Virus record (IMG/VR): IMGVR_UViG_3300003323_000990
Span: 1-64,000 of that record
From: a virus
Reading direction: 5' to 3' (one strand)
Length of the DNA: 64,000 bases
A program made the position numbers and the translations under genes. This document shows positions 1 to 64,000 of the stretch, one piece after another (positions within the stretch are counted from its first letter, which is position 1; the number at the start of each line of letters is the position of its first letter). A model generated the notes under the pieces. It was not told the DNA's origin, searched no databases, and saw only the letters and a program-made list of their open reading frames with translations.

Positions 1-41
1 AATGCAATATAATAATTTTATAACCTTTATTAAACCCAGCC
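1..41 (-). promoter_or_regulatory. early-promoter-like cassette copy A (minus strand, reads out of the window)
   Basis: The reverse complement of 1-41 is GGCTGGGTTTAATAAAGGTTATAAAATTATTATATTGCATT. Its last 25 nt are identical to 57176-57200. Confidence 0.5.
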
Positions 42-42
42 A

Positions 43-80
43 GAAACAAAATAGGGGGCTCTAAGAATAGAATTACCCCC
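43..80 (-). terminator. putative intrinsic terminator (minus sense)
   Basis: Minus sense reads GGGGGT..16 nt..GCCCCC followed by TATTTTGTTTC, downstream of the 93-1025 gene. Confidence 0.45.
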
Positions 81-92
81 GTTGTACTAACC

Positions 93-1025
93 CTAAATTG
101 TAGTTTCTTTATATTTATTATAATCAGGCATATAATTCCAGAATGGTGTTGGAAGTATAGTTCCCTCAGGAGTATTATCTTGTACATCTTTCATTGATCG
201 TACTCCTGCTGCATAATACATTCCGGGATGACTAGTAAATACAATGAGATTTAACTGTATCTCATTTTCAGGGTAACTATTTATCCCCATTACCATGGCA
301 GGAACTTCAGTAGTTCTTTCTCCCCCAGGAATCTCCCCGATCACACTATCCTCGTCAGGATAGAAGATAACTATTTCCCCAATATTAGGGATTCTTCTTG
401 CGGCTTCCCTGTTTATATTCTGAGGATTAGGGAACCATTGGGCTTTAATATTATCCTCTATCTTTAATTTAAATGCCTCTTCCTGTTCCTTTGTTAGCTC
501 AGTAGGTATTAGCTTATTCTTATCATATCCGATTACTTGGGTTGAAGTTAGATCACCCCCTGTTTTAGCTATATCAACCCCAAATGCAACACTCCTGTCC
601 CCATTTGGAAAGGCTTTTGCCCAAGTAGAAAACTCAGGTGATGTTATTGCGATTTTATTGGCTAATTGGATAATTTGGTTGGCAACATGTTCCCTGAATA
701 TTGCACTCCGGGTGATTAAATCATCAATTTTATTGAGGGTTTCTGATGCAGTTTTACTTTGTATATTACGGAGCTGTCTAGTTAACGGCGTATCTGATGC
801 TATTTGGCATTTTGTAGCGTTTTCTCCCATAAAATACTGAATGATTATTGGGAGCTTATTAAAAGCTGCTAGAAACTCACCAAAAGATACATAAAAAAAT
901 CCCCCAGCCCCGTTATCAAAGTTAATTGAGATTTTATCCTTTGCCCAATCTAAGGTATTTTCTCCGGGGAGCTCCGTTAATGTGAAATTCATTGTAACGT
1001 GAGGGTAATTAGTACTGTTTTCCAT
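93..1025 (-). CDS. hypothetical protein (310 aa)
   Basis: ATG-initiated 310-codon ORF on the minus strand. A hairpin plus T-rich tract lies downstream (minus sense) at 43-80. No family motif recognised. Confidence 0.6.
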   Translation of the reverse strand: MENSTNYPHVTMNFTLTELPGENTLDWAKDKISINFDNGAGGFFYVSFGEFLAAFNKLPIIIQYFMGENATKCQIASDTPLTRQLRNIQSKTASETLNKIDDLITRSAIFREHVANQIIQLANKIAITSPEFSTWAKAFPNGDRSVAFGVDIAKTGGDLTSTQVIGYDKNKLIPTELTKEQEEAFKLKIEDNIKAQWFPNPQNINREAARRIPNIGEIVIFYPDEDSVIGEIPGGERTTEVPAMVMGINSYPENEIQLNLIVFTSHPGMYYAAGVRSMKDVQDNTPEGTILPTPFWNYMPDYNKYKETTI

Positions 1026-1035
1026 GTTTTAAGGT

Positions 1036-1239
1036 TTATTTTTTGTAATCAATTATTTTTATTTCCTTAATCTCATTCCAATCTTTCATTGCTTTGGCAT
1101 GAGAAGCAATTGTACCATTAGCATGCTGATGTAAAACGTTCTCAGCGGCTTTAGTACGTGCAATCCAATAACGGTTTGCTTGCTTTAACTTACGAATTTC
1201 TGTATTCGCTTTGTGTAATTGAGTATGATTTGCAGACAT
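1036..1239 (-). CDS. hypothetical small basic protein (67 aa)
   Basis: ATG ORF ending 10 nt upstream of the 93-1025 gene on the same strand. No motif recognised. Confidence 0.5.
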   Translation of the reverse strand: MSANHTQLHKANTEIRKLKQANRYWIARTKAAENVLHQHANGTIASHAKAMKDWNEIKEIKIIDYKK

Positions 1240-1304
1240 ATCAGTGAATTTAAAGGTTAAAAGAGCTCAAATAGACATAAGAGCCCGGCATATACCACGT
1301 TAGT

Positions 1305-1826
1305 TCATGTTTCTGGGACTGGAAAAATGTTGGGCATTACCCTTTGTGTTAATCTAAATCCCAAAATTCTTTGTAAAGCATGTAAATGATAAACCCATTC
1401 AGTAATTTCAGAGGGATGTTGCCTTGGTAGCTTAACAAACTCGTTATGAGCTATTGTTAAGTAATCCAATACCTCTTTTTCTTCATAAGTAAGGATTACT
1501 TCCGTGTATTTTACATTGTCTATACCCGCTGTTGGGGGGGATTTTGGAATACCCGGAGTAAATACTTGATGATGATCAGTTTCTGAGGCTATTTTTATCC
1601 AACTATTAGCACTACCTAGTCTAATAATTATGGGTTCTTTAGAGGACTCAGCAAATTTAATGAAATTATCTGCATTAAGTTGGCTTTCAAAATACCTCTT
1701 ATATACATCTTTAGAAAGTTTATCCACTAATATTACAGGAATACCCTTTGAGGGCCAAGTTGGGGGATTAGCAAGGTCTATATAAACCCTTTCTACTAAT
1801 ACCTTAACACTTTTATTTTGTAACAT
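1305..1826 (-). CDS. hypothetical protein
   Basis: The track start at 1832 is TTG; the first ATG is at 1826 (MLQNKSVKV...). Overlaps the 3' end of the upstream gene by 14 nt. No motif recognised. Confidence 0.55.
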   Translation of the reverse strand: MLQNKSVKVLVERVYIDLANPPTWPSKGIPVILVDKLSKDVYKRYFESQLNADNFIKFAESSKEPIIIRLGSANSWIKIASETDHHQVFTPGIPKSPPTAGIDNVKYTEVILTYEEKEVLDYLTIAHNEFVKLPRQHPSEITEWVYHLHALQRILGFRLTQRVMPNIFPVPET

Positions 1827-2313
1827 ATTCAATAGGTTTTAAACTACTGGATAAATAAAGAGGGTGTTTCGGTAATCCTCTTTTTGAGATATCAAAACAA
1901 TGCAGTTTTAATCCTTTAAGCCTATCTAAAACTATTCTATCCTGTTCATATAAATCCCCCTTATCTCCCCACATGCAGATTATTTTAGCAGGACCATCTG
2001 GGTAAGCTACTAATTCAATAATATGCTTTAAATTTTCGGGACCCTGGCATTCTTTCCTAGAATGATTGAGTAATACAAAAGGATTACGGGACCTCAAAGC
2101 AAACAGATTTACTATAGTAAATCCACCATATCCCCATGTTTGGCAATATTTAGTTAATTTACGTATAGCTGCATCGTCTTTGTCTGCATCAGCTGTACTG
2201 GGGTTTAATCCAATAAATAATACCCTTTGTAAAGTATTATCCCAGACCCTTGTGAGAGTGTAGCGATATCTCTGGCAATCAGAGATAGTGGCTTTTTTGA
2301 GAATGTAATTCAT
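1813..2313 (-). CDS. DUF1643-like protein
   Basis: RYRYTLTRVWD, LFIGLNPSTADADKDDAAIRKL and IVNLFALRS match my memory of the DUF1643 family signature. Not verified by search. Confidence 0.6.
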   Translation of the reverse strand: MNYILKKATISDCQRYRYTLTRVWDNTLQRVLFIGLNPSTADADKDDAAIRKLTKYCQTWGYGGFTIVNLFALRSRNPFVLLNHSRKECQGPENLKHIIELVAYPDGPAKIICMWGDKGDLYEQDRIVLDRLKGLKLHCFDISKRGLPKHPLYLSSSLKPIEYVTK

Positions 2314-2416
2314 ATAGCTAACGTGTTTAGTGTTATAAAGTGCACCTTACCAAGAGTAGTAAGGAAGGCTTATTTCATATAACTTTTCTACTTCAAAATT
2401 AAATAGTATTCCCACT

Positions 2417-2445
2417 AAAAACCCCAGTAGTAGATACTACCGGGG
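2417..2445 (-). terminator. intrinsic terminator (minus sense)
   Basis: Minus sense reads CCCCGGTAGTA..TACTACTGGGG followed by TTTTT, downstream of the 2538-2948 gene. Confidence 0.6.
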
Positions 2446-2537
2446 AGAAATTTATGGATGTAAATTGTTAATGACCTTTTTTACGTTCCTGTTCCTTTTC
2501 AATTGCTTTGCCAAGCTTTTCCCACCAAAGCCTGAAT

Positions 2538-2948
2538 TTATAATACTTCTCCAGTATTTTCAGATGGTTCCACTTTATTTGCCAAATCAACCTTTTTAGC
2601 ATTTTGCTTTAGTTTTTTGTTACCAATTATTTTACAATTTTCTTCATGCCTTAACATATATTCCTCACAAGCTGCGACCATGGCATCTTTACCCCCAATA
2701 AGAAAAGCTTTAGTAAGAAAGTCTACGGGGTTTTCTATAAGGTATTCAGTGAGTAAATATCTCTTACGAGGTTTAATTTTCTTACCCTCGACTTCTTTAT
2801 AGCCTTTTTCCAATAATTGGGAACCAAGTAAGCTGGTTTTTACGTTGGAAGTTCTAAGATTGCCATCGTCGTCGAGTATATAGAGGATGGGGAGCTTCTG
2901 GCAAAAGCTCTCAATTAATTCCTTATCTTCTTTAGAAAGTTTATCCAT
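2538..2948 (-). CDS. hypothetical protein
   Basis: The track start at 3008 is TTG; the first ATG is at 2948 (MDKLSKEDKELIE...). A minus-sense hairpin plus T5 lies downstream at 2417-2445. Confidence 0.55.
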   Translation of the reverse strand: MDKLSKEDKELIESFCQKLPILYILDDDGNLRTSNVKTSLLGSQLLEKGYKEVEGKKIKPRKRYLLTEYLIENPVDFLTKAFLIGGKDAMVAACEEYMLRHEENCKIIGNKKLKQNAKKVDLANKVEPSENTGEVL

Positions 2949-3014
2949 ATCTTGGGTATTAAAAATAAAAATAGTACATTCTAGTAGGGGGCAATACCAA
3001 AGCCTCAATTAAAT

Positions 3015-4055
3015 ATGAAAATAAAACATGAATACACTGTATTGGGAGTAAGTGCCGGGATAGGAGTAAGTTTATACCCTTTTAGGAAGCATCTTGTGGG
3101 AAATTATGAAGGTAGAAGTATATTTCACAGCAAGGGAGATAAACAGTGGAGATTAAATTTTAAAGATATTCCCTTATACAGAACTATTCCAACACTTTTT
3201 AATGGTTGTAGACAACAGGTGGATGTTATAATATCCTCCCCAGATTGTGGCAGTGGATCAATCCTAAGATTGTCAAGAGCTAAAAAATTGGGGGATCATA
3301 AACAAAATGTCTCATTAGCGGCCTTCTTTGAAGCAATACATGTGTATTGGCCCAAATTATTTTATTTTGAAAACCTGGAAGGGTTATTTAAGAGTTACCC
3401 AGAAAGAGAGTTTAACCAAATACTTCGAAATTATAGGTTAGTTAAACATGTAGCGTCTGTATCTCACTGGGGAAATTCTCAGGTTAGTCGTAAACGTCTT
3501 ATCATAATTGGTATTAGGAGGGATTTACCGCGTAAACTAAAAAGATGTTTTAAATTACCTGAAGTTCCAGAATTAAAACAGTGTTGGGAATTAATGAAGC
3601 ACCTGGAGCAAAGGGAAAAACCCGATATTTGCCATGTTCGGGAGAAGATGGATATCCCTATCTCTATTCATGCTGGGAAAAAGTTAACCCCAAAACAAAT
3701 TGCTTTAGAGTGGAATAGTAGTAGAAAAGACCAAAAAAGGTGGGAAACCCCAGAATACAAATTTTCAAGTGCCCCCGGAGTATACAGGAACCTTGCTGAG
3801 GATTATCCGGCAACTGCCCGTAAAGCAAATCGCCAATTTGATCATCATGGACTAATGTTAACTCCAAGGCAATTGGCACGAATACAGGGAGTTCCTGATA
3901 AATTTAAAATCCATTATGAACCAGACAAGTCCTTATATTGGATTAATAAGGGAAGAGCTGCAGTAACAAAAACTCCTCCTTACGAGATTTCTGTTTGGTT
4001 TAAACGCAAAATTGAAAAACACTACAAATTATGGAGTACGCAACCAGAAAATTAG
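3015..4055 (+). CDS. DNA (cytosine-5)-methyltransferase-like protein with variant catalytic motif
   Basis: Ordered Dcm-type motifs. Motif I is LGVSAGIGVS. Motif IV is ISSPDCGSGS, where PPCQ is normal. Motif VI is FENLEG. Motif VIII is SQVSRKRLIIIG. Motif IX is LTPRQLARIQGVPDKF. Confidence 0.7.
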   Translation: MKIKHEYTVLGVSAGIGVSLYPFRKHLVGNYEGRSIFHSKGDKQWRLNFKDIPLYRTIPTLFNGCRQQVDVIISSPDCGSGSILRLSRAKKLGDHKQNVSLAAFFEAIHVYWPKLFYFENLEGLFKSYPEREFNQILRNYRLVKHVASVSHWGNSQVSRKRLIIIGIRRDLPRKLKRCFKLPEVPELKQCWELMKHLEQREKPDICHVREKMDIPISIHAGKKLTPKQIALEWNSSRKDQKRWETPEYKFSSAPGVYRNLAEDYPATARKANRQFDHHGLMLTPRQLARIQGVPDKFKIHYEPDKSLYWINKGRAAVTKTPPYEISVWFKRKIEKHYKLWSTQPEN

Positions 4056-4666
4056 TAAGGCCTTTACAGGCCAATCAGTATTATCCTACTAAGGTAGTAA
4101 AGAAAAGGATTATATTGCACCATACTGCGGGGGGTTCTGCTCAGAGCTCAGTAGATTGGTGGAATACTAATCCCGATCATGTGGCCACCGCTTTCATCAT
4201 TGATAGAGATGGGCATGTCTATCAGAACTTTGATCCGCAGTATTGGTCGTATGCCCTGGGTTTAACGGGAGGAACCAATATTGAAAAGTCCTCAATCCAA
4301 ATAGAATTAGCCTCTTGGGGCCCAGTTCAGTGGAAAGAGGGGGATAATGAATTCACTGCAATAGCCTCACCTAAAACAACTATCCCCTTCAACAATGTGG
4401 TTGCTTGCCCTTTTAGAGGATACAAGTTTTACGAAAGGTACACAGATGAACAAGTTGAATCATGCGTAGGTTTAATTGCCATGCTGGTACATGATTTCAA
4501 AATAGAACTACAGGAACATTTGGAAGGATTCTGGAACTTGGCTCCCAAACCCTTATCAGTGGGAAATGGGTTATATGCCCATACCACTTTTAGAAAGGAT
4601 AAGGCAGATATATATCCTCAGCCTTCTTTGATACAGGCCATTTATAATAAGTTTGTAAAACTATAG
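4031..4666 (+). CDS. N-acetylmuramoyl-L-alanine amidase (PGRP/Amidase_2-type endolysin)
   Basis: RIILHHTAGGSA, ATAFIIDRDGHVYQ and SIQIELASWG are typical of type-2 amidases. A tandem hairpin terminator follows at 4663-4706. Confidence 0.8.
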   Translation: MEYATRKLVRPLQANQYYPTKVVKKRIILHHTAGGSAQSSVDWWNTNPDHVATAFIIDRDGHVYQNFDPQYWSYALGLTGGTNIEKSSIQIELASWGPVQWKEGDNEFTAIASPKTTIPFNNVVACPFRGYKFYERYTDEQVESCVGLIAMLVHDFKIELQEHLEGFWNLAPKPLSVGNGLYAHTTFRKDKADIYPQPSLIQAIYNKFVKL

Positions 4667-4706
4667 GAACATGCCGACAGGCTGTTCCTATCCGCGTAGC
4701 GGATTT
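4663..4706 (+). terminator. tandem-hairpin terminator after the endolysin gene
   Basis: A 12-bp stem ATAGGAACA(t)GCC-gaca-GGCTGTTCCTAT, then CCGC-gta-GCGG, then ATTT. Confidence 0.65.
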
Positions 4707-4813
4707 ATATAAAAACAATTACTTTAAACGGAGTAAAAATTATTTAAGAAATATATATACTTACGTATATATTTCTATATATTACCCCATTAGGTATTTT
4801 TAGGTATTTCTTT

Positions 4814-4831
4814 CGCATGCGCGCACGTACG
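4814..4831. other. 18-nt perfectly alternating pyrimidine-purine GC-rich island (Z-DNA-prone) made of nested palindromes
   Basis: The sequence is CGCATGCGCGCACGTACG. It contains the palindromes GCATGC, TGCGCGCA and CGTACG. It sits in a 202-bp AT-rich noncoding region upstream of the packaging/late operon. Confidence 0.8.
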
Positions 4832-4868
4832 AGGACTATTTCACTAAAACACCCATAAACCTTACAAA

Positions 4869-5612
4869 ATGCAATCACTAAAGGTAGTATTTTCCCACGT
4901 GATCTTTGGTTTGCTGGCAATAGGGGCTGTGCTCCTTTATATGAAGGCCTGCACTCATAAAACCATTAATCCTCCAAAAACTCATGTGGAGGCTGAAACC
5001 AGAGCAGTGCAAGACACCATCAAGAAGTATATTACCTTGATGGATACCTTGAGGAAAAAATATACAATTGAGGTCCCAGATACAGTAGTGATATACACTG
5101 AGAAATATGTTCCGGGAAAGGTAAAATATATTGAGGTAACTGATTCTGCAGGATATGTTTCCATTATAGATAGCTTAACTAAGGAAATTATTTCAATGGG
5201 AAAGGTAAAGGATTATCTTAATGCCTCAACCTATAATCTAGTATCGGCAAAATTTTCTAAAGATAACTCATCCTTTGATCTATTGAACATTAACGGGGAG
5301 ATAAAAACTCTCAAATACAGGGTTGACTACCTTAACTATAACTACTTCTACGATGGTGAGGGATTAAGATCAGAGAAAAAATACACAGGGTTTTTACCCA
5401 AAGCTAAACTCCAATATCCCAAAGCCTTTTACACCACCTCTAATCTATCTGCAAGTTACGACCCATTTAACAAAATCATAAGTACACACCTGGACTATTC
5501 TGTTTATTATGGCCGATTGGGGTTATTTAACAGAGTAGGAATAGAATCCGCTACACAGGGCTCCTCTGCAAAAGCAAAATATGATGTGGGTTTAACTTTT
5601 AGGCTAAAATGA
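4869..5612 (+). CDS. membrane-anchored or exported protein with Tyr-rich beta-rich C-terminal half
   Basis: N-terminal hydrophobic segment VIFGLLAIGAVLLYMKAC. The C-terminal half has alternating aromatic patterns (LDYSVYYGRLGLF..YDVGLTFRLK). ATGA overlap with terL. It sits where a small terminase would be expected. Confidence 0.6.
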   Translation: MQSLKVVFSHVIFGLLAIGAVLLYMKACTHKTINPPKTHVEAETRAVQDTIKKYITLMDTLRKKYTIEVPDTVVIYTEKYVPGKVKYIEVTDSAGYVSIIDSLTKEIISMGKVKDYLNASTYNLVSAKFSKDNSSFDLLNINGEIKTLKYRVDYLNYNYFYDGEGLRSEKKYTGFLPKAKLQYPKAFYTTSNLSASYDPFNKIISTHLDYSVYYGRLGLFNRVGIESATQGSSAKAKYDVGLTFRLK

Positions 5613-7111
5613 GTAAGAAGGCAAAAATAGACACAAAGATACTGAATGATAAGGAATTTAAAGAATTAGTTGAATGCCGAAGGAATCCTATATTCTTTTC
5701 TCAATTTATTAAGGTAATTCACCCAATTTTGGGTAAGGTACCCTTTATTTTGTATCCCTATCAGGTATCTACTCTCCTGCAATTTTTAAACAATAGGTTT
5801 AATATAGTTCTTAAATTCCGGCAAGCGGGTCTTACAGAACTCATTGCGATGTATTGCTTATGGATGACGATGTACCACTCTCACAAAAACGTGGTAATTA
5901 TTTCCATTAAGGATAGAGTTGCAAAGAAAGTTCTCAGGAAGATCAAGTTCATGTATAAGAATTTACCTGATCATCTAAAGATACCCGTCGTCAATGGAAG
6001 GGGAAATGATATAGGTACTGCTTCTGAATTGGAATTTTCTAATGGTTCTATAATTTCATCTATTCCCACCACGGAGGAAGCTGGTCGTTCTGAGGCTGTA
6101 TCCCTTCTCGTAATTGATGAAGCAGCCATTGTAAGATGGGCAGAAAAAATTTGGTCTGCTGCATTTCCTACCCTCTCCACTGGAGGACGAGCAATACTAA
6201 ATTCTACTGCTTATGGGGTTGGTAACTTATTTCATAGGCAATTTGTTAATGCTCTTTCCGGGGGTAGCGTATTTAATGCAATTAGACTTCACTGGCAAAT
6301 GCACCCCGAAAGGGATATAAATTGGTATAATCAACAGAAAGACATTCTTGGTCCCCGTAAAACCGCCCAGGAAATTGATGGAGACTTTTTAACCTCAGGT
6401 AATACAGTATTTGACTTAGCAGATATCCGAGATATAGAGGATGCTTTAGAAGATTATCCACCCATAGAAATAAAGGAAAATGGATTACTAAGAGTGTTTG
6501 AAGAACCAAAAAGGGGAGTACCTTATTTCTTGGGAGCAGATATTGCAACTGGTAGAGCACGAGATTATACCACATTATCTATAATGGATAGAGCAGGCGA
6601 CGAGAAGCTTTGCTTTAAGGGAAAAATAGGAATTGACAAAGCCCGTAGATTAATTGCGGGATGGGGCAAAAAGTTTAATTACGCTATAGTTGCTCCAGAA
6701 AGTAATGACATTGGTTTAGGGGTTGCTACTGGATTACAGGAACAGGGTTATGCAAATCTTTACTATACTGAGGCATTGCTCCGTAAAAAAGGAGAAGGAA
6801 AACCTGAGAAACAAAAAATACCCGGTTGGTATACAACTAAAAAGAACAGACCCATAATTATTGCAGGATTGGAGGAAGATATCCGCAATGATGATGTAAT
6901 AATAAAAGATCCTGCTTTTTGCGTAGAAGCTCAAACCTTTATTTATAACGAGCAGAATAGACCAGTAGCAATGGGTAAAGATAAAACTGGAGCTGGCTCA
7001 GATGATTTAGATGATGATACCGTTTACACGGATGACGCTATCATGGGCAAAGCAATAGTAAATCATATCCGTAAAGGTAAAATTTATAATTCAACAGTAT
7101 TACCAAAATAA
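5609..7111 (+). CDS. terL: terminase large subunit
   Basis: ATPase core (KFRQAGLTELIA P-loop variant; Walker B SLLVIDEAAIV), 500 aa, directly upstream of the portal-sized gene. Confidence 0.85.
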   Translation: MSKKAKIDTKILNDKEFKELVECRRNPIFFSQFIKVIHPILGKVPFILYPYQVSTLLQFLNNRFNIVLKFRQAGLTELIAMYCLWMTMYHSHKNVVIISIKDRVAKKVLRKIKFMYKNLPDHLKIPVVNGRGNDIGTASELEFSNGSIISSIPTTEEAGRSEAVSLLVIDEAAIVRWAEKIWSAAFPTLSTGGRAILNSTAYGVGNLFHRQFVNALSGGSVFNAIRLHWQMHPERDINWYNQQKDILGPRKTAQEIDGDFLTSGNTVFDLADIRDIEDALEDYPPIEIKENGLLRVFEEPKRGVPYFLGADIATGRARDYTTLSIMDRAGDEKLCFKGKIGIDKARRLIAGWGKKFNYAIVAPESNDIGLGVATGLQEQGYANLYYTEALLRKKGEGKPEKQKIPGWYTTKKNRPIIIAGLEEDIRNDDVIIKDPAFCVEAQTFIYNEQNRPVAMGKDKTGAGSDDLDDDTVYTDDAIMGKAIVNHIRKGKIYNSTVLPK

Positions 7112-7112
7112 T

Positions 7113-8627
7113 ATGGCATCATTTTTCCGAAAACTTTTAGGTATACCAGACAGGGAATTTTTTGAAGAGATTATTATGCGGGTTAATTCCCCAAAGAAAG
7201 AGGAAGTTGCTCCTGCCACTGGGGGCACTGCCGCTTTACCAGGTGGAAGGCAGAGTGAGCCAGTTAGTGACAGTAATAATTTTTATAATACTTTCCAATA
7301 TCCAGAGGGTTATAGGATAGTTCAACCAGATTTTTTAACAGAGGTAATTCCTGTCATAAGGAGGTTATGTTATAGTAACCCTGACATGGCGCAAGCTCTC
7401 CATAATATAGTGACTTTAGGTAATACCGGTCACAAGGTGTTTTTTGATCGTAATGTAGATGATGAGCAGGCGGATGAGATGCGTAACCACTTAACTAACA
7501 AACATACCGAATGGGCCCCGGGTCAAGCGGGTTCAAATGGTTTAGTAAATAAAATGCTCGCTCAATTAATGATTGGGGGAGCATCTTCTGCTGAATGGGT
7601 GCCCGATAATAAACTATCAACCATTAAAACTGTGTTGATGGTAAATCCAGAACAAATACGATTCCGATTAAATAAAGATAAAACTACCTATGAACCCTAC
7701 CAAAGAGTAACCAATACTGTAGTACCTGGTGCTTTAGTTGATGGGAACCTTAAAAAATTAAATACAAAAACCTATCAGTATTATGCTCTTAATGGGGATA
7801 CAGAATTACCCTATGGTATTCCCCCTTATATGCCGTCATTGGGTCCAGTAAAAACCCAGAAGTGCATGAATGATAATATTGAGTTCACTATTAATCAGAT
7901 GGGCCTATTAGGTTTTCTGGAAGTACTCATTGAGAAACCCGCTAATACCACTAATAAAGGGCAAAAGAATTACGATATATACCTTGAAGAATTGCTTAAC
8001 CAAGCTAAATCCAGAATACAGGAAGGTTATAAGGATGGTGCAGTAGTAGGCTTTAAGGATGATCACGAATTTACCTTCCATTCTGTAGCTAAGGATTATG
8101 AGAAAGCTATAGAGCTTTATAAAAACAATGAACTACAGTTTGCAACTGCCCTAAAACAGGATGCTTCTCTTTGGGGGAGAAACTATAATACCAGTGAAAC
8201 TAATATCACTGTAGTCTTTATGAAGATGCTTAGTGAGCTTCGTAATATGCAGAATATCATAAAGACTCAACTAATCTTCGGATATACACTAGAACTTCGT
8301 TTAGCGGGTTATAATTTCCAATACCTTACTGTTGAATTTAATCCAAGTACAATACAGGATGAATTAAAGATTCAACAGGGTAAAGAAATAAAAATAAGAA
8401 ACCTTATTCAATTGTATCTCATGGGTACAATATCAGAAAAACAATTTGCTGATGAATTGGGATACGAAGCACCAGATCAACCCACACCCAGGGTACCTAT
8501 CGAATTATTGGCTGGCGCCGGCAATCCAGCAGATAAAGCTGAATCTGATAAGGACCGGGAAGATCAGAAAAATAAGAGCGATAAAAAAGTAAGAGATAAA
8601 AACAAACCAGTACCAAAAAATAAATAA
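7113..8627 (+). CDS. portal protein
   Basis: 504 aa, immediately after terL, with a charged K/D-rich C-terminal tail. Call rests on position and size. Confidence 0.7.
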   Translation: MASFFRKLLGIPDREFFEEIIMRVNSPKKEEVAPATGGTAALPGGRQSEPVSDSNNFYNTFQYPEGYRIVQPDFLTEVIPVIRRLCYSNPDMAQALHNIVTLGNTGHKVFFDRNVDDEQADEMRNHLTNKHTEWAPGQAGSNGLVNKMLAQLMIGGASSAEWVPDNKLSTIKTVLMVNPEQIRFRLNKDKTTYEPYQRVTNTVVPGALVDGNLKKLNTKTYQYYALNGDTELPYGIPPYMPSLGPVKTQKCMNDNIEFTINQMGLLGFLEVLIEKPANTTNKGQKNYDIYLEELLNQAKSRIQEGYKDGAVVGFKDDHEFTFHSVAKDYEKAIELYKNNELQFATALKQDASLWGRNYNTSETNITVVFMKMLSELRNMQNIIKTQLIFGYTLELRLAGYNFQYLTVEFNPSTIQDELKIQQGKEIKIRNLIQLYLMGTISEKQFADELGYEAPDQPTPRVPIELLAGAGNPADKAESDKDREDQKNKSDKKVRDKNKPVPKNK

Positions 8628-8629
8628 TT

Positions 8630-10093
8630 ATGTTCACGGACACTATTAAACTGGGATTTGGTCATAACTTAGTGTTAGGTAATACTCCCAAGTTAGTGGG
8701 TTCAACTGGTATAGCCAATATACTGGAAAAAGAATCAAGGGCTACTACTGAAGCATTTGGTTTATTTGAATCCTCCTCTCCAAATTATACAACTTATTAC
8801 CCCGATGTAAGTTCTGATGATCTTAACCCCACGGATGATGAGTTCATATTACCCTTATTCAGAGCATTATCAGAGGTAATAGTTCATAAGAATTGGAACC
8901 CTATTGATTTCGGTGTTGGGGGAGTATTAAAAAAATCCATGAATTTACTGGTGGCTCAAGCAGTAAATGTTGACCACGAAACCATGGTGGGCAATGCTGT
9001 TGGAGCAGTAAGTAACGTGGCATGGCAAACAGCTTATAAGGCATCTAATGGAGTACTGGTACCTGCGGGTATTAATGCTACTTTAAAAATAGATGGGAAA
9101 AGCAATCCCCGTTTAGCAAGGGGAATACAGATGGATCCTCCATCTATCCATTCTACTTCAGTAACTGTTAATTTCATGTGGGAAAAATCCCATAATGTAC
9201 CCGATGAGGATTTCTTTTCCAAATTGGGAAGTTATGATAAAGACGGGGCTATGTACCGGCGAATAGTTACTGGTATAAAAAGGTATAACGAAATATCCCT
9301 GGTGGGCCACGGAGCAGACCCCTTTGCTCAGAAAATAGATGCTAATGGGCAGATAGTTAATCCTACCTGGGCGGATATTTCCTATAACAGCGAAGATGCT
9401 AAAGTTAAACGACAATCTCAGAAGGTATTCTTCTTTGACTTTAAAGACATGGATTCTGTAAGTAACTCAGAGAATACAATACCTCTTGAAAATAATAATA
9501 ACGACGAAGAAAACAAAAACACTTCTAACATGAATCCATTCCTCTTATTCTTAGCTGAGAAATTCGGCATTTCAATTGAAGGTAAAACAGAAGAGCAACT
9601 CACTGCCGAATTAAAAGCTAAGGCAGAGACTTTGGGTGATGTTACTGCTCTCACTGCCACCAACGCTACTTTAACAGCAGAAAATGCTACTTTAACTGCC
9701 CGGGTAGCAGAGCTGGAGAAAACTCAGCCATCAGCAGATGTAACTGCTTTGACTGCTTTTAAAACAACTGTATTAGCTGATATGAGGGGCAATGTTACCA
9801 GATTATATAATCTGACTACAAAAACCCCAGTAAAAGCAATCACAGACATGATCTCCAACGGGGATTACCCTACCCTTGCTGCACTCACAGTTCAGTACCA
9901 GGAATTAGCAGATCAAGCTTATCCGGCCGAATGTAAAAATTGTGGCAGCAAAGAAATTAACCGGGCAAGTACAGAGCGTAACACAGAAGAGGAAGCTCCT
10001 GATACCTCTAATCTCTCTGCTTATGAGATTGCTCAAGCAATTGCTGACGAAAAACGTATTAAAAGAGCCGAGGGAATGCACTCTGCTGAGTAA
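8630..10093 (+). CDS. putative prohead protease / scaffolding fusion protein
   Basis: N-terminal part has VNVDHETMVGNAVGAV and IHSTSVTVNF, resembling HK97-type protease His/Ser blocks. C-terminal part is coiled-coil with repeated DVTALTA / NATLTAENATLTA heptads. Lies between portal and capsid genes. Confidence 0.5.
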   Translation: MFTDTIKLGFGHNLVLGNTPKLVGSTGIANILEKESRATTEAFGLFESSSPNYTTYYPDVSSDDLNPTDDEFILPLFRALSEVIVHKNWNPIDFGVGGVLKKSMNLLVAQAVNVDHETMVGNAVGAVSNVAWQTAYKASNGVLVPAGINATLKIDGKSNPRLARGIQMDPPSIHSTSVTVNFMWEKSHNVPDEDFFSKLGSYDKDGAMYRRIVTGIKRYNEISLVGHGADPFAQKIDANGQIVNPTWADISYNSEDAKVKRQSQKVFFFDFKDMDSVSNSENTIPLENNNNDEENKNTSNMNPFLLFLAEKFGISIEGKTEEQLTAELKAKAETLGDVTALTATNATLTAENATLTARVAELEKTQPSADVTALTAFKTTVLADMRGNVTRLYNLTTKTPVKAITDMISNGDYPTLAALTVQYQELADQAYPAECKNCGSKEINRASTERNTEEEAPDTSNLSAYEIAQAIADEKRIKRAEGMHSAE

Positions 10094-10145
10094 TGCAGGC
10101 TTCGGATTAATAAAATTTTAAACCTCTCTTAAATTATTTAATACC

Positions 10146-10592
10146 ATGACTGCATTCACCACCTTAGGTTTAAATACTAAGACTACTTTCCTCCATACGG
10201 AGAATCACAAAACAACAGTAGAATTTACTGCTTCCGCTGTTATCCAACCCGGCCAATTGGTTAAATTGGATGCTGCGGGTACCATTAGCCCCTGGGCAGC
10301 TACTGATCTCCAGCATACCTGCATTGGTTTTGCTTATAATGGAGCTAAAGCTGTTGGCGATCTTTGCACAGTATGGACCCGGGGCTATGCAATTATATTG
10401 GGTTTAAGTAATGCTGCTCAAGCTGCGGGCCCCACTACATTTGCTTCTTATGATACCACTAATGCCACTCCCGATGGTAATAAGGGGTATAATAAATATA
10501 AGGTAGCAACCGATGTTACCGACTGCATCGGATGGATGCTTGATCAAGCAACTGCAGCCAACCAACTGGTAAGAGTTCTGATTAAAGACTAA
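10146..10592 (+). CDS. putative head decoration / cement protein (DUF2190-like)
   Basis: 148 aa, directly upstream of the major capsid gene. GQLVKLDAAGTISPW resembles decoration-protein family members. Mainly a positional call. Confidence 0.4.
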   Translation: MTAFTTLGLNTKTTFLHTENHKTTVEFTASAVIQPGQLVKLDAAGTISPWAATDLQHTCIGFAYNGAKAVGDLCTVWTRGYAIILGLSNAAQAAGPTTFASYDTTNATPDGNKGYNKYKVATDVTDCIGWMLDQATAANQLVRVLIKD

Positions 10593-10653
10593 GTTACAAG
10601 CCCTGTACAATTAATACTAAACCTAATCTCAGAATTTTAAATACATTTAAAAT

Positions 10654-11760
10654 ATGTCCGAAGTTAAAACCGACAAACCCGCTGTAATTACGTCACAAGC
10701 GTTGAAGGAAGCGGTACAAGCTTGCGAGGCAACCCGTAAGCATAAAACAAACCCTACCGACATTACATTGCAGGAGTTTGTTAAGGCAAAATATCAGATG
10801 AGCATGGAGCAATTCTATGAGCAGCTGAAAGTAAATCCCACTTCGGACACTGTTGAGAACATCGTCAACATGCCCGATCAAAATTACCGCTGGCTTATCC
10901 CTGAGGTAATCAGAGATGCTATCCGGTTGGGTTTAAGAAAAGCCCCCATATATCCTAATATTATTGCATCGGAGCAGAATATCTCCCAAACAGAGATCAC
11001 TATGCCAGCCATCAATATGAGTGAAGCAATGCCTAAGTATGTGGGTATTGCTGAAACCATTACCGTTGGTGATGTATCTTTCCAGGAAAAGAAGGTAAGG
11101 ATCCGCAAAATGGGCCGGGGTATCAAAATCCCCTATGAAATCCGTCAATATGTTGCCCTGAACATTCTCTCCATATTCCTACAGGACTTCGGAGTAAAAA
11201 TGGGCATGGGCCTGGATATGCTTGCCCTGGATGCTGCAATCAATGGTGACCAAGCCGATGGCTCTGATTCAGCAGCAGTAATCGGGGTTGCAACTGCTGG
11301 TACACTTAACTATCGGGATCTTATTAAGCCCTGGGTACGGGGTAGCAGACTGGGCAAAACATTTGCCAACATGGTTGCTGGAGAAGACATGGCTATCGAT
11401 ATCCTGGATTTATTCCAGTACAATAACCGTCAGTTCGGAACAGTTATCCATCAGATTGACCTGAAAACTCCAATCCCGTCCAGTAGCAATCTGTGGGTAC
11501 ACGGGGGTATTCCAAACAGCCAAGTACTCATCGTTGATCCGGCCAGTGCACTCATTAAACTGAATGCTCAGCCTTTGCTGGTTGAAACAGAGAAGATAGT
11601 ATCCAACCAGACTGAAGCTACCTATGCTTCTATCACTACTGGCTTTGCAACTTTATTCCGTGATTCCCGGGTGGTATTGGACAAATCTATCACTTATGCT
11701 GCGAACCCATTCCCAGCATGGATGGATCCTACCTATCAGGAAACTCTGGAAATCCAATAA
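10654..11760 (+). CDS. major capsid protein (HK97-fold type)
   Basis: 368 aa in the head module, after protease/scaffold and decoration genes. Followed by a strong intrinsic terminator at 11793-11823, typical of highly expressed capsid genes. Confidence 0.75.
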   Translation: MSEVKTDKPAVITSQALKEAVQACEATRKHKTNPTDITLQEFVKAKYQMSMEQFYEQLKVNPTSDTVENIVNMPDQNYRWLIPEVIRDAIRLGLRKAPIYPNIIASEQNISQTEITMPAINMSEAMPKYVGIAETITVGDVSFQEKKVRIRKMGRGIKIPYEIRQYVALNILSIFLQDFGVKMGMGLDMLALDAAINGDQADGSDSAAVIGVATAGTLNYRDLIKPWVRGSRLGKTFANMVAGEDMAIDILDLFQYNNRQFGTVIHQIDLKTPIPSSSNLWVHGGIPNSQVLIVDPASALIKLNAQPLLVETEKIVSNQTEATYASITTGFATLFRDSRVVLDKSITYAANPFPAWMDPTYQETLEIQ

Positions 11761-11792
11761 GAAGCTTCTCGTTAATTTGTCCATCATTAAAG

Positions 11793-11823
11793 CCCAGCAT
11801 CCCTTCCAGATGCTGGGTTTTTT
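11793..11823 (+). terminator. intrinsic terminator after the major capsid gene
   Basis: CCCAGCATC-ccttcca-GATGCTGGG followed by TTTTTT. Confidence 0.85.
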
Positions 11824-11840
11824 CATTTAAACCAGGTACA

Positions 11841-12401
11841 ATGCTTTATACTTATGTGAGGCTGGGGGCAAGAGCAAACAGCTTTTCTGATTTAAGGAGT
11901 GGTATAATCTTGCTAAATAAAACTACCATTGTAAAATTGGAGTCATTCCAGATGAATGATCGGGTAATGACAGCATTAGCTCATAGCTTTCTAGTTCAAG
12001 TTACTAAAGCAGAATATGAATTAATATACGCTCCTTTAGTTGGAGCAACTAGCGAGGACGTAATAAGCACAGAGGTTGCTGAAGGAACGCTTGACTCAGC
12101 TAAAGTATTTAATAATGTAATAGGCCCAATAGATTCACCCCCTGCTGGAGCAACTACTGGGGGAGATTATTACCTTATAGGGGGAACTCCTCTATTGGAA
12201 TGGAAAGGAAAAAACGGATTAATTGCCCAATGGGTACAGGGAGCATGGGAATATACAACTCCAGATGATGGTAGTATAGCAATGTTAAAATTGTATCCTG
12301 GATATTTCTATTTTTATTCAGGAGTATACCCAGGGGGATTATGGAGAAAATACCCTTCAGACTCTGTTGATATACCAACCATTAATGATATTAATGGTTA
12401 A
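11841..12401 (+). CDS. hypothetical head-associated protein, N-terminal module shared with the next gene
   Basis: The track ORF starts at 11718, inside the capsid gene, and runs through the terminator. The in-frame ATG at 11841 (MLYTYVRLG...) follows the terminator. The N-terminal ~55 aa are paralogous to 12456-12887. Confidence 0.6.
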   Translation: MLYTYVRLGARANSFSDLRSGIILLNKTTIVKLESFQMNDRVMTALAHSFLVQVTKAEYELIYAPLVGATSEDVISTEVAEGTLDSAKVFNNVIGPIDSPPAGATTGGDYYLIGGTPLLEWKGKNGLIAQWVQGAWEYTTPDDGSIAMLKLYPGYFYFYSGVYPGGLWRKYPSDSVDIPTINDING

Positions 12402-12455
12402 TAAAACGACACTAAAATCTACTATTATAAATTTTAACCTTAAAACTTACCAACA

Positions 12456-12887
12456 ATGGCAAAGTACAGTTATTTTAAGTTATCTAAAGACGCCACTCTG
12501 TTCACTGATCCCAAATCAGGCCTTACAGTCCGCAATAAAGAAGTGGTAAAAATGGAATCCGAAAAAGCTAATTCCTCTGCTAAAGTAAGGGATGCAGTTA
12601 AAGGGGGCCATCTTCGTGAGGCAACTGAAGAAGAATACAATAAGTGGCAGGCAAAGACTGCCGACGATGTGGAAGATGAACTGGAGGGAGAGGAAGATCT
12701 TGTGGGTGGCGGAGAAGCGGATGACGACGAAGATGAGGACGAAGAAGATGATCCTGAAACAATGACCAAATCTGAGCTCATGGACGCTATCCGTGATGAT
12801 GAAACCATTCCTGAGGAAGAAAAGAAAGCACTCAGTAATAAAAACAAAGAAGACCTGGTAGCCCTTTATAAAAAATACATTAAGTAA
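12456..12887 (+). CDS. acidic protein with HeH/Rho_N-like C-terminus
   Basis: Acidic run EDELEGEEDLVGGGEADDDEDEDEEDD. C-terminal MTKSELMDAIRDD...NKEDLVALYKKY resembles the HeH/Rho-N motif. The N-terminal module is shared with 11841-12401. Confidence 0.65.
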   Translation: MAKYSYFKLSKDATLFTDPKSGLTVRNKEVVKMESEKANSSAKVRDAVKGGHLREATEEEYNKWQAKTADDVEDELEGEEDLVGGGEADDDEDEDEEDDPETMTKSELMDAIRDDETIPEEEKKALSNKNKEDLVALYKKYIK

Positions 12888-13711
12888 TGGCAGCACCTGC
12901 AGCAAATTTTACTTTTAATCCAATAGGCCTGTCCCTGCAATTTGTGGACAGGTCTACTGGTTCTCCTACGTCATGGTCATGGGACTTCGGAGATGGGACT
13001 GCTGTATCAACTTTACAGAATCCCAACCACATATATGCAGTACCCAATGTGTATAATGTGAAGTTAACCGTGACTAATTCAGACGGTAGTTCAAGTGCTG
13101 GATACCTTATAGTAGTTTCTACTACCAGTGCATTGAGTACAACTATCTATGACATGGTTAAAGGGTATCTATCGGGTATAGGAGTTGTTTTAGATGGACA
13201 AAAATTCACAGAGGCAAAAGAGTTTTGGCAGTTGTATATAGCCCCACAGCTGGATCCACCTATAGTAGACCCCAATATTTTTAATGAGGCAGCTTACCCA
13301 GGTATGGTAAATGTACTCATTGCTAAATTGGTAGTTTACGAATTGGTATGGGCAGCTTTAGGTAATACAATCATAGGAGCTGGAGCTTCAGGTAATGCAA
13401 CTTCAGGAGGATCTGGGGCAATGAAACGTGTTGAAACGGGGCCATCTAATGCTGAATGGTATGATCCTTCAGCTATGTTAAACGCAATGTTCAGGGGTAA
13501 TGGGTCAGCTGGAAATGCCTATGATATGTTTATACAGGGTATTTGCATGCTTGCTTCTTCATTAGGAATAAATATTCCTGAGATATGCCCCCAGATAGCT
13601 AATGCCACTTTATTTGTAAAAGCTAAAGGAACTGGAGATTGCGGCTGTGGCAGTGGGGTTGGTATCCCACATAGGGGTATTCCATCAAAAGGAGGTTGGC
13701 CATGGTATTAA
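12887..13711 (+). CDS. PKD-domain protein (probable Ig-like capsid/virion decoration)
   Basis: FTFNPIGLSLQFVDRSTGSPTSWSWDFGDGT...NPNHIYAVPNVYNVKLTVTNSDGSS is a textbook PKD domain. TAATG stop-start overlap with the upstream gene. Confidence 0.8.
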   Translation: MAAPAANFTFNPIGLSLQFVDRSTGSPTSWSWDFGDGTAVSTLQNPNHIYAVPNVYNVKLTVTNSDGSSSAGYLIVVSTTSALSTTIYDMVKGYLSGIGVVLDGQKFTEAKEFWQLYIAPQLDPPIVDPNIFNEAAYPGMVNVLIAKLVVYELVWAALGNTIIGAGASGNATSGGSGAMKRVETGPSNAEWYDPSAMLNAMFRGNGSAGNAYDMFIQGICMLASSLGINIPEICPQIANATLFVKAKGTGDCGCGSGVGIPHRGIPSKGGWPWY

Positions 13712-14163
13712 CAAATGCTCAATGGGCAAAATACAAAGCTGCTATAGGTAATGCTATGGGAGATTTTGCTAATAAGCCTATAATCTGGAGGAGAAAGATA
13801 CTAGGAGTAGATAGATGGGGGGAGGATACAGCTAATTCAACTACTCAAGATGTAACTATAGTTGGCCTATTTACTTATAACATAATGAGGAGTTGGCCAA
13901 TTACTTTTACAAGTGAGAGTGGGGAACTTGATAGGCAATCTGCCCAATTATACCTTGATATCCCCTATCTTAAAGCTAATGGTTATTGGACAGCAACAGG
14001 AAATTTCGACTATAACCCAGACTATGACCGCTTTATAATAGATGGTTTGGTATATAAATCATTTGGAGATACTCCTGCATCCCAAGCTAGAGAAGAGGAC
14101 CTATTATTTACGTTGATTATAAAAAGAGAAGAAACCCCCACTTCAGAAAAAGTAAGACCCTAA
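13702..14163 (+). CDS. hypothetical head-tail joining protein
   Basis: The track start at 13696 is TTG; an ATG at 13702 overlaps the upstream stop. Position is between head and tail modules. Confidence 0.55.
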   Translation: MVLTNAQWAKYKAAIGNAMGDFANKPIIWRRKILGVDRWGEDTANSTTQDVTIVGLFTYNIMRSWPITFTSESGELDRQSAQLYLDIPYLKANGYWTATGNFDYNPDYDRFIIDGLVYKSFGDTPASQAREEDLLFTLIIKREETPTSEKVRP

Positions 14164-14756
14164 TGCCAAGTATATTTAATAACTCATTAGCTGGACCTGC
14201 GATAAAGTTCCAGCTTTTTGGTAATTGGGCCGAGGCTATTCGTATAATGAATAAATTAGACCCAGCAATAAAAGCTGCATCTCTCGAAGCCCAAGTAAAA
14301 ATACTGGAGGCGATAAAGAAAACAGTAAAAAGACATTTAAGAAATCAGGATTTACCTTGGAGGCCCCTTAATCAATATTATAGGCAAAGAAAGAGTTCTG
14401 GTGGACTAAGTACAGATATTCTCCGAGGTTGGGGAAATTATTACAATAACATAGAAGTATGGAAACAAGGTAGTCAACATTTTGCATTCATAGGCGTAAA
14501 AAGAGGAATTTATACACGGAGTTTGGACGGTAAAAAATCCAAATTGGATATTGCTACTATAGCTTTTATAAATGAAATGGGCGGGGGTAAAGTTCCTGCT
14601 CGTCCTTTATGGGGACCCACTATACGGGAGATGGGGGGAGCTAAAGGAATAAAAGAGGCCTTTGTTGACGAACTACATAGAAGATTAAAATTACGGGGTA
14701 TACCTGTAAAAATGTTTACTGCTAACCGCATATTCCGATCTAAGAAATGGCTTTAA
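14163..14756 (+). CDS. HK97 gp10-like head-tail connector / tail completion protein
   Basis: IAFINEMGGGKVPARPLWGPT resembles the conserved EfG...iPaRPf block of the gp10 family. TAATG coupling with the upstream gene. Confidence 0.5.
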   Translation: MPSIFNNSLAGPAIKFQLFGNWAEAIRIMNKLDPAIKAASLEAQVKILEAIKKTVKRHLRNQDLPWRPLNQYYRQRKSSGGLSTDILRGWGNYYNNIEVWKQGSQHFAFIGVKRGIYTRSLDGKKSKLDIATIAFINEMGGGKVPARPLWGPTIREMGGAKGIKEAFVDELHRRLKLRGIPVKMFTANRIFRSKKWL

Positions 14757-15481
14757 CAAATATTCAGGAATTGGTAGAGAGATCTATCTTTGAGGCTATA
14801 AGGAAAGTACTTGTACGTGAGGGATACGTTCCAGACGTAACATTAGTTCCTGATAGAGCTACGTACGATCAGCAGCTATCTGCAATAGAGCAAGCAAAGG
14901 GATTTGCATCTGAAATATTTGGTAACGGTAGTTCTCAGGCAACTGGTACTAAACATGTACCCAGAATAGTGATATCCGGTAGAAGAGTATTAGTAGGAGA
15001 AATAGGAAGTCCCCCATCAAGGGAGTTTGAAAAAGATCCATTAAATCCCAATAGCATTATTGCTGTTACTCCAGCCCCCGAAACTTCCCACCTTCAGCTG
15101 GAAATACATCTTGTAAGTAATACTGCTCAGCAAGAAAGGTTTTTAACTGCAGTTATAAATGCTGCTTTGAAGACCCGATCCTATATACCCATGATAGATG
15201 ATCCCACTGGAAAATCTAAATTCTTTTTAAGGCAATTTAATTATTACGATTTACCCGATACTATAGAGGGCATAGATGAAAATGTTTATGCTTATGAGGT
15301 TACTGATTTGTATTTATTTGAGGGAACTATAGAACAGATTAATGTTCCTTTAATACAGGCAATAACCTTGGAGACCACTTTATTAGAATTGGAGACTATC
15401 ATAGCTAACAATGGTGCTATTATAGGACCCTATATAAAGGACGATAACCTATATATCGACCTTAGTGGTATTCACCTATGA
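14747..15481 (+). CDS. hypothetical head-tail / tail terminator-region protein
   Basis: 244-aa ORF translationally coupled to the upstream gene. No motif recognised. Confidence 0.55.
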   Translation: MALTNIQELVERSIFEAIRKVLVREGYVPDVTLVPDRATYDQQLSAIEQAKGFASEIFGNGSSQATGTKHVPRIVISGRRVLVGEIGSPPSREFEKDPLNPNSIIAVTPAPETSHLQLEIHLVSNTAQQERFLTAVINAALKTRSYIPMIDDPTGKSKFFLRQFNYYDLPDTIEGIDENVYAYEVTDLYLFEGTIEQINVPLIQAITLETTLLELETIIANNGAIIGPYIKDDNLYIDLSGIHL

Positions 15482-15493
15482 AAAACGGTTATA

Positions 15494-15805
15494 ATGTTCA
15501 GACTCTTTCAGCTCGATGAAGCTACCCTTAAAAAAATTAAAAGGAACGTTGGATTTTACATTATTGCTGCCCTTATATCTGTGATTGTTTACCAAAATAA
15601 AGAATTAAGCCAGCAAACTAAAAGTAATGTGAAGCTGTATGAGATTATCAGAGTAAAAGACAGTATAGTTCATGAACGTGACCAACAAGTAATACAATAT
15701 TATCAGAACTTTTTCGTTGAAACTAGCAAGATGCTGGTGATGCAGAAAGCACAGATAAATAAAGCTGACACCATAATAAGTAAATTATCAGGATCAACTA
15801 AATAA
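15494..15805 (+). CDS. single-pass membrane protein with coiled-coil (i-spanin-like)
   Basis: One TM segment (VGFYIIAALISVIVY) followed by a polar helical region. Confidence 0.5.
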   Translation: MFRLFQLDEATLKKIKRNVGFYIIAALISVIVYQNKELSQQTKSNVKLYEIIRVKDSIVHERDQQVIQYYQNFFVETSKMLVMQKAQINKADTIISKLSGSTK

Positions 15806-15817
15806 ACTTTATTTATC

Positions 15818-16057
15818 ATGGGTAAAATTACAATAGGGTTTGTTCTGTTTTCATTAGCAGCCCTCCCCATATCCTCTAATTCTTCCCCATCACGAAGGTT
15901 AGTATTCCCAATAACAAAAGAGAGATCAAATCTTATGGAACTATCTTCGGAGAGGATGAAGAAATATCGGGAGAATATGCAAACATATACAGATAAACTC
16001 GATACCATAATTAAATTATTAGACCATGGCAAAGAAGATAACATGGGAGGACATTAA
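15818..16057 (+). CDS. small protein with N-terminal hydrophobic/signal-like segment
   Basis: MGKITIGFVLFSLAALPISS followed by a charged region. Competes with an antisense ORF at 15703-16044. The plus strand is favoured because all neighbours are on the plus strand. Confidence 0.4.
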   Translation: MGKITIGFVLFSLAALPISSNSSPSRRLVFPITKERSNLMELSSERMKKYRENMQTYTDKLDTIIKLLDHGKEDNMGGH

Positions 16058-16334
16058 ATCCAGAATATTTAAAAATTGGATAAGCCTCTTTTCACTACCA
16101 TTAACCTTTTTACTTATTGAACAAATAAGCAATAAGGCTCCACTATCCCAAATAATCCCCACAGTTGGTGGAATACTGGCTGTATTATTTGGGGTAGATA
16201 AGAAAAAGACCAGCTCGGCAGAAGAAAAAAAGGCTGCTGTTAAAAAAGCTAAAACAGAAATTAAAAAAGAGGTAGTTCAGAAAATTGATGCAGCAGCCGA
16301 AGAACACCTAAATGATCCTACTAAAAAACCTTAA
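16026..16334 (+). CDS. holin-like protein (two TM segments plus highly charged C-terminus)
   Basis: TM1 is WISLFSLPLTFLLI and TM2 is IIPTVGGILAVLFGV, followed by a Lys/Glu-rich tail. Strong terminator at 16341-16378. Confidence 0.45.
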   Translation: MAKKITWEDIKSRIFKNWISLFSLPLTFLLIEQISNKAPLSQIIPTVGGILAVLFGVDKKKTSSAEEKKAAVKKAKTEIKKEVVQKIDAAAEEHLNDPTKKP

Positions 16335-16340
16335 AAATAC

Positions 16341-16378
16341 AGAGGAAAGTTCCGCTTGGGACCTTCCTCTTTGTATTT
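16341..16378 (+). terminator. intrinsic terminator upstream of the sheath gene
   Basis: AGAGGAAAGTTCC-gctt-GGGACCTTCCTCT (13-nt arms: 11 Watson-Crick pairs, one G-T wobble, one A-C mismatch) followed by TTGTATTT. Confidence 0.75.
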
Positions 16379-16416
16379 CTAAACAATACCATTTTTAAAT
16401 AATAAAAAGGTTTACA

Positions 16417-18261
16417 ATGCCCGACTCTTCAAAAGTATTAATCAATGAAATAGACAACACCCAAACGGTGGCAGCGGCAACTACCGGAGTCAACGGGCTC
16501 AGTATGGTTACTAAAAGGGGACCATTCGGAAAAGAAGGTGTTGAGATTGAAGTAACCTCTTGGTTGCAATTTACCAGGATATTCGGAGGAGAAATCCCTG
16601 GAAAACTGGGTCCTACTCTTTCTAAGAGAGCTTTTGCCAGGGGTAGCAGATTACGTATTAATCGTATATTGCATTACACCACTATATCTGACCCTGCTTC
16701 TTTTGATGCAGATTTCTCAGCTCCTGTTGCTACTTCCATTATTACATACAGTGGACAGATAGTAACGGGACAGACGGTTTCTGTAACTGTAAACGGAGTG
16801 GTTACAACCCAACCATTTGTAACTGATTCTTTTACCACACTGCGTACCTTAGCAAACAAATTAAAAACCACTATCTCAGGGTATATTTCTGATGCTTATG
16901 CTCAGTCTGCCACTGTTTTAGTATTGGTTCCATTAACTGTTGCTATTACACCAACATCCTCAGTTACGGGAGGAACCCCCCCAACAGCAGCAGTAACATC
17001 AGTTAGTACCATTAAAGCCGGTACAGTTGATGCTTTTGCATTAAACCCTAAATACCCCGGGGCAGATTATAATAATCTGATGATCTATATTACAGCTGCT
17101 AAAAATGGAGACTCTAGGTATTTTGATCTTAACATCATGTTCCGGGGAGAAGAAGCCATTAATGAAACTTACTCAAACCTGATAATTAATGGTAATCCAA
17201 CTGCAGCTACTTCTACCTATTTGAGTAAGGTAGTTAAAGGGTCCCAATTAGTGAATGTTGTATACAACGACCTGAGTGGGACCACTGGGCAGGTAAGACC
17301 AAACAACATTGTATTAAAGTACGGAGCCGGTACTGATGGTACTGCTCCAACGGATGCAGATTACAACGGAGACTCTGCTGCTAAAAACGGTTGGTTTGCT
17401 TTTGACGGTGTAGATGATATTACATTACTCGGAGCAGCCGACAGGGATGTAATCGGAGTGCACATTGCTGGTGCAGCTTATGCAAATAACCGCAAGGATA
17501 TAGTTTATGTGGGCCATATCAGTAATGATTACATCACAGAAGCTCAGGTAATTACAGAAAAGGACTCCTATAATATTGACAGTAGCTATGCTGCCTTTAC
17601 TGTGGGTGGCCTAATTATAGTTGATCCTTTTACAAGTCAAAATTTACCTATCAGTGAACTGGGGGATATATTTGGAGCCTCTGCCTACTCTGATCAGAAT
17701 TTTGGCCCCTGGTACTCATTTGCGGGAACTAGGAGGGGATTAATTAACAATGCTCTGGGAGTAGTAAATAATTTCGGGGCTGCAGGTAATACTGCTGGTT
17801 TAGATTTAATTGCTAACCACCAGATTATTGCAGTGATTAATCGCAATAAAAAGATCCAGATTGCAGGTAACTATACTGGCCAACAGGAGGAAACTATTTT
17901 AAGTTGGCTTAGTGTACGTAAATTCCTTAACTATCTTAAAAAATCTCTGGGACCAACCCTGGAAAATTTCCTGGAAGAGCCCAATGATTTTGCAACCTGG
18001 AAATTAATCTACCAGGCAGTTAAGCCCTTTTTAGAAAACCTAAAAACAAAAAGGGCCATGTATGATTACCGTTGGGAGGGTGATCAGTTTGCTACTAACC
18101 TTCAACAATTGGTTGTTAATAATCCAACTGATGTAGGTAATGGTAAATATAAAATTAACAATTACATCCAGCCCACTCCTGCTTTGAGGGAAATAGAATT
18201 AAATATTATCCTCACTCCAACAGGAGTTAGTTTCGAAGACAACCTTGGTACATCACTTTAA
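16417..18261 (+). CDS. contractile tail sheath protein
   Basis: 614 aa, immediately upstream of the tube gene. Gene order is sheath, tube, chaperone, tape measure. Confidence 0.75.
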   Translation: MPDSSKVLINEIDNTQTVAAATTGVNGLSMVTKRGPFGKEGVEIEVTSWLQFTRIFGGEIPGKLGPTLSKRAFARGSRLRINRILHYTTISDPASFDADFSAPVATSIITYSGQIVTGQTVSVTVNGVVTTQPFVTDSFTTLRTLANKLKTTISGYISDAYAQSATVLVLVPLTVAITPTSSVTGGTPPTAAVTSVSTIKAGTVDAFALNPKYPGADYNNLMIYITAAKNGDSRYFDLNIMFRGEEAINETYSNLIINGNPTAATSTYLSKVVKGSQLVNVVYNDLSGTTGQVRPNNIVLKYGAGTDGTAPTDADYNGDSAAKNGWFAFDGVDDITLLGAADRDVIGVHIAGAAYANNRKDIVYVGHISNDYITEAQVITEKDSYNIDSSYAAFTVGGLIIVDPFTSQNLPISELGDIFGASAYSDQNFGPWYSFAGTRRGLINNALGVVNNFGAAGNTAGLDLIANHQIIAVINRNKKIQIAGNYTGQQEETILSWLSVRKFLNYLKKSLGPTLENFLEEPNDFATWKLIYQAVKPFLENLKTKRAMYDYRWEGDQFATNLQQLVVNNPTDVGNGKYKINNYIQPTPALREIELNIILTPTGVSFEDNLGTSL

Positions 18262-18273
18262 AATTTTTTATAG

Positions 18274-18732
18274 ATGCCCGCAAAAGTAGCAAACCCAAGG
18301 AAGCAATTCCAATTCAATATATCCATCCCCGGATTAAATCCCTTCTTAGCTCAGAAGGTGAAAAGTCCGGATGACGAAAGTGATATGGTTGAACATGGTG
18401 ATACCAACTTTATTGTTAAGACAGCTGGTATCCGTAAATTTGGTATGCTTACCATTGAAAAAATCCAGCCATCTGAAACGACAGATAATTTTATCTGGGC
18501 CTGGAGAAGGCAAATTACTAATACCACTACTGGTGGGGGAGATTTGCCATCAAATTATAAACAAACATTGCTTATTGAGCAACTTGCTCCCGATGGTATA
18601 ACTGTCGTACAAAGATGGGAAGCATCTGGGGCATGGCCTCAAAAAATAAACGGGATCGAATTTGATCGTAAAGGCTCAGAAAATACCGTGGAAAGTATTG
18701 ACTTCTGCATTGATGAATTTGATACCATCTAA
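18274..18732 (+). CDS. tail tube protein (T4 gp19-like family)
   Basis: 152 aa. The N-terminus KQFQFNISIPGLNPFLAQKVKSPD... is typical of the phage/eCIS tube family. A perfect 10-bp-stem terminator lies downstream. Confidence 0.75.
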   Translation: MPAKVANPRKQFQFNISIPGLNPFLAQKVKSPDDESDMVEHGDTNFIVKTAGIRKFGMLTIEKIQPSETTDNFIWAWRRQITNTTTGGGDLPSNYKQTLLIEQLAPDGITVVQRWEASGAWPQKINGIEFDRKGSENTVESIDFCIDEFDTI

Positions 18733-18755
18733 TTTTTTCCTTTATAAACCTGGTA

Positions 18756-18793
18756 GGGGCTAAAGCATAAAACACTTTAGCCCCTTATTGTTT
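18756..18793 (+). terminator. intrinsic terminator after the tube gene
   Basis: Perfect 10-bp stem GGGGCTAAAG-cataaaaca-CTTTAGCCCC followed by TTATTGTTT. Confidence 0.8.
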
Positions 18794-18815
18794 GGACTAT
18801 TTTATTAAAACTATT

Positions 18816-19601
18816 ATGGGCGAATTATCACTTTATTTCCTGGGCCAAGAAGAAACAATTACATTGCCTTCAGGTAAACAAATAACCATTCGTGAAACAA
18901 ATGGTGAGGACGAGGAAGAATTAAGTAAAGTTAAGAACCAGAAAGATGGTACTTATGTACTAAAATTCCTTACTGCTGTAGTAACCATGGATCACAGCCT
19001 TAAACGTAAACCCACACCAGAGGACATAATTACCTGGAAGCAGAAGGATATTTATTATACTTTGTTTAGAACCCGGAAATTATCTTTGGGGAGTACTTAC
19101 CATTTTAAAGACATCTGCAATAATCCTAATTGTGCCGATTGTAAGGCAGAGAAAGTACAAGCTTATGAGCAAGATATTGAGGAGTATGACAGCTCTGATA
19201 TGTTTGATAAGGCCTATAAACCAACTCAATATGGTATTACTCCTTATCCACAATTAGATGCTCCTACCCATGAATTTATTATTTCTAGCAAGAAAAAACT
19301 CTCTTTCACATTATACAATGGAGAACTTGAAAGAGAAGCCGCTAGCTACCCTGTAGAAGATGATAATAAGAACTCTGCATTATTTGTTAGAAAGCTTAGT
19401 ATATGGGATGGGGAGAAATGGGTAAGGGTATTTAAATTCTCAATGTTCTCCAGTAGAGAAATGGCTGAAATAAGAAATGAGGTATCAAACATTGACAAGT
19501 TATTTGAACCCATTGTTACGTACAATTGTCCAACCTGTAATAAGGTATATTTCAGATCACTGTTAGCCTCAACTGATTTTTTCTTTCCGGCCGAGATATA
19601 G
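18816..19601 (+). CDS. tail assembly chaperone (short, zero-frame form)
   Basis: The track start at 18792 is TTG; the first ATG is at 18816. Lies between tube and tape measure genes. Contains the slippery site T_TTT_TTC 16 nt before its stop. Confidence 0.65.
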   Translation: MGELSLYFLGQEETITLPSGKQITIRETNGEDEEELSKVKNQKDGTYVLKFLTAVVTMDHSLKRKPTPEDIITWKQKDIYYTLFRTRKLSLGSTYHFKDICNNPNCADCKAEKVQAYEQDIEEYDSSDMFDKAYKPTQYGITPYPQLDAPTHEFIISSKKKLSFTLYNGELEREAASYPVEDDNKNSALFVRKLSIWDGEKWVRVFKFSMFSSREMAEIRNEVSNIDKLFEPIVTYNCPTCNKVYFRSLLASTDFFFPAEI

Positions 19602-19741
19602 TTGCAGATCATTGCCAAATATCTTTAACCGGAGTAAACTTAAGCCTAAAGGATATTCTCGGCATGTCTATCAAAAACCGGTTAAAATACATAGAGATAG
19701 TCGAGTATTACAATGAGCAGATAAATAAAAAGACTACGTAA
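18816..19741 (+). CDS. tail assembly chaperone, -1 frameshift-extended form (G/GT- or E/E'-like)
   Basis: After a -1 slip at 19577-19583 the -1 frame stays open for 52 codons (LSGRDIVADH...EQINKKTT). It ends at TAA 19739-19741, which overlaps the tape measure ATG. Confidence 0.6.
19577..19583 (+). promoter_or_regulatory. programmed -1 ribosomal frameshift slippery heptamer T_TTT_TTC
   Basis: In the zero frame the codons read GAT TTT TTC, giving the canonical X_XXY_YYZ pattern. Confidence 0.6.
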
Positions 19742-21675
19742 TGTTCGGATTAGGATCATCTGCCCAGTTGGGAATTGGTATTGCGGTTAAACTGCAAAAT
19801 CAGTTCTCTTCTGAGGCGCAAAGGGTATCAGCCCAACTAAGACAACTAAAAAAGGATACTGATTCAGTATTAACCAGTGCAGCAACTGCAGCCCGTGATA
19901 GGTATGCAATGCTTAGCGCTGGAGCCTTTATGTTATCAAGGGGTATGATAGGGGCTGCAAGAGAAGGAGCAAAGTTAGAACATAGGATAAACCAAATATC
20001 AATTATATCCGGAATAGGGGGAGAGAAACTTAAAAGTCTTGGTCAAGGATTATCTAACGAATTTGCTCAAACACTAAACGAATCCTATTCGGCATTATTT
20101 GAAAATACTAAAGCGGGTATTAATCAGGGATTAGGGTTAATTACTCGTTATCAAGTGGCAGTATCAAAGGCCACTGATGAAATGCTTGGTGGAGAAGAAG
20201 GAGTTGCAAAGGGACTAATCAGTATAATGAACTCCATGCAGATGCCAGTTAGTGAGTTCCCCAGAATAGCAAATGCTGTAACTGCAGCGGCTAATGCCTC
20301 CCAATCTTCTGTAAGGTCCCTGAATGAGTCTATGAAGTACTCAGCCCACACTTTCCACCAATTTAATGTACCATTAGAAGATGCTCTTGCCTTACTGGCT
20401 CGTTTATCCCAAGCTGGTATAGAAGGCTCCTCAGCAGGTACTGCTATGCAAAATATGTTCACCCACCTGAGTACTTCAATAGGTACATTTGCTAGTAAGA
20501 AACAAAGAAAGGCACTTCAGATGCTGGGTCTAAGTCCAGAGGACTTTAAAGATGCCCAGGGTAATATGAAGCCTGTAATGGATATGGTGAGGATGGTAGA
20601 GATGGCCTCAAAGGATATGAATAATATTAACCGTAAGGAGGTATTATCTGCTCTGTTTAATGTGAGAGGTCAGAGGGGTTTAGTAAATTTATTTGGTGAT
20701 TTCGATCCATCAAAAACGATGGAGAGTATGAGAGGCCAAATATTAAAAGGAGTACAAAGCGATGTAGCTATAACCCAAGCAAGGCAAATGACAAATGACC
20801 TTGCCTCTGATTTCATCAGACTGGGTGTTAGTACAGAAGAACTTAAACAAGATTTCTCAAAAGCAGCCGAGCCAGTGCTTAGATTTGGTTTATTTATTGC
20901 AACCAAATTTATGAAAGCTCTGAGCTGGTTTACGGGTACTGGTTTAGGTAAAGTATTAACCGGTCTAGTAGTAGTAATTACTCCTTTGCTTGGAGTATTA
21001 TTCTTATTTAGAGCAGCAACGCTAACAGCAGCCTTAGCGTTAAGAGCTATGTCTATGAGTGTAGGCTATGGAGGACTAATGAGGGGACTAATGGGAAATA
21101 TGGGAGCTCCCCCGGTAATGCAGAATGCTGCTGGCAGATGGATAGTTAAAGGGGGCTCAACATTTAATTATGGTGGTAAAATGTATAAAGGAGGCCAGTT
21201 ATTACCGGGATCATTCAGCGGAGGAGGATTTGGAGCAGGGGGCATGATAGGTAGCATGGTAGGAAGTTTCTTTGGAGCTGGCGGTGGAGGACTTATGTCA
21301 TTCGGTGCAAAGAGAGCAGTACTGAGCAGCTTGGGAGGTATAGGAGGAACTTTACTGAGGATTGCTGGACCTATTGCAACATTTATACCATACCTTGGTC
21401 CAATAGCGCTGGGTATAATGGGCTTAACAACTCTGATCAGTTTAATGAACAAGGAAAGGGAGCCAATGACTGCTGAAAATAAAGCCTACCTTGATTTTAT
21501 TGATAGAGAAGTATATAATAAAAGGGAGTACAATCCACAGCAGGGAACCAAGATGGAACAAGTACTCCAACAGCAGATAAATGTAAATATTGACGGGCAG
21601 AAAGCATTCGATCAGAAATTTAATTCTGCCATGGATAAATCTATACAGGACGTAGGAATAAACTTTACACACTAA
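19741..21675 (+). CDS. tail tape measure protein
   Basis: 644 aa, helical N-terminal two-thirds, Gly-rich and hydrophobic C-terminal region (GGGFGAGGMIGSMVGSFFGAGGGG). Position follows the chaperone. Confidence 0.8.
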   Translation: MFGLGSSAQLGIGIAVKLQNQFSSEAQRVSAQLRQLKKDTDSVLTSAATAARDRYAMLSAGAFMLSRGMIGAAREGAKLEHRINQISIISGIGGEKLKSLGQGLSNEFAQTLNESYSALFENTKAGINQGLGLITRYQVAVSKATDEMLGGEEGVAKGLISIMNSMQMPVSEFPRIANAVTAAANASQSSVRSLNESMKYSAHTFHQFNVPLEDALALLARLSQAGIEGSSAGTAMQNMFTHLSTSIGTFASKKQRKALQMLGLSPEDFKDAQGNMKPVMDMVRMVEMASKDMNNINRKEVLSALFNVRGQRGLVNLFGDFDPSKTMESMRGQILKGVQSDVAITQARQMTNDLASDFIRLGVSTEELKQDFSKAAEPVLRFGLFIATKFMKALSWFTGTGLGKVLTGLVVVITPLLGVLFLFRAATLTAALALRAMSMSVGYGGLMRGLMGNMGAPPVMQNAAGRWIVKGGSTFNYGGKMYKGGQLLPGSFSGGGFGAGGMIGSMVGSFFGAGGGGLMSFGAKRAVLSSLGGIGGTLLRIAGPIATFIPYLGPIALGIMGLTTLISLMNKEREPMTAENKAYLDFIDREVYNKREYNPQQGTKMEQVLQQQINVNIDGQKAFDQKFNSAMDKSIQDVGINFTH

Positions 21676-22217
21676 TGTCAGTACAACCAGTAACATCCCG
21701 GATAGATAAGCTAACAGCTAATCCCTTGGTTGATGATATTATCGACAACCAAAAACCCAATCAGCCTTGTCTGGTTAATTTAGTAACACTAGAGAAATTA
21801 TATTTCCAAACAATTCCTCGTGAAATAAGGGTATCTCCCGAAAGTACTTGGGTTGCTGTAGTTTCAATGGCAAGAAATAATCCCCAATACCACTACACGG
21901 GGTCTGAAGATACAATAGAGTTTGAAATAAGCTGGTACTGTAATCATGCCTCAAGGAAAGATGTAATTACTAAAGTAAAATGGATTGAGGCTTTAAGTAA
22001 GAACGATGGATATGGGAAGACGCCCCCGGCAGTAAAGTTTATATTTGGGGATTTGTTCAAGAACTCAAAGTTTATAGTATCAAAAGCCCCTTACAGCTTA
22101 GCATTATTTAATAGGGAATTTAAGATGATGCCCGGCGTAGCAGTACAGCAAGTAACACTAAAAAGGATTACTGACACAAATCTTACACATAGTGAGATAA
22201 CTAAAATAGATACCTGA
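21675..22217 (+). CDS. hypothetical tail/baseplate protein
   Basis: TAATG coupling to the tape measure gene, 180 aa. Positional call only. Confidence 0.55.
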   Translation: MSVQPVTSRIDKLTANPLVDDIIDNQKPNQPCLVNLVTLEKLYFQTIPREIRVSPESTWVAVVSMARNNPQYHYTGSEDTIEFEISWYCNHASRKDVITKVKWIEALSKNDGYGKTPPAVKFIFGDLFKNSKFIVSKAPYSLALFNREFKMMPGVAVQQVTLKRITDTNLTHSEITKIDT

Positions 22218-22528
22218 TGGCTACAGCAGATATAACGCTGGAATTGCGAATAAACAATCCTTACTCCAATGGTGAGGTTTTTGTGTTTAACGAAGGAGAT
22301 GCTGTCCTGGATGGGAGAGTAATTACTTATGTTAAATCCATAAAGGATAGATACTTCACAGTAGCTCAGGGGGATAGTTTATCAAGCATCTCCTTTGAAG
22401 CTTATGGAGATTCCAAATATTATTGGGTAATAGCTCAAGCAAATGGTATAGATGAGGCTTATGAAGTTACAATAGGTCAATCCCTTTTAATCCCAGATAT
22501 AGAAAAAATTAAAACCACAAACATATAA
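22217..22528 (+). CDS. LysM-domain tail protein (gpX-like)
   Basis: YFTVAQGDSLSSISFEAYGDSKYYWVIAQANGI...GQSLLIP is a LysM motif. Confidence 0.75.
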   Translation: MATADITLELRINNPYSNGEVFVFNEGDAVLDGRVITYVKSIKDRYFTVAQGDSLSSISFEAYGDSKYYWVIAQANGIDEAYEVTIGQSLLIPDIEKIKTTNI

Positions 22529-22529
22529 T

Positions 22530-24059
22530 ATGCCAGGTGGATTTTCAGCTCCTTTTGTAAGGCTATATTACAATGATAAAGAATTAAGCCAAGAGCTTAG
22601 TAAAGCTTCCTATACTTATGACGAAGAGGGGGATGATGAGTTTACAGCAACTATACAGACGGGTGATCCCAATATAGTAGATAGACCAGAGTATCAAGAA
22701 CTCGCTCGGATAAAAGTGACCTGGGGATATATTGGGGGAGCAAGTGTAACAAGGATAGTATACTGGCAAGATATTAAATGGGTATTTGATAAAGAAGGTA
22801 TAACCGGAACTTTAAAGGGTGCAGAAAAGGCAGTGGCATTAAAACAAAATAGTGCTACAACTATCCATAAAAATAAAACCCTTCCAGGTATAGTTGGTGA
22901 CATGGCAAATAAGCATGGGCTTAATGCTTATGTAGAAACAGAATCTTCTAAACCAAAGCCCGTTAAGAAAAACGATAGTAAATACGCCTCATTAAATGAT
23001 TACTTACCCCTTAACCAGGGACCTTCAGAAGAAGAGAAAGTAAAAATTGCAGAGAAACAGAAAGAGCAGAGAGAAAGGCAACAGAGGCAGTCTGATGAAT
23101 TTGTAATAAGGAATAGTGAGGGGTATAGTAGATTTGAGAAACAGCTAAATGAGTATTACGCCCTGAAGAAAGTACCTCCTGATGATTTCTTAAAAAGGAA
23201 TGCGTCCTATGTAAGAATATATAGAAGTAGGTATAAAATAGTAAATTTCCCCCAAGCAGGAAAAAGTGATTTCCAAGCTCTTAAAGAAGTGGCAGAAATA
23301 AGCTCAACAGACCCAGTTGTATTGGATACCAGAGATGATGATATTACGATAAGGAAAAGGAATTTTAATCAGAAGCCTTATAAGAGATATACTTATATGG
23401 GTAATGCTGGAGATTTATTATCTTTCACTCCCGAAACTAAGGGTAAAGCAAATAAATCAAACACAATAAATATAGTAGCTGGGGGATGGGATGGAGAGAA
23501 AAAACAATTTACAAGTGATATAGCTAACTCAGATACCTCTGATACCAAAACAGTATTAAATGACTGGGTGCCAAAAGGAGGGGTAGGTTTTGTAAAGGAT
23601 TTTGGTAAGCTAACTGGAGTAACCCCCGCCGATAATACCAATGTAAGGAAGTACATGATAATAAAGGACCTGGACGAAACTAAGAACAAGAAATTTTTAT
23701 TGGGTCCCAGAGGAACTCAAGAAACAGCTAATAATAGAAGAGATGCCGGGGATATTCAAAAAAATCCCGGAACGGTATTAATGGAAGGAGATCCCAATAT
23801 TAAGGTGGGCCAATTAATTACTATTGAGAACGTGGGTAAAAAATACAATGGTAATTATTATATAATAAAATCAGTTCATGAATTAATTCCGGCAAGCGGG
23901 TATATGACCACTCTAGAGATAGCAAGACAGGGTCAAAATGTAAAGGCGAATGATAATGAGAAAAGTGCCAAGGAATCTAAGAAATTGGTTAATAAACAAA
24001 TGGGAGTGGATAATGAGAATATTAGGAAAAAATTAATGAAAACCAGTAATAAAAGATGA
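22530..24059 (+). CDS. baseplate hub protein (P2 gpD / late control D-like)
   Basis: 509 aa. C-terminal GQLITIENVGKKYNGNYYIIKSVHELIPASGYMTTLEIA is typical of the gpD/VgrG-N family. Confidence 0.65.
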   Translation: MPGGFSAPFVRLYYNDKELSQELSKASYTYDEEGDDEFTATIQTGDPNIVDRPEYQELARIKVTWGYIGGASVTRIVYWQDIKWVFDKEGITGTLKGAEKAVALKQNSATTIHKNKTLPGIVGDMANKHGLNAYVETESSKPKPVKKNDSKYASLNDYLPLNQGPSEEEKVKIAEKQKEQRERQQRQSDEFVIRNSEGYSRFEKQLNEYYALKKVPPDDFLKRNASYVRIYRSRYKIVNFPQAGKSDFQALKEVAEISSTDPVVLDTRDDDITIRKRNFNQKPYKRYTYMGNAGDLLSFTPETKGKANKSNTINIVAGGWDGEKKQFTSDIANSDTSDTKTVLNDWVPKGGVGFVKDFGKLTGVTPADNTNVRKYMIIKDLDETKNKKFLLGPRGTQETANNRRDAGDIQKNPGTVLMEGDPNIKVGQLITIENVGKKYNGNYYIIKSVHELIPASGYMTTLEIARQGQNVKANDNEKSAKESKKLVNKQMGVDNENIRKKLMKTSNKR

Positions 24060-24793
24060 GTGGTATAGTAAGGTTTATAAAGGAAGTAGTATATACCGGT
24101 TTAGAAGCTTTTGGTAGATACTACTCAAGCTATCGGGGAGTAGTAGGGGATAATAAAGATCCCCTACATTTGGGTAGAGTTAAACTAATTATACCTGAAA
24201 TAACCATGGGTGAACTATACGATTACTGGGCATTTCCAAAGGGGGTATTCTCCGGGCAAAATTACGGTAGTCAAATGATCCCCAAGATAGGGGATATGGT
24301 ATGGGTAGAATTTGAACAGGGCTTTGCAGAAAGACCCATATATTCATTGGGGCATTTTGGTAGTGGGGAGCCTCCCAGTGATAAGGATTTGAATGATGTT
24401 AATAACTATTGGTTTAAAACCCCACAGGGAATAACCGTACAACTGAACGACACTAAAAAGAGTATTAATATAAAAACCCCAGCTGGGGATTACATAGAGA
24501 TAAATGACAAGGGTATATCTCTAGTAACTGATAAAAATATAAGTCTTGGTAAATTAAACAAATCATCAGAGCCCGTTTTATTGGGTAATAAGACTGAAGA
24601 AAGCTTAAACCAAATTTATAGTATTCTTAATGATCTTACTAAAACACTTGCCCAAGATTTAGCAACATCTGCAAATCAACCTTTTTTAACTAAAGCAACT
24701 TTAACAACACAGATACCAAAGTTAATTTCTGCAGTGGCAAATCTTAAGCAATCTCTATTAAAAATTAAATCTAAAAAGGTAACAACAGAGTAA
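24056..24793 (+). CDS. baseplate central spike (gpV / gp5 OB-fold)
   Basis: YRGVVGDNKDPLHLGRVKLIIPEI...PKIGDMVWVEFEQGFAERPIY matches the Phage_base_V signature. Confidence 0.8.
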   Translation: MSGIVRFIKEVVYTGLEAFGRYYSSYRGVVGDNKDPLHLGRVKLIIPEITMGELYDYWAFPKGVFSGQNYGSQMIPKIGDMVWVEFEQGFAERPIYSLGHFGSGEPPSDKDLNDVNNYWFKTPQGITVQLNDTKKSINIKTPAGDYIEINDKGISLVTDKNISLGKLNKSSEPVLLGNKTEESLNQIYSILNDLTKTLAQDLATSANQPFLTKATLTTQIPKLISAVANLKQSLLKIKSKKVTTE

Positions 24794-24794
24794 T

Positions 24795-25199
24795 ATGCCA
24801 TTTGAACAGCAACCCATTCAAAATTTTATAGGTACAGGATTAACTTTTCCTATTAAATTAATTAATGGCCGGGGAGTATTAGTAACAGGGTTTGATTTAA
24901 TTAAATCCAGCCTTTACATGATACTCAGCTGGCCATTTGGTAATAGGTATTTTTTAGGTGAATTTGGATCTAGGTTAGAAGACTTATTAGAAGAACCCAA
25001 TGATGAGGTATTAAAGGATCTATTGGAAACATTTATTATAGATGCTATAACTCAGTGGGAAAAAAGAGTAGAGGTAATGTCAGTGGATATTACTAATTCC
25101 AGCCCAACTAGTTTAAATGTAAATCTTACCTATAGGATAATTAATTCCCAATTGGTTGATAATTTTGTATTCCCTTTCTACAGGCAAATAATATATTAA
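24795..25199 (+). CDS. baseplate wedge protein (gpW / T4 gp25-like)
   Basis: GTGLTFPIKL...IKSSLYMILSWPFGNRYFLGEFGSRLEDLLEEPND...ITQWEKRVEV matches the GPW_gp25 pattern. Confidence 0.85.
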   Translation: MPFEQQPIQNFIGTGLTFPIKLINGRGVLVTGFDLIKSSLYMILSWPFGNRYFLGEFGSRLEDLLEEPNDEVLKDLLETFIIDAITQWEKRVEVMSVDITNSSPTSLNVNLTYRIINSQLVDNFVFPFYRQIIY

Positions 25200-25200
25200 G

Positions 25201-26970
25201 ATGAATTTAACACAGAGTTGGGTAGGTTATCTCGACAGAAGCTATGAGCAAATTAAAGCTAGCCTTCTAAAGAGATTAACTGTATTAACACCAGAAATAA
25301 GTGATCACAATGAGAGTAATATCCTTATTGTGATTTTGTCAATGTTTGCGGGTATAGCAGAGCAGCTTAACCTCTACATTGACAACATGGCAAAAGAGGC
25401 TTTTATAGGGACAGCTAGAAGATACACCTCAATGGTAAAGCTGGTGAAGCTAATTGATTATCGTATTAAAGCACGTATCCCTGCTACTGTAGTTCTTACA
25501 GCAATAATTACAGATAATACTGGAGCAGAAGTAATAACTCCCTCTACTGTAACTATTCCTAAAGGAAGTATAATTAACTCAAGTAATAACCTCCCATTTG
25601 TACTCCAAAGGGATATAGTTATAATCGGGGGAACTTCAACAGCTAATGGGAATGCTTCTCAATATACAACTGTATCGGATGAAGTATTAGGAACTACTAC
25701 AGGTATAGCTCTTCAACAGGTACCACTCCCACAGGATTATGCCCATAATTCCATTGTACTAACTATCAATAGTGAAGAGTGGACTGAATCTGATTCCTTA
25801 GGGTTATTGTTATCCACCGATAAGAAATTTATTGTAGATATCCTCGAAGACGGCAATGCCTATGTAATATTTGGAGATGGTATTAACGGGGTAGTACCCC
25901 CCGTTGGAAATACCATTTATGGTACTTATAATACATCTGAGGGAGTTTTAGGTAATTTACCCCCTAATACAATCACCGATTTGCAGGCAGATGTAGCTAC
26001 TCCCCTGGGATTAAGCGTATCTATAACAAATAGAGATTATTCTTCTAATGGGGCAGACTTTGAAGGATTGGAGGAAATACGAAATAGAGCCCCACGGAGT
26101 ATACGAACTCTTTACCGGGCAGTTACTTACAAGGACTATGAGGATGTGGGTATACAAGCGCCAGGCGTGGGAAAAGCAATAGTAAAATATTGCTGTGGTA
26201 AAGCAGTAGATTTATATATTGCACCGACTTCGAGAGGAGTAGCTACCCCATTATTGCTGGATTCCACAAAGACATATTTTGAGGATAAGAGAATGGTAAC
26301 TACTCAGGTAAGTATAAACCCAGCAGGTATAACAAGAATTTATATAAAGGGTACTTTATATGGAGCTCAGTTTTATACTGCCGATCAAGTATTTATAGAT
26401 GCTGTTCAAGCATTGAACAATGAGTTCGGTTATGATAATTCCGAGATAAACAAAACAGTAAAAATATCTACTATAATAACCACATTAGAGAACCTTGCCT
26501 CAGTAGATAGTTTAGACATTGCTAAGATTTATATAGAACCATTTTTACGTCCATTTAACCCAGTAAACATTATTCCACAAATTACCTACTCCCAGATATC
26601 TTCTAAATTAAGACATGATTATAGATTGATATACCACAAAGACATAAATAGTTATGATGTTTATAGGGATGGGGTATATGTGGGTAATGCTGTACCCGGT
26701 ATATTATTTACTACAGTAGCTGGTGATCCATTAACGATGGGTTTTACTATAGCGAATAATACTAATCTATCAGACATGGCCCAGTATTCTTTTGTAGTAT
26801 TTCCTACATACCCAGAAAACTTCCCAGACTACTCCATTGAGATAGATGATTTCTCAGTACCCATTTTTGACATATTAGAATCTGGGGTAGATACAACGGT
26901 GCCAGTAATATTCTCTGATCTACAAGTAGTAGTAACCGCAGGCTCAACATTCAAAAAACCTAATTGCTAA
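25201..26970 (+). CDS. baseplate wedge protein (gpJ / T4 gp6-like)
   Basis: 589 aa, directly after the gp25-like gene. Order is conserved with P2 V-W-J-I. Confidence 0.7.
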   Translation: MNLTQSWVGYLDRSYEQIKASLLKRLTVLTPEISDHNESNILIVILSMFAGIAEQLNLYIDNMAKEAFIGTARRYTSMVKLVKLIDYRIKARIPATVVLTAIITDNTGAEVITPSTVTIPKGSIINSSNNLPFVLQRDIVIIGGTSTANGNASQYTTVSDEVLGTTTGIALQQVPLPQDYAHNSIVLTINSEEWTESDSLGLLLSTDKKFIVDILEDGNAYVIFGDGINGVVPPVGNTIYGTYNTSEGVLGNLPPNTITDLQADVATPLGLSVSITNRDYSSNGADFEGLEEIRNRAPRSIRTLYRAVTYKDYEDVGIQAPGVGKAIVKYCCGKAVDLYIAPTSRGVATPLLLDSTKTYFEDKRMVTTQVSINPAGITRIYIKGTLYGAQFYTADQVFIDAVQALNNEFGYDNSEINKTVKISTIITTLENLASVDSLDIAKIYIEPFLRPFNPVNIIPQITYSQISSKLRHDYRLIYHKDINSYDVYRDGVYVGNAVPGILFTTVAGDPLTMGFTIANNTNLSDMAQYSFVVFPTYPENFPDYSIEIDDFSVPIFDILESGVDTTVPVIFSDLQVVVTAGSTFKKPNC

Positions 26971-27800
26971 TGGCTACTTTATTCAGGGATTTTTTCTTTT
27001 CTTTATTACCGAGTTATTTTAAAGATAACGATAACTATAAAGACCTTAATAATGAAGGTCTTTTAGAAAGGTATCTTCGTATTTATGGTATGGAGATAGA
27101 TGAGAATATATATCCCTTTATAACCAATTTCCTAGATATAATTTATTTAGGAGCAGGAAATACATTAAGTAAACCCCCAGTAATATTATCCGAATCCGGA
27201 GATGGTTTATTGGAAAGTGGAGATATATTAGTATATTCATTTCCCAAAACCATTACCGATGATAAGTTTCTTCAATATCTTGCCTATAATCTGGGGAGCC
27301 CAGTAGATGTAAATGGCATGGCAGAAACTTACAGGAAAATAGTAAATTATGCAGTAGCAATTTATAAAGTAAAGGGAACTAAGAAAAGCTACGAATTACT
27401 ATTTAACCTTCTGGGATTAAAAGTAGTAATAAGGGAAGACCCAGTAAATTCAAGCAAGAGATATGACGATGGCCTAGAATATGATACTGAGGGCCTACAG
27501 TATGATCTCGGTTGTGATACTTGCTCGGATTACCTCATAATCTATTATGATAAAGAGGTGGGAGATTGCTCACATGATCAATTCACAGTATTAGATCCAG
27601 GCTTAGTAGAGAACATAAAAAATATAGTAGCTTTCCTTGAGCCTATCAATGCTAACTTAAAAGATATAGTAAGGGGTGGTTATAACTTTTGTGAATTATA
27701 CCCACTTGCTATTGAGGATGAGGTTACTATGCAGGTTATAGAACCTCCAGTAGTATGTGGTAAACCATTTAATTTATCTCTTGAACCATACTTAGGATGA
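26970..27800 (+). CDS. baseplate/tail protein (P2 gpI-like)
   Basis: The track start at 26964 is TTG; ATG at 26970 forms a TAATG overlap with gpJ. LLPSYFKDND...FLQYLAYNLGSPVD...AIYKVKGTKKSYELLFNLLGL resembles the tail_P2_I family. Confidence 0.6.
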   Translation: MATLFRDFFFSLLPSYFKDNDNYKDLNNEGLLERYLRIYGMEIDENIYPFITNFLDIIYLGAGNTLSKPPVILSESGDGLLESGDILVYSFPKTITDDKFLQYLAYNLGSPVDVNGMAETYRKIVNYAVAIYKVKGTKKSYELLFNLLGLKVVIREDPVNSSKRYDDGLEYDTEGLQYDLGCDTCSDYLIIYYDKEVGDCSHDQFTVLDPGLVENIKNIVAFLEPINANLKDIVRGGYNFCELYPLAIEDEVTMQVIEPPVVCGKPFNLSLEPYLG

Positions 27801-29083
27801 TAACAAGAATATTAGATTTCAGTACACCGGGTGATAAACCAGCTTATATAAATTATAGAGTGACTGGTAATACTACTTGGGTACCAGTACCAGGATCTCA
27901 GCCATTTAATCCCCCAAGCATACCAGTGCAATTAGTTGAGGGCACCTATTATGATTTTCAATTTATAACAGAATGTGGTCCTGGGGATTTAAGTGCACCT
28001 GAGTATTTAAATAAAGTATTCTCAAGGTATATATGCCAAGCTCCCGTACCAAATAAATTTAGCGTATATGCTACTCCCGATGAACCAGAGCCTAACAATA
28101 GAAGTGTATGGTTTACCTGGGCTGATGATTTTTTGCTTGATGATATTCCCGGCTTAGCTGTTAGATTGGAGGTAATAAATTCTTCAGGAGTTGTAGTAGC
28201 TACTCATGACACTGCATATTATAGACAAAATCCATTTCCTCCATACACTAAGATACATCAGTATTTTTTCCAGGGCTTGGTAAATACTCTTCCTCCCGAT
28301 ACGTATACAGGTAAACTAACAGTACTATGTCCAAGTGGCGGAAGGCCCAGTGTACAAAAACCATTTACTATTGCAGGAGCTGCTTGTCCGTTTATAACTG
28401 GTTTAACCTATAACCAAGTAGTAGATAGTGATTCCAATAATCCAAATACATTTACTTTCAACTGGGATTTAAGCCCAACAGCTATAAATGGGTATGATTG
28501 GATTTTATATGATATTACCGGGGGAGCTCAAACACAAATTGCAGTAGGTAATACAGGACCTACAGTAAATTCATTCGTATATAATCTTGCTAAAGGTAAG
28601 ACTTATAAATTGAGTGTAAGAGCTAAATGCCAATATAGCCAATCTGTATATGTGGATATTGACTTTACTTCTTCATTCTCAGGATGTACTTTAACAAGTG
28701 GATATGAGAATGAACAGGAATATGCAGGTATGGGCATATATATACATGTTACTGAGTTTAATATAACTCGTATAGCAAGTACTACTCCCGGAGTTGGCAG
28801 AGTCCACCTTAACCTAAAGGCCTCAGTTAGAACAGTGGTTCAATATTCAATGGGGGCTCCTCTATTTGTAGCAGCTACTGTGGATGGAGCAGCATGCACT
28901 TATGGAGGACCAGTAGACCCACCACCTAATGACATATTAGGTAAGACAGTATTCCAGGATGCAAGAAACAGAGTATGGGCAAATGTAGATGGTAATATTA
29001 ATTGGCAAACTGTTATCTCCGGTACTATGGAGGTAGGCGTAATATATAATTTCGAAGTAAGCGTAGATTACGATTTACAATAA
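27797..29083 (+). CDS. tail fibre / baseplate-distal protein with Fn3-like modules
   Basis: Three repeated beta-sandwich-like modules, for example FTFNWDLSPTAINGYDWILYDITGG...TYKLSVRAKCQ. ATGA coupling to the gpI-like gene. Confidence 0.55.
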   Translation: MITRILDFSTPGDKPAYINYRVTGNTTWVPVPGSQPFNPPSIPVQLVEGTYYDFQFITECGPGDLSAPEYLNKVFSRYICQAPVPNKFSVYATPDEPEPNNRSVWFTWADDFLLDDIPGLAVRLEVINSSGVVVATHDTAYYRQNPFPPYTKIHQYFFQGLVNTLPPDTYTGKLTVLCPSGGRPSVQKPFTIAGAACPFITGLTYNQVVDSDSNNPNTFTFNWDLSPTAINGYDWILYDITGGAQTQIAVGNTGPTVNSFVYNLAKGKTYKLSVRAKCQYSQSVYVDIDFTSSFSGCTLTSGYENEQEYAGMGIYIHVTEFNITRIASTTPGVGRVHLNLKASVRTVVQYSMGAPLFVAATVDGAACTYGGPVDPPPNDILGKTVFQDARNRVWANVDGNINWQTVISGTMEVGVIYNFEVSVDYDLQ

Positions 29084-29106
29084 ACTATCAGTAAATAAGA
29101 ATAAAG

Positions 29107-29520
29107 ATGCTAGAAGCGTATAAATTTAATACCCAGGGGGATGTTTTTATATATGCAATCAGGGGAGAAGAAACTATACTCCTGCAGCATGTAAAGAATG
29201 CTCTTCAACCCTTAGCACAGGAAATTATTGCTAACATCTTGGCTAAAACGGTGGGAGCCTCTTCCTTAAACGAAATTGGTTTATATATAGGCTCTGAGAC
29301 ACCCGGGGGTGCAATAGTAAGACCCATTATAGCCTACACTTTAATAGATGTAGACAGGGTACAATTTGATGCTATCTTTGAAGAAGCTTCTTTTAGTGGC
29401 ACCATAGTTACAGCTGAGATATCCTCTTCTATTGGAGTATTTGCAAAAGTACAGGGTCTTAGCTTAACTAAAGCGCCCACAGAAAAAATCCTGATCAGCT
29501 GGAAAATTAAAATAATATAA
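29107..29520 (+). CDS. hypothetical tail fibre-associated protein
   Basis: 137-aa ORF between two fibre-like genes. Confidence 0.5.
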   Translation: MLEAYKFNTQGDVFIYAIRGEETILLQHVKNALQPLAQEIIANILAKTVGASSLNEIGLYIGSETPGGAIVRPIIAYTLIDVDRVQFDAIFEEASFSGTIVTAEISSSIGVFAKVQGLSLTKAPTEKILISWKIKII

Positions 29521-29521
29521 C

Positions 29522-31003
29522 ATGCAAAAGAGGTACCATGAATATAGGGGTAATTTAATCTCTTATGATGAAGACACCAGATTACTTGGAATAATAACCC
29601 CAGGAAGGTATAGAGGATTTGATACTCTTGTCCCAGTAACTTCTCTTACATTTAATTTAACCCATGAGCAAACTGGGATAAATGAATATGATGCAGCAGG
29701 AAATGCTATTGGAAAGTCTGCAGTTATCTGTACTAAACAGGGTGTAATAATCAGAGAGAATCAAACCATTGGGCCATTTGCTGTTGATACCAATGTTGGG
29801 AATACCTCTGACAGGTATGATTTCATCGTTATTAGTCACCAATATATTTCAGTTCAGGGGGGAGAAACTGCAAATTACGAAATAATAAAAGGTCCCCTAA
29901 ATAATGCAAGTTTTCCTGTATTAACAGACCCCAATAGGCAGGTCCTTCTGGGTATAATCAAAGTTGCTGCCGGAGCTGCTCAAATATTGGGATCAGATTA
30001 TGAGAGAGCTAGAACACCCGATGCGGGGGATGAGCCCGATGCAAGGCTTAATGAAACCAATCAATTTAAGAAATTCACCTCCTACAGTAAAGCTACAACA
30101 ACTGGGCCAAGTTTTGATACCGGATTTACTACCGAGAATGTAATGACTTTAAATAATGATGGGAATGTATTTCCTATTATTGGAGTAGGGGGTAAAAACC
30201 TTGAAGCAGTAAGAATTAAAAACACGTCACTCAATGAGGGTGCTACATTTACTTTGATATTGGATAATACAATTGGTATAAACAATAATAAGGTATTAAG
30301 TACAGAGGCTGCAACTGCTGGGTATAAATCATTTTCTATTCCCCAAACTTTCCAAGATGCAACCGGTAATTTAGCTGCAGCAGGAACAGGACAGAAGAAG
30401 ATGGTAGAAGTATTATACGTAGACAACAAACTCTATGTTATCTACGCCTCTTCAACAAATACTTCCGGAGGAGATAATACAGTGAGTGCTATGCTTGGAG
30501 ACCCAAGTCCGGGTACATTGATAGATAAGGTTCAAGCCTCTGCCTATATTAAACCTTCAATCGTTACTACAAATGGGTTTAGTAGAGTTATGTTCTCCCT
30601 GGGTAACTCAGCTGCAAATTTTGATAATACCTGGAGAATACTTAATATGGGTAATCTTCCTTCTGGTTGGGACGTAGTAGGTAATCCTCCACAGTGGAAA
30701 ATAGATTGGTTTGGAAATATAGCTTTAAGGGGAGTATTAAAATTCACGGGTAATATAAATGTGGGGACAACCCTGGATAATACTTTATTTACCCTGCAAC
30801 AATTAGCCCAATCAGAAAGTATAAGGGTACCTATAGCAGTAGAATTAACATTTACCTCAATGGCAGCTGCTCCTTTATATTATGCTGCTATAGATACCAG
30901 TGGTAATTTTAGATTTTCAATCCTTAATGTATCAGCCAATACACAACCTATATCATCAGTATCAGTACATTTAAAGGGAATAATATTACCCCCAAATCCT
31001 TAA
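29522..31003 (+). CDS. putative tail fibre protein
   Basis: 493 aa, beta-rich, last gene of the late operon. Its stop overlaps the stop of the convergent minus-strand gene by 4 nt. Confidence 0.55.
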   Translation: MQKRYHEYRGNLISYDEDTRLLGIITPGRYRGFDTLVPVTSLTFNLTHEQTGINEYDAAGNAIGKSAVICTKQGVIIRENQTIGPFAVDTNVGNTSDRYDFIVISHQYISVQGGETANYEIIKGPLNNASFPVLTDPNRQVLLGIIKVAAGAAQILGSDYERARTPDAGDEPDARLNETNQFKKFTSYSKATTTGPSFDTGFTTENVMTLNNDGNVFPIIGVGGKNLEAVRIKNTSLNEGATFTLILDNTIGINNNKVLSTEAATAGYKSFSIPQTFQDATGNLAAAGTGQKKMVEVLYVDNKLYVIYASSTNTSGGDNTVSAMLGDPSPGTLIDKVQASAYIKPSIVTTNGFSRVMFSLGNSAANFDNTWRILNMGNLPSGWDVVGNPPQWKIDWFGNIALRGVLKFTGNINVGTTLDNTLFTLQQLAQSESIRVPIAVELTFTSMAAAPLYYAAIDTSGNFRFSILNVSANTQPISSVSVHLKGIILPPNP

Positions 31004-31653
31004 TAAGAAAGGCTTTGTGAAACAAAATGAGCTCTTGCTTTATGGGTAGTATCTTTAATCTCTTTCTTTAAATTTTCCACATATCCTATAGCTTTACTAG
31101 TAATACCCAGCTCGAAGTAATCAGCAATGATTGAGCTGGGTATTTTATTTATATTGCTTATACCTTCCTCCTGCATTTTCATAAGTATAAATGGTGGGGG
31201 AGAAAGCTGCACATGCAATAACTTATAAGCGTTCTCTGAAAGGTTACTCTTCATAAATTCCATACAGAGATCATAAAAAAGATCCCTATTACTATTATGA
31301 TGATCCTCCTCGCTTATAAGGTTTTCGTAATTTCCTAATTCGCTAATATCGATAATTGACTGAGAATATTTTGTGGTGTATGCAGATCGAAGAATCCTGC
31401 ATTTAAAAAACTGAAGAGCTTTAATAACGTGGCCAAGTAAAATGTTTTCGTTGTGTTCTTCAAAATACTTATTAAAGGTATAGATGAACTTAACATTAAA
31501 CCAAGATAGGATTTCTTCGTAGTCTACTCCAAATCTTCGGGCATCAATTTCAGAGGCAAGTTTTCTTCGCAGTCCCTCTGTCTTGGAATATAAAGTAGAA
31601 AACAGCTTAGGGTCATATCCCTCTTTCATGGGCTTTAGACGATTTTCTTCCAT
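31000..31653 (-). CDS. putative sigma-70-family (ECF-like) transcription factor
   Basis: The track start at 31695 is TTG; the first ATG is at 31653 (MEENRLKPM...). Region-2-like DYEEILSWFNVKFIYTFNKY...LGHVIKALQFFKCRILRSA. Region-4-like HTH IPSSIIADYFELGITSKAIGYVENLKKEI. Confidence 0.4.
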   Translation of the reverse strand: MEENRLKPMKEGYDPKLFSTLYSKTEGLRRKLASEIDARRFGVDYEEILSWFNVKFIYTFNKYFEEHNENILLGHVIKALQFFKCRILRSAYTTKYSQSIIDISELGNYENLISEEDHHNSNRDLFYDLCMEFMKSNLSENAYKLLHVQLSPPPFILMKMQEEGISNINKIPSSIIADYFELGITSKAIGYVENLKKEIKDTTHKARAHFVSQSLSY

Positions 31654-31789
31654 AGTACTAAGTGGTATTTTATAAAAGGGTAAAATATTTCTCAAATATA
31701 TATGAAAGTTTCAAATAAAAAAATACCCACTATTTTAGTTAAGTAATTTATTTGCCCGGACTACTATATAATAATGCAGCAATATAACT

Positions 31790-33193
31790 ATGAATAAACA
31801 GAAATTTTCATTCGGTACCGAGTTCCAAGAAGCTATACTTCATTATATAATATATGATAAGAATGGGTTTAAAGCATTAGATTTGTGCGAGGACTACTAC
31901 TTCACTCTCATTGCTCACCACGTAATTGCCCATGCTTTAAAAATATTTTACAAGAAGAAAAAAAGAATACCCAGTAAACCCGTACTCAAAGAGGTTTTAA
32001 GAGATAGCTATAATACAAAGAAATTGGGGGAGATGGTACTGGAGGAGGATAAACAAGAAGTGGATCGTATCATTGAACGCCTATATAATAACCCCCTTAG
32101 AGATGCTGATGAGATACTTGAGAACGTTGTTAAGTTTGCTAGGTATGTAAATGTTAAAAGTGATTTGGAGGATATGGATCCTTTGGATTATAACAATTAT
32201 AATACCTTTGCATCAAAGATACAGACCTCTATAAATATAGGCAATAATTTTGATGAAGATGATGGCACATTTCTAGTAAAAGATTTTGGCATAAGGAGGT
32301 ACAATAGAGAAGAAGATGGTAAATTTCCTACTCCTTATTGGCAAATTAATAATTGGCTTACCGGGGGTGGATTATCTCCCGCAAGTTTAGTAGTAATTGC
32401 CTCAGAAGCTAAGAGATTTAAAACGGGGTTCTTTATTAACTTAGCCAGGGGTTATATGAGGATGAAGAAGAAGGTTGTCATATTTGATTTTGAGAATGGT
32501 GAAAAGGCATTTACAACTAGAGCAGAGCAATCTATGATGCGTGCAACTCAACCCGATTTACTTTCTGGCGTGCTGGATGACCGGCTAGCAAAGGTTTTAA
32601 GAAAATATAAAAGACTTGGTGCGGAGATAGTAATAAAAAGATTTCCTGCTTACAAAACAACCTCTAATGATCTTCAGGCATGGATGGATATGATCTATCT
32701 TAAATATGGTATAAAGTTCGATCAAGCGATAGTGGACTATGCAGATTTGATGGGTGCAACTTCGGGTAGGACAGATGATGATAAAAGGATAAGTGATGTT
32801 TATGTTGATCTAAAAAATCTTGCCGCCGATCCTAGAAATAACCTAGAAACTATCTGGACAGCTTCACACGTAACAAGGGAGGGTGCAGAGAAAAGAAGAA
32901 AAACTAAATACGTAGCAAATGACCTTTCGAAGGCTATAGATAAAATCAGACACTGCGACCTTGCAATAGGTTTACAGGAAACAGATGAAGAGGTTGAAGC
33001 CGGAGTTATGAGAGCTGAGGTAATGGATGGGAGAGAAACTATAAGAAATGCTCATGCACTATTTTGGATTGATATTGCTTTGCAAAATCTTAGAGAGTTT
33101 ACTAAAGCAGAATTAAATGAGTATCATACCCAAATAGGATATGAAACTAAAGAGAGAAAAACAACTGTAGTAAAAAAGAAAAGTGACCTATGA
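31790..33193 (+). CDS. DnaB-family replicative helicase
   Basis: RecA-like core in the C-terminal half (LVVIASEAKRFKTGF, VVIFDFEN, AIVDYADLMG, WTASHVTREG). Directly upstream of the primase gene. The Walker A motif is atypical. Confidence 0.6.
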   Translation: MNKQKFSFGTEFQEAILHYIIYDKNGFKALDLCEDYYFTLIAHHVIAHALKIFYKKKKRIPSKPVLKEVLRDSYNTKKLGEMVLEEDKQEVDRIIERLYNNPLRDADEILENVVKFARYVNVKSDLEDMDPLDYNNYNTFASKIQTSINIGNNFDEDDGTFLVKDFGIRRYNREEDGKFPTPYWQINNWLTGGGLSPASLVVIASEAKRFKTGFFINLARGYMRMKKKVVIFDFENGEKAFTTRAEQSMMRATQPDLLSGVLDDRLAKVLRKYKRLGAEIVIKRFPAYKTTSNDLQAWMDMIYLKYGIKFDQAIVDYADLMGATSGRTDDDKRISDVYVDLKNLAADPRNNLETIWTASHVTREGAEKRRKTKYVANDLSKAIDKIRHCDLAIGLQETDEEVEAGVMRAEVMDGRETIRNAHALFWIDIALQNLREFTKAELNEYHTQIGYETKERKTTVVKKKSDL

Positions 33194-34212
33194 TGAAGGA
33201 ATATAATAAATCTATAAAAGGTAAATTGTTTAAATATTTCAAGGAAAGGCTGAATACAAAATCATCCACAAAAGGGTACGAAAGGTGTGATTGTATATTT
33301 TGTGGGGGTAAATATACTTTCGGTATAAATATCTTTAGCAATAGGACCCACTGTTTTAAATGTGGCACAGAGATGAGTCCTATACAATTGTTAATGGAAA
33401 TCCAGGGGTTTGATAAATTAAACCAAGCTTATAATTTTCTTAAGGTACAACAAGAATACACTGCCTATGACTCTATGCTAAAGCATGTAAAGGTAGAAGA
33501 GAAACAAGTAATACTACCGGAGAGCTTTAGTCTTATATCTATATCTAATAGCAAATTGGGAAATGCTGCCCAAAGATATATGAGGGGAAGGGGATTTGAT
33601 TTAGATGAATTAGCTTTAAGGGGAGTAGGGTACTGCACTTCGGGTAATTATGGGGGATATATAATATTCCCCTTTTATGTAGCCAGTGTATTGAGATTCT
33701 TTCAGGGGAGAAGGTTTACAGCGTATGGTACAAAGATGAAGAATCCCAATGAAGAAGAGTTTGGTATAGGTAAATCAAAGATAGTCTATAATTCGGATGC
33801 TCTATTTATATATGATGAAATAGACCTGGTTGAAAGTATTACTAATGCTCTTACCTTAGAAGAAAACTCCGTTGCAATATTAGGTAAGAGTGCTTCTGAT
33901 CATCAAATCTCAAGGATCATATCTTCCCCCTGTCAAAAAGTAAATATAATCTTAGACCCCGATGCAATAGATAAAGCGGTTGATCTGGGGCTTAAGATAG
34001 TAAATTTTAAGGATGAGATAAAATTGGTAGAATTACCCAAAGACAAAGATGTTAATGATATAGGGAGAAAGAAAACCAATAAGATAAAATATAGTAGCCC
34101 GGTTTTAAAATATAAGGATTTAATTAAACTTAGGAATAATGTTAAAGAGAAGTCCATCGATCCACATTACAGTAGGCCATCTTCGTACAGTACTTTCAGA
34201 GGTGCTAGGTGA
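33190..34212 (+). CDS. DNA primase (zinc finger plus TOPRIM)
   Basis: Zn finger CDCIFCGG...HCFKCG. TOPRIM Glu in IDLVESITNALTL and DxD in NIILDPDAID. Confidence 0.75.
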   Translation: MMKEYNKSIKGKLFKYFKERLNTKSSTKGYERCDCIFCGGKYTFGINIFSNRTHCFKCGTEMSPIQLLMEIQGFDKLNQAYNFLKVQQEYTAYDSMLKHVKVEEKQVILPESFSLISISNSKLGNAAQRYMRGRGFDLDELALRGVGYCTSGNYGGYIIFPFYVASVLRFFQGRRFTAYGTKMKNPNEEEFGIGKSKIVYNSDALFIYDEIDLVESITNALTLEENSVAILGKSASDHQISRIISSPCQKVNIILDPDAIDKAVDLGLKIVNFKDEIKLVELPKDKDVNDIGRKKTNKIKYSSPVLKYKDLIKLRNNVKEKSIDPHYSRPSSYSTFRGAR

Positions 34213-34990
34213 CTTATCTATAAGCAAAGTAGAATTAGATAAACTAGCAATAACTATAGCGCTGAAGGTACGGAGTAAATCATTAACTCATAGATCAATC
34301 ACAGTTAGCAATAATAAATTGGTTCATAAGGTTGCACAGGTACAATCTTCAGTCCGCTCAGATGCAGGATTATTCTCCGGTATACTAACATTGAAGAGAA
34401 GGCAATTAAAACATAGGGGTATAATTAGTATTAATGCTTCAGATAGGGATTGGTTATTATTAAAAGAGGTATGTGGCCTTGCTACAGAATTTGTAAATGA
34501 ATTCGGCCTTGATAAAAAAAGGGGGTATGATAGGTATATTCAATTAGCTTTAGCAAAGATGAAAAACTATTCCCTTAATAAATTTAAGTCTATGCACCCT
34601 TCTATTTGCAAAGAATACGAAGCTATCCAGGAAATAGAATTAGATGATAAGCCACAGAAAACTGCAGAGATGGAGGAGATATTTCTTGCAATGGTTGCTG
34701 AGAGAACGGGTTGGAGTAAAACCTATAAAGAAGATAGTCCGGAGAAATATGCCTATTTTGTAAAGGCAAGAAAGGAAGCAGAGTCATTCAATGTGAGTTT
34801 AAAGGTATATATAGCTTCTCAATTCTCTTGGTTTGATTCCGTGCTGCATACAGTTCCAGACCCAGTACAATTAGTGGGGGTTAAAGCAATAGAGAGGTTA
34901 CAAAAATATTGCTATGAACAAAATATAAAAATGGGCAAGGCAGCAAATAAGAAATCTATTGACTGGGGTAAAATTAAAAACCATGGTTAG
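34139..34990 (+). CDS. hypothetical replication-module protein
   Basis: 283-aa ATG ORF. The start is uncertain: it overlaps the primase 3' end by 74 nt, and an in-frame GTG at 34202 is an alternative. Confidence 0.5.
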   Translation: MLKRSPSIHITVGHLRTVLSEVLGDLSISKVELDKLAITIALKVRSKSLTHRSITVSNNKLVHKVAQVQSSVRSDAGLFSGILTLKRRQLKHRGIISINASDRDWLLLKEVCGLATEFVNEFGLDKKRGYDRYIQLALAKMKNYSLNKFKSMHPSICKEYEAIQEIELDDKPQKTAEMEEIFLAMVAERTGWSKTYKEDSPEKYAYFVKARKEAESFNVSLKVYIASQFSWFDSVLHTVPDPVQLVGVKAIERLQKYCYEQNIKMGKAANKKSIDWGKIKNHG

Positions 34991-36431
34991 AGTAATCCTT
35001 TATAACAATAAATCTCAGATATTAGCAGACGCTAAAATTCTTTACAAGTTAAGAGAAACCTATAAGCTGCGTGCAAAAGGTACGTTTTTTAATCCCCTTG
35101 TAAGACAAGGTAGATGGGATGGATGGGTAAGATATATATCAGAAGTAAATGGGCTTATATCCACTGGATTACTTCATGAAGTATTACCTATCCTTGATGA
35201 ATGGGAAATAGATTATACCATTGAGGATAGAAGAAATAGTTTTAGAGCAGTAGGAGTACCCGATGATTTAGCTGGAGATAAATTAAGACCTGATCAGGCA
35301 GAGGTAGTAAACAAGGTTATAGAGAATAGGTTAAAGGGAGTAAGGTTTATAAGAGGTATGATAGATGCAGCTACAAACTATGGAAAGTCTTACGTTATTG
35401 CGGGTATATTTAAAAGCTTTGCTGGAAAAAGGAATGGCGCTTTATTAATACATTCTAAAACTATATTTGTCCAATTGGTTGATGATCTTAAAAAATTAAT
35501 GCCCGATGAAGTTGGAGAGATAAGTACAAGGAAAGTAGATATAAAAAGGTTTAATGTCTGCATGGTACAAACAGTGCAAGCTAGAATTAAAAAGGACCCA
35601 GCAATAAAAAGATTTTTAAATACCTGTGATATATGCTTGGTAGATGAGGCCGATGAAGGAACAAGTGCTGCCCACAAAACTTGTTATAAAGAGTGTGAGA
35701 ATGCTTCAGTTAGAATAGGATTAACTGGTACAGCTGAGACAGCTAAAGACCCCGTTAAAAGAAGAGAGATCATATCATTCTTTGGGCCTATAATAGTAAA
35801 GATAACCAATGCTGAAAATATTAAAGCAGGGGTATCTACTGTCCCAAAGGTAAGTATATTTAATGGTAATAAAAGCACGGAGGATTATAGAAGCTATCGG
35901 GTAAATTACACAAAACTAATTATAGAGAATAGGCAACGCAATAAAAAGGTGTGGAAGAGGATTGCTAAAAACGTAAAAAGAAGAAGATGGCCTATATTGG
36001 TAATGCTTAAAGAAAGAGTGCATGCTAAGCATATGATTAAAGTAATGCCCAAGGAATTAAATGACCTTAATGTAAAATACATATTCCATGATACTCCAGA
36101 TAGAGAAGAAGTTATTAAGGATTTTTCTCAGGGCAATCTTCATGTAATGTTTGCAGGCTTCTTTATAAAAAGGGGAAAGAATATGCCCTTAATGAAAGCT
36201 TTGATAAATGCTGCTGGGGGAGATTCAGAAACTAATCTGTTGCAGATACTTGGAAGAGCACTTAGAAAACATAAAAGTAAGAAAAAAGTATACGTGGAAG
36301 ATTTCTATGACGAGGACGCTAGCAAGAACCATAATTTAAGAAGGCATAGCAAACATCGCATTGCCTATTATAAGAAGCAGAAGATTGAGGTTGTGGAATA
36401 TTACAAGAAAGGGAAGACTATTAAAAAATAA
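34983..36431 (+). CDS. superfamily II DEAD-box-type DNA helicase
   Basis: The track start at 34959 is TTG; an ATG at 34983 overlaps the upstream stop. Motif I is AATNYGKSYV, motif II is CLVDEADEG, motif III is LTGTA. Confidence 0.75.
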   Translation: MVRVILYNNKSQILADAKILYKLRETYKLRAKGTFFNPLVRQGRWDGWVRYISEVNGLISTGLLHEVLPILDEWEIDYTIEDRRNSFRAVGVPDDLAGDKLRPDQAEVVNKVIENRLKGVRFIRGMIDAATNYGKSYVIAGIFKSFAGKRNGALLIHSKTIFVQLVDDLKKLMPDEVGEISTRKVDIKRFNVCMVQTVQARIKKDPAIKRFLNTCDICLVDEADEGTSAAHKTCYKECENASVRIGLTGTAETAKDPVKRREIISFFGPIIVKITNAENIKAGVSTVPKVSIFNGNKSTEDYRSYRVNYTKLIIENRQRNKKVWKRIAKNVKRRRWPILVMLKERVHAKHMIKVMPKELNDLNVKYIFHDTPDREEVIKDFSQGNLHVMFAGFFIKRGKNMPLMKALINAAGGDSETNLLQILGRALRKHKSKKKVYVEDFYDEDASKNHNLRRHSKHRIAYYKKQKIEVVEYYKKGKTIKK

Positions 36432-36434
36432 ACA

Positions 36435-36917
36435 ATGGCAAAAAGAAAACCTAGAAATAAAATGGCAAAGAAAGTAAACGTATTATTTCCCATTTCGTTA
36501 GAGGAATTTGGAACTGAGAATGATCCCTGCTTTGGTAAATTAAATGATCCTAGAGCTTCAGAATGCCAAAGTTGCGGAGATTGTGAAGTATGTGCTATTG
36601 TTCAATCCCAGAACACTCATTTAAAGAGAGCAAAGGTAGAAGCAAAGAAAAAGTTCAAAGACCTTGAAGAGGTTAATATATTAAAAAACCAAGATCGTAA
36701 GGAGGTAAGAAAGAAAATAAAGAACACTGTAAGAAAATGGTTGAAAGGGGGAAGACCTATGGAGATTGATAATCTTATAAGCAGCGTACACTCAGCTATA
36801 CCAGAATCTAAAAAATTATACCCATCTAAGAAATTGAAAAGCCTGCTAATTAAACTCCCTGAGAAGAGTGAACATATCACCTATAATGAATCCAAAAACA
36901 TTCTACTATGGAAATGA
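36435..36917 (+). CDS. hypothetical basic protein with Cys cluster
   Basis: The cluster is C-x12-C-x2-C-x2-C-x2-C (CFGKLNDPRASECQSCGDCEVC), followed by a Lys-rich helical region. Confidence 0.55.
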   Translation: MAKRKPRNKMAKKVNVLFPISLEEFGTENDPCFGKLNDPRASECQSCGDCEVCAIVQSQNTHLKRAKVEAKKKFKDLEEVNILKNQDRKEVRKKIKNTVRKWLKGGRPMEIDNLISSVHSAIPESKKLYPSKKLKSLLIKLPEKSEHITYNESKNILLWK

Positions 36918-37702
36918 TTCCCACAGCAACAATCCAAGAAGGATTCGGAAGTATCTTCAGCAGGAAGATAGCTCTGATGGACCTACTTATTTCTAAAGAT
37001 AAGTTAGTGTCATACCCTATAAGCCTATCCAATAAAAAAGGTCAACAAACCATCAGGGAGATGATGGGATACTTTATAGAAGAGCTTGCTGAGGCCCATG
37101 AGCAAGTACAATATATGTACGAATCCATGTCGGTAAATATGGAGAGCAAGGCTATAGAGTACCATGGTAACTTTCACGAAGAAATTGCGGATTGCTGGGA
37201 ATTTATTATTGAGATCCTTATATACTCCGGTATAGATTATCCATCACTTGTAAGTTATTACCAAACCATGGTAGATGTAGAAAATACACATAACCTATGG
37301 GATGGCATATTCTTTATGAATCATGTTTGGAAAGTTGCTGAAATAAGAAATGAGAGCAGTTGGTTAGAAAACCCCGATAGAAGAACCCAGTTCTATATAA
37401 AAAATCCAGACCCAATGTGCAATGGCATGAGAGGAGTAAATATATCCACTATATTGCATATGGGTAATTATTGCTGGGAGATAACCTCAAAATTAATGAG
37501 AGCAAGGAACCAGCTTAAAGCTAAACCTTGGAGGGAGTCAATCGTAAAGGTGGATATAAATAACTACCATCAATTGCTTATGGAGGCATTCCAAGATTTT
37601 ATGGCATTAAATGTATGGCTTGGACTGACTCCAGCTTCTGTATTGGAGCAATATAAAAGGAAAAATGATATTAACATAAACAGACAAAAAACAGGATACT
37701 AA
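36908..37702 (+). CDS. all-alpha NTP pyrophosphohydrolase (MazG / dimeric dUTPase / T4 gp56-like)
   Basis: Paired acidic metal-binding helices FIEELAEAHE and FHEEIADCWEFIIE are typical of the MazG / dimeric dUTPase superfamily. Confidence 0.55.
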   Translation: MEMIPTATIQEGFGSIFSRKIALMDLLISKDKLVSYPISLSNKKGQQTIREMMGYFIEELAEAHEQVQYMYESMSVNMESKAIEYHGNFHEEIADCWEFIIEILIYSGIDYPSLVSYYQTMVDVENTHNLWDGIFFMNHVWKVAEIRNESSWLENPDRRTQFYIKNPDPMCNGMRGVNISTILHMGNYCWEITSKLMRARNQLKAKPWRESIVKVDINNYHQLLMEAFQDFMALNVWLGLTPASVLEQYKRKNDININRQKTGY

Positions 37703-38556
37703 TGGTAATAAAGCAACATTACTTCCCCACTCTGCAAGCTGCATGGGAAGGATTAAATGAATACCTAGCAAATAATGAGGCAGAGATTAGGAAGTCAGGG
37801 GGAGGAACATATGGAACAGAGATGGTTGCTTATAATACCTTCGTATCAATTGGAAAGACTTGGGTAGACCCTAAGTTTAATTTTGGAAGGGTATTGGGCT
37901 ATAGGAATAAAAAGTGGTCAAAGCTTATAAATAACTATGTTAACTTTGACTACCTTGACCTTATAAGAAGCGAGGTAAGGGATAGAGAGAAAAAGAAGGC
38001 AAAGAGTTATAATCATACCTACCATTTTGATAACTCCCATGGTTCTGGGAAGGATTGTCTTATATCATTAACTTTCATGAGGAAAGTAACTGATGATAAT
38101 CCCACGGTTATTTATAATACCAGGGCCTCTGAAGCAACAAAAAGGATGATATTTGATTTTCTTTTAATCCAAAGAATGGTCGAATATGTTTATGGGGAAG
38201 GAGTAACTGTGGAGATGGTTGCGTTCATTCCCTTTATGTTTATAAACGTAGAAGCCTTTCTTATATACATGGCCTGGAAGGGGAAAGATGCTGTAGTAGT
38301 TCCCCCTAAGGAAGGTTATTCAAAATTCCAACAACGGCTAGTATCAAAATATGATGAGTTCTCAACCCGTGATTTAAACTCAATTAAATATAAGGTCCAC
38401 AAGAGAGCAGCAGCCCAGGTGCAAAAAGACAAAAACGGTAATCCTATATCTGGAGCTCCAGATTTATTTGCAAAGGATTTAAAGTTTGATAACAAACGTA
38501 TTAAATTAGTGGCAGTAAGTAAAATAGAAAAATTAAACGAAGGCATTGCTATTTAA
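37702..38556 (+). CDS. divergent thymidylate-synthase-fold paralogue (function unknown)
   Basis: By-eye collinearity with ThyA: YFPTLQAAWEGL.., GGGTYGTEMVAYNTFVSI (compare RTGTGTLSIFGHQMRF), GKDCLISLTF (compare PCHAFFQF), YNTRASEATKRMIFDFLLIQRM (compare YQRSCDVFLGLPFNIASY). Several catalytic positions are not conserved. Confidence 0.4.
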   Translation: MVIKQHYFPTLQAAWEGLNEYLANNEAEIRKSGGGTYGTEMVAYNTFVSIGKTWVDPKFNFGRVLGYRNKKWSKLINNYVNFDYLDLIRSEVRDREKKKAKSYNHTYHFDNSHGSGKDCLISLTFMRKVTDDNPTVIYNTRASEATKRMIFDFLLIQRMVEYVYGEGVTVEMVAFIPFMFINVEAFLIYMAWKGKDAVVVPPKEGYSKFQQRLVSKYDEFSTRDLNSIKYKVHKRAAAQVQKDKNGNPISGAPDLFAKDLKFDNKRIKLVAVSKIEKLNEGIAI

Positions 38557-38577
38557 TAATACTATAATATTCCTACT

Positions 38578-39402
38578 ATGTACCTTGATAAAGCTATACA
38601 GAAAACAGCCCATACCTTAATTAACACAGGCTATGATATTACTACAGAGAAATGGCAGGGAGTAGATAATCCCCCTGCTATGTGGGAATCCTTAAACGTA
38701 GTATTAAATTCAGTAATGCCACAAACACCTGGGGAATTAACCAGGCTAGTAAAACCAAATTTACCCTGGGCAGAAAATCATTTTAGAGAAAGAATATCGG
38801 GTAAACCCCTTAATCCGGGAAACGAATACAAGAATTGGCCTTATTATAAGAGAGATGCCGAGATGCGTACTGAGGGAGAAAAATTTACTCACTCATACAT
38901 GGAGCGGTTTTGGCCAAAATATGCGGGGGGTAAATTTGCAGAAAATGATCCCGATGCAACAAAATATTACAAAGAAAAAAATTATGACCCCAATAAAGGC
39001 GTAAGGTATACTCTGGGTGATTTCAATGATCTGTTAATATTACTTAAAAAAGAACCACATACCCGCCAAGCATACCTCCCAATTTGGTTTCCAGAGGACA
39101 CAGGAGTAGTGCACGGAGGTAGAGTTCCCTGCTCTTTGGGATACTATTTCATTATGAGAAGGGGATATTTACATTTAAACTACTACATTAGGAGTTGCGA
39201 TTTTTTAAGACATTTTAAAGACGATATATACATGGCAGTAAGGTTAGCTCAGGAGTTATTAAATCAACTAAGGTATTTAGATAATAGCTGGGATGATGTT
39301 GAGTTAGGAACATTCAATATGTATATAGGTTCACTCCATATATTTCTACAGGAACTAAATATTGTAAAGAAAAGATATGAACCAGACATTCAACACAGAT
39401 AG
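38578..39402 (+). CDS. ThyA-family pyrimidine nucleotide C5-modifying enzyme, dCMP hydroxymethylase-like
   Basis: LLKKEPHTRQAYLPIWFPED, RVPCSLGYYF (catalytic Cys), YIRSCDFLRHFKDDIY and IGSLHIF are collinear with the ThyA core. Asp sits at the position of the ThyA uracil-selecting Asn. Confidence 0.65.
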   Translation: MYLDKAIQKTAHTLINTGYDITTEKWQGVDNPPAMWESLNVVLNSVMPQTPGELTRLVKPNLPWAENHFRERISGKPLNPGNEYKNWPYYKRDAEMRTEGEKFTHSYMERFWPKYAGGKFAENDPDATKYYKEKNYDPNKGVRYTLGDFNDLLILLKKEPHTRQAYLPIWFPEDTGVVHGGRVPCSLGYYFIMRRGYLHLNYYIRSCDFLRHFKDDIYMAVRLAQELLNQLRYLDNSWDDVELGTFNMYIGSLHIFLQELNIVKKRYEPDIQHR

Positions 39403-39838
39403 AATAGAAAGGGCAATACTTAATATGAGTATTGCCTTTTTGGTTTCTAAGAGGGGCACTTGCCAAAGAGCAAAAGTAGGATGCGTTATAACCCAAGATA
39501 AACGGATAGTTGCTACAGGGTATAATGGGCAAATATTAAATGCTGGAGAGTGCAGGGATATATGCGATATAACTATAGGTTGTAAGCATGCTGTACATGC
39601 CGAGGCCAATGCTATTGCATTCTCTGCTAGGTTGGGTATTAGTTTATTGGGAAGTACACTATATTGCACCCATCAACCATGCTATGAGTGCGCTAAAATA
39701 ATTATACAGGCTGGTATTAACAAAGTATATTATTGCTTACCTTATAGAATAACCGATGGTATACATTTATTATCTGAAGCAGGGATAGAGCTAAATTCAA
39801 TTAACTATGAGTCAATTAAAAATCATATCATCCCATAA
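39377..39838 (+). CDS. dCMP deaminase
   Basis: Zinc-binding motifs CKHAVHAEANAI (HAE) and THQPCYECAKII (PCxxC). Confidence 0.85.
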   Translation: MNQTFNTDRIERAILNMSIAFLVSKRGTCQRAKVGCVITQDKRIVATGYNGQILNAGECRDICDITIGCKHAVHAEANAIAFSARLGISLLGSTLYCTHQPCYECAKIIIQAGINKVYYCLPYRITDGIHLLSEAGIELNSINYESIKNHIIP

Positions 39839-42020
39839 GCAGGTTAAGCAATTAATTAAATACTGTAAGCAGACAGGGTATGCCTCTGTCGATTTTGAAA
39901 CATCAGATAAGCGGTATTGGATAGATGAAGAGTATCCAACAATATTGGGGGTATCTTTTCAAATTGGGGGAGCTTGGATAATACCACTAAACCATTTTGA
40001 AAGTCCTTTCCGGGATAAATCTAAGGGGGGGGATGGTAGTTGGAAGAAATTACTAAAATTATTCGGAAAAGAGGTAGTAGAAAACCCAGATATAGTTAAG
40101 GTAGCTCACAACCTAAAGTTTGAATACAAATGGTTTTTACGTTATGGTATCCAAATGAGGGGAAGGTTATTTGATACCATGCTTGCAAAATACCTTCTTG
40201 ATGAAGAAAGACCCCATGATTTAAAAAGTTTAGTACAGGTATTATATCCCCAATATGCTCATTATGAAGATGAGTTAGATAAAAATTTACCTTGGGACAA
40301 AAAGCCCATGAAAACATTAGCTCCTTATTGTGGGATAGATACTGATCTGGAGTTACGAATAATGTGCTACCTGGAGAGAAGGCTAATGAAATTGGGTTTT
40401 TATAATCTATTTCGTAACCTTCTTATGATGTCCTCCCGGGTATTAGCAGAATCTGAGTATTATGGAATGGTGGTAGATAGGCCATATCTGGAGGGATTAG
40501 TTGGAAAGTATAATACCCTTATAAAGGAATGTGAAGTAAAGTTAAGGCAAAATAAGAAGGTATTACTATACGAAAAAACCTGGAGGCAGGATTTTAAACA
40601 TAAATTAATTGATAAAGAAAAGTGGGAGATAAAAAATATCCAAAATGGTTTATCAGGAGATGGTAAATCAAAACTAGCAGAGAGGTCAAATCCTGATAGT
40701 CTGATAAAAAACAGGCAAATAAAAATACAAAATATACTTGAAGGGAAATTTAATACTAAGGATGCTGAGAAATATAAGGAGGGATTAAACTTTGGTTCTC
40801 CACAGCAATTAGTACCATTCTTTTACACCTCTGAGTTTGGATTGAAATTTAAAATAATAGATAAAACAGATTCGGGTAATCCCAGTACAGCAGAAGAAAC
40901 TCTGCTCAAGTATTTAAAGAAAGATAAGACAGGAGTAATTAATACATTATTAGAATTAAGGGGACTAGAAAAGCTGCAATCTACGTATATACGCGGAATG
41001 TATGAAATACTCACAGACGATAATAGAGTACACGGTACTTATAATATTCATGGTACTGTAACTGGGAGGTTAAGTAGTTCCGACCCCAATATGCAGAATA
41101 TCCCGAGGGTAACAACTAATCCCGATGTAAAGAGGATGTTTATTGCCCCAAAAGGAATGCTTATATTGGAGGTAGATTATTCCCAAGCAGAACTTCGTAT
41201 AGTTGCAGAGGTAGCACAGGATGAGGCTATGCTCGATATCTTCAAGAGGAATTATAATATCCACGTTGCAACCGCTTGTAAGAAGAATAAAGCATTAGAT
41301 AGGTATGAAGAAATAAAGAAGATACTAAAGGACGAGGACCATCCAGATTGGTTATTCTGGACTAAAGAGAAAAAGAAGGCAAAGACGATTAACTTTGGTA
41401 TATTATATGAGCAGGGGGATGAAATGCTTGCTGAGGGCATGGGAGTTACAGTGGAAGAGGCAAAAGAGTTCAAAGAGGAATGGTTTAAGATGTTCCCCGG
41501 AGTTGCAAAATGGATGAAGGAGCAGCATAAAGCAGTAGTAAGGGATGAACATGTTAAATCATTATGGGGAAGAAAAAGGAGATTATATAATATAACCCAC
41601 CCGGAGAAATGGGCTAGAGCTGAGGCTTTAAGACAATCAGTAAACTGTCCAATACAATCAGCTGCCTCAGATTTTACACTATTCTCCACTGTAGTTCTCC
41701 GGGAGATGATGCAGAAAGGAGAAATACCCTATATGCAACAATGCTACACGGTGCATGACTCCATAGGTTATTACATAAAACCAGAACTTCTCGATAAAGT
41801 AGTACCCATTATAACTAAAGTATGTGGTAACCCACAAACGATGGAATACTTTGGATTTGAACTAAAAGATGTATGGATGAAAGTATCACCAGAGGTTGGT
41901 GCATCTTGGGGAGATTTAGAGGAATGGGAAAAGGGGAAAGACTATTCACATTTATTAAATAAAAACTATGTATCACGCAAGCAGAAAGGATTACATAAAG
42001 CTCCTACCAGTGCTAACTGA
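39807..42020 (+). CDS. polA: family A DNA polymerase with 3'-5' exonuclease domain
   Basis: Exo I is ASVDFETS, Exo II is AHNLKFEYKW, Exo III is YCGIDTD. Pol motif A is LEVDYSQAELRIVA, motif B is KKAKTINFGILYEQG, motif C is YTVHDSIGY. Confidence 0.9.
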   Translation: MSQLKIISSHKQVKQLIKYCKQTGYASVDFETSDKRYWIDEEYPTILGVSFQIGGAWIIPLNHFESPFRDKSKGGDGSWKKLLKLFGKEVVENPDIVKVAHNLKFEYKWFLRYGIQMRGRLFDTMLAKYLLDEERPHDLKSLVQVLYPQYAHYEDELDKNLPWDKKPMKTLAPYCGIDTDLELRIMCYLERRLMKLGFYNLFRNLLMMSSRVLAESEYYGMVVDRPYLEGLVGKYNTLIKECEVKLRQNKKVLLYEKTWRQDFKHKLIDKEKWEIKNIQNGLSGDGKSKLAERSNPDSLIKNRQIKIQNILEGKFNTKDAEKYKEGLNFGSPQQLVPFFYTSEFGLKFKIIDKTDSGNPSTAEETLLKYLKKDKTGVINTLLELRGLEKLQSTYIRGMYEILTDDNRVHGTYNIHGTVTGRLSSSDPNMQNIPRVTTNPDVKRMFIAPKGMLILEVDYSQAELRIVAEVAQDEAMLDIFKRNYNIHVATACKKNKALDRYEEIKKILKDEDHPDWLFWTKEKKKAKTINFGILYEQGDEMLAEGMGVTVEEAKEFKEEWFKMFPGVAKWMKEQHKAVVRDEHVKSLWGRKRRLYNITHPEKWARAEALRQSVNCPIQSAASDFTLFSTVVLREMMQKGEIPYMQQCYTVHDSIGYYIKPELLDKVVPIITKVCGNPQTMEYFGFELKDVWMKVSPEVGASWGDLEEWEKGKDYSHLLNKNYVSRKQKGLHKAPTSAN

Positions 42021-42312
42021 GGCATTTGATTATACAATGGATTTTTGGAGATCGGGTATGATGCACCTTCCCCCTTTGTTAATAAGAGAGCTGGACGGAA
42101 TGAGTCCGGGAATAATAATGCCTAATAGAATGGGTAGTGATATTGAAATATACTGTCGTAATATTTATAACTTTTGCTTTACAGTTTGGGGATATAACAA
42201 AGAGGGATTTGAACGATGTGAGCAAGCTGCTATAGCAAGGGTAAAAGCAAAAGTAGATTATTTATGTGGGGCTGCTAATAGTAAAATTAATTACGAACAT
42301 AAACTTAAATAA
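41968..42312 (+). CDS. hypothetical protein
   Basis: An ATG at 41968 overlaps the polymerase 3' end by 53 nt. An in-frame ATG at 42037 (MDFWRSG...) is an equally plausible start. Confidence 0.45.
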   Translation: MYHASRKDYIKLLPVLTEAFDYTMDFWRSGMMHLPPLLIRELDGMSPGIIMPNRMGSDIEIYCRNIYNFCFTVWGYNKEGFERCEQAAIARVKAKVDYLCGAANSKINYEHKLK

Positions 42313-42978
42313 ATGAAAGTAGTAATGCTTGGTTCATCAGGAGCCGGAAAGACAACATTAGCAAAAGCAATTGCTGAGAAATTAGGACTCCAATACGTGG
42401 AGAACTCTGCTGGGCTTATCCTAACTAAGGAGGCAAAGAATACTTTGAAGCAAAGGTATGATTACTTTGGAGATGCTGGACAGGTGGGAGTAATTAATAA
42501 GTCTGCAGCTGAGCCCCAATTCGGAGTAGATTTTCAGGAGTGGATATTAACAAGTAGGTCTGAGATATTGGAGATGAACCAGAATATTATTTTGGATAGA
42601 TCCCCATTAGACCCCGTAGTATTCTGGTTGAATCAAGTAGTACATAATACTACTCAGGGAGAAACAACTGAATTTATTACCAGGTGCTTCAGAGCGATGG
42701 TAGAAAGTGGGGTTACTCACGTAATAAGAGTGCCCCTGCAGAACCCCAATGAGGAGATTGAAAACAATGGTAGTAGATGCCACAATTGGTATTTCCAGAA
42801 AAAAATAGATCTACTCTTTGATCTGGTATTAGATTGGTTTAATGGTTGGAAGAATAGTGATCAAGTATTCATGGTAAATAATGAAAAACCCATGATAAGA
42901 ACTCACTACGTTAATACCTGGGATTGGGAAAACAGGTTAAAACAAGCATTATACTTTTTGAATAAGGATGCTATTTAA
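42313..42978 (+). CDS. P-loop deoxynucleoside/deoxynucleotide kinase-like protein
   Basis: Walker A MLGSSGAGKTTLAKAIA and the dNK-type ILDRSPLDPVVF block. Confidence 0.6.
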   Translation: MKVVMLGSSGAGKTTLAKAIAEKLGLQYVENSAGLILTKEAKNTLKQRYDYFGDAGQVGVINKSAAEPQFGVDFQEWILTSRSEILEMNQNIILDRSPLDPVVFWLNQVVHNTTQGETTEFITRCFRAMVESGVTHVIRVPLQNPNEEIENNGSRCHNWYFQKKIDLLFDLVLDWFNGWKNSDQVFMVNNEKPMIRTHYVNTWDWENRLKQALYFLNKDAI

Positions 42979-42983
42979 TTTAT

Positions 42984-43436
42984 ATGAGTAACTTAGGTAA
43001 ATATAAAGCAAGTAACCTTAACATTGTTAGAATAAGATGGGAAGGGGAGATAATTAAATTCAACCTATACGAAGAGGTTGCAATCAGTGAAGCAATGATT
43101 GCAAAGGAGATTAAATATCAACCTGCTCATTACGCTTTTCTATTACGTCTGCATAAAAAACTCCTAACCCGGTTTGAAGATTTAAAATTATCCCAGAAGA
43201 AAATATATAGTGAATTATTTTTAGAAGCCAAGATGGGTAGTAATGGGGGAAGACCAGCAAATGATGATGTTTGTAAAGCCCGTTCATTATCTGATGAAAG
43301 GTATATAAAAATATCAAAACAATGTATATCTGCACGGGATGATGCTGATACTATATATGCCTGCGTAAAGGCATTTGAACAAAGGAAAGATTTATTGCAA
43401 ACATTATCTTCCAATATAAGGAAGGAAGCATTTTAA
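42984..43436 (+). CDS. hypothetical protein (possible UvsY-like recombination mediator)
   Basis: 150 aa, helical, two genes upstream of the RecA gene. Only loose by-eye resemblance to T4 UvsY in size and organisation. Confidence 0.3.
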   Translation: MSNLGKYKASNLNIVRIRWEGEIIKFNLYEEVAISEAMIAKEIKYQPAHYAFLLRLHKKLLTRFEDLKLSQKKIYSELFLEAKMGSNGGRPANDDVCKARSLSDERYIKISKQCISARDDADTIYACVKAFEQRKDLLQTLSSNIRKEAF

Positions 43437-43461
43437 AAGTAACCTTAAATAAAAATATAAA

Positions 43462-44184
43462 ATGGCAAAACAATCATTAAGGGAGAAACTCCTGGATAAA
43501 CAAAAGAAATTAAAAGAAAAGGGTCAAGGTGGAAGTATGATCTTCTTTAAAGAGGGTGTTACACGCTGGAGGCCAGTACCAGTGGGAGACGGAGAATCTG
43601 ATTGGGGATTTGAGGTAATGTACGTTTACTTAAATAAAGAGTTGGGTGGCTATATTTCTCCCAAAACTTTTGGGGGCAAGGATGCCTACATTGAAGAATG
43701 GGAGCAAATGAAGGGAGCAAAGGACGAAGATGATAGAGCATTTGCTAAGAAAATGGCCCCAAAGAAACGCTACCTTGTTGCAGGGGTAAAATACAAGGAT
43801 GAAAAGGGCCAGGAGATCGACGAGGAGATGGGAGTTAAATTAGCTCTATGCTCTGGGGGATTATACAACGAAATGATAGACCTTTTCCTTGATGAGGATG
43901 ATGCCGGGGATTTTACAGATCCAATAAAGGGATACGATCTTAAAACAAAAAGATCAGGTAAAGGTCAATTTGATACCGAGTATCATATCATGAAATGTAA
44001 ACCTAGTAAATTGCCCAAAAAATTCAGGGGTCCCTATAACCTGGAAGAAATGATAAAGGCTGTAATTCCTACGTATAAACAAACAAAAGAATACCTGGAG
44101 AAATTCCTGGGTGGTTCAGCAGAAGAAGAAGAAACTGTGGTTAAGAAAAAGAAAAAGAAGAAATCACCAAAGGGGGATCTTTAA
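43462..44184 (+). CDS. hypothetical protein (possible ssDNA-binding protein)
   Basis: 240 aa with a charged C-terminal tail (AEEEETVVKKKKKKKSPKGDL), immediately upstream of recA. Positional inference only. Confidence 0.3.
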   Translation: MAKQSLREKLLDKQKKLKEKGQGGSMIFFKEGVTRWRPVPVGDGESDWGFEVMYVYLNKELGGYISPKTFGGKDAYIEEWEQMKGAKDEDDRAFAKKMAPKKRYLVAGVKYKDEKGQEIDEEMGVKLALCSGGLYNEMIDLFLDEDDAGDFTDPIKGYDLKTKRSGKGQFDTEYHIMKCKPSKLPKKFRGPYNLEEMIKAVIPTYKQTKEYLEKFLGGSAEEEETVVKKKKKKKSPKGDL

Positions 44185-44211
44185 TTTAAAAATCTTAACT
44201 AACACGGACAA

Positions 44212-45339
44212 ATGGCAACAAAAAGAGAAGTAGGAATTATACTTGATGATGCTTCATACAGAAGGAGATATCCCGATGTAAAGATGGCATCTGATATGTT
44301 CAAATCACTAGAAGATGTTTTAAGGTTACCTAGTAGAATACTGGCCCTCAATAATTTAATTGGGGGCGGTATTCCATGGGGTTCAATCATGGAAATATAT
44401 GGAGAAGAGAGCACTGGTAAAAGTTTATTAGCTACAGATTTTGCAGCAGTAGCCCACTCATTAGGGGGAGTAGTACTATGGGATGATGCTGAGGGAACAT
44501 TTGATCCTTTCTGGGCAGCTGCCCATGGATTAGACCCCACAAAAACTGAGATTTATCCCGAAAACATAATTGAGAATATAAGTGATTGGGTGGCAGACTC
44601 TGTAGTAAAATGGAGAGCAAAGCTAACTAATAATGAACCTATATTATTAGTAGTAGATTCTACAGCAGCTGTTGATACCATGGATAACATAAATTCTTCT
44701 CAGGCAGATGCCAAGGCAGAGATGGGTAATAGAGCAAAAGCAATATATAAAATGCTCCGGGTAAGGAATAAATTATTCCAGAAGTATGGAGTATGTGTTA
44801 TATTTATTAACCAGCTTCGTAAGAAAGTAGGAGCCTCTAAATATGAGGACCCCGATACTACCCCCGGGGGAGATGCAATGAAATTCTTTGCTTCAATAAG
44901 GTTGGGTATTTATAGAGGTAAGAAAATAGAGGATGAAAATGAAGAGCTTGTTGGGCACATGGTATGGATTAGAGTAAAGAAAAATAAAACTGCTCCACCC
45001 AAGAAAAGGATACTGGCAGAAGTATACTTTGTTGATTCTAACGGAAAATTAGGATATAGTAAATATAAACATCTCTGGGAAGCCTTAGTTGTAAAGGGAA
45101 CCATTAAAAGGAAGAATGCTCGATTTTATTATAAGGGAGAGCAAATAGCTCACGGAGATGCAGCTATGGAGAAAGTTATAGCAACTAATATAGAACTACG
45201 AAAGAAACTTATTAAAAGAGCAGGAATAAATACTGTATCCACTATAAGAGAAAAGCTGGATGCTCTTAAAGTAAATAGGTATCCAGTAAATATGAAAAAG
45301 AAAAAAGATAAAAAACAACCAGAAGATGAAGCTGAGTAA
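44212..45339 (+). CDS. recA: RecA/UvsX-type recombinase
   Basis: Walker A GEESTGKSLLA and Walker B ILLVVDS. INQLRKKVG and TTPGGDAMKFFASIRL are conserved RecA blocks. Confidence 0.85.
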   Translation: MATKREVGIILDDASYRRRYPDVKMASDMFKSLEDVLRLPSRILALNNLIGGGIPWGSIMEIYGEESTGKSLLATDFAAVAHSLGGVVLWDDAEGTFDPFWAAAHGLDPTKTEIYPENIIENISDWVADSVVKWRAKLTNNEPILLVVDSTAAVDTMDNINSSQADAKAEMGNRAKAIYKMLRVRNKLFQKYGVCVIFINQLRKKVGASKYEDPDTTPGGDAMKFFASIRLGIYRGKKIEDENEELVGHMVWIRVKKNKTAPPKKRILAEVYFVDSNGKLGYSKYKHLWEALVVKGTIKRKNARFYYKGEQIAHGDAAMEKVIATNIELRKKLIKRAGINTVSTIREKLDALKVNRYPVNMKKKKDKKQPEDEAE

Positions 45340-46240
45340 ATCTGAACCCCCTTTAGCTCTCATAATAGACGGAGATAACTTGGCACATGCTGCATTATAT
45401 TCCTATAAAAGGTTATCATACAAGGGTAAATCTACCTCCGTTATATTTGGTTTACCTTCAATGCTTAGGCCCCTGGTAACACAAACCAATGCCGATAAAC
45501 TAATTATATGCTGGGATGGTAAAAAGCACCAAAAGAGGCTGGAACTTAATCCCAAGTATAAATCTCACAGAGAAGAAAAACGGGACCCAGTACTAAGGGC
45601 TGATTACTTCCGGCAGAAGTTTGCAGTAATGAGGTATTTTAAATTGCTGGGAGTATGCCAAGCTTATGATGAGAATATTGAGGGGGATGACATGGTTTAC
45701 TTGGTGAATAAAAAAATGCTTCGTAAAGGGTATAATACTAAGATAATATCTGGTGATAAGGATATGGAGCAATTAATATCTAAATATACCACAGTATATA
45801 ATCACAGAGAAAAATTAACACTGGTACCTGGTAAACTTTATGAAGCTTACAGAAGTATAAAGGAAACACAGATAGTAGATTATATATGCTTAACCGGAGA
45901 CGACTCTGATGATATAGAAGGCTATAGAGGAATAGGCCCAGTAAATGCAGTTAAATTCCTTAATCAGCATGGATCTATTGAATTATTCCTGGGAAGTAAA
46001 AAAACATTTGGCAGCATTGACAAAGATAAACTTGCTGCCCTTTATAAAATAAATAAACCCCTTATAGATTTAGCTGTATTTAATAAGAAATATAATAAAG
46101 GAATTAAAGCTACCTTCTATAAAGGTAAGTTTTGTCCTAAATATAATGAGCTTAAATACCTTGCATTTTGCACTAAGTATGGGCTTAAAACTCAACTCAC
46201 TAAACAATTCATAAATACTTTTAACAATGGCAAAAGTTGA
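45326..46240 (+). CDS. 5'-3' exonuclease / flap endonuclease (PIN plus H3TH)
   Basis: LIIDGDNLAH, ISGDKDMEQL and LTGDDSDDIEGYRGIGPVNAVKFL. Confidence 0.8.
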   Translation: MKLSKSEPPLALIIDGDNLAHAALYSYKRLSYKGKSTSVIFGLPSMLRPLVTQTNADKLIICWDGKKHQKRLELNPKYKSHREEKRDPVLRADYFRQKFAVMRYFKLLGVCQAYDENIEGDDMVYLVNKKMLRKGYNTKIISGDKDMEQLISKYTTVYNHREKLTLVPGKLYEAYRSIKETQIVDYICLTGDDSDDIEGYRGIGPVNAVKFLNQHGSIELFLGSKKTFGSIDKDKLAALYKINKPLIDLAVFNKKYNKGIKATFYKGKFCPKYNELKYLAFCTKYGLKTQLTKQFINTFNNGKS

Positions 46241-46520
46241 AATCGAGAAATTATCATTATTTGGAGACAGGGTTTTAATCCTGGCTGATGCAGAGGAAGA
46301 GAGAACAGCTTCGGGTTTATATCTTCCTAAGAAAGATAAGGATGCTGAGCCCCCAAGAACTGGTACAGTTAAAGCAATTGGGGATGAAGTAGAAACCCTG
46401 GAAGTGGGGGATAGAGTAATGTTCGGTAAGTACGCCGGACAGGACTTTGAAGAAACACTGGGAGATAAGAACCTTCTTATAATGAGGGCTCCCGATGTAA
46501 TAGGTTTAATTAAGGACTAA
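46227..46520 (+). CDS. groES: GroES-type co-chaperonin
   Basis: LFGDRVLI..EEERTASGLYLP...PRTGTVKAIG...EVGDRVMFGKYAG...LLIMRAPDVIGLI is collinear with bacterial GroES. A 9-bp-stem hairpin follows. Confidence 0.85.
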   Translation: MAKVEIEKLSLFGDRVLILADAEEERTASGLYLPKKDKDAEPPRTGTVKAIGDEVETLEVGDRVMFGKYAGQDFEETLGDKNLLIMRAPDVIGLIKD

Positions 46521-46530
46521 ATTTATTAAA

Positions 46531-46560
46531 AGGGGATAGGTAAAACTATCCCCTTAGTGT
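46531..46560 (+). terminator. hairpin/terminator after groES
   Basis: Perfect 9-bp stem AGGGGATAG-gtaaaa-CTATCCCCT. The T-tract is weak (TAGTGTTT). Confidence 0.55.
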
Positions 46561-46574
46561 TTAAATATATACCA

Positions 46575-47597
46575 ATGAGTAAATTAGTAGCCATTGCTTT
46601 CTCCGATATTCATATCCACAAATTTAAAGCATTTGCCCCTACGGGAGTTGAAAGATTACACTGGAGCCTAGAAGCCCTAAAAGAGATATTTGATATTGCT
46701 AAAGAGAAGGAAGTTCCTATACTATTTTGTGGTGATTTACTTCATGACCCAAAAGAAGTAGAGAACTATACTATGAGTCAAACCCAATTTATAATGAACG
46801 CTTATTTAAGTAATGGTTCTTTAAAAGTATATGCTATATCGGGCAATCATGATATGTCTGAGAAAAATTCAATAACCAACTCCTCCCCCACTCATTTAGA
46901 TAGCTTCACTCAGTATGAGGGCTTTATAAAAATGGATAATGCCCGGATGTCAACAAATAAGTTAAATATAACGGGCATACCCTATTATAATAGTGAAAAG
47001 GATTTAATAAAGAGGATTAAAGAAGAAAAAGAATACTTAAAAAGATTCCCTCAAAGTAAGCTGAGTAAAAAATTAAAGATATTAATGCTCCATAATGACA
47101 TACCCGGAGCTAAGACTCCCACCGGCCAGGAGATTGGAGATTGTGAAATACCAAAGGATTTAGACAAATTTTTTAAAACCTGGGATATAGTATTATGTGG
47201 TCATATACATAAACCACAGAGAATATCTCGTAAAGTATATATGCTGGGTTCCCCAATACACCAAACAGCGGGGGATGAAGCTAATGAGATGGGTTATTGG
47301 GAAGTATATTCCAATGGTAAAATGAAGTTTATCCACATGGATAGATACCCCAAGTTTTGGAGTATAGATGAGGATCTTGCTGAGCAGGCCAAAGACCAAC
47401 TAGAATGTGAAGGAAGGATGGATGATTATATTATTCCCATTGCAAGAGAGGAAGATGGCAGGGATGATGTGGAAGAAACATCGGTATATGCTGCTAACAG
47501 CAGAAGGAAGGATTTAGCTAAACAGTACTGCAAAGATAAAGGTATTAAAGATAAAAACAAAATCCGTAAACTTATTGAAGTCTTAGAAAATGAGTAA
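46575..47597 (+). CDS. sbcD: Mre11/SbcD-family nuclease
   Basis: The track start at 46557 is GTG and abuts the hairpin; ATG at 46575. Phosphoesterase motifs AFSDIHIH, CGDLLHD, ISGNHD, MLHND and CGHIHKPQ. Confidence 0.85.
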   Translation: MSKLVAIAFSDIHIHKFKAFAPTGVERLHWSLEALKEIFDIAKEKEVPILFCGDLLHDPKEVENYTMSQTQFIMNAYLSNGSLKVYAISGNHDMSEKNSITNSSPTHLDSFTQYEGFIKMDNARMSTNKLNITGIPYYNSEKDLIKRIKEEKEYLKRFPQSKLSKKLKILMLHNDIPGAKTPTGQEIGDCEIPKDLDKFFKTWDIVLCGHIHKPQRISRKVYMLGSPIHQTAGDEANEMGYWEVYSNGKMKFIHMDRYPKFWSIDEDLAEQAKDQLECEGRMDDYIIPIAREEDGRDDVEETSVYAANSRRKDLAKQYCKDKGIKDKNKIRKLIEVLENE

Positions 47598-49452
47598 GGT
47601 AATTATTAAAAAATTAAAGGTAGAAGGTTTTGGTTCATTAAAGGAATTAAAATACGGGTTTGATAGACAGGGATTATCTACTATTACCGGTGAAAATGGA
47701 GTAGGTAAAACGTCTATTATAAATGCTCTTACCTGGTGTCTGTATAAGCAACTTGTTAAACCAGGTGCAAGTATAACTCCCTGGGCCTCTGTAATGGATG
47801 AAGATTTTATTGGAACAAGAGTAAGGCTTGAGTTGGAAAGGGATGGGATTAAATATGAAATAATTAGGTGCCATGAGTATCAGGGTAAAGTATTGGGGGT
47901 TAAGGGTAAGAATAGATTAGTTCTTATGGTTAATGGAGAGCAATCTCCGTTAAGGGATAAGGATGATATCCAGAAGGAAATAAATAGTATAATGGGTGCA
48001 ACATTCACTCTATTTAAATCCTCTGCAATGTTTGGGCAGAAAATGAAAAGGCTTATAGAGGAAGATGGCCCCAATAAAAAGAAAGTATTTGAAGAGGCAT
48101 TTGAAATATCCTTTATAAGTAAAGCAAAGGAAAAGATTGAAAAGAAGTTACCCCAATTAATTAAGGAAGTAGAGGTATCAACTAATGCTGTAAATCAATA
48201 TAAATCAGAATTAACTACACTAAAGGATAACCTTAATACAGCAGAGAAATTAGGAGAGAAAGAGAAATTGGATTGGAAGGATAAATTAAAAGACCTAAGA
48301 TCAAAGATTGAAGAGGCTAAAGAAAAATTAAGCAATATACCCAATATAGAATCGTTAAAAGAACAAAGGAATGAACTAAAATCAAAGGTAAGTGAAGGAT
48401 TGGGTAAATTATCAAAGGCAGCTAATGATGAATTTAAATTAAATATGTCTCTGAATACTCTAAAGGGAGACGTTGAAAGGATGGGATTAAATTTATCTGA
48501 ATGGAGAAATAAGTATAAAAATACCCCAAAAAAATGTTATGAGTGTGGGCAAAAGCTAAGTAGTAATTATGTTAAGGAATATAAAGAGAAAATAAAATCC
48601 GAATTAACTAAAGCTAAGAAGGCTTACATTAAATATTCCCAAGTAGTAAAGGAGGAACAAGGTAAATATGATAGCATAGTAAATGAACTTTCTAGTTTAA
48701 AAGCAAAAGTAGATAAAATAAATCTTAATATAGCAGAGAAAATAAAGAAACTAGAAAGCTCTATAGATGCCTATATGACAGAAAGAGCTACGTTAAAGGA
48801 GAAGATAGCTTATGCTAAGGAGCAATTAGCCCAGACAAAAGCTAACCCCCCCTCATATACAAAGGAAACTATTACCTCATTAAAAACATCAATTGAGGAT
48901 ATAACTGCTAAATTATTATTTGCCGAAGATACTTTAGAAAGAGCTATAAAGGAATTAGACCTACATAAATGGTTAGTAAAAGAACCCTTATCTAACTCTG
49001 GATTAAAGGCCTATATATTTGATGCCATGCTTGGTAACTTAAATAGAGGACTAAAGAAATATGAAAGGGCAATAGGATTCAGGGTTAATGTGGGGATAAG
49101 ATTAGATAATTATAATAAGGACTTTGTAATTAAGATATATAAGAACAAGGAAGAAATACCTTATGCTGATCTTTCGGGTGGACAGCAACAATTAGCAAAC
49201 GTTGCTCTTGCATTTGCATTAGATGATGTAACAAACCAAACAAATATAGTTATAATGGATGAGGTATTTGAGTCTATTAGCAGGAAGAACGTTGAGATAG
49301 TATCCGATATGATACAACAGAAAGCAAGGTATAAATCTACTCATATAATAACCCACCAAGCTTCATTTAACCCAAGCAATTCTTATCAGCGTATACTGGA
49401 ACTAAACGAAAAAGGTCAAACAGTAGTAACCTCCAAGCTGGCGCAGAACTAG
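47590..49452 (+). CDS. sbcC: Rad50/SbcC-family ATPase
   Basis: Walker A GENGVGKTS, long coiled coil with a central CxxC hook (KKCYECGQ), signature LSGGQQQ, Walker B IVIMDEVFE. Confidence 0.85.
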   Translation: MSKVIIKKLKVEGFGSLKELKYGFDRQGLSTITGENGVGKTSIINALTWCLYKQLVKPGASITPWASVMDEDFIGTRVRLELERDGIKYEIIRCHEYQGKVLGVKGKNRLVLMVNGEQSPLRDKDDIQKEINSIMGATFTLFKSSAMFGQKMKRLIEEDGPNKKKVFEEAFEISFISKAKEKIEKKLPQLIKEVEVSTNAVNQYKSELTTLKDNLNTAEKLGEKEKLDWKDKLKDLRSKIEEAKEKLSNIPNIESLKEQRNELKSKVSEGLGKLSKAANDEFKLNMSLNTLKGDVERMGLNLSEWRNKYKNTPKKCYECGQKLSSNYVKEYKEKIKSELTKAKKAYIKYSQVVKEEQGKYDSIVNELSSLKAKVDKINLNIAEKIKKLESSIDAYMTERATLKEKIAYAKEQLAQTKANPPSYTKETITSLKTSIEDITAKLLFAEDTLERAIKELDLHKWLVKEPLSNSGLKAYIFDAMLGNLNRGLKKYERAIGFRVNVGIRLDNYNKDFVIKIYKNKEEIPYADLSGGQQQLANVALAFALDDVTNQTNIVIMDEVFESISRKNVEIVSDMIQQKARYKSTHIITHQASFNPSNSYQRILELNEKGQTVVTSKLAQN

Positions 49453-49478
49453 CAGCCCGTACAATACTCAGTTGCGGC

Positions 49479-49503
49479 TGGGTACTATTACTTATAAACC
49501 CAT
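49479..49503 (+). promoter_or_regulatory. degenerate cassette copy G
   Basis: TGGGTACTATTACTTATAAACCCAT compared with TGGGTTACTATTTATTTATATTGCAT in copies E and F. Ends 3 nt before the ATG at 49506. Confidence 0.3.
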
Positions 49504-49505
49504 CT

Positions 49506-50033
49506 ATGAACTCAAGGAATAAGGGTAATAGGAATGAAAGAGTGGCTGCGGGGGAGCTAACAAAATGGACAAAAAGGAAATTTGAAAGGACCCCATCTTC
49601 GGGGGGCTTACAATGGAAAGCATCTTTCTCAAAGGGGGATGTAGTTTGTACGAAGGAAGGACATGTCTTTCCTTTTTGTGTAGAAGTAAAAGCACACAAA
49701 GAAATTGATTTCTCCCATCTAATTACCCCGGGCATAAAGAATGTAAAAATATTAGATTTCTGGGAACAATGCAGAAGAGATGCTACAGCTTGTAAGAAAG
49801 TACCCCTTCTTCTTATGAGGTACGATAATATGCCTAAAGCTTTTTTCTTTGTAGGATTGCCGGAGAGTTTTTATAGAAAGGTACATAATACAGTACAAGC
49901 AAAAATAACCCTAAGATATTATGATTGGGTAAATAATAAGTTTATAGTATTTATACGATCGACTGATTTATTCAGTGCATCATATTCAGAGATAAAACAG
50001 ATTGCTAAAAGTTACCTTAAAACCCAAATGTAA
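49506..50033 (+). CDS. PD-(D/E)XK nuclease, archaeal Hjc-like Holliday junction resolvase
   Basis: NKGNRNERVAAGELTKW...ERTPSSGG...KGDVV...FCVEVKAHK fits the Hjc-type KG..ER...D...E.K pattern. Confidence 0.55.
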   Translation: MNSRNKGNRNERVAAGELTKWTKRKFERTPSSGGLQWKASFSKGDVVCTKEGHVFPFCVEVKAHKEIDFSHLITPGIKNVKILDFWEQCRRDATACKKVPLLLMRYDNMPKAFFFVGLPESFYRKVHNTVQAKITLRYYDWVNNKFIVFIRSTDLFSASYSEIKQIAKSYLKTQM

Positions 50034-50776
50034 TGCAACAGGATTTAAATTACTATTGCTGGGTAGTTGCTTATATAGATACTACCTTTTTATCAAAGGT
50101 TCAAAAGGAACTGGACCGCTATTCTGAATATGCGGAAGTAGAGGCATACATCCCAACTGTAAAAGTTTTAAAGAAAACCTTCAAAAAAGAAAACCATTTC
50201 GAAGAGGTACCTTTATTATTTAATTACGGCTTCTTTAAAATCCCCAGAAAATTCGCTGTTCACCAGAACTACCTTGACCAGATGCAGAAAAATATTAGCT
50301 GCATCTTTGCCTGGGTTAAGGATCCATTAAAGGCAATAAAGAGTCAAAGAGATGCCAATGCCGGAGATTCTCATATACCAGTAGCAACTGCCACACCTTT
50401 GGAAATAACCCAATTAATCAAGGCTGCAACCAGTAATTCATTACATGGTAGTGAAAGTATTAACCAGCTTAAACCGGGTATGGTAATAACCTTAAGAGGC
50501 TACCCATGGGATGGTATGCAAGCAGAGATAAAAGAAATATATCACAAAAAGAAGAAGGCTCTAGTAAATGTAAAGATATTTGATATGAACCGCCCAGCAG
50601 TAGTATCATTTGATAATATCTTTTTCACTATATACCATAACGAAAGTATGCACAATGATGCAGTAGGCTTCGGAGATAGCTTAGATGCCTTTGCTGATAA
50701 TAAAACGTTGGACAAAAAACTTTTTAAACATGGCAGAAATGAACCCGATGGCATGGGAGATACTGGACAAGGATGA
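50033..50776 (+). CDS. NusG-like transcription elongation/antitermination factor (NGN plus KOW)
   Basis: NGN-like WVVAYIDTTFLSKVQKEL...EAYIPTVKVLKK...VPLLFNYGFFKIP. KOW-like LKPGMVITLRGYPWDGMQAEIKEI..KKKALVNVKIFDMNRPAVVSFDNI. Confidence 0.65.
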   Translation: MQQDLNYYCWVVAYIDTTFLSKVQKELDRYSEYAEVEAYIPTVKVLKKTFKKENHFEEVPLLFNYGFFKIPRKFAVHQNYLDQMQKNISCIFAWVKDPLKAIKSQRDANAGDSHIPVATATPLEITQLIKAATSNSLHGSESINQLKPGMVITLRGYPWDGMQAEIKEIYHKKKKALVNVKIFDMNRPAVVSFDNIFFTIYHNESMHNDAVGFGDSLDAFADNKTLDKKLFKHGRNEPDGMGDTGQG

Positions 50777-51641
50777 GAAGATGGCTATAACCCTTCAATT
50801 GGGCTATGATAAATCTTCCTGGCAGTCAGGTGAGATAATGAATAAGAGCCACTACAAATACCTTGAAATTAAGGACAGAGCTAAGAGATTTCTTAAACTC
50901 TTTACTGAGCATTTTGAACTTTACCTAGAATTAATACCAGATTATATTCCCGGTAACAAAGAAATAATTGCCTATTTCAAATTAGCAATGGGGCAAAGGA
51001 TGGATGTTAGTAATATTCACTCAGTTCTGGATAACCAGTTCGGGAGGAGTATAAAGAGAAGCAGGAACGCTATGATAATAGAACAGATGAATAAATGGGA
51101 AAAGTCTGGAGATGCCCATCAATTAAGTATCTACCAACTTATAAAAGAGTTTGATCGGTGGAATAACTTTCGTATACTCCCAAAAGATATACAAGAACCA
51201 AGTGGTTTTAAAAGGCGTAATAAGAATATGCACAAGAGAAATATTAGGTTGGCTACATCTCTTCCTGATATTGCTTTAAAGCATATAGAGAAAAATTTTA
51301 AGGGTACAAAATTAAGCCACGTATATTTACCTATTGCAACAGTATCAGGAATAAGGAAAGTGGTAATGGTTACTAAAACTAAAGAGGTAATATCTTACCT
51401 GAGTACATTTGGCCTATATGTATTTGAGGATAAGGTTAAAGCTAAGGATTTTATGACTCTTATAGTAGAGTTCATTACTAAGCAAAATAAAAGTTGTAAA
51501 GAAGGATTAGAATTTTGGCCAAAGTATAGAGAAGCTATCCCTGCAGCCTACAACCATGATGAAGTTCAGAAAATAAGTCCTACACGTAAATACCACATCC
51601 TTTCTCAGGAAAACCTTAAAAAACCCAAAGAATTATTGTAA
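50730..51641 (+). CDS. hypothetical protein with N-terminal sigma-region-4-like HTH
   Basis: LDKDEKMAITLQLGYDKSSWQSGEIMNKSHYKYLEI resembles a region-4/LuxR-type HTH. The start is uncertain: in-frame ATGs at 50685, 50730, 50739, 50748 and 50781. Confidence 0.45.
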   Translation: MAEMNPMAWEILDKDEKMAITLQLGYDKSSWQSGEIMNKSHYKYLEIKDRAKRFLKLFTEHFELYLELIPDYIPGNKEIIAYFKLAMGQRMDVSNIHSVLDNQFGRSIKRSRNAMIIEQMNKWEKSGDAHQLSIYQLIKEFDRWNNFRILPKDIQEPSGFKRRNKNMHKRNIRLATSLPDIALKHIEKNFKGTKLSHVYLPIATVSGIRKVVMVTKTKEVISYLSTFGLYVFEDKVKAKDFMTLIVEFITKQNKSCKEGLEFWPKYREAIPAAYNHDEVQKISPTRKYHILSQENLKKPKELL

Positions 51642-51645
51642 CCCC

Positions 51646-51677
51646 TGGGTTTAAATTTATTATATTTGCATTATCAT
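51646..51677 (+). promoter_or_regulatory. early-promoter-like cassette copy B
   Basis: TGGGTTTAAATTTATTATATTTGCATTATCAT contains TATATTTG, which fits the Bacteroidota -7 consensus TAnnTTTG. The ATG lies 26 nt after that motif. Confidence 0.5.
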
Positions 51678-51693
51678 TTAAATATTTATTCCT

Positions 51694-52272
51694 ATGGGGA
51701 AAAAGAAATTCAGATATGAACCAGACGAAAGGAGTGTACATGATATAGTGAGCAGAGAAGTGCAGGGAATGCGACACAGGGATTTACAGAGGGCCTGCGT
51801 TATGAGGGGTATGCCATTTAAAGAAGTGGTAGAAGCAACAGACCCAGACCTTATTAATTGGTTTACTAAGCATTATCATGAGGGGCAAGATATGACAAGG
51901 CTGCCCGAATTTGATGCTTGGGTAGATTCAGAATTAAAAAGGGTGGGGGTAAAAGATGGGGATCCACTTTTCCACAGTTCTTTAAAACTTGGGTACTTTA
52001 AAGCGGACGATATTGAGGATAGTGAATTAAAACCCAAAAAGAATAAACAATCAGATACAGAGAAGCCTATCAAAGAGAAGAAAGATAAGAGAGTAAAAGA
52101 TGAAGAAACAGGCATGGTAAAAGGAACAAAGAAAGCATTAACATATCAATGCTGCAGAGAAGGACTATCAGTAGCAGATACTTTAACTAGAGTGCTCGAA
52201 AGCTTCCCCGAAGCACAGCCTAAGAGCATTACAATATGGTTTAAAAGATGCCAGAAGGAATTGAAAGGATAG
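51694..52272 (+). CDS. hypothetical protein
   Basis: 192-aa ATG ORF, 26 nt downstream of promoter-like cassette copy B. Lys-rich central region. Confidence 0.6.
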   Translation: MGKKKFRYEPDERSVHDIVSREVQGMRHRDLQRACVMRGMPFKEVVEATDPDLINWFTKHYHEGQDMTRLPEFDAWVDSELKRVGVKDGDPLFHSSLKLGYFKADDIEDSELKPKKNKQSDTEKPIKEKKDKRVKDEETGMVKGTKKALTYQCCREGLSVADTLTRVLESFPEAQPKSITIWFKRCQKELKG

Positions 52273-52970
52273 GTAAGTATAAAATATATAAGGATAAATA
52301 CTACATCATTGATTTTTCAAATCTAATGGATGTTAAGGTATTAAATTTTTATTTCCTTAATAGAAGGGCTGCTCAAATAGCTGTAGAAGAAAATTTCCGA
52401 AGCAAGAAAAGGAAATATTACGCTGTTGTAAAAGGCTCAAAATTAACAGAGGAAATAAGAAATAATACCCAAAGAAAAATACCCCTATTCACAAAGTATA
52501 GCTATCCTGTAGATAAGGTTACTATGCAGGAACGTAAGACCTTCAGGACAGTTATGAGAAGGCGGCTTAGAAGAATGGGGATTTATACCAAAGTTAGGCC
52601 AAGAAAAAATATAGCCACAAAACCAGATTACATAAAACATATCCCCAATAAACAAAAGGTAGCTAATAGCCCCAATACAGTGGCAAAGGTAATACAAATC
52701 CAAAGAAAAAATCCAAAATATTACTACCTAATACTGGGAAAAGAAAAATCAACTAAGAAAGGGATGCTATTTATACTTAACTGCCTTAGGTTTGATAATA
52801 ATTCAGGGAAATTAAAACAGGTAATGGTAAATGTAAAGAGGACTGATTTATTGATACCCTATTTAATATATGATTTGGAGGATTTGATACATAAGAAAAT
52901 ACAACAAAGTAATAACCATGAGTACTACAACAAGTTTGGTTTCAAAATGGTTGAAAGTAAAAAGAAATAG
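52248..52970 (+). CDS. hypothetical basic protein
   Basis: 240-aa ATG ORF, Lys/Arg-rich. Confidence 0.55.
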   Translation: MPEGIERIGKYKIYKDKYYIIDFSNLMDVKVLNFYFLNRRAAQIAVEENFRSKKRKYYAVVKGSKLTEEIRNNTQRKIPLFTKYSYPVDKVTMQERKTFRTVMRRRLRRMGIYTKVRPRKNIATKPDYIKHIPNKQKVANSPNTVAKVIQIQRKNPKYYYLILGKEKSTKKGMLFILNCLRFDNNSGKLKQVMVNVKRTDLLIPYLIYDLEDLIHKKIQQSNNHEYYNKFGFKMVESKKK

Positions 52971-53445
52971 AAGTAAATTATATAGGTTATGGTGGGAGAC
53001 AGGATCATTAGACTCAACACCCGAATCCGATAGGGTGGGCTTAAAAGTTTATGGGGAAATGGACGCTGGGAAATATATCCTAGCAATGAGGGCTTTATTA
53101 AGGAAGGAATTAAATACATCTGTATTTAATCATAATGTGGCAAAGTATTATCCCAAATATATTAATAGGTATTATCAAAAGATAAGACCTAAAAAACAGA
53201 AAGCAAGAGGGGGATGGCTACCCTTCCCAAAAAAAACCACTGCAGTGTATACGTTCTTAAGCCGCGGATTTGTCCATGAGGATGAATTTAATTGGGATAA
53301 AACTAAGTATTATGTAAGGGCAAATATAGCCCCACTATGGTATCCAGAAGGATTTGATCACCACCAAGATGCTATTAAGAAGGGGTCAGAAATAGGAGTT
53401 CATGGGTATACTGGTTCTCCCTTAGCAGGAAAAAAATGGTATTAA
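52918..53445 (+). CDS. hypothetical protein
   Basis: 175-aa ATG ORF. Overlaps the upstream gene by 53 nt, so the start is uncertain. Confidence 0.5.
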   Translation: MSTTTSLVSKWLKVKRNRSKLYRLWWETGSLDSTPESDRVGLKVYGEMDAGKYILAMRALLRKELNTSVFNHNVAKYYPKYINRYYQKIRPKKQKARGGWLPFPKKTTAVYTFLSRGFVHEDEFNWDKTKYYVRANIAPLWYPEGFDHHQDAIKKGSEIGVHGYTGSPLAGKKWY

Positions 53446-53446
53446 T

Positions 53447-53686
53447 ATGAAAATAGAAACAAGGAAACATACTTTAACACTGAATGCTCTTAATGAGCCT
53501 ATAGTATCTCAAAACTACACTGTTGAGGCAGTAAGACCTCTTACAGTGGAGGAGATGGAAGATATTGCTGCTATAACTAATCTGATTAGTGTTAATAATA
53601 ACCGAGAAAAACTTATAGCTAAGAAAACTCTTAAAGCTGAGAACACAGAATCTACATTTGTAAACCTTATATACCTAGTAGGATGA
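53447..53686 (+). CDS. hypothetical protein (79 aa)
   Basis: ATG ORF tightly packed between neighbours. Confidence 0.5.
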   Translation: MKIETRKHTLTLNALNEPIVSQNYTVEAVRPLTVEEMEDIAAITNLISVNNNREKLIAKKTLKAENTESTFVNLIYLVG

Positions 53687-53988
53687 TATTTCTAAAGAAC
53701 CTTTACAGATTTGTTCTGGTATTAGTAAAAGCCTTCTTATTTTTTACTATGTCTATCCCATTTATAGTATTCTGGGCTATAGTTTGGGTACTGAGGAAAG
53801 TGGAAGAGAGATTGGGTATGCTATTAACTAAAAATACCATAAGGGATAATAAAATGGGCATATTAGCCTCAAAAATTGGGCTTTGGTTGCTATTAATTCC
53901 TTACGTGGTATTTAAGGGCCTTAAAACGGGAAATCTAGCCCTAATAGAAAAACTATTCCCTGTTAAAGAGAAGGTAACTATTAATTAA
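53683..53988 (+). CDS. small membrane protein (2-3 TM segments)
   Basis: Hydrophobic segments VLVLVKAFLFFTMSIPFIVFWAIVWVL and IGLWLLLIPYVVF. ATGA coupling to the upstream gene. Confidence 0.55.
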   Translation: MIFLKNLYRFVLVLVKAFLFFTMSIPFIVFWAIVWVLRKVEERLGMLLTKNTIRDNKMGILASKIGLWLLLIPYVVFKGLKTGNLALIEKLFPVKEKVTIN

Positions 53989-54006
53989 TATAAAAACAAT
54001 TAAACA

Positions 54007-54399
54007 ATGGCAAAGAAAGACGCTAAAAAAGAGGCCTCTAAAAAGGCTCAAGCTAAAGCAACAATCGTTTCCAGGGAAATTAAAGGTAATTACCTTATCC
54101 TAACCTATTCTGATGGTACCACCGAAATCTACGTTCTTTTCTGTACTTCTCCAGTACCAGTAGCTGGTGGTAAATCCTCTTCTAAGGAGGAAGAGGATGA
54201 AGATGAGGATGACGACGATGAAGAGGAAGAGGATGAAGAAGACGATGATGATGATGACGATGAAGATGAAGATGAGGATGACGACGATGATGATGACGAT
54301 GAAGAAGACGACGAAGATGAGGATGAGGAGGAAGAGGATGAAAAACCTGCAAAAGGTAAAAAAGGTGCTTCTGCTAAAGGGGGTAAAAAGAAAAAATAA
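54007..54399 (+). CDS. poly-acidic protein (52 consecutive Asp/Glu) with Lys-rich termini
   Basis: MAKKDAKKEASKK..., then a short beta-like core, residues 61-112 exclusively D/E, and a ..KGKKGASAKGGKKKK C-terminus. Confidence 0.7.
   Translation: MAKKDAKKEASKKAQAKATIVSREIKGNYLILTYSDGTTEIYVLFCTSPVPVAGGKSSSKEEEDEDEDDDDEEEEDEEDDDDDDDEDEDEDDDDDDDDEEDDEDEDEEEEDEKPAKGKKGASAKGGKKKK
54187..54342 (+). repeat. (GAN)52 low-complexity purine-rich coding tract
   Basis: 156 nt made only of GAT/GAC/GAA/GAG codons. The coding strand is almost all purine at codon positions 1 and 2. Confidence 0.9.
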
Positions 54400-54492
54400 C
54401 CTTTTAGTCTGGTAGTTTTTTATTTAAGATAGTTGTTTAAGAAAGGGATTAGGACTATGTTCTTAGTCCCTTTATTTATTAAATCAATTAAG

Positions 54493-54735
54493 ATGGAGGA
54501 TACAAGTAAAAATGTTATAGTAACCTTGCTAAAAGAACACTTTCATAATGCCGAGGCTCAAAGGAGATACCTTGAACATCAACTTAACCAAGCACCGGAA
54601 TTTAGAGTAACAGAATTAGAAGAGAATGAATTGGAAGAGGCTTTGCTACAGGCAGGTAATATAGCTCAGGAATACTATAAAGCCTTAATTGACCTGGAAG
54701 GATACAATTTACAAAAACCCTCTTGGATGCCATGA
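54493..54735 (+). CDS. hypothetical protein (80 aa)
   Basis: The track start at 54433 is TTG and runs through a hairpin. The first ATG is at 54493 (MEDTSKNV...). Confidence 0.5.
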   Translation: MEDTSKNVIVTLLKEHFHNAEAQRRYLEHQLNQAPEFRVTELEENELEEALLQAGNIAQEYYKALIDLEGYNLQKPSWMP

Positions 54736-55244
54736 GAGAAACAAGGAAGCAAATAAAAATATTTAAATCCGCTTTTGATTATTACGAAAAACTTTTCTTA
54801 ATGGAAGAAAGGGGTAATATAGTGGAAAGAAGGTTTTTTATTCAGCTACTAACCAAAAGCGCTACAAGGTATTTAGATATTCTAAGATGGCTATCTAAGT
54901 TCTATGATGTAAATGCCTATAGAGATAAGCACATGCATGAAGGTAAGGTTAAATTGGGGGTTTATCTTGTAGGTAATAGAGAAAGAGTAGAAATATTTTG
55001 TATGATGATGGGCCAAATAATATGCGCAATAGAAAAGGATTGCGGAAACAATTTTGATAAAAAAAGGAAAGCTTGTAGAGAAATACTACTTTGTTTGGAT
55101 GAGGCCCTTGAGATAAAAAAGAAATTACCCATACCCTATGTTGCCAATAAAAAACGTCAGGCAGAGATTAATTACTATGCTAAGATGTACGTTAGATCAA
55201 TTTCATTAAAGAAAAAATTCAGAGCTAACTATGGTAACAGATAA
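54732..55244 (+). CDS. hypothetical protein
   Basis: The track start at 54723 is TTG. ATG at 54732 forms an ATGA overlap with the upstream stop. Confidence 0.55.
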   Translation: MRETRKQIKIFKSAFDYYEKLFLMEERGNIVERRFFIQLLTKSATRYLDILRWLSKFYDVNAYRDKHMHEGKVKLGVYLVGNRERVEIFCMMMGQIICAIEKDCGNNFDKKRKACREILLCLDEALEIKKKLPIPYVANKKRQAEINYYAKMYVRSISLKKKFRANYGNR

Positions 55245-55599
55245 ATTGCCCATATATCTTGAAGATATATCCGACCTAAATAATGAACTAGCTTTACTAA
55301 AAGCTAAGACTAAAAATCACAAATCAAGGAGTTTCCTTATAACGAGCAATACTATCCAAAATAGATTCAAGAGGATATTAAATAAAATAACCCATTTGGG
55401 GAAAAATTACGAACTTATTCAAGTTAAGGGAGAGTTAGAACTCTCAAATCCAATGGGCATAGTGAAGAAGGAAGTTATACTATACTATAGTGACGTAAGT
55501 TTAGAAGATGCAAAGAAACTTGCTAAAAGAGATGCAGGGAAAAACTTCACTGTAATACATGCAATAAATATAATCCCAGGAAAACCTTATTATTTGTAG
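55231..55599 (+). CDS. hypothetical protein
   Basis: 122-aa ATG ORF, followed by cassette copy C. Confidence 0.55.
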   Translation: MVTDKLPIYLEDISDLNNELALLKAKTKNHKSRSFLITSNTIQNRFKRILNKITHLGKNYELIQVKGELELSNPMGIVKKEVILYYSDVSLEDAKKLAKRDAGKNFTVIHAINIIPGKPYYL

Positions 55600-55608
55600 T
55601 TGACTCTC

Positions 55609-55639
55609 AGGTTTAATATTCATATATTTGCATTATCAT
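55609..55639 (+). promoter_or_regulatory. early-promoter-like cassette copy C
   Basis: AGGTTTAATATTCATATATTTGCATTATCAT. The 17-nt core TATATTTGCATTATCAT is identical to copy B. Confidence 0.5.
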
Positions 55640-55663
55640 ATTAATAAATACCCAGGAATATTT

Positions 55664-55681
55664 TCTCAAGTATCTCAAGTA
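55664..55681 (+). repeat. perfect tandem 9-mer (TCTCAAGTA x2) in a long 5' leader
   Basis: 55664-55672 and 55673-55681 are identical. They lie between cassette copy C and the ATG at 55749. Confidence 0.9.
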
Positions 55682-55748
55682 CAGTAAAATTTTCCAGAGT
55701 ACCATACTATTACCAATAAATCACTAAAATTTTTAAAACCACAAAACA

Positions 55749-56273
55749 ATGGGTAAATTAACCTTTAAAACTTATGAAGAAGCTCAGGAGAGCTTATCAG
55801 CTACTAAAGAAGAACTCAAGGTAGCAAAGGAGGAGAAAAAAGAATACGCAAAAGAACACGGCCTTTCCTCAAAAGAGGACCATTCAGAAGATCCCAAACA
55901 TGGGAAAACCTGGAAGAAACTCAAAGCAATGGTGGAAAAAAAAGAAGGCATCATTGAAGAGACCAAAGCCTGGATGGCTGACAACAAACCAGTAAAAGAA
56001 CGTGCTGCCCGGGCGGTTAAGTATGATTACCCATCAGAAATGACTGCAGCGGAGAAAAAGAAATACAGGGCTGAGCAACGCCGGGAAAAAGCAAAAGCAG
56101 AGAAAGGAGAAAGTGGAGAAAAAACCGAAAAGAAATCCAAAAAGAAAGATAAAGCTGAAGAAGCTACCACAACCACTAAAGAAGAAAAATCCTCTAAAAA
56201 GGATAAAGGGGATAAAAAGGCGGACAAAAAAGCCGACAAGAAAAAATCCAAAAAAACTGATAACGAAGATTAG
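55749..56273 (+). CDS. Lys/Glu-rich protein with histone H1-like basic tail
   Basis: The C-terminal third is KKSKKKDKAEE...SSKKDKGDKKADKKADKKKSKK. A 118-nt leader follows cassette copy C. Confidence 0.65.
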   Translation: MGKLTFKTYEEAQESLSATKEELKVAKEEKKEYAKEHGLSSKEDHSEDPKHGKTWKKLKAMVEKKEGIIEETKAWMADNKPVKERAARAVKYDYPSEMTAAEKKKYRAEQRREKAKAEKGESGEKTEKKSKKKDKAEEATTTTKEEKSSKKDKGDKKADKKADKKKSKKTDNED

Positions 56274-56299
56274 TCTTCCCTCCTGCTGCCTGCAACCAA

Positions 56300-56350
56300 G
56301 CTCCGGGCCACCTTTCTTCAATTAGACGGGATTGGTACCGGGGCTTTTTT
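56300..56350 (+). terminator. possible terminator after the Lys-rich protein gene
   Basis: GCTCCGG pairs with CCGGGGC (one G-T wobble) and is followed by TTTTTT. The loop is unusually long at about 31 nt. Confidence 0.35.
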
Positions 56351-56375
56351 AATTAATTAGTTTAGAATAATTGCC

Positions 56376-57146
56376 ATGGAAACAAAGATGAGAATAAAGC
56401 TCTATAGCCCTGAAGGTGTTTTAGAATCCGATAGGCTAGTAGAGCAAAAAACTGAGTTTTCAGTTGGGCCTAAGAATAATCACCCCGGACCAATATCTCT
56501 TGAGGTTAATCTAAGGTCTGCTGAAGAATTAGAGGTACTAATAGATTACCTTCGTAAATTGAAGGGAGATTTACCTATAACCGCTAAAGAATCCTCTACA
56601 AAGAAAAATCAAACCTTGGAAGCAATGCTAAAGGATAAAGACCCTTTAAGGGAATTGATGGAAAATGCTCTATTAAAGGGAACCACCCAAGAAAAATTGG
56701 TAGAGTTCTTAAGGCAATACAATTTCGTATTCATTGCCTCTGATATCCTTAAAGAGGTACAAGAGGAAAAACCAGACATGTTCTCCTTTAAAAAGGAGGC
56801 TCATGAAGATTACCAATACCTTGTAAGGTTAATTAAGTTAGCTAAAGACCCAGCTAATGATAAGTACGATTTTAGATTGTGCTTCGGGATAAGGATAGTG
56901 GGCGAAAGGGTTGATAAGGTATTAATTTATTTCTGGGGTAAATTTAAGACCTTCAAAGAAATCCCCTGGGAAAACAAAAAGAAGATCAACTTCAAGAAGG
57001 TTGAGAAAGTCTATATATTCCCTGATTTTATGGATCATGGAGATCGTAAGAAGTGGAGACTTGAAAATCGTAAATTAGGACTAAACCCAGATTTACAGCC
57101 AAGTAAATTCTACACTAAGTTTAAGGATTACGTAAAGGTAGTATAG
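56376..57146 (+). CDS. hypothetical protein
   Basis: 256-aa ATG ORF. No motif recognised. Confidence 0.6.
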   Translation: METKMRIKLYSPEGVLESDRLVEQKTEFSVGPKNNHPGPISLEVNLRSAEELEVLIDYLRKLKGDLPITAKESSTKKNQTLEAMLKDKDPLRELMENALLKGTTQEKLVEFLRQYNFVFIASDILKEVQEEKPDMFSFKKEAHEDYQYLVRLIKLAKDPANDKYDFRLCFGIRIVGERVDKVLIYFWGKFKTFKEIPWENKKKINFKKVEKVYIFPDFMDHGDRKKWRLENRKLGLNPDLQPSKFYTKFKDYVKVV

Positions 57147-57163
57147 CCCGGGCTTTTATATTC

Positions 57164-57202
57164 GGGGTTATTTTTGGTTATAAAATTATTATATTGCATT
57201 AT
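57164..57202 (+). promoter_or_regulatory. early-promoter-like cassette copy D
   Basis: GGGGTTATTTTTGGTTATAAAATTATTATATTGCATTAT. Confidence 0.45.
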
Positions 57203-57578
57203 GCAATTAAAAATAAAAATTGAATTAACCGACACAGAGCGGAGGGTAGTAAAGAGGGTTTTATTAAAACAAATAAATGCCCTTAATACCATTAGCCAAG
57301 GGGGTGCACATGAGGATGTTGAAATGGAGTGTATTAAGTTTGAAGTATCTAAGGAGGATTTTTTTAATGCCGTGAGAAGGAACCTTAAAATATTTGAGGA
57401 AGCATATGATAATCCCGAAAATATCCTTAGTTTATTGGATGAAGAGCACATCTCAATAATAAAACACATCTTATTTAACATAAAGGTAAAATCTCAGGAG
57501 CTAAACATGGGTAAAAGAAAAGTTTGGGATAAATTAACTATCTGGGATAACATTAATCACTATTCAAAATCAAATTAA
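57201..57578 (+). CDS. hypothetical protein
   Basis: The track start at 57174 is TTG, inside cassette copy D. The first ATG at 57201 lies only 4 nt after the TTATATTG element, so the start is unresolved. Confidence 0.45.
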   Translation: MQLKIKIELTDTERRVVKRVLLKQINALNTISQGGAHEDVEMECIKFEVSKEDFFNAVRRNLKIFEEAYDNPENILSLLDEEHISIIKHILFNIKVKSQELNMGKRKVWDKLTIWDNINHYSKSN

Positions 57579-57579
57579 T

Positions 57580-57795
57580 ATGGAAAGAACACCAGTAACA
57601 TCTTCTCAGATTAACTCCATTGGATACGATCCCAATAGCAGAGTATTAGAGGTGGAATTTAACAATAATAGGGTATATCAGTATCATCCCGTTACAGAAG
57701 AATGCCACCTGGAATTAATGAATGCAGAGAGCAAGGGAAAATACTTCAATGCAAACATTAAAAACAACGAACTCATCACTACAACTAAACTGTAA
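57580..57795 (+). CDS. KTSC-domain protein
   Basis: SSQINSIGYDPNSRVLEVEFNNNRVYQYHPVTEECHLELMNAESKGKYFNANIK matches the KTSC domain pattern. Confidence 0.7.
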   Translation: MERTPVTSSQINSIGYDPNSRVLEVEFNNNRVYQYHPVTEECHLELMNAESKGKYFNANIKNNELITTTKL

Positions 57796-57797
57796 AA

Positions 57798-58310
57798 ATG
57801 GCCACAATCCCGACTTCGGGAAATGCACTGAAGTTTAGCAACCTGCCATTATTTCAACCACACTATACTCCGAGAGAAATCTTGGAGTTAGGTGTTTTTG
57901 GTGGTGCCTATTTCTTTAGATTATCTTCCCGAAAAGATATCCCCCCTGTATTATTTGAAGGTCTACCCAGAAATAAATATAGCAATGATCTAGCAGATAA
58001 TTCTATAAATTACTTCCAAGTAGATACGTACAATCGTAGAAGAGACTATAAGATACCCTTTGAATTAAAAATGAGAGACCCAGGGGGATGGTTCCAGTGG
58101 TACTCTAAATTTTTCTATGGTAGAACAGATAATAACCGGGATAGTTATCGGTTAGAGCAATGGATAGATGAGCTTCAAACCATTATGTTCTACATAAAGA
58201 AAACTTGCCAGCAGCAGGGTAAACCCTTAACTGATTTAACGGTAGAACCAGGCTGGAGACAACAAGCATTACAATTTGGTTGGGACTCAACAAAAGATTT
58301 TACACTATAA
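57798..58310 (+). CDS. hypothetical protein
   Basis: 170-aa ATG ORF with conserved-looking blocks ELGVFGGAYF and GGWFQWYSKFFYGR. Family not recognised. Confidence 0.6.
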   Translation: MATIPTSGNALKFSNLPLFQPHYTPREILELGVFGGAYFFRLSSRKDIPPVLFEGLPRNKYSNDLADNSINYFQVDTYNRRRDYKIPFELKMRDPGGWFQWYSKFFYGRTDNNRDSYRLEQWIDELQTIMFYIKKTCQQQGKPLTDLTVEPGWRQQALQFGWDSTKDFTL

Positions 58311-58321
58311 ATACCTAAATA

Positions 58322-58744
58322 ATGGCAGATAATTTTAAGGAGATAAAAACCCTCACATTTAGGAATACCGCTCTAACTAATACTGATGCTATCTTAGTAA
58401 GGAGCAATACTGGAGCAGTAAATTGGATGCTAACCACTGCTATAAAGGATTTTATGTCTGCTGGTACTCCCACTGCAGACGTAGTAACTATAAGTAGTAA
58501 CTCTCAACCATACGTAGCTAGTACTACTGGCTCGGCTATAGTGGACGATATACTAATAACTTCCCCAGCCGCAACTAGTTTTAGTATAGGTACAACTCCC
58601 AATGGGGATGAAGTATTTTTCCCCACACCCGTGGCTGCAAATACTCCTTTGGTGGTGAGTATAAAATATCCAGTTGCTCAAAATCAAGTTCTATACCTAA
58701 ACGGCCTTCCTTCGGGGGCTACAGCAAAAATTTATAAAAAATAA
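58322..58744 (+). CDS. hypothetical beta-rich protein (probable partner of the downstream fibre)
   Basis: 140-aa ORF ending 3 nt before the 1345-aa gene. Ser/Thr/Ala-rich and beta-like. Confidence 0.55.
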   Translation: MADNFKEIKTLTFRNTALTNTDAILVRSNTGAVNWMLTTAIKDFMSAGTPTADVVTISSNSQPYVASTTGSAIVDDILITSPAATSFSIGTTPNGDEVFFPTPVAANTPLVVSIKYPVAQNQVLYLNGLPSGATAKIYKK

Positions 58745-58747
58745 ATT

Positions 58748-61700
58748 ATGAAAAGATTACTTCTGTTTTTACCCCTTATACTGGGGTTTATTATTCCCTC
58801 CACAGCTCAAGTTTTACAGGGTAATACCCTAAGGATAAGAGATAGTCTATGGCTGAGAGATAAGTGGATAAGAGATATAAGCATTGACCAGCAATTATCA
58901 GGGAACTCAGACCAAATACTTGCTACTCAGAAGGCAGTAAAGGCCTATGTAGATTCTAAAATTGGCCTAACTGCTATAGCTGATACTGTAAATACTATTA
59001 ACCGGTTAATGGCCTATACTGGGAATGCTGGAGTAATATTTCTGATGGATAATGAAAGGGCGGGGTCAGCTCCATTATTTAAATACATACCCGCAAATAT
59101 CCCTGTAGATAGTGGTATAGTATTTCCTGCTACGGGTAAAGGATCTGGAAGATGGGTAAGACAATGCAGTATTAATACTATTGAGGCTGCCTGGTTTGGG
59201 GTATTACCAAATGGGCAGGATGTATCAAGGCAAATGAATAAGATACTGGAAACTTACTCTCCAGTTACCAACACAACTGATACTATTGGTGTGTCTATAA
59301 AATTGCCCCGAGGAATAATCCGGTTGAAGAGTATTATAATTGGTAGGGGTGTAAAAATATGGGCAGATCAGGAGGCTGTAAACAATGTGGATGCCTATGT
59401 GCAAAGTAAAGTAATGCCTGCACCTGGTGCTGATTATGTATTTGACTTCAGTGAAATTGCTTTTAATTCTGGCCTTGTAAACATATACCTTGATGGGGAT
59501 TTTACAAATAATCCAAACTTAATTGCGGGAATACGATTCAGAGGAGCTTTTAACTACTTAAGGAATAATAATATTATTAGATGCCCCAACTATGCTGTTT
59601 GGTCTAGCTGTGGTTCATTTAGGGTAACTAATAATAATTTCCAGGGACAAGCTGCTCCTAGTATACCATTTTCATCTTACCAGGATTATCATGGAGCATT
59701 GCATATTACTGCAGCTGGCGACTCTTACCTAAGAGATAATGAGATTGGAGCTTATGCGCCTTACCTTACTGGACAGGTAAGTAATCCTATTAACATCATT
59801 CGGGACTATCCACTGAGAAGGATAGTTTCGTTGTTTGCAGGCTATTTAGGTAATTCATATGTATCGGGTAATCTATTTGAGAATGGGGATCAGGGGGCAG
59901 TTATTAATGGGGGTATATACGGTAACTATAGGGATAATAGGTATGAGATGAATGGAGGTGGTGGGCTACACCTACGGAACGGGATGTATTACACAACATT
60001 TACCGATGAGAAATTTGCTAATAACTCCCTTGCGGTTAACGGGGGATTTTCAGATTTAGTACTTGACACTGGAGCAGTAGCATTTTGCACATTTGCTCAT
60101 CCTGTATTTTTAAAGATGCCCCACCCAGCAATACCTACTTCTAATTTTAAGGTAAAGTATAATATCGTAAATTATACGGGACCCAAAGGTAATACCTTAA
60201 TTACTCCAAGGTTCGCAGACAGAAGTGCTGAGGTATCAAAATACGATAGCCTTGGTAATTTTGACACAACCGTGCAAGCAGCTAAATTCAATTGGGTTGA
60301 GGGTCATGAGGACCCAACTAATCCAATATTTGATGGAGCTATATTTGGGTATACGGGTAAAGGAGACGGAACAGTAAAGGGTAGCGTACGAATAGCTCCT
60401 GGGTCTACAACAGCATTGGGGGGAAGAACCGGCACTATATCATTCTGGGAACCCTTAGCAGTAGCTCCTACTTCCCAGATAGGATTTAATAATGATGGTA
60501 ATTTAGATTTCTCTTTGTTTGGAACGAATAAGCAGTATATTTTTGGCAATGGAAGCATGATCTTGGCTAAACCTGGGCCTAACTCAATATCCCTGCAAAG
60601 TAATGATGCTGGGGGAAATACTACCTCTATAAATTTTAACAGTAGTCCCACATTTACCAAGACGGCGGGTATAAGTCTAACTACAGATGGATCACTTAAT
60701 ACTATTGCTACAGATAATATGACCTGGGCAACTGCTAATCAGGGTATATTTACTTTCCAAAACAGTAGTATGACTATTGCTAAAGCTGGAGGAGCTACTG
60801 TAAATGTAATTGGGGATGGGACGGGAAATAACTCATTCAGATTATCTTCCGATGGCATGGCTGCTCATTCAATGGAGTTTGGGCAAAATAATGCTACAGG
60901 GATGGCCTATATAAGAAGTGGAGATAGTATAGATATAGGTATTTCTCATAATTTTAAATTGGCTCCTAATGGTTTAACTTTTATCCCCCAAGCTCCAAAT
61001 CCTGCAACCCCTGGTAGGTATATGATATTAGCTAGAGATACTACTAATAATGGGGAAATGACCATTGTTAACCCATTGAATATACCGTCAAATACAAAAG
61101 CAGACAATGGGCTATCTTTAAGGCATGATACAGTAGTACTGGGAGGAAAACCCCTATTAGATAGTACAGTATTAAAAACTAATGGTTTTTGGTTTTCTGT
61201 AAGAAAAGATGTTAGTACAGATACTGCTATGTTTAATCTGGGTTTAACTAGGTTTGCTGGGCTAGTTTTCTCTGGGAATGATCTGTCCTTTAAGGATGTT
61301 TCTAGTAGTACCGAAACAGCAGTACAACAATATAACATAGGAGCTGGTGCCGGGACAACAATACAAGCAGGAGCTGCTGCAGCAGCAAACCCAGTAACAA
61401 AGCTAGTAGTAGATCCCCTGAGATTGGCTATGGGTACCGCCGGAGCTGGGGGATCATACATAAATGTTTCGCCCTCAGATAATGCCTCCGAATTTAAAAA
61501 TGCTCTGGTTTTGCAGGGGGGTACAAGAGCATCTACTGGGACTTATGCTCAATTAGCGCATTGGCAGCCAGTATTATCCTCAAATCCCGATAGTTATATA
61601 CGATTATCAGATAGTACAGTAAATATAGCTACTGACGGCCAGAGTCCGGGTGCAATGATAAATTTAACCTCTCCCCATATATATGCTGTTACCGACAGCA

Positions 61701-62785
61701 TGAATATTGCAGCCAATTACCTTGATATAGGCTATCCAAGTGGTTTTGCAGGAAGAGCTAAATTTCATCCTCTATTATCTGAATTTGGTTTATACAGCGG
61801 ATATACAACGCCCTTCTCTTATTTGCAATTTATAACAGATGGCTCTACTTATGTACATAATACTATGTATGATGCCTTTTCAAAGGGTATAGTATATGCC
61901 AGTGATTATTCTGCAAATGGGCTTACTGATGATAATTGGCTAACTTCTCTAAAGGCGGTAAAAAAAATAGTACATGATAGTTTAGTAACTGCTGGGGGAG
62001 TAAATATATTTAACTCCGATGGTACATTAACAAGCAATAGGACTTTAGATGGTGCAACTAATTCTTATGGATTATCTCTAACCAATTTAAATTATTTCGG
62101 GGTATCAGGCACGGGGTCAATATCTATGTCTAATTCCGCAACAGGTGCTGGATTTGGCATGGATGGTTTTGGGGGCGTAACTATAAATGGGGGTACTGCT
62201 GGGGGAGTTGGTCCGGGGGTTAATATAACGACTGGGGATAACAGTAATATTACTTTAACTAATAATTATACTGCTGGGCAAAGGATAAAAATAAATGGGA
62301 TGCCCAATAACGTAGCGGAGGATAGTGTACTAACAACGGATAACACGGGCATAGTTAAGATGAAAAGTTTAACCAGCCTAAACCTGGATAAAGTTTTAGA
62401 GAATGGTAATTTAACTACACGGGTTGCTAATGTTGGGGGATTAGGAGTATCGGGTCCTGCTTATTTCAGTGGGGGAATATATTTATCTCAAAGAGCTCAG
62501 AACACTACAGGTAATTTAAACGTCGGGGATGAGGTTGTAACTGTAAATAACTCAGGTGCTGTAACTTTAACTCTACCTACTGCTGCAAGCTGTGATAAGA
62601 TGGTAGTATGGGTTAAAAAGCAAAGTGCAGCATCAAATGATGTTACTGTTAAGGGAAGTGGCTCTGAGCTTATTGATGGAGCAAACACTAAGGTATTAAC
62701 AATCCAGTATAGCTCTATATGTTTAAGGTCTAATGGCACTAAATGGGAGATAATAGAAGGACACGTAGGTAATGCAACTTATTGA
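58748..62785 (+). CDS. giant fibre / beta-helix (pectate-lyase-like) protein with Sec-type signal peptide
   Basis: N-terminus is MKRLLLFLPLILGFIIPSTA/QV. Fibre-collar motif LATQKAVKAYVDSK, repeated near aa 1065 as LTSLKAVKKIVHDSL. Asn/Gly-rich repeats (NNNIIRC.., GNLFENGDQG..) are typical of right-handed beta-helices. Confidence 0.7.
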   Translation: MKRLLLFLPLILGFIIPSTAQVLQGNTLRIRDSLWLRDKWIRDISIDQQLSGNSDQILATQKAVKAYVDSKIGLTAIADTVNTINRLMAYTGNAGVIFLMDNERAGSAPLFKYIPANIPVDSGIVFPATGKGSGRWVRQCSINTIEAAWFGVLPNGQDVSRQMNKILETYSPVTNTTDTIGVSIKLPRGIIRLKSIIIGRGVKIWADQEAVNNVDAYVQSKVMPAPGADYVFDFSEIAFNSGLVNIYLDGDFTNNPNLIAGIRFRGAFNYLRNNNIIRCPNYAVWSSCGSFRVTNNNFQGQAAPSIPFSSYQDYHGALHITAAGDSYLRDNEIGAYAPYLTGQVSNPINIIRDYPLRRIVSLFAGYLGNSYVSGNLFENGDQGAVINGGIYGNYRDNRYEMNGGGGLHLRNGMYYTTFTDEKFANNSLAVNGGFSDLVLDTGAVAFCTFAHPVFLKMPHPAIPTSNFKVKYNIVNYTGPKGNTLITPRFADRSAEVSKYDSLGNFDTTVQAAKFNWVEGHEDPTNPIFDGAIFGYTGKGDGTVKGSVRIAPGSTTALGGRTGTISFWEPLAVAPTSQIGFNNDGNLDFSLFGTNKQYIFGNGSMILAKPGPNSISLQSNDAGGNTTSINFNSSPTFTKTAGISLTTDGSLNTIATDNMTWATANQGIFTFQNSSMTIAKAGGATVNVIGDGTGNNSFRLSSDGMAAHSMEFGQNNATGMAYIRSGDSIDIGISHNFKLAPNGLTFIPQAPNPATPGRYMILARDTTNNGEMTIVNPLNIPSNTKADNGLSLRHDTVVLGGKPLLDSTVLKTNGFWFSVRKDVSTDTAMFNLGLTRFAGLVFSGNDLSFKDVSSSTETAVQQYNIGAGAGTTIQAGAAAAANPVTKLVVDPLRLAMGTAGAGGSYINVSPSDNASEFKNALVLQGGTRASTGTYAQLAHWQPVLSSNPDSYIRLSDSTVNIATDGQSPGAMINLTSPHIYAVTDSMNIAANYLDIGYPSGFAGRAKFHPLLSEFGLYSGYTTPFSYLQFITDGSTYVHNTMYDAFSKGIVYASDYSANGLTDDNWLTSLKAVKKIVHDSLVTAGGVNIFNSDGTLTSNRTLDGATNSYGLSLTNLNYFGVSGTGSISMSNSATGAGFGMDGFGGVTINGGTAGGVGPGVNITTGDNSNITLTNNYTAGQRIKINGMPNNVAEDSVLTTDNTGIVKMKSLTSLNLDKVLENGNLTTRVANVGGLGVSGPAYFSGGIYLSQRAQNTTGNLNVGDEVVTVNNSGAVTLTLPTAASCDKMVVWVKKQSAASNDVTVKGSGSELIDGANTKVLTIQYSSICLRSNGTKWEIIEGHVGNATY

Positions 62786-62829
62786 TGGGTAAAACTATTA
62801 TAATTTTTCACCCATTTACTCGCAAGGAA

Positions 62830-62859
62830 GGGGCGCCTATTTATTGGGCTCCCTTTTTT
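62830..62859 (+). terminator. intrinsic terminator, part of cassette copy E
   Basis: GGGG(c)GCC-tatttattg-GGCTCCC followed by TTTTTT. Confidence 0.55.
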
Positions 62860-62896
62860 ATTGTTTCTACTGGGTTACTATTTATTTATATTGCAT
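62852..62896 (+). repeat. 45-bp perfect direct repeat, copy 1 (terminator T-tract plus cassette copy E)
   Basis: CCTTTTTTATTGTTTCTACTGGGTTACTATTTATTTATATTGCAT is identical to 63289-63333. Confidence 0.95.
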
Positions 62897-62924
62897 TATT
62901 ATTAAAACCACATAAAACATAGGT

Positions 62925-63197
62925 ATGAAAAAAGTATATCAAGTTACAGCAGCAGAAAATGTTTACGTAGTTATTGCACGTAATAAAAGAAAAGCTAGAA
63001 AGGAGGTTTCTCAAGTACTAACGGGTATCTCCAGCATTGCTGATGTAGAGGTTAAACGTCCTAAGGTAAAAGTAGAGAGATTAAGAGCTAAAAAAACTAC
63101 GATCGTTTGCATGGGTGCACGCGGAACAGTATTCCCAATGATTGCTATCCCCGAGAGCCCAGCAGTTATGGGGAGAGTAGAAGAAAACCAGCCTTAA
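62925..63197 (+). CDS. hypothetical basic protein (90 aa)
   Basis: ATG ORF bracketed by two perfect copies of the 45-bp terminator-promoter cassette. Confidence 0.55.
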   Translation: MKKVYQVTAAENVYVVIARNKRKARKEVSQVLTGISSIADVEVKRPKVKVERLRAKKTTIVCMGARGTVFPMIAIPESPAVMGRVEENQP

Positions 63198-63270
63198 TTG
63201 ATACTATTAAAAATTACTCGATACATTTCCTACATAGGAAAACCAAGAATCATGGGAACACAAAATGTTA

Positions 63271-63296
63271 GGGGGCTTATCCAGGCCTCCTTTTTT
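63271..63296 (+). terminator. intrinsic terminator, part of cassette copy F
   Basis: GGGGGC-ttatccag-GCCTCC (one G-T wobble) followed by TTTTTT. Confidence 0.6.
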
Positions 63297-63333
63297 ATTG
63301 TTTCTACTGGGTTACTATTTATTTATATTGCAT
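63289..63333 (+). repeat. 45-bp perfect direct repeat, copy 2 (terminator T-tract plus cassette copy F)
   Basis: Identical to 62852-62896, compared base by base. Confidence 0.95.
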
Positions 63334-63345
63334 CAAATTATAAAT

Positions 63346-63786
63346 ATGATAGAGATACTTATTAAACTTTATGGGGTGAAAGCTTTAAAGGAGGCAATAG
63401 CAGCTTATGAAGAGAAAATTGCGCTTAAAACTAATGATATTAAAGATCCTATCACAGAAAAAGATCCTTGGGATTTCAGGTATACTAAGGGTAACTCCAC
63501 TAAATGGGAAAAAATAGAATACTCCTGTGGAGATTGCCACTCAGACATATCCTATGAGGATTGGAGCATAAGAATCTGCCCAGTATGTACAAGCAGAGCA
63601 GTGGGAAGCAGGGGGGATAAAATGTGGAGGAAGGTTTATTGGGGTGGAAGATGGATTTATCAATTCCAATTTATGGGATGGCACAGTGTTTCCCATTACG
63701 CAGCTGAGACTTATACGGGACCTTTTAAGAAGCTTAAACATTTTATAGGCAGAGAAAAACCTTTTGACACTTTTAATAGATCATAA
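63346..63786 (+). CDS. hypothetical Cys-containing protein
   Basis: The track start at 63265 runs through the terminator and cassette. An in-frame ATG at 63346 (MIEILIKLYG...) follows cassette copy F. Zinc-ribbon-like CGDCH...CPVC. Confidence 0.55.
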   Translation: MIEILIKLYGVKALKEAIAAYEEKIALKTNDIKDPITEKDPWDFRYTKGNSTKWEKIEYSCGDCHSDISYEDWSIRICPVCTSRAVGSRGDKMWRKVYWGGRWIYQFQFMGWHSVSHYAAETYTGPFKKLKHFIGREKPFDTFNRS

Positions 63787-63787
63787 T

Positions 63788-64000
63788 ATGCAGTACAGCC
63801 CAAAATTAAAGAAAGTAGCTGAAGAAATAAAAGAAATCCTTAAAAGAGAGGATATAAATGCGATAGTTTGCTTAGCTCATGAAACCCATGCAGAATATGT
63901 TTTTGAAATAAGTAATAATGGCAGTTGTGCAAGCTGGGATGAAATTACAGGAGAGTTAAGAGTAAAGGCTTTAAGGGCCGACTTTAATAGTCAAAAAGAG
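63788..64000 (+). CDS. hypothetical protein, 5' partial (runs off the window)
   Basis: ATG at 63788, 1 nt after the upstream stop. Open for 71 codons to the window end. Confidence 0.5.
   Translation, partial: MQYSPKLKKVAEEIKEILKREDINAIVCLAHETHAEYVFEISNNGSCASWDEITGELRVKALRADFNSQKE

Follow-up and report, generated by a model that had tools for sequence, protein, structure and literature searches.

A conserved phage gene cassette with two thymidylate synthase-fold proteins, predicted to place a C5-substituted cytosine in virion DNA

Introduction

Several phage systems use thymidylate synthase (TS)-fold enzymes that act on dCMP, and they differ in the residues around the active site and in the genes that accompany them. 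In T4, dCTP is destroyed, dCMP is modified at C5 by the dCMP hydroxymethylase (dCH) gp42, and the product is phosphorylated and incorporated. In dCMP hydroxymethylase an acidic residue equivalent to L143 of E. coli ThyA (T4 Asp145) activates water (PMC13326640, PMC6400193), and the C-terminal tail of ThyA folds down on the folate so that hydride can be transferred (PMC6400193). The catalytic Glu58 (T4 Glu60) is said to be kept across all TS, CH and dCH enzymes. The 5-methylcytosine phages Xp12 (Xanthomonas) and PaMx74 (Pseudomonas) carry only one TS homologue, whose C-terminal tail is complete and ThyA-like; its L143 position holds Asn, and a DHFR gene lies next to it. The 5-hydroxy-dCMP synthases RB69 gp48, DLP3 gp80 and HY126 AfhB are flavin-dependent TS homologues with the diagnostic substitution D169N. 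At the level of viral communities, MetaGPA links neighbourhoods of a TS with Asp177, a deaminase, a pyrophosphohydrolase and a family A DNA polymerase (PolA) to cytosine-modified viral DNA (PMC8670742; bioRxiv 10.1101/2024.12.05.627091). Of all residues, Asp at the N177 position best distinguishes contigs with modified cytosine from unmodified ones (PMC8670742); of the deaminases found on modified contigs, 70% have a TS within 3 kb, and their most frequent neighbours include PRA-PH pyrophosphohydrolase and PolA (10.1101/2024.12.05.627091).

Here we describe a related locus in a tailed phage (IMG/VR record IMGVR_UViG_3300003323_000990), of which positions 1 to 64,000 constitute the window analysed. 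An original prediction, made from the window alone, had read the locus as a T4-style cytosine-replacement toolkit of a Bacteroidota-type myovirus. The picture given below is built on folds, residues, gene order and conservation, and the enzyme activities are accordingly worded as predictions.

Gene order and distribution of the cassette

The region 36908-42978 contains seven tightly packed genes, whose neighbours are contiguous or overlapping (Table 1). The pyrophosphatase stop codon overlaps the ATG of TS-like A, the deaminase gene overlaps its two neighbours, TS-like B and PolA, by 32 nt in the case of the PolA start. Together they form a single operon-like cassette, directly ahead of and coupled to the phage's own PolA. 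All five ORFs of the original prediction are present with the motifs quoted for them.

Table 1. Genes of the cassette, with the evidence on which each assignment is based
Feature	Coordinates	Strand	Evidence
All-alpha NTP pyrophosphohydrolase (dimeric-dUTPase / MazG-like)	36908-37702	+	Pfam and PHROG profiles
TS-like A, very divergent TS-fold protein	37702-38556	+	AlphaFold (AF2) model, Foldseek, hhalign
TS-like B, divergent TS-family enzyme with Asp216	38578-39402	+	Pfam, PHROG, AlphaFold model, alignments
dCMP-deaminase-family zinc deaminase (HAE, PCxxC)	39377-39838	+	Pfam, PHROG and PDB matches
Family A DNA polymerase (PolA)	39807-42020	+	Similarity to cassette PolA of cultured phages
114-aa ORF between PolA and kinase	41968-42312	+	Included by operon contiguity alone
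P-loop nucleotide kinase	42313-42978	+	AAA_28, dNK (below cut-off), phrog_2107

A module with the order kinase, pyrophosphatase, TS-like A, TS-like B, (deaminase), PolA is widespread, being found in the cultured phages Muddy (Mycobacterium), PMBT14 (Pseudomonas), Serbin (Serratia) and P744 (Yersinia) and in hundreds of uncultured phages represented by IMG/VR loci, and is virtually absent from cellular genomes. Among 80 loci with TS-like A, 78 include the pyrophosphatase and 76 have PolA after the cassette. The deaminase is optional: just 20 of these loci have it and 60 lack it. Our locus shares with Muddy gp49-gp44, PMBT14, Serbin and P744 the order from pyrophosphatase to PolA, with identities to their counterparts of 39-44% for TS-like B, 38-44% for the deaminase and 27-31% for PolA, which sits in the equivalent slot; the pyrophosphatase is homologous to the 'dUTPase' in the identical slot of Serbin, P744 and Muddy. 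Those four phages, which are siphoviruses or small myoviruses of Proteobacteria and Actinobacteria, differ in that their cassette begins with another kinase. More generally, other cassettes have an unrelated kinase upstream of the pyrophosphatase, whereas homologues of the present kinase stand 3' of PolA in 10 of 80 and 17 of 80 related loci. In Serbin, the cassette occupies the place of the deazaguanine DNA-modification cluster of its 9g-like relatives. The real relatives of the locus are this conserved cassette and not T4. Though widespread, it is largely uncharacterised: GenBank labels its genes as thymidylate kinase, dUTPase, thymidylate synthase and dCMP deaminase, and the literature searched contained no nucleoside data on the TS-like B clade or on cultured phages that carry the cassette.

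The TS-like B protein

Profile searches and structure predictions were run for both TS genes. TS-like B passes Pfam Thymidylat_synt (PF00303) narrowly, at 25.9 bits with a cut-off of 24.3, matches phrog_160 at 1.6e-24 and scores far under every cut-off of the NCBIfam TS equivalogs. Its AF2 model (pLDDT 84) retrieves MilA, ThyA, T4 dCH and AfhB in Foldseek with E values of 1e-10 to 1e-12. The top PDB sequence match by phmmer is the N229D mutant of L. casei TS; T4 gp42 is not among such matches at E<=10 and is aligned by hhalign with 80% probability. The profiles and the model together indicate that TS-like B is a member of the TS/dCMP hydroxymethylase superfamily.

MAFFT and hhalign agree that D216 corresponds to N177 of E. 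coli ThyA and D179 of T4, and that C185, R205, D208 and H254 (of the GSLH motif) correspond to C146, R166, D169 and H207, which bears out the alignment made by eye in the original prediction for Asp and GSLH. The equivalents of Cys146, Arg166/Ser167, Asp169, Tyr94 and His207 (S206 and Y107 completing the set) are invariant or nearly so, and C185, R205, D208, D216 and H254 are invariant in the TS-like B family. D216 itself is found in 37 of 37 TS-like B homologues, and wider counts give Asp at the N177 position for 73/81 and 72/77 homologues; T4 gp42, Xp12 and PaMx74 likewise have Asp there. These residues make TS-like B a predicted dCMP C5 one-carbon transferase. It is not a candidate for canonical ThyA, converting dUMP to dTMP, with Asp216 in place of Asn and the ThyA-type C-terminal tail missing. 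Nor does it qualify as a 5-hydroxy-dCMP synthase, since D208 is kept and the D169N signature of those enzymes is therefore absent, even though they share the TS fold, act on dCMP and are among the top structural matches.

A close relationship with gp42 can also be set aside: the similarity is remote, and the signature Asp145 is replaced by Arg182, which aligns without gaps at the L143 position, three residues before the Cys, and is Arg in 80 of 81 homologues. The Glu58 column holds Asn61 in both TS-like B alignments, in a region with an insertion; a conserved Glu/Asp66 follows five positions later, and then an invariant Glu71. After His254 of the SLH motif only 20 residues remain, as compared to 57 in E. 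coli ThyA, and this short C-terminus, along with Asp and GSLH, is common to TS-like B and T4 gp42, unlike the tails of ThyA, Xp12 and PaMx74.

The same comparison bears on whether TS-like B might be a dCMP methyltransferase of the Xp12 type, giving 5-methylcytosine in the virion, which would be a sub-case of C5-substituted cytosine with another product. Here, the deaminase would turn part of the 5-methyl-dC pool into dT nucleotides, so that a true thymidylate synthase would be unnecessary, and indeed no canonical ThyA was found in the contig. As in Xp12 and PaMx74, the gene of an Asp-bearing TS homologue is followed immediately by one of the dCMP deaminase family and is preceded by a pyrophosphohydrolase or hydrolase, and there is no separate canonical ThyA. 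Furthermore, five of seven tested deaminase-linked TS homologues yielded 5mdCMP, and the deaminase mSCD-B5 converts 5mdCTP to dTTP (10.1101/2024.12.05.627091). However, the tail that closes the site during hydride transfer, kept in both those phages, is absent in TS-like B, no DHFR was detected in 75.8 kb of contig (tblastn, small HMM), and identity with the Xp12/PaMx74 TS is about 22-29% over part of the length only. In addition, a deaminase missing from 60 of 80 loci cannot be a general source of dT. The present phage further differs from Xp12 and PaMx74 by its two TS-fold genes, Arg182 and direct coupling to PolA. A full Xp12-type enzyme is hence not supported for TS-like B, and the 5-methylcytosine version as a whole is rather doubtful.

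The TS-like A protein

TS-like A has no match in Pfam at E<=1, in NCBIfam at E<=0.1 or in the PDB by sequence, and its sole curated-profile match is phrog_34294, a PHROG of unknown function. Its AF2 model (pLDDT 92.5) matches MilA, T4 dCH, AfhB and ThyA in Foldseek (E 1e-5 to 1e-6, probability 1.0, TM 0.42-0.55), as well as TS-annotated phage proteins and the PMBT14 cassette protein in BFVD. Comparison of its profile with a TS alignment gave 81.6% probability (E 1e-5) and the correspondences C119=C146, R141=R166, E144=D169 and D152=N177. Y79, C119, R141 and D152 are invariant in 25 diverse members, Muddy gp47 included. The model and the profile alignment thus give it a TS fold with the catalytic Cys/Arg/acid/Asp constellation and C119 as putative nucleophile, which bears out the expectation of two ThyA-fold proteins. 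Asp152 speaks against a td-like or canonical thymidylate synthase, and E144 rather than Asn at the Asp169 position against a 5-hydroxy-dCMP synthase.

As both TS-fold proteins have Asp at the N177 position, neither is a canonical ThyA, and the one-to-one mapping onto T4 genes that had been proposed does not hold, there being no td-like TS, only a remote relationship with gp42, a gp56 likeness of 41 aa and a kinase unlike gp1. What this phage plausibly shares with T4 is the logic of the pathway, along with the Asp and the GSLH motif, and only in this restricted sense is it T4-style; td, glucosyltransferase and T4-like clustering are absent, and an extra TS-fold paralogue is present.

The accompanying enzymes

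The pyrophosphatase exceeds the cut-off for Pfam dUTPase_2 (29.4 bits against 22.9; 1.1e-6) over its C-terminal part, residues 220-264 only, and matches the NTP pyrophosphohydrolase families phrog_12184 (8.9e-22) and phrog_173 (1e-9, residues 43-264), so the all-alpha assignment made at the outset stands. BLASTP similarity to T4 gp56 (E 2e-4) covers only 41 C-terminal aa. It is predicted to act as a dCTPase/dUTPase, converting dCTP to dCMP. The kinase matches AAA_28 (1.9e-9) and phrog_2107 'thymidylate kinase' (1.8e-14), its PDB matches are confined to the P-loop, and BLASTP reveals no similarity to T4 gp1 (E 0.33). A P-loop kinase is therefore confirmed, but the dNK type foreseen for it reaches 24.2 bits (3.3e-5), under the cut-off of 27; from the P-loop match and gene position, it would be a kinase of (modified) dNMP. 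The 114-aa ORF has no match in Pfam, PHROG or NCBIfam.

The deaminase assignment is upheld by Pfam dCMP_cyt_deam_1 (PF00383; 78.8 bits, cut-off 25, 3.2e-22), phrog_174 (3e-47) and PDB dCMP deaminases (4p9c at 1e-26 and T4 cd at 1.6e-22, with 2hvv and 1vq2 among the matches), and both zinc motifs are in place. Its presence raises a thymine-side alternative, in which dCMP would be hydroxymethylated and deaminated to 5-hydroxymethyl-dUMP, with 5-hmU or a derivative replacing or accompanying modified cytosine. Seven metagenomic deaminases of this family made 5hmdU in DNA from 5hmdC nucleotides (10.1101/2024.12.05.627091), and the overlap of the gene with TS-like B and PolA also counts in its favour. 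Nevertheless, most cassettes lack the deaminase, the ORFs scanned include no 5-HMUDK, aGPT-Pplase or other thymidine-hypermodification gene, and ViI-type dUMP hydroxymethylases are only marginal matches (about 25% identity, E ~3e-4), which leaves this alternative very improbable.

The rest of the phage genome

Tail sheath and Baseplate_J matches support the myovirus assignment; near-absence of Shine-Dalgarno motifs agrees with a Bacteroidota-type phage, short of proof. The same genome also has a gene for a C5 cytosine DNA methyltransferase, which keeps its PxC, ENx and RxR motifs intact and is probably active. ATGCAT occurs once against 17.5 expected and GAATTC twice against 15.6, and GATC is also under-represented, which suggests that certain restriction enzymes can still reach this DNA. 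With all C5 positions occupied beforehand, the methyltransferase would be left without a substrate; together with the avoided sites it argues against total cytosine replacement. The idea of complete replacement in the original prediction is thereby weakened. As had been noted, no glycosyltransferase was found.

The methyltransferase and the avoidance of some C-containing palindromes also imply ordinary cytosines, as would be expected if the cassette balanced pools for an A+T-rich genome (36% G+C), turning dC into dT nucleotides by dCTP to dCMP to 5-methyl-dCMP to dTMP, or by dCMP to dUMP and then host ThyA, with modified dC un- or marginally incorporated. The GenBank labels read the genes in this manner. 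Against this, the conserved Asp at the N177 position marks modified contigs (PMC8670742), the needed deaminase is missing from most cassettes, a second Cys/Asp-bearing TS-fold enzyme is left without a role, and cellular genomes virtually lack the cassette; pool balancing is thus an unlikely explanation.

Proposed pathway and implications

We favour the reading that the cassette puts a C5-substituted cytosine into virion DNA, with a probability of roughly 0.6. The gene set fits a nucleotide-level pyrimidine toolkit, as first proposed, with a cytosine-selecting Asp in the TS homologue. It has the domain set, adjacency and Asp177 of MetaGPA modified-cytosine neighbourhoods, a likeness at the domain level, as the MetaGPA sets were built on Pfam matches, TS-like A falls in no Pfam family and TS-like B is just above cut-off. 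Against it count the replacement of the gp42 acidic signature by Arg182, the predicted C5 DNA methyltransferase and the avoided sites, and also Asn61 in the Glu58 column, an ambiguous point given the acidic residue conserved shortly after it. In the proposed sequence, the pyrophosphatase would cut dCTP (and dUTP) to the monophosphate, removing canonical dCTP and supplying dCMP. TS-like B would hold dCMP by Asp216, attack C6 with Cys185 and transfer the one-carbon unit of methylene-tetrahydrofolate to C5. Hydration to 5-hydroxymethyl-dCMP would be more likely than reduction to 5-methyl-dCMP because a ThyA-type C-terminal lid and a phage DHFR are both missing; the product itself (5-hydroxymethyl-, 5-methyl- or other C5-dC) is not readable from sequence. 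The P-loop kinase and host NDP kinase would then generate the triphosphate for incorporation by the adjacent PolA, and the optional deaminase may convert dC-type to dU/dT-type nucleotides and so keep the pools in balance for a genome of 64% A+T. TS-like A might perform a second step on the cytosine nucleotide or be a partner subunit of TS-like B. Phage DNA with cytosine altered by such a pathway would probably evade bacterial defences.

TS-like B lies directly 3' of TS-like A in 77 of 80 loci, and a more speculative extension, which we hold to be unlikely, is that the pair makes a cytosine derivative not yet described in phage DNA. TS-like A would then act in a Cys-dependent manner, re-activating 5-hydroxymethyl-dCMP and swapping the hydroxyl for another group; alternatively, it would be a heterodimer partner that alters the chemistry of TS-like B. 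If true, a modification made by the two proteins would be installed prior to replication throughout a very large group of phages, including the therapeutic mycobacteriophage Muddy.

Cassette organization and genomic setting

Between positions 36908 and 42978, seven plus-strand genes follow each other with intergenic gaps of at most 21 nt (table). The stop codon of the pyrophosphatase gene and the ATG of TS-like A have one base in common, the deaminase gene overlaps TS-like B by 26 nt, PolA overlaps the deaminase gene by 32 nt, the 114-aa ORF overlaps PolA by 53 nt and the kinase ATG lies directly 3' of the stop codon of this ORF. We estimate at about 60% the probability that this cassette constitutes a pre-replicative, polymerase-coupled module, which places C5-modified cytosine in virion DNA. 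The original prediction of a T4-style cytosine-replacement set was borne out in its observations, namely genes, folds, motifs and a diagnostic Asp, and in its interpretation only in part, since the analogy with T4 td and gp42 does not hold. All motifs quoted in it were found in the genes of this region. Its five gene assignments (pyrophosphatase, two ThyA folds, deaminase and P-loop kinase) stood as well, while the proposed counterparts in T4 fared less well: likeness of the pyrophosphatase to gp56 is limited to 41 C-terminal residues and similarity of the kinase to gp1 is undetectable. Nor does this kinase resemble the cassette kinases of phage Muddy and other cultured phages.

Features of the cassette and of its genomic surroundings
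Feature	Position	Strand	Basis or remark
DUF1643 protein	1813-2313	-	Pfam 7e-35; small minus-strand gene block at the left end of the window
C5 cytosine-specific DNA methyltransferase	3015-4055	+	Pfam PF00145, 2.7e-17
Lysis amidase	4031-4666		Adjoins the methyltransferase gene
Cys-rich protein, 160 aa	36435-36917	+	CFGK...CQSCGDCEVC; no family match; overlaps the pyrophosphatase gene from upstream
All-alpha NTP pyrophosphohydrolase	36908-37702	+	Pfam dUTPase_2; PHROG NTP-PPase families
TS-like A	37702-38556	+	No curated family; TS fold from predicted structure and profile comparison
TS-like B	38578-39402	+	Pfam TS cut-off barely passed; TS fold in a confident model
dCMP-deaminase-family protein	39377-39838	+	Clear family assignment
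PolA	39807-42020	+	
114-aa ORF	41968-42312	+	
P-loop kinase	42313-42978	+	PHROG 'thymidylate kinase' family as sole specific match
1345-aa ORF	58748-62785	+	Largest gene of the window; zero Pfam or PHROG matches

The source record is a 78,077-bp root-metagenome assembly, and its tail sheath, baseplate, terminase, portal and major head protein genes identify a myovirus, whose only DNA-level match to known phages is 274 bp in PolA. A Shine-Dalgarno-like motif is found ahead of just 4 of 68 genes (all plus-strand genes of the window), against a background of 17%, which fits a Bacteroidota-like host without proving one. Upstream of the cassette genes, A/T-rich leaders are observed. Related loci (L099 and L144) contain an ORF of similar size at the position of the Cys-rich protein.

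Two TS-like proteins with Asp at the base-selecting position

Sequence searches with TS-like A against PDB, Pfam and NCBIfam returned zero matches, and a first profile comparison (alignments A1 vs A2) was not significant, with a probability of 0.05%. A usable match to thymidylate synthase (TS) was obtained only with the broader alignments A4 and A3, where a TS-like A alignment compared with a TS alignment gave a probability of 81.6%, and the structural model (pLDDT 92.5) matches MilA, T4 dCH, ThyA and AfhB, a new dCMP hydroxylase. Together with the model and Pfam match of TS-like B, this confirms that both proteins have the ThyA fold.

In TS-like B, residues C185, R205/S206, D208, D216 and H254 correspond to C146, R166/S167, D169, N177 (D179 in T4) and H207 of E. 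coli ThyA, respectively. The predicted Asp at the base-selecting position was thus recovered both by MAFFT, using E. coli ThyA, T4 gp42 and the TS homologues of Xp12 and PaMx74, and by hhalign against gp42, which agree in the mapping. D216 is invariant among 37 homologues, further relatives have an Asp at this position in 73 of 81 and 72 of 77 cases, and the closest PDB sequence is the N229D mutant of the L. casei enzyme, crystallised with dCMP. The same constellation is present in TS-like A (C119, R141, E144 and D152), with C119, R141 and D152 kept even in very distant paralogues from phages Muddy, PMBT14, Serbin and P744. Judged by these residues, neither protein is strictly speaking a thymidylate synthase, and the pairing of td with gp42 as in T4 fails because both carry Asp at the N177 position.

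Signatures bearing on the product

Published signatures of TS-homologue products (PMC13326640, PMC6400193), when applied to TS-like B, point in mixed directions. Retention of the D169 equivalent implies that it is not a flavin-dependent 5-hydroxy-dCMP synthase, and the 5-hydroxycytosine pathway was ruled out, as its D169N signature is absent. The C-terminus extends 20 residues past the SLH motif as in T4 dCH, hence the protein lacks the C-terminal lid, which in ThyA, Xp12 and PaMx74 seals the site for hydride transfer. Furthermore, the 5mC phages Xp12 and PaMx74 have a DHFR gene beside TS, whereas none was detected here by tblastn with their DHFRs as queries or by a small HMM, a weak negative as DHFRs are diverse. 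The kept D169, the short C-terminus and the undetected DHFR favour hydroxymethylation over methylation. Counting against a simple gp42-like reading, a family-invariant Arg occupies the position of the water-activating Asp145 of gp42 (L143 in ThyA) and Asn61 lies in the column of the catalytic Glu58, which is ambiguous given a conserved acidic residue five residues downstream. With such mixed signatures, the product of TS-like B may be 5hm-dC, 5m-dC or something else.

Thymidine hypermodification of the ViI/M6 type was rejected, as ViI-like TS homologues gave only marginal matches and neither 5-HMUDK nor aGPT-Pplase turned up among the scanned ORFs. In agreement with the earlier remark that no glycosyltransferase could be recognised, neither this activity nor TET or carbamoyltransferase was found among about 50 scanned ORFs and the Pfam lists of both contig ends.

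Distribution of the cassette

Databases contain over 2,800 relatives of the TS-like B family, and the A-B pair adjoins a polymerase gene in cultured Mycobacterium, Pseudomonas, Serratia and Yersinia phages as well as in hundreds of uncultured ones. Relatives of TS-like B in cultured phages share 38-47% identity (tblastn) and span many hosts: Serratia (Serbin, Tlacuache), Pseudomonas (PMBT14, Almagne), Yersinia (P744), Brevundimonas, Microbacterium, Streptomyces, Gordonia and Mycobacterium (Muddy-like). Four cultured phages (PMBT14, P744, Serbin and Muddy) share one gene order, namely kinase, all-alpha pyrophosphatase, TS-like A, TS-like B, deaminase and PolA, with TS-like A (about 270 aa) labelled 'hypothetical protein' and TS-like B 'thymidylate synthase' in GenBank, where the cassette (gp44-gp49 in Muddy) is annotated as routine thymidylate metabolism. 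TS-like B of all four carries Asp at the N177 position. In Serbin, the cassette occupies the place of the deazaguanine cluster of 9g-like relatives. A literature search found no DNA chemistry or nucleoside data for cassette-bearing cultured phages.

Among the best 80 TS-like A loci, TS-like B lies directly downstream in 77, and two of the other three stop at a contig edge. The pyrophosphatase is present in 78, PolA in 76 and the deaminase in only 20 of these loci, which defines pyrophosphatase, TS-like A, TS-like B and PolA as the core and the deaminase as accessory. Among the best 80 IMG/VR loci of TS-like B, 28-32 contain the one-strand cassette and 48 are solo genes, mostly on contigs above 100 kb beside Metallophos, NT5C or dUTPase genes. 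Such neighbourhoods suggest that TS-like B is able to work without TS-like A; TS-like A almost never occurs without TS-like B. The jumbo-phage neighbours of solo genes (Metallophos, NT5C, dUTPase, RNR) are uninformative on the product. Many solo genes reside on contigs of 120-430 kb, usually directly 3' of a calcineurin-like metallophosphoesterase gene (14 of 30 sampled loci), and one (L002 10001-10840, on a 327,907-bp contig) has two glycosyltransferase genes 6-8 kb away. A clade of about 50 IMG/VR loci besides L133, L138 and L144, on contigs of about 45-88 kb syntenic with the window upstream of the cassette, contains pyrophosphatase, TS-like A, TS-like B and PolA genes and lacks the deaminase gene. 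Cellular genomes are practically devoid of the A-B pair; the single match in a search for the host, an 82-kb MAG contig, is probably a mis-binned phage.

DNA methyltransferase and site avoidance

The C5 methyltransferase encoded by the same genome has intact PxC, ENx, RxR and TPRxxARxQGxPD motifs. Such an enzyme would be pointless if every C5 were already occupied, and is odd beside the proposed C5 replacement of all cytosine in this phage. Moreover, several palindromes are under-represented relative to Markov expectation (ATGCAT 1 vs 17.5, GAATTC 2 vs 15.6, TCTAGA 1 vs 7.7; ratios of 0.73 for GATC and 0.49 for CTAG), with no avoidance of GGCC, CCGG or GCGC, as counted over the window and further sequence of the contig (75.8 kb in all), a single genome with multiple tests. 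This hints that exposure to restriction may continue. Because of the intact methyltransferase and the avoided restriction-site palindromes, an ordinary reading, in which the cassette simply turns dC nucleotides into dT nucleotides to serve a genome with 64% A+T, retains some weight, even if we regard it as unlikely.

Relation to known pathways and significance

The closest system described so far is that of the MetaGPA neighbourhoods, in which the TS domain showed the strongest association of any family with cytosine-modified metavirome contigs, the best discriminating residue was that at position 177 (Asn vs Asp), and PRA-PH pyrophosphohydrolase and dCMP deaminase co-occurred with TS (PMC8670742). 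Of the deaminases on modified contigs, 70% were reported to have a TS within 3 kb, compared with 6% of those on unmodified contigs, with PRA-PH and PolA among their top neighbours; 5mdCMP was produced by five of seven deaminase-linked TS homologues, and one deaminase formed dTTP from 5mdCTP, a step also proposed for Xp12 (10.1101/2024.12.05.627091). The cassette is a variant of known TS-homologue pathways, from which it differs in the addition of an obligate second, uncharacterised TS-fold enzyme, in a TS clade that bears Arg and lacks the tail, and in an optional deaminase.

As cultured members exist, the question whether the cassette rewrites cytosine is directly testable. Modified cytosines decide whether phages survive restriction enzymes, CRISPR and modification-dependent nucleases, and they complicate sequencing and cloning as well. 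If the cassette indeed rewrites cytosine, annotations of ordinary thymidylate metabolism in cultured phages would be wrong, the chemistry of the DNA would not be known for several phages that serve, or have been suggested, as therapeutics, and TS-like A would represent a new enzyme family in the thymidylate synthase superfamily.
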